A stretch of 64,000 nt of DNA. It comes from Mobula hypostoma. Taxonomy: Eukaryota. Where the stretch lies: NCBI RefSeq assembly GCF_963921235.1, contig NC_086097.1, positions 47,060,001 through 47,124,000 of the forward strand. Reading direction: 5' to 3'. A program made the translations under genes and the position numbers. Below are positions 1 through 64,000 of this stretch, one piece after another. Position 1 is the stretch's first letter. Every line of letters starts with the position of its first letter. The notes beneath the pieces are model-generated. The model ran no database searches. It worked only from the letters and a program-made list of their open reading frames with translations, and was not told the DNA's origin.

Positions 1-4
1 CAGT

Positions 5-500
5 CAGAAATCAGGTCTATTATTGTGAACTTTGTTTTGCAGCATCGGTTCAATGCAAAACATTAAAAATTACCATTAACTTACCAAAAGAAAGGAATAG
101 TGAGGTAGGGTAATGGGAAGAAAAGAAGGCATGCCCTGAACAGTGAGGGTCTTTAATGATACATTGCATCTTTTGAAGATATCCTCAATGGTGGGAGGAT
201 TGAGCTTATAAAGTGCTAAGTCTCAACCTTTTACAGCCTCTAGCTCTTGTATTGGAGCCCCCTATACAACGTGGTGATGCAATCAGTCAGAATTCTCCCT
301 ACTGTACATATGTAGAAATTTGATTGTCTTTGGTGACACACAAAATCTCAAACTCCGAAGGAAGTACAGCCATTGGCTTACCTCTTTGTGATTGCATCAG
401 TGTTTTGGGCCCAAAATAGGTTGCCTTGAAGCTGCTCACTCTTTCCACTGCTGACACTTCAACGGGGACTGGAATATGTTCTCCCAATGTTCCTTTCCTC
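5..500 (-). mobile_element. Rex/Babar-like LINE 3' remnant, degenerate
   Basis: Similar to the other Rex-like copies in the window (54497-55846, 61935-63140); ORF 299..487 carries a remnant 'VERVSSFK' motif. Confidence 0.55.
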
Positions 501-502
501 TA

Positions 503-3303
503 GTTGGATTCTGGAATGGTTCTGGAGGACTGGAAAATTGCAAATGTCACACTACTCTTCAAGAAGGAGGGTAGGCAGAAGAAAGGAAATTATAGGATAG
601 TTACGCTGATTTCAGTGGTTAGGAAGATATTGGAGTCCATTATTAAGGATGAAGTTTTGGGGTACTTGAAGGTGCATAATAAAGTAGGCCAAAGGCAAAT
701 CTTGCCTGACGAATCTGTTGGAAATTTTTGAGGAAAATGAGGTTGCTTAACAAGATAAGAACCCATGGTATTACAGGAAAAATACTAGCATGGATAGATG
801 ATTGGCTGACTGGCAGGAAACAAAGAGTGGGAGTAAAGGGGCCTAATCTGGTTGTCTGTAAGTGACTATTGGTATTTAGCAGGGCTCAGTATTGGGACCA
901 CTTTTCACATTACATATCAAATACTTAGATGAAGTAATTGATGTCTTTGTGGCTAAGTTTGCGAACAATGTGAAGATAAATGGACGGGCAAGTAGTGTTG
1001 AAGGAGCAGGGAGTCTGCAGAAGGGCTTGGACAAGTTGGAAGAGTGGGCAAAGAAGTGGCAGATGGAACATAGTATAGGAAAGTGTATGGCCATGCACTT
1101 GGGTAGGAGGAATACAGGTGTAGACTATTTTGTGAATGGGGAGAAAATTCAAAAATCAAAGGTGCAAAGAGACTTGAGAGGCTTTGTGTAGATTCCCTTT
1201 CTTTTCTTTTTAAATCTTTTTATTGAATAAGTATACAAAAAGGTAAGCCATATAAACATTAATACAATGTTAAAATATAATAAAATTACAGAAGGTATCA
1301 ATACCAAAAAAGAATACTACAAACAATGTAATTTAAACATAAGAAACCAAGATAACATAATAGTATACTAAATTTTATATATATATCAATAGAAAAAAAG
1401 AAAAAAAAACCCAAAAAAAACCCCACCGTGCAACTAACTAAAAGCAAAGCAAAGCAATGGGCTAACTTGAAACCAAACAGAGTTAAACTTAAAATCACGT
1501 CCTCAATCCTGACCTCCATTAAAAACAGTGAAAAAAAACAAGAAGGGTATGTATTACATTAAATGAAAGTATCGAATAAAAGATCCCCAAATCTGTTCAA
1601 ATTTAAATGAAGAATCATAAAGGTTACTTCTAATTTTCTCCAGATTCAAACATAATATCGTCTGAGAGAACCAAAAAAAGGTAGTTGGAGCATTAAGCTC
1701 TTTCCAATGTTGTAAAATACATCTTTTCGCCATTAAAGTAAGAAATGCAATCATTCTACGGGCTGAAGGAGAAAGATTACTAGAAATTTTAGGTAGTCCA
1801 AAGATAGCAGTAATAGGGTGAGGAGAGATATCTATATTTAATACCTTAGAAATAATATTAAAAATGTCTCTCCAAAAAGTTTCCAAAGTAGGGCAAGACC
1901 AAAACATATGAGTTAAAGAGGCTATCTGCCCCGAACATCTATCACAAAAAGGATTACTATGCAAGTAAAAACGCGCTAACTTATCTTTGGACATATGTGC
2001 TCTATGAACAACTTTAAATTGAATTAGGGAATGTTTAGCACAAATAGAGGAAGTATTAACTAATTGTAAAATCTGCCCCCAATCATCCCCAGAAATGGTA
2101 AGCCCCAATTCCTGTTCCCAATCTACCCTAATCTTATCAAATGGAGCTTTCCTAAGTTTCATAATAATATTATAAATCATAGCCGATGCACCTTTCTGAC
2201 ATGGATTAAGGTTAATTATCGAATCTAAAATATATGTAGGAGGAAGCATTGGAAAGGAAGAAAGTATAGTACTTAGGAAATTTCTAACTTGTAAATATCT
2301 AAACAAATGTATTCTTGATAAGTTATATTTATTAGATAATTGTTCAAAAGACATAAGGGAACCATCTAAAAATAAATCCAAAAACCGTAAAATACCCTTA
2401 GTCTTCCAAGTTTGAAAAGCGCGATCCGTAAAAGAGGGAGGAAAAAATATGTTACCTAAAATAGGAATCGCTAACCCGAATTGATTAAGATCAAAAAATT
2501 TTCTGAATTGAAACCAAATACGCAAAGCATATTTAACTATCGGGTTAGACACCTGCTTAAGGCGTTTCGAATCAAAAGGGAGAGAGGAACCTAAAATAGA
2601 GCCAAGTGTATAGCCCTGAACAGATTGTAGTTCCAATGCGATTCCCTAAAGTTTAACTTGCAAGGAAATGCTATGTTAGCATTCATTTTGAGAGGACTGG
2701 AAGATAAGAGCAAGGATTTGATACAAGGCTTTATAAGGCGTTGGTCAAACTGCATTTGGAGTATTTGAGCAATTTTGGGCCCCTTATCTAAGAAGTCTGT
2801 CATTGGAGAGAGTCCATACAAGGTTCACAAGAATGATCCCAGGAATGAAAGGGTTTATATATGAGGTGTGTTTGATAGTTTTGAGGTTGTATTTGCTGGA
2901 ATTTAGAAGAATGAGGGTGGATCTCAGTGAAACCTATCAAATATTGAAAGTCCTGGTTAGAGTGGATGTAGAGAGAATGTTTCCTATAACGGGCGAGTCT
3001 AAGACCAGAGGACACAGCCTCTGAATAGAGGGACGTAGGTTTAGAATAGAGATGAGGAATTTCTTTAGCCCAAGAGTGCTGAATCTGTGGAGTTCATTGC
3101 CACAGATGGCTATGGTGACCAAGTCATTGAGTATATTTGAAGTGGAAGTTGAAAGGTTCTTGGTTAGTCAAGGTGTGAAAGGTTACAGTGAGAAGGCAGG
3201 AGAATAGGATTGAGAGGGTTAATAAATGAGCCATTATTGAATGGTGGAGCAGACTTGATGGGTTAAGTGGCTTTATTCTGCTCCTCTTATCGTCCTATGG
3301 TCT
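503..3303 (+). mobile_element. CR1 LINE (RT to 3' end), degenerate, split by an L1 insertion at 1199-2639
   Basis: ORF fragments DWKIANVTLLFKK, KFANNVK (degenerate FADD) and EWAKKWQME; the CR1 sequence resumes directly after the TSD at 2640. Confidence 0.88.
1199..2639 (-). mobile_element. L1-clade LINE, 5'-truncated, with an open ORF2 C-terminal 360 aa
   Basis: ORF 1554..2636 has a CDRC..HMFWSC zinc knuckle; the minus strand has AATAAA followed by an A-rich (AAAAG)n tail; 8-bp TSD GATTCCCT at 1191-1198 and 2640-2647. Confidence 0.88.
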
Positions 3304-3328
3304 AATTTTTCTTTGATCTTGCTGACAT

Positions 3329-4102
3329 TGAACATAGAAATCTACAGCACATTGCAGGCCCTTCTGCCCACAATGTTGTGTCGACCATGTAATCTACTCT
3401 AGAAACTGCATAGAATTTACCTAGTGCATAGCCCTCTATTTTTCTAAGCTCCATGTATCTATCTAAGATGCTCTTAAAAGACCCTATTGTATCCGCCTCT
3501 ATCACTGGCAGTGCATTCCACACACCCACCACTCTCTGTGTTTAAAAAAAAATTGCCTCTGACACCCCCTTGATAACTATTTCTAAGCACCATAAAACTA
3601 CGCCCCTTATGTTAGCCATTTCAGCCCTGGAAGAAAGCCTCTGACTATCCACATGATCAATGCCTCTCATCGTCTTATGCACCTCTATCAGGTTACCTCT
3701 CATCCTGCATCGCTCCAAGGAGAAAAGGCCAAGTTTCCAACCTATTCTCATAAGGTTCGCCCTTCAATCCAGGCAACATCCTTGTAAATCTCCCCTGCAC
3801 CCTCTATAGTATCCACATCCTTCCTGTAATGAGGTGACCAAAACTGAACACAGTACTCAAAGTGTGGTCTGACCAAGGTCTTGTATAGCTGTAACATTAC
3901 CTCATGGCTCTTGAACTCAATCCCACGGTTGATGAATGCCAACATACCATATACCTTCTTAACAACATTGTCAACCTGCGTAGCAGCTTTGAGTGTCCTA
4001 TGGACACGGATCCCAAGATTTCTCAGATCCTCCACACTACCAAGAGTCTTACCATTAATATTATACTCTGTCTTCAGATATGACCTACTAAAATGAACCA
4101 CT
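3329..4102 (-). mobile_element. CR1 LINE 3' fragment
   Basis: ORFs with LYKTLVRPHFEYCVQFWSP and GLFSLERCRMRG; TTCTATG-type tail. Confidence 0.88.
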
Positions 4103-4104
4103 TA

Positions 4105-4915
4105 ACCTACCAAAAAGAAAAACATTGAGTGCAGTGTTGTTTGAACACCACTTAAGCAGCCATTCTCTCTCACTCCTGTATACCTCCGTCACCATGTGAG
4201 GTTCTGTTGTCAACAGTGATTTCATCAGCGAATTTATAGACAGTGTGTAAGCTATGCCAGGCCAAGCAGTCAAGAGGGACAGAGTAGAACAGTGTGTTAA
4301 GTACACATCTTTGAGGTGTGACTGTGTTGATAGTCGGTGATTAGGAGATACTAATATGGATCTGCGCTGACTGTGGTCTCCGACTGGAAAAAGCCAAGGA
4401 TCCAGTAGTAGGTGGAGGTACAGAGACCCAGGTTTTGAAGCTTGACTAATACCGAGGAGTTTATGGTGTTAAATGCCAAGCTGTAGTCGATAAAAGCAAT
4501 TTGATGTATATATTGCTTTTGTTCAGGTGCTCCAAAACTAATAGAGATTATGTCCGCTGTAGACCTATCGTGGCAAAATGCAGCAGTCCAGGTCCTTTAG
4601 GAAAAAGTTAGTTCTAGCAATGACCAACCTCTTAAAACACTTCAGCGGATATGAGTATGGCTGGGTGATTTATATTGAGACGTCTTACCCTGCTCTTGAG
4701 CACTGGTATGATTGAAGCAGATGGGAACCTCTGACCTCAGCAGTGAGAGGTTGAAAATGTCGCTCAGTGCTTCAGCCAGTTGATCAGGACAGGTTTTCAG
4801 TACCTGCCAAGTACATTGCCAGGGCCTGACACCTTGAAGGGTTCCACTTCGTGAAGGATGTTCTGATGCCAGCTCTGAGATAGATATCATAGGATCATTG
4901 GGTGCTATGGAGGCA
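4105..4915 (-). mobile_element. Rex/Babar-like LINE RT fragments
   Basis: VLKTCPDQLAEALSDIFNLSL in ORF 4642..4962 and KWCSNN in ORF 4088..4306. Confidence 0.7.
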
Positions 4916-5339
4916 ATCAAAGTTCCAGTCTTTATGAAACCACAAAATATACAAAGTTGCACATTCCGATTGCACAGTGACTCAAAACTAGTTTTGTAAT
5001 TTTTTTGTCTGTAAAATTTGGTACAGTGGTGCCATCATTTTTTTTTCGGGAGATTTCATCCCAAACTGCTGCATTTACCTTGTCTCAGTCGGTTTCCACA
5101 TCAATAAAACATCAAGCTCTTTAGTGAGTTAAGTAGGGTTGAGGAGGGAGATTTGGACACACACTTATAGGAGTTGTTATAACAAAGTTGAGTTTCTGTC
5201 TCTGTAGCTTCAGAGGTGATGAATGATCCATGCATATCATGGTACAGTTTTAAAATAAAGTTAACCAGGAATGTTAAATTAAGGATTAAAAGTGCTCCAG
5301 TAAAATATGCTATCTAAACCACATTTTTCTTTCTTTCAG

Positions 5340-5388
5340 CTTTTCAGGGAAGTAAGAATAATGAAATGTTTGAATCATCCAAATATAG
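5340..5388 (+). CDS. MARK3: MARK3 exon, 49 bp (LFREVRIMKCLNHPNI; alphaC helix region)
   Basis: Acceptor ttttctttctttcag| and donor G|gtaagt; phase 0 to 1; missed by the ORF track. Confidence 0.93.
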
Positions 5389-6197
5389 GTAAGTGAATTC
5401 TACATAATTTTAAGGAACAAATTTAACAAAGAATACTTTTCTCCTGTCAAAATTTTTAGTGAAAGTGCTAGGCTAATGTGTCATACCTTAACTCTGAACT
5501 GCTGTGTCATGTGCTAATGGTAATACACAGAAATTCCCTCCGTGTTTGAGTTAGAATTCTTTGCTAGGTGCCTGGCTGCTAAAGTGTCATTCTACTTGCC
5601 TGTAGCAAGAGTTTTTTTTAAAAGATGAGCCATAACTTTACTTGGATCCATTGACTGGTACACTGTCTATTTGATTTAACAGCAACTTCATTATTTAAGT
5701 TATTTTTAGGATACCAGCCTTCCCCCATCTTACATCTTTAATCTTAAACTCAAATCTCCACTCTTATCCTGCATTAAGTATGGTTGAAGATCACTCACAC
5801 TGATTTCTACTGGCTATCTGGCCTCTAATCATTAAAATGTAAAATGAGGTAAGATATGCTGCATGAGCTATGAAAGTGCAGAATTAGTGCTAGCTACATT
5901 TTGCTGCTCTTGGCCGTCCTATTATTATTAAGAATTTACTGGATTTGTCCACTGAGTGTGTTGTACAGCTATCAGTTTGGTGAATAAAAACTGATGATTG
6001 TTAAGCTTCTGACAAGCAACCTCTCTGGTCTTTCAGTTATGCAGTTAAAATGGTGAAATCTCTTCCCAACTTCCTGTTAAGATATAAAGATACATTATTT
6101 CTTCTTCCTGTCTTTTTTTAATCCAATCTTTTTATTTTGATTTCTGAAGCTAGGTTGACACTTAATTTATAATTGGTCATTACTTGATTAAAAATAA

Positions 6198-7193
6198 CAC
6201 TGGACAACAAATTTTTTCAGAAGTGTTGCTTCCTCAGGATTTTTTTTGTTTATGATAGACTGCTTGAAGATGAACACAAATATAATTTCAGACTACTTGT
6301 ATCACATAGGAATTTGGAGAAACAACAAATTAACTTTTATTGAATATAATGTATTTAATTGCATAATGGTGCTGATGCTTTGCAATAGTTCAACTAAGTT
6401 AAAAATATTTTGTTAATGATTTTCATTTGTACTCGGTGTCTGAGGCTTCTCGCTTAAGTGTCCAACAATAATTCGCCAGCACTGATGGATTCCAATTGCC
6501 CTGGTATCTTTTCTCCATGACTGCAATGTCCTGGTGAAACCTTTCACTATGCTCATCAATAACAGCACCAAGATTTGCAGGGATGAAGTCTAAATGGGAA
6601 CGCAGAAAATGAATCTTCAGTGACATGTTGCATTTCATGGTTTTATGCGCTTGAAGCTTGCTTTCAACCAGCTGCGTGTAGTTTGGTGCTCTGTAGATGC
6701 CGAGAAAAAATTCAACAACCTCCTTGAATGTCTTCCATGTGATTGCTACGATCCTACCAGAAATTCTTCAAATAGCCTGTCATTGATGACCTGTTTGATT
6801 TGTGGACCAACAAAAATGCTTTCTTTAATCTTGGCATCGGTTATTCTGGGAAGCATCTGTCTTAAATATCAAAATCCTTCATAGAAACGTTTGTGCCTGG
6901 TGATAGCAAATTCCATCCTTACACTCCTGAACCCAATAATTATTACTAAAACCTGTCCTGCCATGCAGCAGCCACGCTGCCCAAGCATGCCTGGACAAGA
7001 TAGGAAACTTTCCAGCTTACATTGTAGGCAACAGTTTAATTGACTTGAATTATGAATTGAAATAATAAACATAAGTTTATTTAAAAAATGGTGCATGATA
7101 GCGAAATTTCATGGTGATTTTCATGATCGGTAGCCCAAAATTCATAAGATGCACCTAAAGGTATTCAGGAAGCAAAATCTTTGTTGTCCTGTG
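6198..7193 (-). mobile_element. Chapaev3-like (CMC superfamily) DNA transposon, internally deleted
   Basis: TIRs CACTGGACAACAAA (6198) and TTTGTTGTCCTGTG (ends 7193); 3-bp TSD TAA on both sides; transposase C-terminus MSLKIHFLRSHLDF..NLGAV.DEHSERFHQDI..MEKRYQG.W. Confidence 0.8.
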
Positions 7194-9011
7194 TAATGAA
7201 ATCTCTGGTTTATGGATTCATTGTCATTGAGTCTTTGAAGCATACTGCTGTCAATTTGTACTTCCTGTAAAGGGCATAAAAGAATTTTGTGGTGAAGCTA
7301 GTGAGATGCCCTGTCCTAGCAGGATCTGCATCGTATATCTTTTACAAGTGGCACATGTCTTACATTTGTCAGTCCTCTGACTGTGACCTTGGGGTTCATT
7401 CAGCTTGTTTCTCAACCATCAGTGCTCAGAGCAGCTCCAGTAACATTGACTATTATTCTGCGTCTGCCTGTTAAGCTGCATTAAAAGCAGATAATGGGTT
7501 ATGGGACAAGAACATGATGGAAATATTGAACTTACAAGAATTTTGTTTGCTTTGTTTCTGTATGATTTGAAATAAGAACAAGGGTACTGAACTTTTCATA
7601 TGTTACCCATGGCAGCTGCACTCAGTTTTTAAATTGTCACATTATTGGAAATGAATATGGTCTTACAAAAATACAACACAAACTGCTTTAATGACCAGTC
7701 ATCAAGATCAACTTCATTTTACAAAATGATCCATGTACATTGCAATAGTATTAACATTTCTTTGTGTTTGGGCATAAATTTTCAATAAGCCAAGAAAGAA
7801 GTTCAGTCCATTTATACATATCTCTTATTCCTTTCCCAACTAGGTTACAAAAATAATCAATTTTTTTAAAAAAATGAAAGTGGTGTTTTAACGTTGATAG
7901 TTTCCTACTTCTTTCCCATGCTGGAAATTTGAAGCAGTGCTGGAAGTAGCATCTTTGGAAAATGAAGTGGTGAATGTTTCAAATGATCAGAACTTCTCAA
8001 CCTTTGTTCTTTGATCAGTATGCCAGTAGGTACAGGCCACTGCCTTAGGTACCTTGTGAGCATAAAATACTAAATAATTGCTCCCCAAAATACTTTGATC
8101 TTTAGCTAAAAAAAATACTGTAGTTTTTGTTACCTGGTGTAGATTTTATCTTTGTGTCACATAGGTTGCATTAATTGTGATGTTTCTTCTACAGGTCCAA
8201 TAAATTGTTCAAAAAGTGCAGCACCCACCAAATAATTGTCAGATTTTTTTTAATATGCAAGCTATAAAATAGGGTTTTTAATACCTATGATATCTGAGCA
8301 GATAAGCACCCATTAGTTGCATATTGTTAATGGGAATAGTCAGATGTGGACACTGCTAAATCTCAGTAAAATTGCTATAGTGAGTAATATACTAATTCTT
8401 TATTATTTAAGTAGGTATCAACCAATTCTCTACAACAGAAATTAAATGGAGCAGATGATTCAAAATTGTTATTAAACTCAATGCAATTCATGTAACCATA
8501 TAACTGAGTGTCTTTTTAATCATGTTGTTTTGTTTTACTGCCTCTGTGTAAACCACAACTTACAATATTATCTCACATACAACCCAGCACTTATCTCCAG
8601 TAAGGTGCTGTTGATCAAAATAGGAGTTGACTTCCGATATCAAATGCAGTCAGTAGTGTTCAGATATGAATGTGAATTTTGTACAGGCACACTGATTCCA
8701 GTTTCTGGTAATTTAAACACTTGTGATATTAGGGCATCACCCAACATTTCTTTTTGTGTTCAAGGATGACAATTATAAGCTCCACTTCTAAATTGATGTT
8801 TGGCCATAAGTACGATGGCTTACCAAATATTGTAAATTACTCTCCTGAAATTGGCGTGAACCTCTTTCTGTTGTCTTAGTTGTAAGATGATTTACAAACA
8901 AGAATAATTTTATATTCAACACTGAAGAATTATAGAAAACCACAATGGCAGGTTTCACTCAAAAACAAAACAATTAAGTTGCATTTCCCCCAGAAAAATA
9001 TAAAAATATAC

Positions 9012-9335
9012 AAGCAACACACACAAAATGCTGGAGGAGCTCAGCAGGCCAGACAGCATCTATAGAAAAGAGTGCAGTCAACGTTTTGGGCCAAGACCCA
9101 GCTCTTTTACTTCATCCCTTCCCCACTCCTGGTTTCACCTATCTATCACCTTGTTTCTTCCTCCCCTCCCCCCACCTTCTTATCCTGACCCCTCATCTTT
9201 TTTTCTCCAGTCCTGATAGAGAGTTTCGGCTTGAAATATTGACTGTACTCTTTTCCATCGATTCTGCCCGGCCTGTTGAGTTCCTCCAGCATTTTCTGTA
9301 TGTTGCTTGGGTTTCCAGCATCTGTCTTGTTTGTG
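9012..9335. mobile_element. Penelope-like element terminal remnant with inverted partial pLTR
   Basis: 9012-9098 is the reverse complement of about 9221-9308; same terminal sequence as the GIY-YIG-bearing copy ending at 32692; decayed hammerhead core near 9208-9245. Confidence 0.7.
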
Positions 9336-9468
9336 ATGAAAATGACAACACACCTTTACCCAGAGCCCGTAACACAGTTTTCTGAGGATGTTAATCAAAA
9401 CCCTTGATGCCTTTGTGTATTGATACAGGCTGAATTGAAGTCTATCCTATGTAAAACTGGGTCAAGTT

Positions 9469-9534
9469 AAATAAACAAACAAACAAACAAATAAATAAAT
9501 AAAGCGAGCAATCAAGCCAGCCAGCCAGCAAGCC
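9469..9534. repeat. Compound microsatellite (AAAC)n(AAAT)n..(AGCC)n
   Basis: Read directly from the sequence. Confidence 0.8.
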
Positions 9535-10364
9535 ACACTCTGTCAAAGGATTTAACCTACAAAAATTGCATGCAATCATGGAATTGCACTCAAAAACTTG
9601 GTCTCACTCCTGTAATTAGTTGACTCTTTTTGAAACCTATCTGTATATTTGAACCTATTGTGAATTAATTACCTTGATTTAAAAAGCTCAGAATAAAGCA
9701 GATAAGCAAAACTGCAATTAAAATATTGAAGTTAGCTGCTTCACTAAAGCATCCTTGAACTATTTTGACTCCTGGGAAATATACACCACAGTGCATTTTG
9801 CCATTAATACTAAAGGTTTGTTGTAGGAGCAGGCCTTATTTTCATTTAAACTTTTCTAAACATGCTGAGACTTGTGCATTGTTGAAGATGGAAACAATGT
9901 TATTACACTGTTTCAGGGAGTTCTGATCAGTAGTAATTGATTATAATATGGATGGTAGGCACTTGATTGTGTTAGATGTCTGGTGTGTGGTGTTAAGTTT
10001 GGTGTGATGGATATGGACATTTTTTGTTGAAGTTGTTCTTTACTGAGCTTCTTTTGTGGTGTATTTGTCATCATTTTTGACTCCAAATCTGAATGTTATT
10101 CAAATTCAATGATCAGAGTAAATCTTGTTAATACGAATGTTAACAAGTTCTACCTTGAGATTCTATTTTCTTGCAGGCATTTACTAGGAAAAAAGAAATA
10201 CACTAGAATTTCATGAACAACTATACATAACCAGACAAAGGCTGATGAAAACCAATGTGCAAAAGAAATAAATGGTGAAAATAAAAACTTGGTATATTCT
10301 TATGCACTCCAATGCTTAAAGGTTCAAGGGTCAAATTTAATGTCATAGAAATGTATACAATATA

Positions 10365-11701
10365 CAACCTATCCTCATTATATGCAGGGGATACGTTCCT
10401 CACAGTGGACGCATAATGTGAAATCGCATAATGTGAATAATTACCTAAATGGAGAAAATGGGGATGCGTTCCAGAGGGCTTCCTAAATATGTTTTATCTG
10501 TAATTTATTCACATTTTCATACCAATACGACACAAAAGCAGTACTACAAGACAATATTTTTATTATATTTCATCAAATTAAGGTAATATTCAATGTAATA
10601 AATCATAGAAAGTTAACATCCTAAGGGGTACAGTACTCAGCAACAGTGGCAGGTGTGTTTGCTCCGGGATATGAGTGGTGGTTGTGGTGTCGGGCAGCTT
10701 TACATAGATAAAGTGGATGGTTGTGGTCGTCAGGATCATATCAAGCACAGCAAGGGGTGAAGGAAGACTCACAGAGCTCTTAGAACTGCCAGCAGCAGGA
10801 GATGACACCGATTTGAAGAAAGTGGTGAGGGTTGTTTGCTTGGCAGCATTTTGTTTTTTAGCGTAAATTTGCTTGTAGGGAAGAAGGGTTGATGGCAGGG
10901 AACGACTGAAATGCTGACTCCATTCTAAACTTGGGTCCATGTCCATCGCCATTTGTGCCAAGTGTTCCAACTTCCACCATTCCCTCACTGTTGGTAAACC
11001 CGTGATTTTCAAAATCGTCTGTTGCTTGCAGCATCTGAGAGATAGTTTGCTGTAAAAAAAAAGTACGCCTTGAATGTGGATCACACATTGGTCGAGTGGT
11101 TGAATCAGCGATGTTGTGTTAGGCGGCGGGAAATGCACTGTTATGTTTGGATGAATGCTGTCCAAATGTTTAGGATGGGCTGGCGCATTGTCAAGCAACA
11201 AAAGAACTTTAAAGGCAAGATTCTATTCCCGGCAGTAGCGTCTCACAGCTGTGTTACCTTCAGCTGATGCCGCGCTGTTTATAATTTCCAACTTTTTTTC
11301 AAGTGTTAAAGCGGTTCTCTGCCACTCGGCTGACGGCCCAGGACATGGCATCGGACGCTTAGGAGGCATAGTTAAATATTTCAAGTGCAAAATCATTGCA
11401 CCGTAGGTAAAACCAACAAAAGTTTAAGGTCGCACATCTACACCTTGCCAAAACCAATGCGAGACTGGCGGGAGTGAGATTGTGAGGCGCGCGCACCTGA
11501 CTTGTATTGGCGGGAAAGTGGTGCTTCTCATCCCACAGTGAGACTGTGAGGCATGCGCGTGTGACTTGTATTGGCGGGAAAGCAGTGCTCCTCGCATAAC
11601 TGTGAGTTTTGGATGCATATAAGGAGACATTGGTAGAAATAGGTTCCTTGCATAACTGTGAATCTGCATTTTCTGAAGACGCAGATAACGAAGATAGGGT
11701 G
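10365..11701 (-). mobile_element. Tigger/pogo DNA transposon, internally deleted, inserted in a Rex-like 3' UTR
   Basis: Imperfect 21-bp TIRs (CAACCTATCCTCATTATATGC vs CACCCTATCTTCGTTATCTGC) and TA TSD; DDE remnant LLDNAPAHP..PPNTTSLIQPLDQ; N-terminal CENP-B-like RTALTLEKKLEII near 11280-11320. Confidence 0.85.
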
Positions 11702-11879
11702 TACACCCTGAAATGCTTTTTCTTTGCAATCATCCACGAAAACAGAGAAGTGCCCCCAAAGAATGAATGACAGTTAAACGTGAGAACCTCAAAGTCCCCC
11801 CACCCCCCAGCTCCCCTTTCCTGCGCATAAGCGGCAGCGAGCAATGATTCCCCCTCCCCCCACCAAAAAAAATTTAAGT

Positions 11880-13840
11880 TTCCCGATGACATAATTGTCA
11901 TTGGCTGATTCAAGGATGGTGACAATTCAGGATATAGGAGGGAGATTGAAAATCTGACTTTGGGATTGAAAATCCACAACAGCCTCTCACTCAATGTCAG
12001 CAAGACCAAGATAATTGCTGACTTCAAGAGGAAGAAACCAGAGGTCTATGAGTCAGTCCTCATCAGGGGATCAAAGGTAGAGAGAGTCAACAATTTTAAA
12101 TTCCTAGGTGTTATCATTTCAAGGGATCAGTCCTGGGTCCACTATGTTAGTGCCATTACGAAGAAAGTTAACTGAGGATCTCCTTACTCAAGGAGAAAAG
12201 GGATGCTCCATTGTTTGGAATGCTGGGGAGTTATTACCAAGCCTGAACAATTACACAAGAACAAAACACAGGAATTCACGTAGTTCTTCACAATCACAAA
12301 TGTCCACAAATACATTCATGACATTGCACAACAAATCAATTCATAACTAACCATTTTCCAGGTGTCAGCGGTCTCCCCCCATCCCCTAAAATGAACACCC
12401 CCACTGTGCAGCATGGAGGATGTGCCGCCACAAGTGGGTACCTTTTTAAAGACACCTCACTCATCAGCTGGGTCCCCTCCCTAAAACAGGAAACAATAAC
12501 AAACAGGGCACATCAACAAATGCCACTGTCCTGAAGTGTGTAAGTCAAAACAAAAGGGTCCATGCTGAGCCTATTAAGCATAGCGCCAGCACTGTCAGAC
12601 AGGCAGAATGAGAATTGCAGGTGGGTTGGGAGTGAGGGGGAAGAAATTAGTTGTGGCAGACCTACTCTGTCACAGGTGGAAAGTATATTGCTTTATGGCC
12701 TGGTACGGAAGCACCAGATCTCATGTACAGAAAAGCCTACAAAATGTAGCAGATACAGCCCAGTCCATTAGGGGTAAAGCCTTCCCCACCATTGAGTACA
12801 TTTACACTGAGTGTTCTCACAGGAAAGCAGCATACATCATTAAGGATCTCCACCATCCTGACCATGCTCCCTTTTCATTGCTGCCATCAGGAAGAAGGGT
12901 TAAGAGTCTCGGGACCTGCGCCACCAGGTTCAGGAACAGTTATTACCCTCAACCATCAGGCTCTTGAACCAGATGGATAACTTCACTCAATTTCACTTGC
13001 CCCATCACTGAACTGTTCCCTCAATCAATGCAAGAAGTATCATAGAAAAGGCGGATGAGAACAGGGCATGGATCCACACTGGAATTATGATGATGTAGCC
13101 ATTAGTGAGACTTTGATGCAGAAGGGTCAGGACTGTCAGCTCAATATTCTGGATGCCGTGTTTTAGAGGTGACAGAATGGGAAGGATTAAAGGAGGAGGG
13201 GTGGTATTACTAGGCAGGGAACAGACTGGAGAACTCATGTAGTGAGGTGTTGTGGGTGGACGTGAGAAATAAGAAAGATATGACCATGTTAATGGGACTA
13301 TATTACAGACCACTTACCAGTCATAGGGATATAGTGGAAAACATTTGTAAAGAGATTGCAGACTGTTGCAAGAAATATAAGGTTGTTATAGCAGGTGATT
13401 TTAACTTTCCGCATACTGTGAAAGGACTAGATGGGATAGAGTTTGTCAAATGTGTTCAGGAGTGCCCTTCATTGGTACTTAGAAGTCCCAATGAGAGAGT
13501 ATGCAAAACGGGATATACTATTAGGGAATGAAACAGGGCAGCTGATGGAAGTTTGTGTAGGGGAATGCAGTGACCAAAATGCCGGTAGTTTCAAAGTAAA
13601 TTTGCAAAACGATAGGATTACCTATGGACTTAAATTTAAGGACTCTTCATCTCTCTTTTTCCCCACTTTCTTATGATTGCATAATGCTTTTTTTTTTGCA
13701 CATTGGTGATTGTCTTGTTGGATGTTTCATTGATTCTGTAGTTCCTTGTATATACTGTAATTGCCTGCAAGAAAACGAATCTCATGGTTGTTTATGGTGA
13801 CATATATGTACTTTGATAATAAATTTACTTTGACCTTTGA
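11880..13840 (+). mobile_element. Rex/Babar-like LINE 3' part, interrupted by an unknown segment (12168-12674) and a CR1 endonuclease fragment (about 13030-13620)
   Basis: LNVSKTKIIADF..VERVNNFKFLG and HPDHAPFSLLPSGRR; the CR1 piece has LWVDVRNKK..GLYYRP..AGDFNFP. Confidence 0.72.
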
Positions 13841-13849
13841 TTTTTTTGC

Positions 13850-14280
13850 ACAGATGTTGGGATCTGTGGTGGATGCTGCTTTCTTGTGGCAGCACTCCAT
13901 GTAAATGTACTCAGTGTTGAGGAGTGCTTTGTCTGTGATGGACTGGGTTGTGTTCATTGCTTTCTGTAGCCTCTTCTGTTCCTGTGCATTAGTGTTCCTA
14001 TACCAGGCCCATGATGCCACCATTTAGGATACTCACCACTGTGCACCTATAGAAAGTTGTCAAAGTTTTTGGTGACATGCCGAATATATGCAAACTTCTA
14101 AGGATGTAAAGGCACTATTGTGCATTCTTTATGTTGATACTTATCTGCTGGTCCCAGGACAGATCCTCCTGAAATTTTGATGCCAAGGGATTAAAAGCTA
14201 CAGCTTCTCCACCTCAGTTTCCCTAATGGACCTCTGGGTTCTACCTCCTGTAGTCAATAATCAGCTTTTTGGTATTGTTG
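13850..14280 (-). mobile_element. Rex/Babar-like LINE fragment
   Basis: ORF 13727..14023 AWYRNTNAQEQKRLQK, paralogous to ORF 12608..12967. Confidence 0.65.
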
Positions 14281-17200
14281 AGTCTTCCAGTGATTATTGG
14301 AGAAATTCTGAATGGAGCCAAAAGGTATAGAATTGGAAAAAAAAATACTAAAATATGGAATATTGCTCTGATGAAGTAGCTGAGGTTGGGCTTTGAGTTG
14401 TCTTAAGCAGGGGAGTGTGACTTGCTTAATTTGCTGAATATAGGCACATATGATAGAAACGTAAGGTAAGCATTGTTCCCAGTGTGATCAGAACATATTG
14501 GCAGTAAAGAGACGCTTTCCTCTGTCATAAGTGTTTTATTGCAGTGTTTTGATTTCATAAACTTAGAACTCCACTGATATTTTTGTAAAATTGATTAGTT
14601 TTAATCTACAAGACATTGACAGAGTCCGTAATCTAGTGGCCGAAAAGGTTATGTTAACTTTATCCTTGCACTGCTCATCATACTTTTCATGTCACCTTGC
14701 ATAAAATATTTGGAAAAACATCCTTTTAAAGAAAGAGATTGCCCTAAAAAGTGATTGTGAGGAATCAACGACGATCCTTTTCAGCTATATGCTCACTTGA
14801 TTATTACTACCTGACATCAAATTTACGGACTCTTATATTTCATAGATTTGTCTGTTTGGATAACTTTCCCTAAGAGAGTCTTTGATCTGTGTGACACAAT
14901 GGCATGGCAATACCACTAAGAATTAGTGATATTTTGAATATTAAGCAACGTCATGATAAAAAATATGACTATATTTCTTTGATTTTAGTCATTTAAAATG
15001 TTTTGGGAATTTATAACATTTTCTAGGCTATGTTTAAATGTCAGTTATTGCTAAATGATGAATGGTTAAATTCTAGGTAAGTCTAAGCCATTGATATTCA
15101 TCTTGTATATTTCATCTAAAATCTGTATTGAGTTATAATTCAATGTGTGCTTTAGGATTGAAATGAAATAAAGAATTGTGTGCTTAAACATTCTTTTTTA
15201 ATGCTTTGATCGTAGAGAGAAATACAATATAATGTTTGGAGGTCAGCCAAGCAAATGAATGTAGAAAGCATTCAGGAGCCCAGAAGCAGGTCTTGTATTT
15301 GTAATCTGGTATAACTGTATCAATTGGGAAGTGAATGCTTCTTGTTATAGAAGGAGAATGCCACTGAACCAATATTGAAAACAGTACTTATTCTCAGCAG
15401 AGTGATTTAGAAAATGTGAGGTTATAGGTGTGAATTATTGATAGCTTCTGAATTTCAGGTCAAAAATAGTTGTGAAAGAATGTACAGTATCAAGATTGGA
15501 ACTGGTTTGTTGTTTGTACCAAGATACAGTGAATAGCTTGTCTTGCATTCTGTTCATACAGATCCAGTCATTGCACAGTGCTTGAGGTAGAACAAGGTAA
15601 AATATTAACAATACAGAAGAAAATGAAACAGCTACAGAGAAAGTGCAGGTAAACAATAAGGTTCAAGATTATAACAAGGTACATTGAGGTTAAGAGACCT
15701 ATTTATCATACTAGGGAACTATTTAATAGTCTTTAAACGGTGGGGTGGAAGCAGTCCTCGAGCCTGGTGGTACATGCTTTCAGGCTTTTGAATCTTCTAC
15801 CCAACAGAAGAGAGGAAAAGAGAGAATGTCCAGGGTGGGCTAGGTCTTTGATTATTCTGGTTGTTCTAATGATGCGGCAAAGTATAGATGGGAGTCCAAG
15901 AAGGGGAGGCTTCAGTTTTATTTATGCAAGAGCTTTGTGAATCTTCTCGTCCTGTACTTTAAACATTTCCTATCTGCTTTAAAATGTTGCATTTAGCATG
16001 ATTTTGCAAGATTCTGAAAGTAGTGAATGTTGTGGGCTACTTTTCCTTTGGCAGATTATTTCCCAGAAAACAAACTCCACGCACATTTTTCTAGCTTGAT
16101 CATTAGATGCTAATTTCAATGTCATCATTTAACATTATTAAAGTTTTATTCTTACTAAACCTTCCCTGCCATATAAATTTTCTATATAATAAGTTCTGCA
16201 TGGATCACTACAGCATACTGCTGGATACAATTTTGATACTTGAGAAAACAGCAAGTGATTGACGTATCTGCTTGTCAATCACTAATCATGAGAATGTAAT
16301 TGTAACAATGAGTTATAGGGCTCATAATTTCATTTCTAGTTTTGGATATTATCTTCTGTTATTAGGAAAATATTTTGTGTATATTGATGGCCTCGTGTTA
16401 ACACACTCCAAATGACAATTTTAAATGTATTCATTAAATTTGGTTGAACCTCACTTGCTAATTTAAAATCATTTTGTTGACCAGCAGCACACTTTCCAAA
16501 TGTACAACATAATGCTTTGGCATGGTACACTCAGTATATTGTGGGAAAGCAGAAATTACCAACCTGATTGTTTTTCATTAAATCTGAAACATTGTGGACT
16601 TTTGAAGGTAATCTTCCTGTCATTTCCCATTTCGCTTCAGTCCTTTCCTACAGTTTTAATTTGCTTTTTTCTCACTGCAATCTACCTACTTGTGGTTCAC
16701 TTTTTTTGGCCTATGTTCAGACTTTTGTGGCATGACTATGGTAAGTCATTGCAAGATGAAGTAGAAAAAGTGTTTTTTTCTATTTCAGTATGCTGTGAGT
16801 TTTTTGTTTTTAGAAGCATTTATTTGCCTTTCCTTGGGAACCAGTAGTTTTTGTACAGTTCTCCAATGTTAATGTGCAAAGCAAATCAATAATTTATGGT
16901 AAATACCAAGATTCACTTGTTAAAACTGCATAGAGATGCTTTAATTTGCATTTCTTTGGCATTGACCTTATCAATTCTGATCATCAATGATTCTGTACTT
17001 GGCCTAGTGGATTAACTTATGTAGATTCCAAATCGCTGTCTCTTTCACTCACTATTTGTGTAATATAGGTTTACTTTTCCTTTACTGTGACTGCCTTTAT
17101 CCCCTGTCTGTCCAATTATTAGTATTGGGACAGACAAAGTATGTATGCAGTTTGATCAGCAATGCCAATGAACGCCAATTTTTCAGTAAAGAAATTGGCT

Positions 17201-18544
17201 TTACTTGGGGTGCCTGTACCAGGTCCAAAAAAAACCCTATTTTTAACACGTATGCTTTAAGTATTGTATCCAGTAATGAGTACTTGGACTTTAAAACACT
17301 GGTGGAAATTGCTTTCAACAATATTTCTAATATTATATTCCTTCTCTCAACATTCTCTTGATTTTAAGTTGACACTGATTTAATCACTGAATTGCCAATT
17401 GTGAAAATGTTTATTTGTCAAATCAGATTACTTAATTATTTTGAACTTCTATATTACATGAGCTCAAAACTTTATTCAAATTAAAAGAGCTCTTCCTGTC
17501 ATCTTTTACATCTGAAGTATTTTATCATACCAATGAATTGCTTCTATACTGATCATATGGCTTTGTCATCTTGCTGCCCAAAACTAGACAAGCAGCAATC
17601 TTTAATTCGGGAATCAAAATCAGAAAGTACAACAGTGAGTCAGTAAGTCAGTTGGCACTTGTGAAAGGAGAAATAGATTAGCATTTCAAGCCAAAGACCC
17701 TTTTTCAGAAACAGGAGAGGAAAAATGCAAGTCAGTTTTCAGTTCAGTTGAAAACTAATTTGGCTTCAGTTAACTAGTCCCGGTAAGGCTATAATTCACT
17801 TTCCACCAGATACTGCTTGAAGTGCTCTTTGTTTACAGAACCTTGTATGTTTTATTTCAGATTTCCAACAGTTAATTTAAGAATTGTACAGTAGTGGAGG
17901 ATATTTCTGGGTATATTTAAACAATGATGAATGTATATACATTTGGAAATATTGAAATTTGCTACATCACAAAGAATTTGGTGTTTTCCCTTTTGAACAG
18001 TTAAAAGTGCAAAAGAGCAGTAAAAATATAGCTTAGCAATTTTATTTTGTCCAAATGGCTTGATAAGTTCATTGTGTCTATTAGGAAGTAAATGAAAGAA
18101 ATAAAGCAAGGACCTCCAGATCAATCAGTGAACAGATGAGAAAATGGACAAGAAAGTTCCCAGGTGTGATCTGTTGTGTGTTCAAATTTAGATGACCTCA
18201 AGTGGATAACTGGTAGAGGCACTACATTTGGTTTTTCTGTCCTTAACTAGATATGATATCCAGCCTTGGTTCCTTCATTTCTTATCTGTGTGGGACAGAG
18301 TTCCTTTGGAACCTCCAACCAATTGAGCAAGGAATTTGAGGGAAGGGGGGAAGTAAATTGTTGTTAACAATTATAACTGAATTAACAGCAACCAAATTTT
18401 TAATTATCTCCTTTTAAAACAAGTAGTATTCATTGATTATTCTTATGTTAAGTGGCATTGTTTATGTGGCTATATTTCTAACATTGTTCAGAAATTTGTT
18501 AACCTATGCTTATCAATATACCAGATCTTCATTTTTGCTTTCAG

Positions 18545-18610
18545 TGAAATTGTTTGAAGTTATTGAAACGGAAAAGACTCTCTATTTAGTGATGGAATAT
18601 GCAAGTGGAG
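18545..18610 (+). CDS. MARK3: MARK3 exon, 66 bp ([22 protein letters not shown]; gatekeeper/hinge)
   Basis: Acceptor tttttgctttcag| and donor GAG|gtaggt; phase 1 to 1; peptide is visible in ORF 18433..18618. Confidence 0.95.
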
Positions 18611-19094
18611 GTAGGTAATACTGTTCAATCTTATTTTGATGAAGATATATTTTTCTGACTTCACTAAGGAAGCTTTGATTATTTTGTTAGCTATATTGTG
18701 TAATTCTCTACAAGTAATACTGAGAATAATCTTTGACCCATCTTCAGCTGGTTTTGTTGTGCTGGATATGTTGATCGTAACACGAAAAAAAATCCTTTCT
18801 TGTTGAATAGTGGCACATGATTTTTAACATAACCCTAACAATTGGGATAAGAGTTTTTGAAAGCTTCATCTGAAGAGCTTTTTCTATATCTTTGTAGAAC
18901 CCCTCATCTCTACTGCAGCTTTGAATTGAATTGTGAATGCTAGATGTAACATTTGCTTGAATCAATAATTGGTTAAGTAAGAGCAACGACTGTATAGTTG
19001 GCCAAAGTGAGCCATAGTTGTGCTAAATTAATATGAACTGATAGAAGCTAGGTTTTGCTAAAGTTTGCTCATGAATTATGAGGGGCAGTAGACA

Positions 19095-22000
19095 CTAGAA
19101 TACTACAGCACAGTACAGGCCCTTTGGCCCTCGATGTTGTGCTGACCCATATATTCCTTAAAAAAAAAACACACTAAACCCACAATACCCCGAAACCCTC
19201 TATTTTTCTTTCATCCATGTGCCTGTTCAAGAGGCTCTTAAATACCCTCCACCACCATCCCTGGCAAGTCATTCCAGGCACCCACAGCCCTCTGTGTAAA
19301 AAACGTACCCCTGCTGTCTCCCCTAAACTTCCCTCCCTTAACTTTGTACATATGCCCGCTGGTGTTTGCTATTCGTGCCCTGGGAAACAGGTACTGGCTA
19401 TCCACCCTATCTATGCCTCTCATAATCTTGTAGACCTCTATCAAGTACCCTCTCATCCTTCTATGCTCCAAAGAAAAAAGTCCCACCTCTGCTAACCTTG
19501 CCTCATAAGACTTGTTTCCCAATCTAGGCAACATCCTGGTAAACCACCTCTGCACCCTCTCCATAGCTTCCACATCCTTCCTATAATGAGGTGACCAGAA
19601 CTGAAAACAATACTCTAAGTGTGGTCTCACCAGAGATTTGTAGAGTTGCAACATGACCTCTCTACTCTTGAACTCAGTCCCCCTATTAATGAAGCCTAGA
19701 ATCCCATAGGCCTTCTTAACTACCCTATCAACCTGTGCAGCAACCTTGAGGGATGTATGGATTTGAACCCCAAGGTCCCTCTGTTCATTCACACTCTGAA
19801 GTAACCGACCATTAACTCTGTGCTCAGCCTTCTGGTTTGATCTTCCAAAATGCATCACCTCACACTTATCCGGATTGAACTCCATCTGCCACTTTTCTGC
19901 CCAACTCTGCATCCTGTCTATATGCTCTTGTAACTTTCGACAGCCTACAGCTCCATCCACAACTCCTCCAATCTTCATGTCGTCCGCAAACTTACTCACC
20001 ATCCTTCCGCCTCTTCATCCAGGCCATTTATAAAAATCACAAAGAGCCCGGGTCCTGGGACAGATCCTTGCGGCACTCCACTAGTCACCGACCTCCAGGC
20101 AGAACACTTTCCTTCCACTACTACCCTCTGCTTTCTTCCTTTAAGCCAATTTTTTATCCAAACAGCTAAGGTTCCACTGATCCCATGCCCCATGACTTTC
20201 TGGATGAGGCTCGTGGGGGACCTTGTCAAATGCCTTGCTAAAATCCATGTAGACCACATCTACCGCCCTACCCTCATCAATTTCTTTTGTTACCTCTTCA
20301 AGAAACTCAATTAGGCTCGTGAGGCACGACCTTCCCTTCACAAAACCATGTTGACTATCCTTGAGTAGACTGTACTTCTCCAAGTGCTTGTAGATCCTAT
20401 TCTTAAGAATCCTTTCCAATAGTTTGCAGACCACCGACGTAAGACTCACTGGTCTATAGTTCCCAGGATTCTCCCTGTTATCTTTTTTAAACAAGGGAAC
20501 TACATTTACCATTCTCCAATCCTCCGGCACCTCCCCTGCAGCCAAAGAGGATTCAAAGATCATAGCTACTGCTCCAGCGATCTCTTCTCTCACTTCCCAC
20601 AGCAACCTGGGATATATCACGTCCGGCCCTGGGGACTTATCAATCTTGATGTTTTTACGAAGATCCAACACTTCTTGTTCCTTAATCTCCATATTGTCCA
20701 GCACACAGGCCTGTTCTACTTTGACCTCACCCTGATCAAGGTCCTTTTCACTTGTGAATACTGAAGCAAAATATTCATTTAGGACCTCCCCAGCCTCCTC
20801 TGCCTCCAGGCACATGTTGCCTTCTTTATCCTTTAGCAGCCCCACCTTCATTCTTGTCATCCTTCTGTTCTTCACATACGCATAAAATGCCTTGGGGTTC
20901 TCCTTCATCCTGTATGCCAAGGCCTTCTCATGCCCCCTTTGAGCTCTCCTAAGTCCTTTGGACTGATGTGTGCGTTTTGGTCCCCTAATCTGAGGAAAGA
21001 CATTCTTGCCATAGAGGGAGTACAAAGAAGGTTCACCAGATTGATTCCTGGGATGGCAGGACTTTCATATGAAGAAAGGCTGGATCGACTAGGCTTATAC
21101 TCGCTGGAATTTAGAAGATTGAGGGGGGATCTTATTGAAACTTATAAAATTCTAAAGGGATTGGACAGGCTAGATGCAGGAAGATTGTTCCCAATGTTGG
21201 GGAAGTCCAGAACGAAGGGTCACAGTTTAAGGATAAAGGGGAAGCCTTTTAGGACCGACATGAAAAACTTCTTCACACAGAGAGTGGTGAATCTGTGGAA
21301 TTCTCTGCCACAGGAAACAGTTGAGGCCAGTTCATTGGCTATATTTAAGAGGGAGTTAGATATGGCTCTTGTGGCTAAAGGGATCAGGGGGTATGGAGAG
21401 AAAGCAGGTACGGGGTCTGAGTTGGATGATCAGCCATGATCATACTGAATGGCGGTGCAAGCTCGAAGGGCCGAATAGCCTACGCCTGCACCTATTTCCT
21501 ATTTATCTAAAGCTTCTTCCTGGCTACCCTATATTTCTCATGAGTCCTTCCTGCTTCCTGCTTCTTATATCTAACATGTGCTTCCTTCTTCCTCCTGACG
21601 AGTTGCCTCACGTGTTTCGTCAGCTCCCTTTTCCTACCATTTTTTCTTTGTCTCAGTGGGACAAACCTATCCTGAACCCAGCACAGGTGGTCCCTAAACT
21701 TCCTCCACATTACTTCTGTGCTTTCACCCTTAAACATCTGTTTCCAATTTACTCTCGCTAGTTCCTGCCTCATCCCTTCATAGTTAGCCCTTCCCCAGTT
21801 AAGCACTTTCCTATTTTGTCTGTTTTTATCCTTTTCCATAGCTATGCTGAAGCTAAGGGGGTTGTGGTCACTCTCACCAAAATGCTCCCCCACCAAGAGG
21901 TCTGCCACCTGATCAGGTTCATTATGCAGAACTAGATCCAGTATGGTCTCTCCTCTCGTTGGCTGGTCCACATACTGTGTCAGGAATCCTTCTTGAACAC

Positions 22001-22338
22001 TCCTGACAATTTCAGCCCCATCTATCTCCCTTGCAGTCAGGAGGTGCCAGTCAATATGAGGGAAGTTGAAATCACCCATAACTACAACCCTGTATTTCCT
22101 GCACTATTCTAAAATCTGCCTGCTTATCCGCTCCTCGGTGTCCCGAGGGCTATTTGGGGGCCTATGGACTACTCCCAGCACAGTGACTGATCCCTTCCTA
22201 TTTCTGACTTCCACCCACACCGACTCAGTGGACACTCCCTCTGCAGCGCCCCCCCTTTCTCTAGCTGTGATACTATCCCTGACCAGTAATGCTACTTCCC
22301 CCCACCCCCACCTCCCATCCCATTCCTTTTAAAACACC
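19095..22338 (-). mobile_element. CR1 LINE (endonuclease + RT + 3' tail), interrupted by a + strand CR1 fragment
   Basis: ORFs 21507..22079 (GDFNFP, APE), 20141..21025 ([21 protein letters not shown]) and 19238..20002 (FADD). Confidence 0.93.
20962..21505 (+). mobile_element. Young CR1 3' fragment nested in an older CR1
   Basis: Open frame FWSPNLRKDILAIEGVQRRFTRLIPG; close nucleotide match to 35607-36140. Confidence 0.9.
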
Positions 22339-23024
22339 TATTAGATTATTAGATTGAATAGGAACATTCAATCATAACTCTGAACTATAAAATATTAAAA
22401 ATATAAAAGGAAAATTGGTTTTGATCAGAATTTTTGGGTGTTTGAAATTTAGTAACTGAAAGGTGATAGAGGCAGAGACTCGTTGCATTACAAAAAATCT
22501 TGAGTGAGTAATACGTGATGAAAAGTTGATTAGGTTGCGTGCTTTTTGTGAGACCAATGAAATTTAAATTAACTTGATGCATTATTTATTTGAAATATTG
22601 ACATATGTATGGAGTTAAGTTAGAAGTTTTAAGATAATAGTACATTACATAAAATATTTTCCCACTGAATATTTTTTAAATTAACACTCATTTTTTTCAG
22701 GACTGGAGTGTTTGTTCAATAATGCAAACTAGTTAAACTCATTTACACTTCAAGGCTTGAAATTTTTGATGATTTTTTACAATGATTATAAAACAATGAG
22801 AAAATGTGAATAAAATAAGCTTCATTCATTTTAAATCATTAATTCTGTTACGATTTTATCTGTAAATTTTTCAACGAAGCCCCATGTGTGGATCTCCAGA
22901 TAGCTGGATCTCATTGTCAGCATTTTCTAGATTTGTGTTAAGCCATATGTGTATATTCTAGAAGGTTCTGACAATTTTGCTGTAATGGCAACAAATGTCA
23001 TCATACAACCATAAAATTCATTTT

Positions 23025-23330
23025 TATTTTTATTTATTTAGAGATACTGTGCTGCCTCAGCAACCCCTGACACCCTGCCCTACCCCTAACCTAAATGGGA
23101 CAATTTATTATCACTAATTATCTGCTAACTGGTACATCTTTGGACTGTGGGAGAAAACCCATGCATTCCATGACAGACATCTTGAATGTTACACTGAAAA
23201 TGAAGATTTGTAGAATGCAATCGTCAACAGCATGGTATGAAGGCAGTCCATTCTCTGCACTAGGTGTCTGTACAGAGACCCTTTACAGAGGATGCCGGAA
23301 TTGAATGTTAACCACTATGCTACCTTGGTG
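23025..23330 (-). mobile_element. V-SINE-like (HE1-type) element carrying an inserted Tigger fragment
   Basis: Paralogous to 37162-37440 and 63418-63700. Confidence 0.6.
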
Positions 23331-23384
23331 TCCTATTTGTGTGAACTAGAGATCTGAAAATAAAATGGATGCAAATTTTTGGTA

Positions 23385-24190
23385 CAGTGGATTCCAGTTA
23401 ATTGGTGCATCGGTTAATCAGGGCAACGTTTATTTGGGACAACCGTTAAATGACAAAAACGAATTGAGAAAATAGACAGGATGCCCTTCGTTTATTTAGG
23501 ACTCTATGCTGTTTAATTGAGGCAAGAGACTTGCCGAGCAGTTTCTAACTAGTGTTCTGTGCACTTGCATAGTTGTTAGATTGAACACTGTGCTTTGATC
23601 AAACAGTTTTAAATAGTGTCATTTGTGTGTAGTTCTGTTCAAAAAGCAGCGATTTTTGTCACTGATAGTTGGCAAGAAATAAGCAATGAGACAATTCTGA
23701 ACTGTTTTGGTCAATGCGATTTCAAGCTTTCAGGCTTGGAGATGCCAGCAATAACCAGGAGCGAAAATGAAACAATTTCATTACTTCGAGCTATGAACTA
23801 CAAAGAATTTGAACGATTTTGAGGAATCTTGAATGTTACACTGAAAATGAAGATTTGGAGGATGCATTCGTGGACAGCATTGTATGAAGGCAGTCCATTA
23901 TCTGCACTAGGCGTCTGCGCTGATTTTGATAATTTACAGCCAAAAGAACACGACATGGATAATTCCTCTGTCAATAAGTATTAGGAGCTATTAGCTTTAT
24001 AGTAATGCAGTGGTATTGGCAGAGTTCGAGTTTGTTCTGTTTTTCATTTAAATACATAGATTGTTACTCAGTTTGTGTTTTTTTAAATACCTTTTTAACT
24101 ATTTCCATGAAACTTAAGCTAATTGGGGCAGCAGCTTAATTGGACCAAATTTACTGGTCCCAATGTGTCCCAATTAGCTGAAATCTACTG
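23385..24190 (+). mobile_element. Tigger/pogo-derived non-autonomous element
   Basis: TIRs CAGTGGATTCCAGTTAATTGG vs CAGTAGATTTCAGCTAATTGG; TA TSD; transposase tail remnant DSWQEISNETILNCF. Confidence 0.8.
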
Positions 24191-24469
24191 TATTCAGACA
24201 TTTTTAGCATGGTAAGGATTTTATTGCCTCTGTTTAGTTGTCCTTGAGCTGCTTTTTTTTAACCACTTGCAGTCCATGGAGTGAATGTACTCAGGTTGTA
24301 CTCTATCCTTGGGTTTCATTACTATACCATCTACTCTATATTAGGAATGCAAATGATGTAAGAGTTTTCTTTAATACGCTGAAAGTCAGTTTAATAATTT
24401 CATTTCACACAGTTGAGTGTTGCTTTATTTCAATGTGATTTAGTCTTGTTAATTGCAATCACCAGAGAA

Positions 24470-25310
24470 TCGAGTTCCACCCCCAGAACAGATCCAGCCT
24501 TTCTGACTAGCTTATCGACCTTCTTGTTGTCAGTTGCTCTCACCCTGCTGCCCCAGCAGACTACAGCATAGAATAGAATGCTGGCACCACTGAGTCGTAG
24601 AACATCTGTAGTATAGTAATGGAGATGTTGAATTATCAGAGCCGCTTCAGGAAGTGCAGTTGGCTCTGTCCCTTCTTGTACAGAGCCCCTGTATTTTAAG
24701 TCCAGTCCAGTTTATTTTCCAGGTGAGTTCCCAGGTACTTATAGCCTTGGACAACTTCTACATCTTTTCCCTTGATGGAGATGGGAATGCAGGGTGGTTT
24801 CACCTTCCTGAAGTCCACCACCAACTCCTTTGTCCTAGTGATGTTGAGCTGCAGGTGCTTCAGCCTACACCACTCAACAAAGTTGCCCACCACTCTTCTG
24901 TACTCAGCCTCTTGATCTCGGCTAATACAATCCACAACTGTTAAATCATCCAAAAGCTTCTGCAAATGGCAGGACTCCGAGTTGTATTTGAAGTTGGAGG
25001 AGTAGACAGTCCCCTGTGCTACTAAACAGTATCTAACACACGGCTCTGCAATCTCACATATTGTGGCCATCTGAACAGGTGGTCTGTAATCCAGGACACT
25101 AATGGAGCATCCATCTGCACTTCCATGAGCTTACTCCCTTGTAAAGCAGGTCGTATGGTGTTAAAAGCACTGAAGAAGTCAAAGAACATGATTCTCCCAG
25201 TGCTGCCTGGCTCATGTAGATGGGTGTAAGCCTGTTGAAGCAGGAAGATAATGGTGTCCTCAATACCAGTATGTGGCTCATAAGCAAACTGCAGGGGGTC
25301 TGGTGATGGA
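24470..25310 (-). mobile_element. Rex/Babar-like LINE RT fragment
   Basis: ORF 24696..25070 CHLQKLLDD..FVEWC..LNITRTKELVVDFRK..YKYLG. Confidence 0.8.
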
Positions 25311-25402
25311 TTTACAATGTTAATTGCTACAGTGGTCTTTTACACATCTTAATTAGCAAAATGTAGATATATTTGATGTTTTTAATAAAAAATTTTAATT
25401 GA

Positions 25403-25540
<138 letters not shown>

Positions 25541-25839
25541 TAAATTTTAAATATATTTGACTAATAAAGCAAATATGGGGGCTATGCACTTAAAAACTAT
25601 AAGCAACTTGCTAGTTATCAGTTTATTAAAATCGTGGTCAGTAGCTTAGTTTTGTATATTCATGACAGGAGAATTGGGTTATACATACAATATTATCACA
25701 GTATATTATTTATTCAGTGAGAGATGCAAAGGCAAATGTTAAGTTCTAGTAGGAAACTTAAGCTGATTTCTATTTATTTCATTCATGACAATACTGGAAT
25801 GAAAGGTAATTTCCTTCCTTAGAAAAGGAATTCTTAATA

Positions 25840-26710
25840 CAGATTGGGTATCCCTTATCCGAAATTCCAAAATCCCAAAAACCTCCAAAATCTGAAAATT
25901 TTTTGGGCACTAACATGATGTCACAAATGGATAATCCTACAAGGTGCTGGGGAAGATTCCCAGATGATGTGTAGGTCTCTGCGTACTACAGACAGTTCTG
26001 GGATGTGACCTCACATATATAATGAATAGAAGCTAAAGAAACATAGAAAAACACTGCATAAAGTGAAAAATGAAGATCTCGATTGTGTATTGAAAAAGTT
26101 GATTCGTCAGTGTTGCAGTGAACATATATGCCACTTATTGGTGCACAGATCATGAAGCAAGTAAAGATTTATCATGACAAACTGAAAATTGAAGACAATT
26201 GTGAATATTCAGCTGGCTGGTTGCAGAAATTTAAGAAAAGGCACAGCATTAAATTTTTTAAAGCACTTGCTGATCATGAAGCCCCAGAGAAATTCACTAG
26301 TTTGCCAAGATCGTTGCTGATGAAAATCTAACACCAGAACAAGTCAACAATGCTGATTGTTTTTGTACCTTATAAAAGTAAAATACAAATACAGTGTACT
26401 GTAATCTTCTAATCAAAATACGATATTGTAGGTGGAGACTGAAAGCCTGCCATTGTTTGTTGTTGTTCAACAGGTTATTCAGGTATTTTCCCTGATATTG
26501 CTGTGCTGCTTGTGTTAACCTGCACACATTATATTTTCATTATATTAATGGCATGTATTAATTGTTACTGAAATGTACATATGAGCGATGAACAAGTGGA
26601 AGACAAAGATTGCTTACTAGTGATCCCAAGCTATCTCATTATATATTCCAAAATCTAACACCGGAAACACTTTCAGCTCCAAGCATCATGGATAGGGGAT
26701 ACTCAATCTA
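25840..26710 (+). mobile_element. Tigger (Zombi/Tigger4-like) non-autonomous element
   Basis: TIRs CAGATTGGGTATCCCTTATCC vs TAGATTGAGTATCCCCTATCC; TA TSD; CENP-B HTH remnant SAGWLQKFKKRH (ORF 26128..26331). Confidence 0.82.
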
Positions 26711-27778
26711 TAGTTTAACAATCTAAAGCATATAATGATTTGTTGACCATAAGGAAGCTCTACAACAGTTGATCATTGAACTACTATCTGTGATATTAGT
26801 GGTCCGTAAATTTAATGATATTTGAATGTTCATTGAGCTTAAAAGTTTAAAATTTAATACCAGATTAAAGTGAGGAAATGTATATACATTTCAACACTTG
26901 ATGATGACATCTGAGAATCCAACCATTTTTTATCTGAAGGGCTGCTAAACAGACTAGAATTATTTTCTTAGTTTATAGAAAAAATAATCTGAACATCCTA
27001 GTAATACTAAATCAGTCTAATTTGGCATTCCAGTGAGAACATTCTGATAAAGTATCCAAACATTGGAACATCAGGATCAGTTCAATATACAAATACTTCT
27101 TTAAGTACCGACTTTTTCCCAGCAGTTTTATTTCTTTGTGTCAATTATCTAGGCCTGTTCTATTGTTCAGGACTTGGATTTTGTATTGTATCTACCTTCA
27201 GACTTGATCACTGGATTTTTTTTAAACCTAGTTTCTCTCGTTAGTCTTTGTTTCTGTCTATGATAGTATATGTAAAATTAAGATTCAATTGTTATGTGCA
27301 TTTTATTTAATCAGCATTTCTATATCATTGCCATAATTGACATTTTGAATGTAGTACCACCCAATAAATTATGCAGCAGTTTAATCAGAATTAGGTTAAT
27401 TATTACTGGCATATGACGTGAAATTTGTTAACTTAGCAGCAGCAGTTCAATGCAATACATAATATAGAAGTAAGAAAAAATAAATAAATAAAATAAAAAT
27501 AATTATAACAGACAAATAAGTAAACCAATTGCAGTATACGTATATTGAGTAGATTAAAAAATGTACAAAAAACAGAAATACTGTATATTTTTTTATAAGT
27601 GAGGTAGTGTCCAGGGGTTCAATGTCCATTTAGGAATCAGATGGCAGAGGATTTTTTTTAAGAGTGAAAAGCCAGTATTTCTCTGATGAACCAGATGCTG
27701 AAATAAATCAGTATTTTTCAGCATTGAAATGCTCAATATAGGCATTGTTGAGCCTGCTTTTATAGTACCTACTCAGTT

Positions 27779-29150
27779 GAACATAGAATAGTACAGCACA
27801 GTACAGGCCCTTCGGCCCACAATGTTGTGCCAACCCTTAAACCCTGCCTCCCATATAACCCCCACCTTAAATTCCTCCATATACCTGTCTAGTAGTCTCT
27901 TAAATTTCACTAGTGTATCTGCCTCCACCACTGACTCAGGCAGTGCATTCCATGCACCAACCACTCTCTGAGTGAAAAACCTTCCTCTAATATCCCCCTT
28001 GAATTTCCCACCCCTTACATTAAAGCCATGTCCTCTTGTACTGAGCAGTGGTGCCCTGGGGAAGAGGTGCTGGCTGTCCACTCTATCTATTCCTCTTAAT
28101 ATCTTGTATACCTCTATCATGTCTCCTCTCATCTTCCTCCTCTCCAAAGAGTAAAGCCCTAGCTCCCTTAATCTGTGATCATAATGTATACTCTGTAAAC
28201 CAGGCAGCATCCTGTTAAGTCTCCTCTGTACCCTTTCCAATGCTTCCACATCCTTCCTATAGTGAGGCGACCAGAACTGGACACTGTACTCCAAGTGTGG
28301 AGTTTCATAGAGCTGCATCATTACCTCGCGACTCTTAAACTCTGTCCCTTGACTTATGAAGGCTAACACCCATAAGCTTTCTTAACTACCCTAGCTACCT
28401 GTGAGGTAACTTTCAGGGATCTCTGGACATGTACCCCCAGATCCCTTTGCTGCTCCACACTATCAAGTATCCTGCCATTTACTTTGTACTCTGCCTTGGA
28501 GTTTGTCCTTCCAAAGAGTACCACCTCACACTTCTCCGGGTTGAACTCCATCTGCCACTTCTCAGCCTACTTCTGCATCCTATCAATGGCTCTGCAATCT
28601 TCGACAATCCTCTACACTATCCACAACACCACCAGCCTTTGTGTCATCTGCAAACTCGCCAACCCATCCTTCTATTCCCACATCCAGGTCGTTAATAAAA
28701 ATCATGAAAAGTAGAGGTCCCAGAACCGATCCTTGTGGGACACCACTAGTCACAAGCCTCCAATCCGAATGTACTCCCTCCACCATGACCCTCTGTTTTC
28801 TGCAGGCAAGCCAATTCTGAATCCACCTGGCCAAACATCTCTGGATCCCATGCCTTCTGACTTTCTGAATAAGCCTACTGTGTAGAACCTTGTCAAATGC
28901 TTTACTAAAATCCATGTAGATCATATCCACTGCACTACCCTCATCTATATGCCTGGTCACCTCCTCAAAGAACTCTATTCGGCTTGTTAGACATGATCTG
29001 CCCTTCACAAAGCCATGCTGACTGTCCCTGATCAGACCATGATTCTCTAAATGCCCATAGCTCCTATCTCTAAGAATCTTTTCCAACAGCTTTCCCACCA
29101 CAAACATAAGGCTCACTGGTCTATAATTACCCGGACTATCCCTACTACCT
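27779..29150 (-). mobile_element. CR1 LINE, 5'-truncated
   Basis: ORFs 28583..29116 (GVPQGSVLGP, FADD) and 27773..28369; TTCTATG tail. Confidence 0.92.
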
Positions 29151-29917
29151 TGAGACGGTATAATATTGTAATTTAATTTTCATGCAGTGTGTTTCCACCT
29201 AAGAAATTCCCATTGACATTGATTAGTTCATTGGATTTTATTTTGCTTCTCTATGTACCTAAAATTCCTACCAGATTTACTAGATGCAGAATTACATTTC
29301 AATTATTCCCTGCATCTGTTTCCTTTAATTTTTCTGTGATATTTTATTCATTGTGCTGAAGATATAAAAATGCATTGAATATATTATGTAATCCTATCAA
29401 TTCAGAGACTACTTCCTCCCCTCAACCACCAGATTTTTGAATAGCCCATGGACACTACCTTATCATTCCTTTATTGTCATTATTTATTTATTTTGTAATT
29501 TGTAGTAATTTTATGTTTTTACCTCAAAACAGCACTTTCATGTCATGTAAGACGTTGGTAATAATCCTGATGTTGATTCTGAAGGCATGTTATTTTGATT
29601 AATTGCTGATCAGCAATAAACTTTTCCAAATTCTTTTCTGCTTATTTCTGAGAAATATGACTCTGTATTAATTTTTCTGATTTTGTCCTTTAATAGCTTC
29701 AGTTTTCATCTGAGGGAAATAAAGTTAGAAATAAATATTATAAACTCCATTTAGAAAGTAAATATCTAGCACTCTGCATCACCTCTGGGTATAATTATGA
29801 AAATATCAGTTTGATTAGATAGGGTACGAAATAATATATATCAACCATAATTGAATAAGATAAGAAAAATGGTTAAAAGCCAGCTGCCAATGTTTTTTTG
29901 TTTTTCTTTTGCAATAG

Positions 29918-29974
29918 ATAGTATCAGCAGTACAGTACTGTCATCAAAAGCAGATTGTGCACAGAGATCTTAAA
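29918..29974 (+). CDS. MARK3: MARK3 exon, 57 bp (IVSAVQYCHQKQIVHRDLK; catalytic HRD)
   Basis: Long T-rich tract ending gcaatag| and donor AAA|gtaagt; phase 0 to 0. Confidence 0.95.
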
Positions 29975-30224
29975 GTAAGTCCCATCATTTTTGTCTTTTA
30001 CATACAAATTGGTCTGCTTGTTGTCAAGTACTGAGCGAAATATTATTCTTAAATTTTATATTTTATTGCGTAAAAACTTTCAGTCAACCTGTTTTTATTT
30101 TCCTCTTCACTTTATATTTAAAAGAGAACAAATTACATGTAGTAACTATTGAAAGATTCAATTTCAACCTTTTCCAAATTGCTTCAGCTGTTTGTAATTT
30201 GATATAAAGGTAAATTTTTTGGCC

Positions 30225-30576
30225 ATGACGAAGGAGCAGAATTAGACCATTTGGCTCATGGAATCTGCTTTGCCATTTCATCGTGGCTGATCCATTTTTC
30301 ACCTCAGCCCCAATTTTCTGCCTTCTCCCTGTAGCCCTTCGTGTCCTGACCAACCAATAAACTTATCAATCTCTGCCTTAAATATACATACAGACTTGGC
30401 CTCCACAGCTGCCTGCAGCAAGGAATTCCACGACCCTCTATTCTGAGGCTATGTCCTCTGATCTTAGACTGTTCCGCCATAGGAAACATCCTCTCCACAT
30501 CCACTCTATTAAGGCCTTTCACCATTTGATAAGTTTCAATGAGGTCACCCCTCAATCTTCTGAATTCCAGTGAATA
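30225..30576 (-). mobile_element. CR1 3' fragment
   Basis: SLEFRRLRGDLIETY..VERMFPM in ORF 30304..30705. Confidence 0.8.
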
Positions 30577-30702
30577 TGGTTTGTTGTATTTTGCATCCAT
30601 TACCTCCAAATGAATCAACACCCAAGTGGAATCTTTACTTTTAATGTGGGGTGCATATTCTATTTCTAGACAACTCGAAGCCACAACATAAAGCAGCATA
30701 TA

Positions 30703-31925
30703 CATACTTTGTAAAAATATTCAGCCCCCAAACCTTTGTTCACATAATGAATATTATAACCAGGGATTTTGATCAGTTTAAATGAGAATTTTTTGTGAAT
30801 CACATGCTCATTTTTTTCACAGTAGGTCCCCCCAAAACAGGGAAAATTGTAAACCATGAAAAACTAAAAATTCAAAAGCTGAAATGTCAGCAGTTCTAAA
30901 GTATTTATCCTCCTTTGCTCAGTACTTAGTTGAACCACTTCTTGCAACTATTACAACTAGTAGTCTTTTTGAATAGGTCTCTTTTAGCTTTGCACAACAT
31001 GATGGAGCAAGATTTGCTCATTCCTCCTTGCAAAATTTCTCAAGCTGAGCCAAGTTAGTTGGGCAGCGGGGGTGGACAGCAGTCTTGAGGTCTTACCATA
31101 GAACCATAGAAACTACCACAGAAACAGGCCCTTTGACCCTTCTTGGCTGTGCCGAACCACTCTCTGCCTAGTCCCACTGACCTGCACACGGACCATATCC
31201 CTCCACACACTTCCCAGCCATGTATCTGTCCGATTTATTCTTAAATGTTAAAAAAGAACCCGCATTTACCACCTCGTCTGGCAGCTCATTCCATACTCCT
31301 ACCACTCTCTTACCGGAGATGTTCAGTCGGATTAAGGTCAGGACTTCGACTGGGCCTTTCAAGGACCAGGGTAAATTTCCTTCATTTAAAGCCACTCCAT
31401 GGTTGCTCTGGCTGCATACTTCGGGTCATTGACCTGCTGAAAGATGAACTTCGTCTCAGTTTAAGCTTTTTGGCAGAGACCAGCAGATTTTTATCCAGGA
31501 TCTCTCTGTATTTAGCAGCATTCATCTTCCCATCAGTACTGACCAGATTTCCAGTCCCTGCTGTTGAAAAAGCATCCCTATAGCATGATGCTACCTCCAC
31601 CATACTTTACAATAGGGATGGTGTTACTTGGCTGATGCACAGCATTAGATTTATACCATATGTACTGCTTAGTGTTGACGCCAAAAAGTTCTGACCACAA
31701 GACCTTTGTTCCATATTTTTACAGTATCTTCTAAGTGACAATTTGCAAAGTCTTGATGGGCAAGGATATGCTCTTTTTTTTAGCCAGGGCTGCTTCCTTG
31801 CCTTTTTTCCATAAAGACCCTTTTTGTGCAAGGCCTGAGAGATTGTGAAGCCAAAGACCATCTCCAATTGCAGCCACTGACTTCTACACCTCACTTAGTG
31901 ACTGTTAACATCACAGCTGCCTCTC
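30703..31925 (-). mobile_element. Tc1-family transposon remnant with a nested CR1 tail (31098-31307)
   Basis: Transposase remnants LHKKGLYGKKARKQPWL and GTGNLVSTDGKMNAAKYREIL; the CR1 insert is flanked by 7-bp TSD TCTTACC (31091-31097, 31308-31314). Confidence 0.78.
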
Positions 31926-31934
31926 CAAGTTTCT

Positions 31935-32692
31935 TCTCCCTCATCTCCATTCCGGGCTTTAAACAGTCCTTCCATGTAAGGAAACACTTCACCTGTGAAT
32001 CATCATTTGGGGTTATCTACTGTATCTGATGCTCCCTATGTGGCCGCTCTGCATTGCTCAGACCAGATGTAGATTGGGGGAGCACTTTGTTAAGCACCCC
32101 CCACTTCATCTGCAATAGCGGAATTTCCCAGTGTCAAACCATTTTAGTTCCTATTCCCATTCCCATTCCGACATGTTGGTTCGTGGCCTTCTCTTCTGCC
32201 TCAATGAGGCTACTCTCAGGGTGGAGGAACAACACCTCATATTCCATCTAGGTAGCCTTCAACCTGACTTCTCCTTCCAGTAAAATTCTGCTTTACCTCC
32301 CCCTCCTCCTTCTTCTATTCTCCACTCTTGCCTTTTACCTCCTCTTTTCACCAGTTTATCACCTCCCCCCAGTGCTATCCCCTCATCCTTTTTTTCCCAT
32401 GGTTCACTTTTCCTTCCTATCATATGCCTTCTCCAGCTCTTTGCCTTTTCTACCTATCACATTTCAATCTCTTTCTTCATTCCCCCCCCCCCTTCTCCCA
32501 CCCACCTGGCTTCAGCTATCACCTAGCTTGTCCTCCTCCCCCCACCCCCACCCCCCATCTTTTTATTCTGGCATCTTCCCTCTTCCTTTCCAGTTCTGAT
32601 GAAGGGTCTTGGCCTGAAACGTCGACTGTTTATTCATATCCGTAGATGCTGCCTAAACTGCTGAGTTCCACCAGCATTTTGCGTGTGTTGCT
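31935..32692 (+). mobile_element. Penelope-like element 3' part: GIY-YIG endonuclease remnant + pLTR with hammerhead ribozyme
   Basis: KHFTCESSFGVIYCI*CSLCG resembles the PLE GIY-YIG start; followed by a pyrimidine-rich tract, the hammerhead, and the terminal sequence shared with 9221-9308, 39748-39888 and 63890-64000. Confidence 0.8.
32591..32628 (+). ncRNA. Minimal type I hammerhead ribozyme (Penelope-associated)
   Basis: CAGUU-CUGAUGA-AGGGUCUUGGCCU-GAAA-CG-UC^GACUG: intact core boxes, stem I CAGUU/GACUG, stem II, palindromic ACGU stem III; predicted GUC cleavage after 32623. Confidence 0.72.
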
Positions 32693-32917
32693 AACATTTT
32701 ATCATTTTAATCTGTACATCAGTATTTTGAAATTCTATTAAAAATAGTTTATATATACATTTATCTATAAGTGAGAAAAGTTGTATTTTGTTGCTTTAGT
32801 GCAATATGATTTGGATGTGATAAGCCCAAGACATCTGCTACTTTTGATTGAGTAGCTTAGGTAAAATTGCTATAGAAAAGTACAGTGTTTTGATATGCAT
32901 TATTTTGTTTTTACTAG

Positions 32918-33175
<258 letters not shown>

Positions 33176-34325
33176 TAAAAGCAGTGTTTTTATGAAATAA
33201 GTCACTTCATAATGGGGTTGTCAGTTTTCAGTTTGACAGATTTTCATTAAATTTCTCAAATTACATGATTGTCCTGACAAAAGTTTCTACTTCGTTATCT
33301 GTTTATCCATTTTTAAAAAATTCTAATGCTCTATTTACTATATTTACTGCGGGGCGGGGGGGGGGAGGAATGGATGCACTCACTTTTGACATCAAATAAA
33401 GCAGTCAAGAAGCTCATTACAAAAATAACAGATCCAGTGATGTTATGTTTTAATAATATGGAAGTTTAAAAAGTTCTTTATTAAAATTGGGTTATGAGGT
33501 CAAGTTTTCCACCTAACTCAACTGATTTCAACATGTGTGCTTTTAATGTTCACATTGTCAAGTGTAACTGTGTTTTATGTGATTCAGATGTAGCACTATC
33601 ATTTGAATTAAAAACAGAAAATGCCAAGGATACTCAGCAGTCCAGGCAGAAGTCTATAGAGATGGGAACAGTGTTAATTTTCAGATTAATAACTGTTGTT
33701 AGGATTATTTATTTCAGATTTCTTTTCCTGATTGTTCATGGTTTATTGGTTTTCAATTACTGTTGTTTGAGTCTTTACTTCAGTTCACACTGCATTCCAG
33801 AGACTTAACTCATAACCTTGGCAATTCATAGAGGATAGAGGAAGTGCTACATTATTGGAGATGCCATTTTTGAGTAAATAAGTGAGAGGGAAAATCTCAT
33901 TAGAATAAGTTTTGGATAAATTTCCCTGTTATCTTCATCCGTGTTAAAAGTCTGTCCTAAATTTTACCTCATTCCTAAGTGTTGAGTCACTTTGGCAAAC
34001 ACATTTCCGACGTTACAGCATTGACTGCACTTCATTTAAGTATGAAGAAAAGGGGAAAGCCAGCATCGTCAGTTGTTTTCCTCTTTTGAATGATGTACAA
34101 GATTTTCTTCCTGCAAAATAAGTTCATATTCTTCAGCTGGTGCCACAATTACTCCTTTTGGTCAATTGCAGACATTGGTAAATCCAATATATTTCTACTT
34201 TAACATATTTCTTTGTACCTGAGGTTTGTTTTTTTTTCCCAAGTTAGAATATTGCTTTCCTGAAAGCATTGAAAGCAGGGTGAATTACACAGGTGATACA
34301 AATTGTTGTAGTCAATAAATCGTAA

Positions 34326-36160
34326 ATGTAAAAAGGAAAAGACTGATAAAGACAAATGTAGGTCCCCTGCAAACAGAAACAGGTGAATTGATTATGGGGA
34401 GCAAGGACATGGCAGACCAATTGAATAATTACTTTGGTTCTGTCTTCACTAAGGAGGACATAAATAATCTTCCAGAAATAGTAAGGGACAGAGGGTCCAG
34501 TGAGATGGAGGAACTGAGCGAAATACATGTTAGTAGGGAAGTGGTGTTAGGTAAATTGAAGGGATTGAAGGCAGATAAATCCCCAGGGCCAGATGGTCTG
34601 CATCCCAGAGTGCTTAAGGAAGTGGCCCAAGAAATAGTGGATGCATTAGTGATAATTTTTCAAAACTCATTAGATTCTGGACTAGTTCCTGAGGATTGGA
34701 GGGTGGCTAATGTAACCCCACTTTTTAAAAAAGGAGGGAGAGAGAAACCGGGGAATTATAGACCGGTTAGCCTAACGTCGGTGGTGGGGAAACTGCTGGA
34801 GTCAGTTATCAAGGATGTGATAACAGCACATTTGGAAAGCGGTGAAATGATCGGACAAAGTCAGCATGGATTTGTGAAAGGAAAATCATGTCTGACGAAT
34901 CTCATAGAATTTTTTGAGGATGTAACTAGTAGAGTGGATAGGGGAGAACCAGTGGATGTGGTATATTTGGATTTTCAAAAGGCTTTTGACAAGGTCCCAC
35001 ATAGGAGATTAGTGTGCAAACTTAAAGCACACGGTATTGGGGGTAAGGTATTGGTGTGGGTGGAGAATTGGTTAGCAGACAGGAAGCAAAGAGTGGGAAT
35101 AAACGGGACCTTTTCAGAATGGCAGGCGGTGACTAGTGAGGTACCGCAAGGCTCAGTGCTGGGACCCCAGTTGTTTACAATATATATTAATGACTTGGAT
35201 GAGGGAATTAAATGCAGCATCTCCAAGTTTGCGGATGACACGAAGCTGGGTGGCAGTGTTAGCAGTGAGGAGGATGCTAAGAGGATGCAGGGTGACTTGG
35301 ATAGGTTGGGTGAGTGGGCAAACTCATGGCAGATGCAATTTAATGTGGATAAATGTGAAGTTATCCACTTTGGTGGCAAAAATAGGAAAACAGATTATTA
35401 TCTGAATGGTGGCCGATTAGGAAAAGGGGAGGTGCAACGAGACCTGGGTGTCATTATACACCAGTCATTGAAAGTGGGCATGCAGGTACAGCAGGCGGTG
35501 AAAAAGGCGAACGGTATGCTGGCATTTATAGCGAGAGGATTCGAGTACAGGAGCAGGGAGGTACTACTGCAGTTGTACAAGGCCTTGGTGAGACCACACC
35601 TGGAGTATTGTGTGCAGTTTTGGTCCCCTAATCTGAGGAAAGACATCTTTGCCATAGAGGGAGTACAAAGAAGGTTCACCAGATTGATTCCTGGGATGGC
35701 AGGTCTTTCATATGAAGAAAGACTGGATGAACTGGGCTTGTACTCGTTGGAATTTAGAAGATTGAGGGGGGATCTGATTGAAACGTATAAGATCCTAAAG
35801 GGATTGGACAGGCTAGATGCGGGAAGATTGTTCCCGATGTTGGGGAGGTCTAGAACGAGGGGTCACAGTTTGAGGATAGAGGGGAAGCCTTTTAGGACCG
35901 AGGTTAGGAAAAACTTCTTCACACAGAGAGTGGTGAATCTGTGGAATTCTCTGCCACAGCAAACTGTTGAGGCCAGTTCATTAGCTATGTTTAAAAGGAA
36001 GTTAGATATGGCCCTTGTGGCTACAGGGGTCAGGGGGTATGGAGGGAAGGCTGGGTTCTGAGTTGGATGATCAGCCATGATCATAATAAATGGCGGTGCA
36101 GGCTCGAAGGGCCGAATGGCCTACTCCTGCACCTATTTTCTATGTTTCTATGTTTCTATG
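34326..36160 (+). mobile_element. Young 5'-truncated CR1 LINE with an uninterrupted 557-aa RT ORF
   Basis: ORF 34388..36061 (PGPDG, NYRPVSLTS, LDFQKAFD, PQGSVLGP, FADD); (TTTCTATG)n tail; ATGTAAAA repeated at 34326-34333 and 36158-36165. Confidence 0.95.
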
Positions 36161-37161
36161 TAAAAGCAGGAATAGGGGAAGTAGTCAGTATCTGAAGAGG
36201 AAAGTAGAGTTAACATTTTAAGTATTAATTATTTTTCTCTCCACAAGTACTGTCTTTAGTTGTCTTCCACTTGAAATGTTAGCTCTGTTTCTCTTGTAAT
36301 TGAAAAGTAAAATATCTGCTGGTAATCAGAACTAAAAACAAAAAGTGCTGGAAGCACTGTAGGTCAGACAGCATTTGGGAAAAGAAAGCCTTTTTTGGTC
36401 TGAGATCCTTTGCCAGAACTGGGGAAAAAGAGAAGTTTTTTTTTGACAGAGAAAGTAGAGGAGGGATGGACAAAGGAAATAACTGGAAGAGTGAAATTAA
36501 CTCTATTCATGGAGCATTTGAAATCAGATGCTGCTTTATCTGTACCATGTAATGCCAAACAACAAAGCTATGAAACAGAACCATCAGGCTGAGGAAAAAG
36601 TGAACAGGTCAAATTGACAGAAGGCAAAAATGGACCTTTCATATTTGGAAAGAAAGGAATAACAGTTTGGCAAATGTTTACGTTGAATCTGGAAGATGAC
36701 ATGTTGTTCCTCATGTTCTGTAGTTTGTAACATTGTAGGAGTCCACAGAGATATGGGTCAGGGTGATACTAGAGTGGGGAATTAAAGTGGCAGGCAGACC
36801 GAAGTTCATGGTCACTCCTATGTAGTGAATGCAGGTGCTCTAAAGCACTCAACCAATTTGCTTTTGCTTTTCCAAGTATCCAGCAGACCACATTGTGAGC
36901 ATCAGTTGCAATACATGAGATTGGAAAAAATCCATATGAATTTTTGTTTCACTGTTTGGATTGAGTGGTGTGAAGGGAAGGTAAAGGTGCAGTTCAGATT
37001 CCTGTTTTCTGCAGTTTTCTTCATTTTCAAAGGAAATAGTACACATTACCACTGTCTAAACACTACCTAATTAAAAATCTAATTGGTCCTTTTTAATGCT
37101 ACAGTGGAAATAATTGCAGGCTTACTAAGGAAGAAATCTTACTGATTTCTAGAAATCTGAT

Positions 37162-37440
37162 TATTTATTTGGCGATACAGAGTGGAGTAGGTCCTTCTGA
37201 CCCTTTGACCCCAGCAACCACGATGAACCCTAACCTAATCACAGGACACTTTACAATGGCCAGTTAGTCTACCCAGTACGTCTTTAGACTGTGAGAGAAA
37301 ACGGAAGCACCCAGGGAAAACCTACACATTCCAGGGGGAAGCTGTACAGATAATCTTTGCAGACAGCGCCAGAACTGAACTCTGAACCTCACCACAATAT
37401 GTAATAGCATTGTGTTAACCGCTATGTTACTGTGGCAGCC
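37162..37440 (-). mobile_element. V-SINE-like element
   Basis: Minus strand carries a V-domain-like GGTTTTCCCTGGGTGCTTCCGTTTTCTCTCACA; paralogous to 63418-63700. Confidence 0.65.
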
Positions 37441-38194
37441 ACTGTATCAGAATCAGTATTATACTGACACTGATGTCAAATTAATGTGATACAAAAAAGT
37501 TCTGCTGTTTGAAAGATAATCTAGAATGTTTCACTTGGATTTATTAAAGGAACACAGTTGAAGATAGATACTTTAATGATTCCAAAGGAAATTACAGTGT
37601 CACAGTAGCATTACAAGTGCACAGATATCCACATATACAAATGTAAGAAGAGAAGTAAGAAAGAATTTTAAAAAGTTACTCAAAACAGTCTAATGGGGAG
37701 GGGGGTATCACTTCACCAGCTATAGGTTGACTCATTATAGAGCCTAATGGCCAAGGATAAGAATGACCTCATATAGTATTCTTTGGAGCAGCGCAGTCGT
37801 CTTGCTCTATTACCAGAAGTGCTTCTCTGTTTAGCCAAGGTGGCATGCAGAAGGTGAGAAACATTTTGCAGAGTTTGCCAGGATTTCCCATAGGGTCCTT
37901 TATTCTACCACAGCCTGCAGTTTGACTCCTGTAACAGAGCCAGCCTTTTTTTTTATCAGTTTATTAAGCCTGTTGGCATCACCTGTGTTAATGCCATTGT
38001 CCCAGCACACCACCACATAGAAGATTGTATTGGCGACAACAGACTGGTAGAACCTGTGACGGAGAGGCCTGCATACTTCAAGATCACAAACTTACAGTGA
38101 TCATTACATAGAAGTTCTGGTTAAAGCTTTTTTTAAATTTTATAATAAACTACAGTGTTCACTGACACTTTTTATACTTTTAAAATTTGTAAAG

Positions 38195-38314
38195 GAGCTA
38201 AGGGAAAGAGTGCTCAGAGGAAAATATCGGATCCCATTTTACATGTCCACGGACTGCGAAAACCTCCTTAAACGTTTTCTGGTGCTCAATCCTTCGAAAA
38301 GAGGTACATTAGAG
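38195..38314 (+). CDS. MARK3: MARK3 exon, 120 bp ([40 protein letters not shown])
   Basis: Acceptor tttgtaaag| with branch-like ctgac about 30 nt upstream; donor GAG|gtaaga; phase 0 to 0. Confidence 0.95.
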
Positions 38315-39747
38315 GTAAGAAACCCAGATTATGATACTTTTGTTTTTCTGGAATTATCTTGATTTCAATATTGTCACCTGGGAGTAATTAATGCTGAGTA
38401 AATATCGGTTTTTGATGACATGTTTTCTCCAGTTCTATATTCACCCACGTTAACAAACTTAGAATTAGCATGAGGAACAGTGATGCAAGCAGAATCTTAA
38501 ATCTTAAACATTGAAGACAAGATGAAAGAAATTTGTCTAGTACTGAAGAAAAGAGCAGGAAGAGAATTGGATCTTAGTATCAGTAAAACCAAATTTGCTT
38601 CTCAGTTAATAATCACTTTCATAATTGTGAAGTTACAGGAAGCTATTGCCATTAAATAGGTTCTTGTATTGAGGATAAAGTTTTCTAGTTGGTCATGTAT
38701 TTTTGGAGATAAAAAGTGCTGATGTACAGTATTTTGGACTGTAATTCAAATCTTTAGGAATGGATAGCTGAACTGTTAAGGATTCAGTTATCAATACATC
38801 ATGTGATAAATGAAAATTTAGCATGTTTTAACCTGTATCCTTTACCAATATATATTATACTTTAGGCAACATTTGATAAATTATTTCCAGATGGATCCCT
38901 TGTGCGTGCATCCAAATATGGAACTAAATTTGTCCATTAGTTCATGCAAGGGATTTTGAATTGCGTCTTAAAAACTTAACTCATTGAAGAGTATATGCAG
39001 TAATAGGTAGCTGGGTCACAGAGGCCTTGTGACTAAACCTTTATGCCCTATCTAGATATTTACCACGTCAGCACCAATAGGGAGTCACAAAATAGCTTTG
39101 TCATTAAGATCCATTCCTTTAGGCTTGTGTTTTTTCAAAGGCCCTTTCAATATATCAGGATTTTCATAATTCATGACTTATGTACTTGTACTGCAAGTGT
39201 ACTCATGTCAACATAGGTAAGAATGGATTAGGTATAACAATCAGGTACCTCCCTTTCCTGCAATGTTTTTTTTTCCTGGAATTTATCCTTGCATCTTCTC
39301 CATTCATCCATTCCTCCCTTTACACTTTCCCAACTTACTGTTTCTTAAGCTGCACATCGACAACTTAATCATAAAATGCACAATTATTTGTACAGATACA
39401 GGCTTATTCTGTTATTTTTATCTCTTCACCGTCAATAAATTGGTATTATGACTATTATATATACACGGTAGATATGGTACTTCTGGTGGTGCCATTAAGG
39501 TGACTTGTGCAAGCAGTTCTGTTGGAAATCATCAAATATTCTTGTTTCAGACTGCTGCACCTGAAATCCACAGCTACAGCCATAGACAATACAGTAAGCA
39601 ACATCGATTTAAGGCTTTTAAAAAAATCTATTGTGACTCAAAGTCCTACAGAGTAAAATCTAACATCATGAATGGCAGTGATACTTCATTCACACGTGAG
39701 GTCAACACTTTTTACACATGCTTTAAAAGAAAGAATAAAACTACAGC

Positions 39748-39888
39748 CTAGGCCTGCTGAAGGGTCTTGACCCGAAACATCGACTGTAACTTTTTTCCAT
39801 AGATGTTGCCTGGTCTGCTGAGTTCCTCCAGCATTTTGTGTGTGTTGCTTGGAGGATTTCCAGCTTCTGTAGGTTTTCTCTTGTTTAC
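39748..39888 (+). mobile_element. Short Penelope pLTR insertion with a mutated hammerhead
   Basis: Flanked by the 11-bp direct repeat AAAACTACAGC (39737-39747, 39889-39899); core reads CTGCTGA-A-GGGTC-TT-GACCC-GAAA-CATC-GACTG. Confidence 0.72.
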
Positions 39889-39916
39889 AAAACTACAGCG
39901 ATGAGGATCCCTGCAA

Positions 39917-40647
39917 CAATTTTCTCTCTATTTTGTAATGACCAGTGTGCAAAAAATCTTGTGCTATGCAATTTTTTGCCCAGTGACAACAACATGTGCC
40001 TACTGAATATTTAAGTGGAAGTAAACCAGCTATCTAAGGATAATAAACTACCAAGTCTAGTTTGCTTTTCATTGTTTAAAAGAAATAAAATAATGCACAT
40101 TAGTAAGTCTTATATCTTATGTACTATACAACAGTATGTACAATAATATCAATCTTTTCACATATTAAAAGTTGTTTGAAATGGTCAAACAACTTCTCAC
40201 TTGCAAATTCTGCAGCAACTTTTGCCTCAACAATACACGCAGGTAACATCAGTTTCTGTATTGTACATATTTTTCATAGTTCATGAGTTATAGGTGTAGC
40301 AGTTTCTCCTATTTCATTAAGCCATTCTGCTTTAAATAAACTAGCTGTTCTTTTGCTTTTCAAGCCCTTTGCTTCTTTGGAATTCGACAAAGTGAATCAA
40401 TAACTTCTTCAATAAGTACAATATAAAGAAGCCAGTTCTAAAATCTGCAGACAAATCATCACAAACTCCACATTGTCCACACCATCCGCATCCTAAGCTG
40501 GATAAGGAAATGTGATTGTGTATGATCATGAAATACACTTAACATGCCAGTAGGATACAGGGTAACAATTTTTTGTATGCAGTTTAAATTCCTTTGTGCA
40601 CTAGTAGCAAAAGATGTGTGCGTGTGCACACCTTAGAGGGAACACTG
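39917..40647. mobile_element. hAT (Tip100-like) non-autonomous DNA transposon
   Basis: Right end TAGAGGGAACACTG (rc CAGTGTTCCCTCTA), left end CAATTTTCTCTCTA; imperfect 8-bp TSD CCCTGCAA / CCCTGCGG; the Rex host is continuous across it. Confidence 0.65.
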
Positions 40648-41674
40648 CCCTGCGGTACCCGGTGACCCTGTGATCTCTGTCTCAGTGGCCATGTCAGAAC
40701 GTCTTTCAAGAGGGTGTCTTGAGAGGGCTCTGAAAACCTGTGCCAACCAACTGATGGGTGAGTGTGGGTGACATTTCAATCTCTGCTACAGTTGGAAGTT
40801 CCCACCTGCTTCAAAAGGACAATAATCATATCAGTGCCCAAGAAGGGCAGGGTGAGATGCATTCATGACTATCATCCAGTGGCATTCATATCTAGAGTAA
40901 TGAAGTGCTTTGAGAGGTCGGTTATTACTAGAGTCAATTCCTGCCTAAGAAAGGACCTAGACCCATTGTAATTCACCTGTCACCACAATAGGTCTAGAGT
41001 GGATGTGTTCTTATTGGCTCTTCATGCAACTTTGGATCACCTCAGCTCAGCATTTAACACAATCATTCTTGTAGTTGTGAGCAAAAGCTGGGCCTTTGTA
41101 CTTCCCTCTACAGCTGGATCCTCGACTTCTTCACTGGAAGAACAGTCTCTGCGGATCAGATATAACATCTCCACCTCTCTGCTAATTAACACTGGCACAC
41201 CTCAAGGATGTGTTTGCTTAGCCCACTGTTCTACTCTCTCTAAACCAATGACTGTGTGGCTAGGCACAGCTCAAATGCCATCTATAAATTTGCTGACACA
41301 ACTATTTCAGAATTTCAGATGGGGATGAGAAGGCCTACAAGAGTGAGATAGATCAGCTGATTGAATATTGTCATAGCAACAACGTCAGTAAGACCAAAGA
41401 ATTGTTGTGAACTTCAGCAAGGATTAGATAAGGGAACACACATCAGTCCTCATCGAGGGAATCAGAAGTAGAAAGTGTGAGCAATTTTTAGTTCCGGGGT
41501 GTGAACACCTGAGGATCTATCCTAGGCCCAACATATTGATGCAGTTTTAAAAAAAAAGGCACAAAAGCAGTTATGTTTCATCAGGTGTTTGAGGAAATCT
41601 GGTATATCACCAAAGACACATACATTCTAACTGGCTGCATCACCGTTTGATATGGGAGGTGGGGGGGCACTGCA

Positions 41675-44320
41675 TGCAGATTGCGAGCTATGATATTGTG
41701 GCCATCACTGAATCGTGACTGAAGGATGGTTGTAGTTGGGAGCTGAATGTCCAAGGTTACTCGTTATATTGGAGGGATGGGAAGGTAGGCAGAGGGAGTG
41801 GTGTGGCTCTACTGGTAAAGAATGGCATCAAATCGGTAGAAAGATGTTGAAGGACTTTGATGGCAGTTATGTGCAGGCCTTCCAACAGTGGCTGGGAGGT
41901 GGACCACAGGTTACAACAGGAAATAGAAAAGACAAGTCAAAAGGGCAATGTTGTGGTAGTCATGGGTGATTTTAACATGCAGGTCGTTTGGAAAAATCAG
42001 GCTGGTAATGGATCTCAAAAGTGAGTTTGTTGAATGTCTAAGAGATGGCTTTTTAGAGCAGTTTGTCGTTGAGCCTACTAGGGGATCAGCAATACTGGAT
42101 TGAACTGGAGGCGATTAGGGAACTTAAGGTAAAAGGACCGTTAGGAACCAGTGATCACAAAGTCTGATGTTGCGTTATTTCAGTGGAGTAAGGGAAATTA
42201 AAGTGGTATGAGAGAGGAGTTGGCCAAAGTAAATTGGAAGGAGCTGCTGGCAGGAATGTCAAAGGAGCAGCAATGGTGTGCATTTCTGGGAAAAATGAGG
42301 AAGGTGCAGGACATATATATTCCAAAAGTGAAGAAATACTCAAATGATAAAATAGTATAACCATGGCTGACAAGGGAAGTCAAAGCTATTGTAAAAGCAA
42401 AAGAAAGGGCATGCAACAAAGCAAAAATTAGTGGGAAGATAGAGGATTGGGAAGTTTTTAAAAACCTACAGAGAGCAACTAAAAAAATCATTAGAAGGGA
42501 AAAGATGACATATGAAAGCAAGCTAGTAAATAATGTCAAAGTGGATAGTAAAAGTTTTTTCAAGTATGTTAAAAATAAAAACAAATGAGTGGATATAGGA
42601 CCACTAGAAAATGAGGCAGGAGAAATAATAATGGGGGACAAGGAGATGGCTGCTGCACTAAATGAATATTTTGCATCAGTCTTGTGGAAGACACTAGCAG
42701 TATTCCTGATGTTGTGTGTGAAGGAAGAGAAGTGGGTGTAGTTCTGTTATGAGAGAGAAAGTGCTCAAAAAGCTGAAAGACCCTAAAGGTTACTTAAGTC
42801 ACCTGGACCAGAGGAACTATACCCTAGGGTTCTGAATGTGGTGGCATTAGAAATGATCTTTCAAAAATCATTGGATTCTGGCATGGTGCCAGAGGACTGG
42901 AAATTGCAAATTTTACTCCATTCTTTAAGAAAAGAGGAAGGCAGCAGAAAGTTAGCCTGACCTCAGTGGTTGGGAAGATGTTAGAGTCAATTGTTAAGGG
43001 TGAGGTGATGGCGTACTTGGTGACAGAGCAAGATAGTACAATGTTAGCATTGTTTCCTTCAGGGAAAATCTTGCCTGATGAAACTGTTGGAATTCTTTGA
43101 GGAGATTACAGGTATAAAGGGGATGCAGTGGATGTTTGTATATTTGGACTTTCAGAAGGACTTTGACAAGGTGCCACACATGAGGCTGCCTACCAAATTA
43201 AGAGATGGTATTACAGGAAAGTTACTAACATGATTAGAGCATTGGCTGATTGGTAGGAAGCAGTGAGTGGGAATAAAATGATCCTTTTCTGGTTGGCTGC
43301 CAGTGACTGATGGTGATCCGCAGGGGTTTGTGTTGGGACCACTCCCAACTTCTATGCTGTATGTAAATGATTTAGATGATGGAATAGATGGCTTTGTTGC
43401 CATGTTTGCAGATGATATGAAGATTGTTGGATGGGCAGGTAGTGTTGAGGAAACAGGTAGGATGCAGAAGGAGAATGGGCAAGAAAGTAGCAAATGAAAT
43501 ACAATGTTGGAAAATGCATGGTCATGCACTTTGGCAGTAGAAATAGATGTGTGGTCTATTTTCTAAATGGGGAGAAAATCCAAAAATCTGTGATGCAAAG
43601 GGACTTGGGAGTCCTTGTGCAGAACACCCTGAAGGTTAATTTGCTGGTTGATTCGGAGGTGAGAAAGGCAAATGCCATGTTAGCATTCATTTTAAGAGGT
43701 CTAGAATACAAGAGCAAAGATGTGATGCTGAGGCTTTATAAGGTACTGGTGAAACTTCACCTTGAGTATTGTGAACAGTTTTGGGCCCTTCATCTTAGAA
43801 GAGATGTGCTGGCGTTGGAGAGGGTCCAGAGGAGGTTCATAAGGATGATTCTGGGAATGAAAGGGTTATCATACGAGGAACGTTTGATGGCTCTGGGTCT
43901 GTACTCGCTGGAATTCAGAAGGATGAGCGGGAATCTCATTGAAGAATGTTGAAAGGTCTAGACAGAGTAGATGTGGAATGGATGTTTCCCATGGTGGGAT
44001 TGTCTAGGACAAGAGGGCACATCCTCGGGATAGAGGGGCACCCTTTCAGAACAGAGATGCAGAGAAATTTCTTTAGCCAAAGGTTTGGTGAACTTGTGGA
44101 ATTTGTTGCCACATGCAACTGTGGAGGGTGTATTTAAGGCAGAGAAGTCATTGGGTGTATTTAAGACAGAGATTGATAAGTTCTTGTTTGGGCATGGCGT
44201 CAAAGGTTATGGGGAGAAGGCCGAGAACTGGGGTTGAGGAGGAGAAAAAAGATCAGCCATGATAGAAGTTTGGAGCTGACTCGATGGGCCAAATGGCCTA
44301 ATTCTGCTCCTACGTCTTAT
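41675..44320 (+). mobile_element. CR1 LINE ORF2 (APE to 3' end), degenerate
   Basis: MGDFN-like APE region, FADD in ORF 43303..43497, RT C-terminus in ORF 43494..43952. Confidence 0.88.
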
Positions 44321-44609
44321 GGATAAAAATAAGTTGTAAACTCTGTCAGCTCCATCATGGACACTAGCCTCCCCAGTGTTTAGGACACCCTCAAGCAGCG
44401 ATGCCTGAAAAAGGTGGCATCCATCATTAAGGACCCCATTTGCTAGGACATGCCCTCTTCTCATTGCTACCTTCAGGGAGGCATAGGAGCTTACAGGCAC
44501 ACACTCAACTATTCAGGGATAGTTTCTTCTCCTTGCCGTCCGATTTCTGAATGTCATTAAACCCACGAACACTACTTCACTATTTTTTTTTTTTGCTTTT
44601 TGCACTACT

Positions 44610-47600
44610 CTCCTGCCTTCTCCTGGTATCTCTTTATGCCCTGACTAATCAAGAATATATCAATCTATGCTTTAAATATACCTAATGACTTGGCCTCCAC
44701 AGCTGCCTGTGGCAAAGAATTCCACAGATTCACCTCTCTCTGGCTGAAGAAATTCCTCCTCACCTCCATTCTGAATGTATGTCCCTCTATTGTGAAAATC
44801 TGTCCTGTGGTCTTAAACTCTCCACCATAGGAAACATCCTCTGCACATCCGCTCTATTGAGACCTTACAACATTCGATAGGTTTCAATGGGATCCCCCTT
44901 CATTCTTCTGAATTGCAGCGGGTACAGGCCCAGCACCATCAAATGCTCCTTATATGACAAGCCTTGTATGGATAAAGTAGTGGCCGATTGGCAGGAGGGA
45001 AAGAGAGGGAATAAAGGGAGCCTTTTCTGGTTGGTTGCCGGTGACTAGTGGTGTTCCACAGGGTTTTGTGTTGGGACTAATTCTTTTTGTTGTATGTCTT
45101 TGATTTGGATGACGGAATTGATGGCTTTGTTACAAAATTTGCAGACGGTATGAAGCTAGGTGGAGGGGCAGGTTGATTTGAAGAAGTAGAGAAGCTACAG
45201 AAGGACTTATACAGATTAGGAGAATGGCCAAAGAAATGGCAGATGGAATACAGTGTCAGGAATTATATGGTCATGCAGTTTGGTAGAAGAAATAAAAGGT
45301 TTCACTATTTCTAAATGGAGAGAGAGTACAAAAAATTCGAGGTGCAAAGGGAATTGGGAGTCCTTGTGTAGAATTCCCTTAAAATTAATTTACAATGTTC
45401 GCATTCATTTCAAGAGGACCAGAATATAAAACCAGATGATGAAATATTGAGATTTCATAAAGCACTGGTGAGGCCTCACTTGGAGTATCATGAGCAGTTT
45501 TATCTGAGAAAGGATGTGCTGAAACTGGAGATGGTTCAAAGGAGGTACACAAAAATGATTCCAGGATTGAATGGCTTGTCATATGAAGAGTGTTTGATGG
45601 CTCTGGACCTGCATTCACTAGAATTCAGAAGAATGAGGGGTGACCTCATTGAAATCTATCAGAAGGTGAAAAGCTTTTTTAGAGTAGATGTGGAGAAGAT
45701 GTTTCCTATGGTGGGAGAGTCTAAGACCAGAGGTCACAGCCTCGGAATAGAGGCGAGTCCTTTTAGAACGGAGATGAGGAATTTCTTTAGCCAGGGAGTG
45801 GTGAATCTGTTGAATTCTTTGCCACAGGCAGCTGTGGAAGCCAAGTCTTTATGTATATTTAAGGCAGAAGTTGATGGATTCTTGATTGTTCGGAGCATGA
45901 AGGGATATGGGGAGAAGGCAGACGATTGAAAGGAACATTGGATGAGCCATGATGAAATGGCAGAACAGACTTGATGGGCCAAATGGCCTAATTCTGCTCC
46001 TAATTCTTATGGAATCATTTTCGTGAACCTCTTTCGAATCCTCTCCAATGTCAGCGCATCCTTGCTTAGATAAGGAGCCCAAAACTGCACATGATACTCC
46101 AAGTGAGACCTCACCAGTGCCTCATAAAACCTCAACATTGCATTCTTGCTTTTATGTTCTAGTATTCTTGAAATGAATGCTAGCATTGCATTTGCCTCAC
46201 CACTGATTGAACCTGCAAATTAACCTTTAGGGAATCCAACACGAGGACCTGCAAGTCCCTTTGCACCTCAGAACTTTGAATTTTCTCGCCGCTTAGGAAA
46301 TAGTCTACACTTTCATTTTTTCTACCAAAATGCATTACCATATACTTCCCGGCACTTTATTCCATCTTCTTTTCCCATTCTCCTAATCTGTCTAAGTCCT
46401 TCTGTAGTCTCTCTACTTCCTCAACATTACCTGCCCTTCCATGTATTTTTGTATCCTCCGCAAGCCTGGCCACAAAGTCATCAATTCCACCATCTAAATC
46501 ACTGACATATGATGTTAAGAGAAGGAGTCCTAACACCGACTCCTGTGGAACACCATTAGTCACCAGCAGCCAACCAGAAAAGGCTCCCTTTATTCCCACT
46601 CTTTTCCTCCTGACAATCAGCTAATGATCTAACCATGCTGATATCTTTCCTGCAATAGCATGGACTCTTAGCTTGTTAAGCAGCCTCATATGTGGCACCT
46701 TGTCAAAGGTCTTCTGAAAATCCAAGTACACAACCTCCACCAATTCTCCTTTGTGTATCCTGCTTGTTATTTCTTCAAAAAATTCCAACAGATTTGTCAG
46801 GCAAGGTTTTCCCTTAAGGAAACCATGCTGACTTCAACCTATTTTATCATGTTCCTTCAAGTGCCCGAAAACAACATTCTTAACAGTTGACTCCAACATC
46901 TTCCCATCTAAGGTTAGACCAACTGGCCTATAATTTCTATCTTCTGCATCACTAGGTTCTTGAAGAGTGGAGTGACATTTGCAATTTTCAAGTCCTCCAG
47001 AACCATGCTAGAATCTATTGATTCTTGAAAGATCATTATTAATGCCTCCACATTTTCTTCAACTACCTCTTTTAGAACCCTGGGGTGTAGACAATCTGGT
47101 CCAGGTGACTTACCTACCCTTCAGACCTTTCAGTTTCCCAAGCACCTTCTCCCTACTAGTGCAACTTCACTAGTAGTGCCCCTGACACTTTCAAACTTCC
47201 GGCATACTGCTAGTGTCTTCCTCAGTGAAGACTGATGCAAAATGCTTTTTCAGTTTGTTCATTGTTTCCTTGTCCCCCACTACTACTTCTTCAACATTAT
47301 TTTCTAGTAGTCCGTTATCTACTCTCACTTCTCTTTTACACTTTATATATAACTGAAGAAACTTTTGGTATGCTCTTTAATATTATTAGTTAGCTTACCT
47401 TTGTATTCAATCTTTTCCTTTTATATGACCTTTTTAGTTGTCTTCTATTGGTTTTTAAAAGGTTCCCAATCCTCCAGCTTCCCACTAATTTTTGCTCTAT
47501 TATATGCCCTCTCTTTGGCTTTTAAGTTGGCTTTGACTTCTTTTGTCAGCTATGGTGTGTCATCCTGCCTTTAGCACACTACCTCATCGTTGGGATGTAT

Positions 47601-47910
47601 ATATCCTGCACTCTTGGTATTGCTCCCAGAAACTCCAGCCATTGCTACTCTGCATCATCTCTGCTAGTGTTGCCGTCCAATCAATTTTGGCCAGCTCTTC
47701 TCTCATGCCTACGTAATTCCCATTACTCTACTGTAGTGCTGAAACATCTGATATTAACTTTTGCTTCTCAAATTTCAATGTGAATTCCACCGTATTATGA
47801 TCACTGGCCCCTAAGGGTTCCTTTACCCTCTCTAATTAATTCCGGTTCGTTGCACAATACCCAATCCAGAATAGCTGATCCCTGAGTGGGCTCAACCATG
47901 AGCTGCTCTA
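44610..47910 (-). mobile_element. CR1 LINE, degenerate, with a + strand CR1 nested at about 44966-46010
   Basis: ORF 46357..46599 GVPQESVLG..LAEDTK (minus); ORF 45447..45929 ALVRPHLEY..EFRRMRGDLIE (plus). Confidence 0.85.
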
Positions 47911-48599
47911 CAAGATTTAGATTTTTCGCCTCTAAATGTTGGGAGTGGTGAAACTATTGTCTTCACTTTTTTTTTCTCTCTCCCCTTCTGTGTTCACATT
48001 GAATTAGTGTTTTACCTGGAGATGAGCTTCACCTCTGGTTATATATCCTCATGATCAATTACTTTCTTAACTTCCACCACCATAACATTACTTGACCCAT
48101 TTCATACCTGAGCTCAGGTACCGCTGAAATCTCAGTGAAGTAAAATTATGTAGCATGAAAATTGGTCCTTCAGCCCAACTCATCCATTCTGATTGATGTA
48201 CTAGATGTACTACATGAACTAGTAAATTACCAGCATTTTTTTTTGTCTTTCCTTTGTTATCTCTAGACTGAACAAAAATATTGCTGATTTTACTGTCCAA
48301 AAATTTAGGTCTAAATATCAACTACAGCTCTCTTGGCTCCCATTGTTTTCCATTTGTCATTTCTTCCCCTGATTGTTGACTTAAGTTAAATAAGGTTACT
48401 GTTTTGCAAGATATCTGCACTTGCAATTCTAGCCTCCTAATCATGCTCATTTTAAATTTTCAACCATTGGCATGACAACAAATTCCTTAATCTCTGGAAT
48501 TTCCTCACTGAAGGTATCTGCTTTATTTTCATTTTTTCTATGAACTTGCCTCAAAGGCAGTCCCCCTGAAACAAGTTTCAGATTATCTTTTATGGATCA

Positions 48600-49280
48600 G
48601 TATTGTTTGTGTTTGATGATGCAGGCATGTTTGCTAAAGCTGTTAGAGGAGGGTTTAAACAGGTTTGACAGGGGAATGAGAACCAGAGTGATAAGTCAGA
48701 AGATGGAGCAGTTGGTGTACAAGTCATGAAACATGGAGAGAGACTGTGAGGAAGGATAAGCAGTGGATAGGGCATAAATGCAGTCAGTGGATGGATTAAA
48801 ATTTGTCTACTTTAATGCAAGAAATAACAGGAATAGGGGTGATGAACGTAAAAGCATGGATCAGTACATGGAACATTGACCATGACAGAGTTTTATCTGT
48901 CACAAGGGCAAGAATGGCTGCTGGATGCTTTGGGGTTTAGATGTCTCAAATGATACAGGGAGGGAGATAAAAGGTGGGGAGTAGCATTGCTAATCAGAGA
49001 TAGTATCATAGCTGCAGAAAGATAGAACATCGTGTCAGGACTGTCTGCTGAGTCAGTTTGGGTGAAAGCTAGAAACAGGAAGGGAGTAATGACTCTATTT
49101 GGAGCATTCTATAGATTTGTCCCCCAAAAGCAGCAGAGACACTGAAGATCAGATTGTGCACAGAGTCTGGAAAGGTGCAAAAATAACAGGGTTGTTGTCA
49201 TGCATGCTTTCAACTTCCCTGATATTTACTGGCACCACTTTAGTGCAAAGGTTTAGTGAGACAGAATCTGATAAGTGAGG
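48600..49280 (+). mobile_element. CR1 ORF1-end/ORF2-start fragment
   Basis: Shares GGAGGGTTTAAAC with the 61410 copy; FNAR-like start and APE remnants. Confidence 0.6.
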
Positions 49281-50740
49281 ATGAACCTATTAGGAGTTTG
49301 TACGTTTTCCCCATGACTGGTTTCCTCTGATGCTGGAGTTTCCTCCCACAGTTCAAAGGTGTACTGTTTGGGAAGTTAATTGATCACTGTAAATTGTCCC
49401 ATGATTAGGCTGCTTAAATCAGGGGATTGTGGGCTGGTGCAGCTCGGAGGGCCTATTCTGCGCTTTCTCAATAAACAAGTCTGTGCTTAAAATACTTATA
49501 TCACTTCTATATCTGACATCATGAACCATTTTTTAAAATTGAAGATATATAGTAGATTGATGCCAAATAATTACCAAGCATAAATGTCATTAGCACTCAA
49601 TTAATTAAAACTAACATACGGCAAAAATGCAAATTGATAAAATTGAAGCATTAAACATTTCTCTGATATAGAATTACAATCTTTCCAGTCAAATTGCTCC
49701 ACTGAATTCTGAAATTATTATTCTATTTAAAGAATTAAGTAAAATCCATGTTGTGTCTTTTAATTTTACTATTTATATTTAAGGGCACTAGTTTTAAAAA
49801 AATGTCAGGACATGAAATGTAAGGAATAAGACCAGAAGTTATAATATTTAAACTGATCGTGATAAAAATCTTTTAAGAAATAATAAATTAGCTCTTTAAA
49901 GCTAGATTCTCGCTGCTGTTTGTAAGGAGGCCGTATGTTCTCCCTGTGACCATATGGGTTTCTTCCGGATGCTCCCATTTTCTTCCACGGTCCAAAGACA
50001 TACCATTTGGTAGGTTAATTGGTCATTGTAAATTGTCCTGTGATTAGGCTAGGATTAAATTGGGGATTACTCCACTGTATCTCAATAAATATATTAGAAA
50101 AGAATGGACATTAAATTATCTGTAGAAACTTACCTTTCATAAAAAATTAATTTGGATGAATTTGAGGCTGTAAGTAGAAGTAGGGGAATGGATGTAAAAG
50201 GATAATAGAAATATGGCTACAAATAGGACAGGACTGGCAATCTAATAGTGCAATGCTCTTGTTATGTAAACACAAGGGAAGGAAGAAGAGATGATGGAGT
50301 CATCATACATTAATCAGAAATCATACAAAAATGGAGATAGAGCGATGAAGCAGATTTCATGTGGAAAAGTTAAATCATCTTTTTAAAGTTTTCTTACTTT
50401 AATTGGTAGTGGTTAACTCAGTGTTAAGATTTGCAACCTCAAATTTCAGCATCATATATTTAAGTTCCAAAAATTAAGTGTACACTTAGCAGAATTTGTT
50501 ACAAATTTTAGCCAGTGAATTAGTGTCTACATATTGATCTGACTTTATAGAAATAAATGCCTTGTGATATTATTAAAATAAGATGTGCTTTATATGACAT
50601 TTCTATCTTTCAATCCTTTCTACCTGACAATGACCATCTTCATTCTGAAGTTCAAAAATCTCTTGAATTAACTCAGAAAAGAATGAAGATTGAAATTATG
50701 ACTAGTTCTTTTTGTACTTTTTGAACTTTCCTTATAGACC

Positions 50741-50973
50741 ATGCGTGTTGGGCACATGGCCAAGTGGTTAAGGTGTTCATCTAGTTACCTCAAGGTCGCT
50801 AGTTCGAGCCTCAGCTGTGGCAGCATGTTTGTGCACTTGAGCAAGGCACTTAAATCACACATTGCTCTAGTCTGTGCGAGGAGTGGCGCCCCACACAGAC
50901 TTCCACTCTGCGCCTTGTAAGGCATGAAAATACCCGACGCAGGCCTCTCACGGTCTGAGTCGACGTTCTCTCC
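50741..50973 (+). mobile_element. tRNA-derived SINE with a CORE-like domain, full length
   Basis: A box TGGCCAAGTGG, B box GTTCGAGCC, CTTGAGCAAGGCACTTAA core; 11-bp TSD CCTTATAGACC (50730-50740, 50974-50984). Confidence 0.8.
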
Positions 50974-52111
50974 CCTTATAGACCCCCAAGTAATCCAAAG
51001 AAAGTTGAAGGAAAATAAATAATTGATATACATTACTCATATTTCAGTAAAAGAGGAGAGGAAAAGAATGAGGTGGAATTTTGACAGTGTGAACCTTTCT
51101 GACCTGAATGGTAACAAGATCAAAAGGGAAGCAACTATCCATTGGATCAAGGAAAAGGGCATAAATCTGGAGCAGAAAGATAATTAGAAGTAAATCTTTT
51201 AGCTTATCAGAATGTGGACAGAGGGAAATTGGATTAGTGTGAGGAGGGTGGTGGTGGGAGTAAAAAAAACTGTAGGAGTTGGATGAAGCGCAGGAGAAAA
51301 ACTATTGACTTAATAGTGGTCTTGAAAATTTAGAAACGAAGTATTCCATTTAGAAGAATGAGAATTACACAAGAACAGAAGTGTTAAATAGAGATTGAGG
51401 TAATCTCGAAGTCATATACAAAGTACATTGCTGAAAGTAGACCAGCCCCAATGAATGCCAGTGGATTTCTGGGATTCAATTATGGAAGAGTAATGTACAA
51501 AATCAAGGAAGTAAAGATATTTTGCATGTAACCTTGCTTTTACTGTTCTTAAATGTATTGTGCACAGTTATTATCTCTATACTGTAAAAATGTCATTTTG
51601 AAACATCAGAGGAAATGCAAATAACCATTTCCAGCAAGTTTACCAAAATTTCGCGGATAAAGTTGTTAGGGCTTGCAGTTTTTTTCCTGTCTGAAAAGGA
51701 GATAAGATGTGATGGATTTGCTTAAAATTATGAAATGGTTAATTAGTTAAGGTGAACATGATGAAATAGTTTATGCATATGGGGAATAAATAACTTGGGC
51801 ACTAATAGATCAAATAAAATTTCAAGAACAGTTCCACTGTTTAAAAATAGAGCTTATAATTACACAGTGATTGAAACAAATATTCACATGTTTAATAGGA
51901 GATTGGATGCATTCAGAAGGAAGAAACAATTGGAAAAATAAACAAACAAGATGAGACAGAACCATAAGAGTATCAGCACCAGCAAATCTTGGGTCCCATA
52001 TCCAAGACATTAATTATCTCTCTTTCCATGGATGATGCCTAACCTGCGTTGTTTTTTTTAAGCAATTTATCTTGCTTTATTAAAGTTTAATATGCATTCT
52101 TTTAATTTCAG

Positions 52112-52214
52112 CAAATCATGAAAGACCGATGGATTAATGCTGGTCATGATGATGATGATGAGCTTCGACCTTATGTGGAGCCAGAATTGGATATTGCAGA
52201 TCCAAAGAGAATAG
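52112..52214 (+). CDS. MARK3: MARK3 exon, 103 bp ([34 protein letters not shown]; kinase C-terminus/CD-like linker)
   Basis: Acceptor ttcttttaatttcag| and donor ATAG|gtaaat; phase 0 to 1. Confidence 0.94.
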
Positions 52215-54496
52215 GTAAATGTAAACCAGCTGTTGTGGTCTGTTTCTAATTGATTCGTTGTGATACTGAAAGAATACTTTGAAATTTGATTTGAGTTATT
52301 TTGGCAATTTATGTGAAGAACAGGAGGATGACTAGAGTGAGGGTAGGACCAATCTAGGATAAAATGGGGGCAGAGGAGGCCAGGGAGATCCTTAATACTT
52401 TTCTTCAGTGTTCATCAAGTAGAAGGATTTTGATGAATGTGAGTAGATGAATGTGAGTAGGAAAGACTAATGTACTGCAGCATGTCAAGGTTAAGAAAGG
52501 TGCGATGTTGGAGCTTCTGAAAAATATTAAGAAAGGTAAGACCCTGAGACCAGGCAGGATATACCCCAGGTAGCTACGGGAAGCAATGGATTGAGTTTGC
52601 TGGGTAATTGATGATGATCTTTATGCCCTCCCTGGCAACAGGAGTATTAGTACCAGAGCATTGCAGGATGGCAAATATTGTTCCTTTGGTTAAGAAGGTA
52701 ATAGGGATAATCCTAGGAATTATTGACCAGTAAGTCTTGCGTCAATGGTGGGTAAACAATTGGAGAGGATTCTTTCAGTCAGGACTTCTGAGCGTTTGGA
52801 GAAATATAGTCTTGTTAGGGATAGTCAGCATGGCTTGTGAGGGGCTGGTTGTGCCTCACAAGCTTGATTGATGTTTTGTGAGGAGCTGACAAAACAAATT
52901 GAAGGTAGATCAATGGATGTGGTGCATATGGATTTCAGAAAGGTATTCAACAATGTTTCCTATGGTATGTTCATCCCATGGGATTCATGGAAACTTAGCT
53001 ATGTGGATTTTGAATTCGCTTGCTTGCTTACTAAAGGCAGAACTTGGTAGTAGATGGAGTATATTCTGCCTAGTCAGTGACGAGTGGTGTTCCACAAGGA
53101 TCTGTTCTGTGACACCCTGCTCTCTGTTATGTTTTTAAATGATTGTGGTGAGAAAGTGGAAGGGTTGCTTAGGAATTCTGCAGATGACAAGAAGGTTGGT
53201 GGTGTTGTGGATAGTGTAGGTGGTTGTTGTAGGTTATGATGGGACATAAGCAGGATGCAGAGCTAGGCTGAGAAGTGGCAGATGGAGTTCAATCCAGAAG
53301 AGGGAAGTGATACACTTTGGAAGATCAAACTTGGAAGGGGGACTATAACGTCAATATAGGATTCTTGGCAGTGTGGAGAAACAGCGATCTTAAGGCCCAA
53401 GTCCATAGATCCCTCTAAGTTGATAGGGTTGTTAAGGCGCATTGGCTTTCATTAGTCAGGGGACTGAGTTCATGTGCTACAATGTGAAGTTGCAGCTCTC
53501 TGAAACTCTGGTCAGGCCACATTTGGATTGTTGTATTAAGTCTGGGTGCCTCATTATAAGAAGCATGTGGAAACTAGAGAGGGTACATAATGACATCAAC
53601 CAGGACGCTGCCTAGATTAGAGAGCATGTCTTATGAGGAAAGATTGAGCGAGCTAGGGCATTTTCTCTTTGAATCAAAGGTATGTTAAAGGTTGTAAAGC
53701 TCCATAGCTGTGGTCTGCAGACGTCTGGACTGGCTGCATTGCTCAACTGGCTATGCAGCTGTGGACTCACTTTTGGGGACTCTGCAATTGATAATCTGTT
53801 GTTAATTAATTTTTTAAAAATTATTTGCTTGATTTCTTTTTTTGCACATTATGTGTCTGACGATCTTTGTTGTGTGGGTTTTTTTTAGTAGATTCTATTG
53901 TGCTTCCTTGTTTTGTGGCTGCCTGGAGGAAGGTGAATCTCAGAGTTGTATATGGTGTACATACTTTGACAATAAATGTACTTTGAACTTAGAGGCATAG
54001 AGTGGATAGCCAGAACCAGTGAGTGAAGGGAAGTTTAGGGCAGATGTCAGAGAGTGGTAGGTAGCTGGAGGTGGTGGAAGAGGTTGATACAATAGGGACA
54101 TTTAAAAGACTCTTGGATAGTCACATGGATATAGGAAAACTGGAGGTTATAGGATTTGTGGGACGGAAGGGATTGATTGTGGAGTACACTATGTATGTAA
54201 GTGGCCACTTTATTAGGCACACCTGTACACGGCGTTAATGAAAACATTTAATCAGCCAATCTTATGGCAGCAACTCAATGCAGACATGGTCAAGAGCTTC
54301 ATTTGTTGTTCAGATCTAACATCAGAATGGGGAAAAAATTAGTTCTAAATAACTTTGACTGTGGAATGATTGTTGGAGCCAGACGGGGTGGTTTGAGTTT
54401 CTCAGAAATTGCTGATCTCCTGGGGTTTTCGTGCACAACAGTCTCAAGAGTTTACAAAGAATGATGCGAGAAAAAAAAATCCGGTGAGCGGCAGTT

Positions 54497-55846
54497 CAGA
54501 ATCAGCTTTAATATCATCAGCATATATCGTGAAATGTGTTAACTTAGCAGCAGCAGTACAATGTATTATAAGTATAGAAAATAAACATATAACCATACAG
54601 AAGTATATGTTTATTAAATAGTCAAATTAAATAGGTAGTGCAAAAGCAGCAAAAAAAACAGTAAGGTTAAGTTCATGGGTTCAGTGTCCTTTTAGAAATC
54701 AGATGGCAGAGGGTAAGAAGCTGTTCTTAAATAGCGAGTGTGTGCCTTCAGGCTTCTGTACCGCCTCCTTGATGGTATCATGAGAAGGGGGCATGTTCTG
54801 GGTGATGGGGGTCCTTAATAATGGACGCTGCCTTTCTGAGGCATCGCTCCTCGGAAGATGCCCTAGATACTATGGAGGCTAGAACCTATGATGGAGCTGA
54901 CTAATTTTACAACTTTCTGTGGCTTCTTTTCATCCTGAGTAGTAACCCTCCCTGCCACCCCCTTACCAGACAGCTGTCAGAATGCTCTCCATGGTACATT
55001 TGTAGAAGTTTATGAGTGCTTTACTTGACAAACCAAATCTCTTCAAACTTTTAATAAAATATAGCTGTTGTCTTGCTTTCTTTGTAGCTGCATCAACCTG
55101 CATGTTGGGACCAGGTTAGGTCCTTGGAGATCTCGACACCCAGCAACTTAAAACTGTTCTCTCTCTCCACTTCTGATCACTCTTTGAGGATTGGTTCATG
55201 TTCCCTTGTCTTGCCCTTTCTGAAATCCACAATCAGCTCTTTGGTCTTACAGACATTGAGTGCAGGATTGTTGCTGCAGCACCACTCAACTAACTGGTGC
55301 ATCTTGCTTCTGTATGTCCTCTCAACACCATCTGAGATTCTGCCAACAATGATGGTATCATCAGCTAAATTATAGATAGCATTTGAATTATGCTTAGCCA
55401 CACAGTCATGGGTTTAGAGAGAGTAGAGCAGTGGGCTAAGCGCACATCCCCGAGGTGCGCTAGTGTTGATAGTCAATGAGGAGGAGATGTTATTACCAAT
55501 CTACACAGATCGTGATCTTCCAGTTGGGAAGTCAAGGATCCAATTGCGGAGGGAGGTACAGAGGCCTAGGTTCCGTAGCTTTTCGATCAGGACTGTAGGA
55601 ATGACGGAATTAAATGCTGAGGTGTTTGTATCGTCCAGATGATCTAAGGCCGCATGAAGAGCCATTGAGATTGTATCTGCCATAGATCTTTTGTAGTGAG
55701 AGGCAAATTGCAGTGAGGCGGGAGTTGATTCCAGCCATGACCAACCCCTCTAAGCATTTCATCATCAAAGCTGTGAGTGCTACTAGATGACAGTCATTAA
55801 GGCAGCTCACACTGCTCTTCTTGGGCACTGGTATAATTGTTGCCCT
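54497..55846 (-). mobile_element. Rex/Babar-like LINE, 5'-truncated
   Basis: [25 protein letters not shown] and VEWCCSNN..TKELIVDFRK. Confidence 0.85.
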
Positions 55847-56300
55847 TGTTACGAAACTGTAACAAAATTGGGGCTCGTCTGGGATCTTGTCCGTTGAATC
55901 GATCCAAAGTCCACTTAGATATAGCATCAAAGTGACCTGTCACAGGACTGTCATCTTCAAGTGATCACCACATAGCGTACCCAGGCAAGGGTTAACTTCA
56001 AGTGGTCCCACAGGACGGTCCTAAATCCACTCGGTTGGATTATACGAAGTGACAGATACGCATTTTGGAGCAAACCTTGCCCCGGCAGTTCTTAAATCCA
56101 AGTCTTACTCAGACTACAAGAGTAGCTGTTCTGTCTCTCTTGTTCCAACTGACTGTTTCTCCCTCACCCCCACCCCCACCCTGTAAAAATCAGAAGTGAG
56201 CTGAGAAAGCTGCCAGCTGATGTCATTGTTAGTCCTGCCTCGCTCAGGCACTCTCTTAAAGTGACAGTCCACAGTAAACGAAACCTGTGGGTTCGTAACA
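55847..56300. mobile_element. 454-bp element with TG..CA inverted termini (solo LTR, or Ginger-type MITE)
   Basis: TGTTACGAA ... TTCGTAACA termini; 4-bp TSD CCCT (55843-55846, 56301-56304). Confidence 0.7.
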
Positions 56301-57398
56301 CCCTTCTGTGGGTGAAAAAAAACCTTGTCAATGGCCAGACTGGTTTAAGTTGATAGGAAGGTGACAGTGACTCAAATAACCATGCTTTACAACAGTGTCA
56401 CAACAGAAGACCACACTAGGTTCCACTCCTGTAACAATAAAATAGCCACTAAGTGGAGGTCAGCACAATATTATGGGCTAAAGAGCTTAATGTGCTGTAC
56501 AATTCTATGTTCTAATATATTAGGCAAAGTGATTTATATAATATCCTTTTTGTTCCTGTTTAAAACTAATGTCACAAAATATGAGGTGATAATTTTCAAA
56601 CTAGATATTAAATATTGTTCGGCCTTTGGATTTCGAAATTGCAAACTAATTTATCTACTTTTGCCTTCACTTAAAAAATACTGTGGTGGTACCATGATAG
56701 TTTCCAAATGATTTCTCACATTTTATAAATTTAACTATTCTATAGTTTAAACTAGAATGTGATATCTATACTAAGATATAGAAGCTTTCCAATTTCAAGA
56801 ATGAATGAATAGTGGGTGCAATAATGCAGTGGTCAAGTTACTAGACTAGTCGCCAGAGTCCTGGACCATTGATCCCAAAATTCAAGTTACATATGAAATA
56901 AATGTGGAATTTAGTAGCAAATGTTAACCTCAGTAATGGAATCTATGAAACCACTGATTTGTCAAAAAAATTCATGTCAGTTGCTGAAGTCCTTAGGACT
57001 TAGAGTATCTTATTAATACATTAATGTAATGATTTTATAATCCAGCTATTAAATCATAATAACTTTTCTTTCAGGATAATTAATCTACCAGCCTTACTTG
57101 TTCTGACCCAAATGCAAGTCTAGTTGACTGTTAATTGCCTTTATTATTCCATAGGATAATAATGGATAGGCAATAACTTCCAGCCTTGTTAACAATAGTC
57201 ACTTTCCACAATAATAAAAATATTACAGAATTCTAAAATTCCATTCTTCTAGAAATGTCATTTTAATGCTCTCTACATAAACCAATTTGTGCAGATATCA
57301 TATTTATCCCTTCAACTCTTTGCCAGCTCTCAGATCAACCATATTAATCAATTTCCTTGTATAATTCCCTGTGACCCATTCTCCAACATCTGATACTT

Positions 57399-59800
57399 CA
57401 GGGGTCCCCAACCTTTCTTGCACCGCAGACCAGTTTAATATTGACAATATTCTTGCGGACCGGCCGACCGGAGTGGCGGGGGGCGGTGTTAATCACGACC
57501 GGAATATAGGTGAAACTATAAGTCACTTATAAGTGGCTAATAATACACTCAATTTTGTTTCTAAAAGGGTTCGTCTAACAAATTTAATATTAAACACACA
57601 GCGCATATCTTCCTCCCATGAATATAGTGATAAGTCAATTGTAAGTCACTTATAACTAAATAGCATCATAACATTTTAAGTAACATTTGGATAGTAAACA
57701 CACAGCGCATATTTTCCTCGTATGAATATATAAAATGATTGCAACACAACAATATCGCTGAATCAGTGGGAGCCCTGGGTTTGTTTCCCTGCAACAAGAT
57801 GGTCCCATCGAGGGGTGATGGGAGACAGCAATATTCGAAGGGGGTTCCTTATGTCCAGTCTATTCTGCAATTTAGTTTTTGTTGCATTAATTGTAGAAAA
57901 TCCTGCTACGCAAAGATATGATGTTGGAAATGGAAGCAACGTTTTCAGTGCTTTCGTGGCTATCTCAGGATATTCAGCCTCAACTTTGATCCAGAATGCC
58001 GGCAGAGATGTTATGTCAAACATACTTTTCAGCCCACTGTCATTTGCAAGCTCGAGGAGTTGATCTTCTTCCCGTGCTGACATGGATGATTCACCGAGGA
58101 CATTCACAAATGGGTCACGGACCCATTCCTTTGCACATCTTGGATCACTTGCAGTTTGGAAGTACTGTGGTGAAAATCCTGTTGACAGTGAAGCTTAGGT
58201 GACCGCGCACCAGCTGTGAGAAAGACGATGCAGCCTCAGTCTCTCCCAAAATCGCAGCTAATGTTGGGAACATGTCAAATATGCCCCTGTCCACTCACCG
58301 TCCCCACATTTCCAGTTTGGCTTTGAAAGCAGACACTTTAACTGCCAACTTGAAGACAGTTGTCATTCTCCCCTGAAGTGACAAATTGAGTTCATCGAGC
58401 AGATTGAAGATATCACACAGATAAGTGAGTTTTGCTATCCACTCCTCGTCACTGAAGTGTGCTGCCAGTGGTGACTTTTTCCTGAAAGAAATCTCTGTAG
58501 CTGCTCTCTCAACTCAAAAGCCCTGGCCGGGGCTCTCCCCCTTGATAGCCACCTGACTTCAGTGTGCAAGAGAAGGCATTTGTGCTCTGCATCCATTTCC
58601 TTGCAAAGCTGCTCAAACAGGTGTGAGTTAAGGGTTTTTGCTTTGACGTGATCGATAATTTCAACAACGTCACTCAATACGCTGTTAAGATCAGGCGACA
58701 TTTTTTGGCTAGCCAGCGTTTCCCTGTGTATGACACAGTGTGTAGACTGGCATTCAGGAGCAACCTCTTTGACTCAGGTAACGAAACCAGACAGCCATCC
58801 AGTCACAGCTGCAGCCCTGTCTGTGCATATTCCAACACAGAATGACCAGTTTGCCTGATATATAGTTATTTAAAGGCTTGAATAGTTCTGCCCCAGTTGT
58901 GTTAGTTGGCAACGGCAGTGTACACAACATATCTTCCTGAACATCGTCTTGAAATATATACCGCACATAAACCAGCAGCATTGCCTTGTTATCGACATCG
59001 GTAGACTCGTCGACCTGGATAGCATGCCATGGTGACTCGTTAAGCCGTTCCAACAGCTGTGCTTCGATGTCCTCCGCTATGTCATCGATTCTCCTTGAAA
59101 CCGTGGTAGCTGAAAGAGAAACCTGTGCCAACTTGTTAGCTGCAACTTCTCCCAACAGTTCACGGCACATGTCCTTGGCAGCAGGCAGAAAGAATTCTTC
59201 ACCAACAGTGAAAGGCTTCTTAGCCTTAGCAATACGGCTAGCCACTAAGTACGACGCTCTCAGAGCAGCAGCATTTGTGGAGGTGGTGGCTCTCAGCACC
59301 TGCTCACGTTTTTTTCCACTCAAAAAACTCAGCGGGTTTGTCTTTAAGTGCAGGGTGCTTGGACTCAAGGTGTCGAAGCAGTTTTGAGGGCTTCATTGCC
59401 TCATTAGACAGCTTGTCTCCACATATCACACACGGGGGCTTGGAGCATGTGAGTCACCTGTCGCAATAAAGCCATATTTTATAAATGACTTGTATTTTCT
59501 GTGGAAGGAAGCTTTCTGTTTTTTTGCAGTCTCTGCCTCAGCTGTCTGTGCGTTATCATCATCGTTAGGCCTTTTATCTCCTCTTCCAAAGAAACTCTCA
59601 AGCAATGTTTGTTTTTCACTCATACCGACTGATGACCTCCAGCATGGGTAATGACCTCGCGTGTGTTCAAGCTCAACTGTGGGCGTGACAGGGAATGAGG
59701 AAAAGTGTAGTTGACCCATATCGCTTCCTGTCGCCAAATCATATCGTTTCCTCGTGGCCCGGTAGAACATGCTTTGCGGCCCAGTGGTTGGGGACCACTG
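57399..59800 (-). mobile_element. hAT-Charlie (Charlie3-like) transposon, near full length, frameshifted transposase
   Basis: TIRs CAGGGGTCCCCAACC / GGTTGGGGACCACTG; 8-bp TSD TGATACTT / CGATACTT; ORF pieces with IQVDESTD, HTEVRWLSRG and LLPFPTSYLC.AGFS (dimerisation domain). Confidence 0.92.
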
Positions 59801-60165
59801 CGATACTTAATTACTTCCATCCTAAATCTCCTGCCAGCCACCTAAATTAGGGGTAATTTGCAGGAGCAAATAACCTAACAATCAACACATATGTTTCACT
59901 GGAACAGTGAATTGGCTGCATTGTTAGCAGTGCCAGTGAACTGCCTCTCAATCACTATGTTAATGGTTTGGGCAAGCACTTCTAATGTTTTCAGTGTGAG
60001 CTTGCCTCAAGACCCAAAAGTAGAATATGCAGAACCAAAATATCACTGTCATCTTGCGGTATTGTTAGATTTAGGTGAGTACTTGGATTGTTGGTTATGT
60101 ATGCTGTATGAGTAAAGTACTTTGAGTGTAATCTGCATGAATGTCATCTGATCTCAATTTTACAG

Positions 60166-60278
60166 AGATAATGGTTGGAATGGGTTACACTCGTGAGGAA
60201 ATCCAGGACTCCCTGGCAAAAATGAAATATGATGAGATAACGGCAACGTATTTGCTGCTGGGACGAAAGTCTAATGAG
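60166..60278 (+). CDS. MARK3: MARK3 exon, 113 bp ([41 protein letters not shown] domain)
   Basis: Acceptor caattttacag| and donor GAG|gtaagc; UBA MGY motif; overlaps ORF 60141..60398. Confidence 0.95.
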
Positions 60279-61409
60279 GTAAGCATTAAGAAAAGAAACA
60301 AGCTGCATTTATACAGTTTCTTTTACAACTTTGAAACTTATCAAATAATTTTATCGCTACTACTGTATTTACAAAGTATGATATTATTGGAGGATTAGGA
60401 AAAGCAGCAGCAATTTTATAGAGTGTTGTCCCAGCAAAAGTGATAAGATAAACTGTCAGATATTTTAATTATTTGTTGAAGTCAAACAATGGCTGGGGCA
60501 CTAGAAGAACACTCCAGCTCTTAATCAGGAACTTCCCTGGGAACGTTTGGGTTTTTGAAGTGAGTCTTAGTCCACAATCTTCTGATTTGGAGAAGTCCAG
60601 CACCATTGATCATATGCTACTTGCCCTGATTTCTTTAATTTTAAAATTTAGTTTCTCCTATATTCTGCACTCTCTAGAATAAGTATCTTAAAAAAACTGT
60701 TTATTTGACAGCAGGATAACTCCAGTCAAATTCTAAAATCTCACCCCCACCCCACCCCAAACCACCCCTGTCTGCTATTGCTTGGAAATATAACAGTTGT
60801 CACAGGTGAGATAATAGATCAAGGAATTGGATCTTTATCTTTTGGTTGATGGTAAGAGACCTCTTGCTGCATTTACTTGCAGAAACACTTTTGTTCTTGC
60901 AGACCATGTTATTGTTTTTCAGAAAGTAGTTCATTTTTCAAAAATTACGTTTTCCTTTAAGATTCAGGACAAAGGTCCTTGGAAGCAGCCTTGAAATGAT
61001 TTGCAATGTAAGGTTGCAATAGAAATGCAGATTATTGCTTTATTAAATCTGTTTAACAAAATGAAACTATTTTGTTGCATAAATAATATTCTAGCTTCAC
61101 TTTCTCCATTCGCAAAACTATCATTACCCCTAATGCCACTGCCGTTGTATCCTAGCAAGGCCAAATGCCCATGTCTCTGTTCATACTTCAGCCATCTGGT
61201 GATCATTTTTATGTGTGACATTTGTAGCATTTGTCCATCTTGTCTTGGCAACATGGATTGCGACCTGTTCCAGGCAAATTATTTGTCTGGAGGATTTTAA
61301 GTTCACCTAGGACACCTGAAAAGTGTATCACAGTAGTAGATTGATTTGATTTGAAGTGATTTTTAAAGATCAGCCTAAGTAACCGCATTAATTTCACATA
61401 TAGATTTTG

Positions 61410-61935
61410 AAGAAAGAATGAAGCAGCCGGAAGTCCTGGTACAAATTGGCACCAGTGACATGGGTAGGAAAAGCAAGGAGGTCCTGAAGAGGGAATTTAG
61501 GGAGCTAGATAGAAAGCTGAAAAGCAGGGCTTCCAGGGTAACAATCTCTGGATTGCTGCCTGTGCCATGTGCCAGTAAAGGTAAGAATAGGATGATGTAG
61601 CAGATCAATGCATGGCTGAGAAACTGGTATAGCAGGCAGGGTTTCAGATCATTGGATCTCTTCTGGGGAAGGTGTGACCCACACAAAAGGGGCAGGTTAC
61701 ACCAGAACCTAAGGAGACCAATATCCTTTCGGGCAGGCTTGCTAGAACTACTAGGGAGGGTTTAAACTAATTTGGCAGGGAAATGGGAACTGGAGTGATT
61801 GTTTATAAGCAGAGGCCGTGTATAGTGGGACTGTCAGGGAGTACAGGCATGTGAAGGGCAGAATTGCAGTCAGCGGGATGAGTTGCAATGTGAAAGGGGG
61901 ACAAAATCAAAAAGGGTGATTGATAAGGATTGAAA
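61410..61935 (+). mobile_element. CR1 ORF1 (SGNH esterase-like) fragment; CR1 continues at about 63140-63890
   Basis: PEVLVQIGTSDMGR..SRVTISGLLPVP in ORF 61418..61600. Confidence 0.7.
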
Positions 61936-63140
61936 GTAGTGCAAAAACAGAAATTTAAAAGAAGTAGTGACAGTGTTCATGGATTCAATGTCCATTTAGA
62001 AATTGGATAGCAGAGGGGAAAAAATTGTTCTTGAATCTTGTGTGCCTTAAGGCTTCTGTACCTCCTTCCTAATGGGAACAATGAAAAGAAGGCATGTCCT
62101 AGTGATGAGGGTCCTTAATGGTGGACACTGTCTTCCTGATGCACTGCTCCTTGAAGATGTCTTGGATGCACTTGAGGCTAGTTCCATGATTGGAGCAGTT
62201 AATTTTACAAATTTCTGCACCTTCAATCCTGTACAGTAGCACCCCCCACCCCCCGTCCCTGCATACCAGACGGTGATGCAACCAGTCAGAATGCCTTCCT
62301 CTGTAGAAGTTTTCGAGTGATTTAGCTGACGACCCAAATCTCCTCAAACTCCTACTGAAATATAACCACAGTGTTGCCTTCTTTATAGTTGCATTAATAT
62401 GTTCTTCTGAGATATTGACACCCAGCAACTAGAAATTGCTCACTCTCTCCACTTCTGCTCCCTCTATGAAGATTGGTTTGCGTTCCCTTGTTTTACCCTT
62501 TCTGAAGTCCACAATCGGCTCCTTGATCTTACTAACATTGAGTGCAAGGTTGTTGCTACGACACCACTCAACTAGCTGGTGTTTCTTGCTCCTGTGCGCC
62601 CTCACGTCACTGTCTGAGATTCTGCCAACAATGGTTGTATCATCAGAACATTTATATATGGCATTTAAGATATGTCCAGCCACACAGTCATGAGTACAGA
62701 GAGAGTAGAGCAGTGGGAGAAGCACCAATCCCTGTAGTGTGCCACTATTGATTGTCAGCAAGTTGGAGATATATTTCCGATCCATACAGATTGTGGCCTT
62801 CCAGTTAAGAAGTCGAGAATCCAATTGCATAGGGAGGTACCGAGGCCTAGATTCTGCAGCTTTTCGATCAGAGCTGTAGGAATGATGGTGTTAAACACTG
62901 AGTTATAGTCAGTTAACAATATCCTGACATGGGTATTTGTATTGTCCAGGTGATCCAAGGCCACGTGGAGCCATTGAGATTGCGTCTGCCATAGACCTAT
63001 TGTGCCGATAGGCAAAATGCAGTGCGTCCAGGCACTTACTGAGCCAGGAGTTGATTCTAGCCACGACCAACCTCTCAAAGCATTTCATTACTGTAGATGT
63101 GAGTGCTACTGAGCGATAGTCTTGGGCAGTGGTATAATTG
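61935..63140 (-). mobile_element. Rex/Babar-like LINE, 5'-truncated
   Basis: [36 protein letters not shown] and VEWCRSNNLALNVSK. Confidence 0.85.
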
Positions 63141-63417
63141 TTGCTTACACATTGTATCGAAAGGACAGGCAGGTAAGCAGAGGAGATGGGTTTGTTGGTC
63201 AAAAATTAAATCAAATCCTTAGAAAGAGGCGACATAGTATCGGAAGATATAACACCCTCATGGATAGAGTAAAGAAACTGCAAGGGTAAAAAGACCCTGA
63301 TGGAAGTTATATACAGCCTCTGAACAGTAGCCAGGATGTGGACTGCTAGTTGATTGGAGGGGGTCACTAGCAGGGATGATGGCAGAGTAGCAACGGCTGG
63401 AGTTTATGGGAGCAAAT

Positions 63418-63700
63418 ATTATTATTATTGAGATATAGCGTGGAATAGGCCCTTCCAGCCCTTTGAGTGCCGCTGCCCAGCAATCCCTGATTTAACCCTA
63501 TCTTAATCACGGGACAATTTAGAATGACCATTTAACCTACCGACCAGCACATCTTGTGACTGTAGGAGGAAACCAGAGCACCCAGAGGAAGCCCACGCAG
63601 TCACGTGGAGAACGTACAAACTCCTTACAGGCAGCAGTGGGAATTGAACCCAGGTCACCTGTACTGCAAAGCGTTATGCAAACCACTACGCTACCGTGCT
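63418..63700 (-). mobile_element. V-SINE (HE1-like) with a tRNA-derived head
   Basis: Minus strand has B box GGTTCAATTCC and V-domain-like GTGGGCTTCCTCTGGGTGCTCTGGTTTCCTCCTACA; related fragments lie at about 49285-49475 and 49905-50090. Confidence 0.75.
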
Positions 63701-63889
63701 GTCCCAATTCAGAAAGTGCAGGATAAATACATCCCAAAGAACAAGAAATATTCAAACGGCAGGATGACTCAACCGCTGCTGACAAAGGAAGTCAAAGTCA
63801 ACATAAAGCAAAAGGGAGGGCATATGATAGATCAAAAATTAGTGAGAAGTTAGAGGATTGATAAACTCAAAAACCAACAAAAGGGACTA

Positions 63890-64000
63890 ACGCAAACACG
63901 AGGAATTCTGCAGTTGCTGGAAATTCTAGCAACACACATCAAAGTTGCTGGTGAACACAGCAGTCCAGGCAGCATCTCTGGGAAGAGGTACAGTCATAGG
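63890..64000 (-). mobile_element. Penelope-like terminal sequence at the window edge
   Basis: Reverse complement of the PLE terminus seen at 39790-39888 and 32630-32692. Confidence 0.6.

Follow-up and report, generated by a model that had tools for sequence, protein, structure and literature searches.

The DNA analysed here (the window, 64,000 nucleotides in all) contains a minimal type I hammerhead motif at 32591-32628, in an intron of MARK3. It is a worn copy of a retroelement ribozyme of a known kind. Judged from its sequence and from folding models, this copy is most probably (roughly 0.83) an inert, neutrally decayed leftover without host function, and not a device for the control of MARK3. 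Its misfolding was computed; that it neither cleaves nor serves a function is what we infer. The positions of the features are collected in Table 1.

The window was searched on both strands with a descriptor of the minimal hammerhead, and a single site was returned. The hammerhead at this site is beyond chance: none of 500 dinucleotide shuffles matched the descriptor without loop III, and 9 of 500 matched it when any loop III was allowed. The two boxes by themselves were not significant (3 matches against 2.29 expected; 41 of 100 shuffles reached 3), and the fold of 32570-32650 had a z-score of -0.72, with 52 of 200 shuffles equally stable. A scan with Rfam 15, proposed as a check in the initial annotation of this DNA, returned no hammerhead model at E values up to 5, and 8 unrelated weak matches. 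Descriptor and direct reading agreed on the anatomy first described (both boxes, the GUC triplet, stems I and II and a palindromic ACGU). An alternative register of stem II (A-U, without the bulge) was tried and rejected, with a probability of 0.03 against 0.96 for the G10.1 register in the isolated 38-mer.

The site was compared with the features by which minimal hammerheads of Penelope-like elements (PLEs) are recognized. It has the invariant core (CUGANGA, GAAA and UH), the extra base (A 32603) and a palindromic 15.2-16.2 without helix III, and it lies in a pLTR, 311 nt downstream of a GIY-YIG remnant of the same orientation. Inverted and truncated copies, as found in the window, are typical of PLEs. 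The highly conserved (not invariant) G10.1-C11.1 pair is replaced by G-U, which is read here as decay of a family member and not as non-membership.

Table 1. Features in and around the hammerhead motif (positions are those of the window)
Feature	Position	Strand	Remark
Inverted pLTR pair	9011..9309	both orientations	both cores broken or truncated
MARK3 intron preceding the activation-loop exon	29975-32917	+	2.9 kb
Broken C-terminal GIY-YIG endonuclease remnant	31941..32280	+	stops and frameshifts; 5' truncated, boundary approximate
Pyrimidine-rich 3' UTR / pLTR part	32281..32590	+	aligns with copy 9116-9307
Splice-acceptor-like tract ending in CAG	32571..32593	+	putative, from sequence score; overlaps stem I 5' arm
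Minimal type I hammerhead (min-HHR)	32591..32628	+	read from sequence and descriptor
Stem I	5' arm 32591-32595, 3' arm 32624-32628	+	5 bp
Position 2.1	32595	+	T here, C in family; G-U wobble closing stem I at core
C3-A9 box (CUGAUGA)	32596-32602	+	
Extra bulged A	32603	+	between positions 9 and 10.1
Stem II	32604-32615	+	pairing 32604-07/32612-15; 4-5 bp
Position 11.1	32615	+	T here; deaminated CpG, G10.1-C11.1 to G-U
G12-A15.1 (GAAA)	32616-32619	+	
ACGU palindrome	32619-32622	+	helix III absent
C15.2, G16.2, U16.1, C17	32620, 32621, 32622, 32623	+	cut predicted after C17
pLTR tail with hairpin 32644-32683	32629..32692	+	copy ends at 32692, family runs on
MARK3 exon encoding the DFG motif and the activation loop	32918..33154	+	237 bp; from protein identity
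Short pLTR copy	39748..39888	+	141 bp; core broken

The motif stands, as first annotated, at the end of a decayed Penelope GIY-YIG remnant. The reading frame of the remnant is broken, and it shares 26 of 36 and 36 of 74 residues with a relative, P0129. The latter gave a sub-threshold Pfam match to GIY-YIG (E 0.0021), and 89 relatives were found; the remnant itself had no match in Pfam or in a word-index protein search. P0129 carries a CX3CxxC linker such as Neptune elements retain, and the window remnant begins after this linker and lacks the RT. The Neptune clade is recognized by RT phylogeny and by a CCHH GIY-YIG domain preceded by a CX2-5CxxC linker; the PLE at 31941-32692 may well be of Neptune type.

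Other remains of mobile elements were observed in the window. A Tc1/mariner-like transposase remnant lies directly upstream of the Penelope piece (about 30700-31900, minus strand; weak Pfam match to HTH_Tnp_Tc3_2, E 0.0012), and near 31100-31310 an apparent short retroposon end was seen by eye to be inserted. A second, older GIY-YIG remnant (36727-36843, minus strand) is 46% identical to P0121 across 39 residues, and no descriptor-positive hammerhead was found near it. Many decayed LINE RT remnants, which we take to be CR1-like, are present on both strands of the MARK3 introns (805-1164, 20014-20208, 28480-28888, 34994-35449 and 43171-46698). Several of the relatives returned by phmmer are host-gene models with pieces of the element attached. 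The database gene models P0142, P0143, P0145 and P0173 fuse an endonuclease piece to host proteins (RecQ5, DUF4518, a GPCR and NYAP); these fusions are probably prediction artefacts and possibly the result of exonisation.

Eight MARK3 exons were mapped in the window. The hammerhead is in sense because all of them lie on the plus strand. The translation of the activation-loop exon is identical in 79 of 79 residues to ray MARK3a (records from Mobula and Hemitrygon), and downstream exons were closer to MARK3a than to the MARK1 and MARK2 sequences tried (at 38189, 97.6% versus 88% and 90%). From C17 to the activation-loop exon the distance is 294 nt. A sense-strand position in the intron just before this exon, with the cut site about 295 nt ahead of it, had been proposed in the initial annotation and was confirmed.

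Within the 64 kb, five further pieces of the family were found, namely the inverted pair, the short copy and two tail-only pieces; the family alignment was limited to these and the 32591-32628 copy (six pieces). The short copy is the nearest on the same strand, 7.1 kb downstream (two introns' worth). Its A6 is changed to C and its G16.2 to A, by which the palindrome is broken, and its stem I 5' arm is largely gone. Its start is a few bases 5' of the core, and it is bordered on both sides by a direct repeat of 11 nt without mismatch (39737-39899). Many family contigs lose similarity just 5' of 32596, and short copies beginning at the hammerhead core may be common. The arms of the inverted pair (87 nt, 80% complementary) represent a typical Penelope 5' inversion, and the pair could form a long hairpin in pre-mRNA. 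Pattern scans of metagenome, viral and prokaryote genomes gave no further family copies.

Contigs of related genomes were aligned to 32280-33020 at a likeness of at least 90%, using the runs of organisms B, C, D and F (four of the 24 listed). The pLTR repeat is very abundant in rays: in all four runs it was matched by contig pieces in large number (22,793, 24,503, 22,115 and 18,262), which are contig counts and not copy numbers, and the alignment depth was concentrated on 32555-32704. The insertion appears to be common to organisms B, C and D, because their unique-flank contigs span from the exon into the element tail (from 32673 in B and from 32663 in C and D), with 20-30 letters on the element side, below the 31 needed for the bridge count. 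The contig of organism F begins at 32747, which is 3' of the element.

The core had been annotated as intact, in contrast to the other copies in the window, with both chance and constraint considered as causes. The copy retains every one of the 11 invariant bases, as well as the GUC triplet and the two CpGs (15.2-16.2 and 17-1.1), and in this sense the description holds; it does not hold for the pairs 1.1-2.1 and 10.1-11.1, which are G-C in the family and are now G-U. At position 2.1, C accounts for 497,407 of 551,906, 999,402 of 1,132,892, 450,205 of 507,994 and 339,025 of 396,200 depth units (86-90% in all four runs), and is also found in both close window copies that retain the position. 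At 11.1, C was present in 21-39% of the depth; at both positions the 90% alignment filter biases the depth toward the T of the window copy. Since 32615-32616 reads CG, CA or TG among the window copies, position 11.1 was C in the ancestor and its CpG was deaminated. Both positions have changed from C to T, so that both core-flanking pairs are now G-U. A G10.1-U11.1 pair lowers hammerhead activity; a literature search on its rate effect retrieved no paper. The G10.1-C11.1 pair is one of four features listed for PLE motifs by Cervera and De la Pena (PMC4209133). Among natural hammerheads, one is reported to have U10.1-U11.1 (PMC3088659).

The amount of decay was compared with what chance would leave. 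Over 50 positions of the tail, the copy departs from the majority of the others in the window at 5, and those others depart from it at 2, 7, 3 and 10. For a copy that is about 10% diverged, the probability that the 11 invariant bases are untouched is 0.31, and at 5% divergence it is 0.57. The CUGANGA region is kept in two of the five other window copies, both of which are broken. One intact core among three is unremarkable, because the probability of at least one is 0.68-0.92 at 10-5% divergence. Where the region is kept, the other copies are broken as annotated, but the contrast amounts to one in three. The changes at 2.1 and 11.1 together cost 3.7 kcal/mol; for 48% of 351 random pairs of non-core transitions the cost was at least that high, so the changes have not avoided the structure. 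In the orthologous flanks of four species (F partial), 14 changes were counted in 226 nt, by which 0.68 core changes are expected, so that this comparison has no power. The depth at 32555-32704 is swamped by paralogues, and the orthologous contigs break inside the repeat. The copy has most likely decayed neutrally since its insertion.

A co-opted intronic ribozyme under selection, tuning MARK3 splicing or turnover in the manner of the amniote RECK hammerhead, is extremely improbable. Domesticated intronic hammerheads do exist (PMC6155905), and the copy lies in sense near an acceptor, with its invariant core intact and with an insertion that organisms B, C and D also appear to have. An old insertion should be present in several lineages even in the absence of selection, an intact core is expected by chance, and the copy has no helix III, no partner, weakened core-flanking pairs and a predicted misfold.

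Folding was predicted with nearest-neighbour models, in which proteins and tertiary contacts are ignored. In the isolated 38-mer, stems I and II are formed, but the core bases are paired into a rod with a probability of 0.96-0.98. A fold of the RECK type, competent as a monomer and with helix III, was not obtained from this copy, which has no helix III and folds as the rod. Within 161-619 nt of context at 37°C, the hairpin of stems I and II had a probability of 0.01-0.02, versus 0.43-0.64 with the family letters, and the hammerhead arms were taken up by pairing with the upstream tract and with the tail. The stems of the window copy are weaker than those with the family letters (stem I, -3.1 versus -4.7 kcal/mol; stem II, -2.0 versus -3.7 kcal/mol). 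Several points speak against inertness: the invariant bases, the GUC triplet and both CpGs survive, G-U still pairs, U10.1-U11.1 occurs in a natural hammerhead, and the hairpin is briefly favoured during transcription, with a predicted probability of about 0.7 for a transcript ending at 32655 and 0.2 for one ending at 32665-32675. RNA-like runs contained 0.15-0.17 of the sequence words, about the share of the exon, and this carries no evidential weight.

That PLE minimal hammerheads depend on dimers, as stated in the initial annotation, agrees with published work in which cleavage was absent from a single min-HHR and low in dimers and trimers (PMC4209133). There, tandem motifs swap strands, pair through the palindrome into helix III and are cut after GUC. 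A review likewise describes Penelope hammerheads as cleaving as dimers (PMC6765202). The anole Penelope hammerhead showed no cleavage without the protein of its element. It was not needed for insertion in vitro, and no RNA-seq reads ended at its site (PMC11167929). Introns cut by a slower hammerhead were still spliced, whereas a fast HDV ribozyme stopped splicing (PMC2995048). For self-cleavage as a dimer, no intact second copy is present in the 64-kb window.

These results bear on the functional proposals of the initial annotation. Neither co-transcriptional cleavage nor an effect on MARK3 splicing or turnover is supported. The copy lacks both core-flanking G-C pairs, a misfold is predicted for it within its flanks, the window contains no competent partner, and the intact core is what chance would be expected to leave. 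Incidental cleavage at a low rate, in trans with pLTR transcripts or through the protein of an active element, would have little effect on MARK3 and is unlikely. The helix III formed between two copies would have 4 bp and -1.7 kcal/mol, stems I and II are weakened relative to the family letters, and the best predicted homodimer differs from a double hammerhead. Introns are short-lived, which also counts against such cleavage. In its favour are the intact invariant core and palindrome, the great abundance of the family, the cutting of Penelope hammerheads as dimers (PMC6765202) and the protein-assisted cutting shown for the anole element (PMC11167929).

A different activity is suggested by the tract that ends at the stem I 5' arm. 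The CAG at 32591-32593 has a pyrimidine share of 0.90 and an AG-free zone of 65 nt. It exceeds all 8 true MARK3 acceptors both in pyrimidine share (0.60-0.80 in these) and in AG-free length. A share of 0.90 was reached by 4 of 2150 YAG sites on the plus strand, three of them in the pLTR family, and by 3 of 1968 on the minus strand. The same site in the copy at 9209 (9188-9210) also scores 0.90, and a CTGAC motif resembling a branch point lies upstream. The Penelope element of Drosophila virilis contains an intron that stops at the 5' end of helix I (PMC4209133). If the element in MARK3 acts at all, it might be as a cryptic acceptor; joining of the upstream exon to 32594 would give D-L-K-F-stop and a poison transcript or, with an ATTAAA at 32737, a truncated one. 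We consider this very unlikely. The score is crude and may reflect composition, the whole pLTR strand being rich in C and T (a second site with 0.90 is at 32353), and in all 7 of the database isoforms that were aligned A-E-N follows D-L-K as normal, although a protein set would omit forms containing a stop. Because the strand is C/T-rich and all seven isoforms are spliced normally, the acceptor at stem I is a lead only. Splice gating of the hammerhead, for which there is a hint in D. virilis Penelope, is a remote prospect; here the CAG would be outer stem I, the 5' arm of the ribozyme would be exchanged by splicing, and sense copies in introns would be poison acceptors or cleavage points. If true, it would give a MARK3 transcript stopping right after the catalytic-loop exon, and it would connect two unexplained traits of Penelope elements, their introns and their slow ribozymes.

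The preferred reading, that of an inert leftover, can be put as a sequence of events. A 5'-truncated Penelope-like retroelement would have been inserted in sense into the MARK3 intron ahead of the split among several ray lineages and would since have decayed neutrally. In the active element, the motif would be one half of a double hammerhead, in which tandem pLTRs pair through ACGU into helix III and are cut after GUC, probably aided by the protein of the element. The lone copy would be transcribed passively in MARK3 pre-mRNA, where it has no competent partner. It would fold as an inactive rod or be displaced by flanking RNA, and would then be spliced out and degraded.

The single locus is of little weight, as it holds a decayed copy of a ribozyme type already known from retroelements. 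Taken as a class, the hammerhead copies of ray genomes are very numerous, dated and in neutral decay, and with them it can be asked genome-wide whether intact sense ribozymes or splice acceptors are purged from introns. The literature search retrieved no paper pairing MARK3 with a hammerhead ribozyme and, by title and start of abstract, none on ray hammerheads.

Several known systems are comparable. The RECK, C10orf118 and DTNB hammerheads of amniotes are also of type I and lie in introns of host genes; they are conserved among amniotes and cleave in reporters as single motifs, whereas the ray copy lacks helix III, is decaying and belongs to a huge family. Vertebrate non-LTR retrozymes also carry type I hammerheads derived from pLTRs; one chondrichthyan is reported among them, and 42-44% of the Xenopus copies are intronic (10.64898/2026.07.22.740005). 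They form tandem arrays of at least two units with complete hammerheads, unlike the ray copy, which is single, without a tandem unit in 31700-33000, and attached to GIY-YIG sequence. With Penelope of D. virilis the copy shares the position of an acceptor at the helix I 5' arm; splicing is documented there, and here there is a resemblance in sequence. The hammerhead of the Anolis element PAc (Poseidon) likewise lacks helix III and lies in a Penelope pLTR, but PAc is complete and active, with a ribozyme that cleaves together with the protein of the element (PMC11167929), and the ray ORF is a fragment. PLE minimal hammerheads are named from bony fish, coelacanth, Xenopus and reptiles, with rays not among these in the available parts of the sources. 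The ray copy differs from them in its G10.1-U11.1 and G1.1-U2.1 pairs and in a helix II of 4-5 bp, versus 7-8 bp in Schistosoma. It shares with them the core boxes, the extra base between 9 and 10.1, the palindromic 15.2-16.2 without helix III, a helix I of 5 bp, a pLTR placed behind a GIY-YIG domain, and occurrence mostly as single truncated copies by the thousand.
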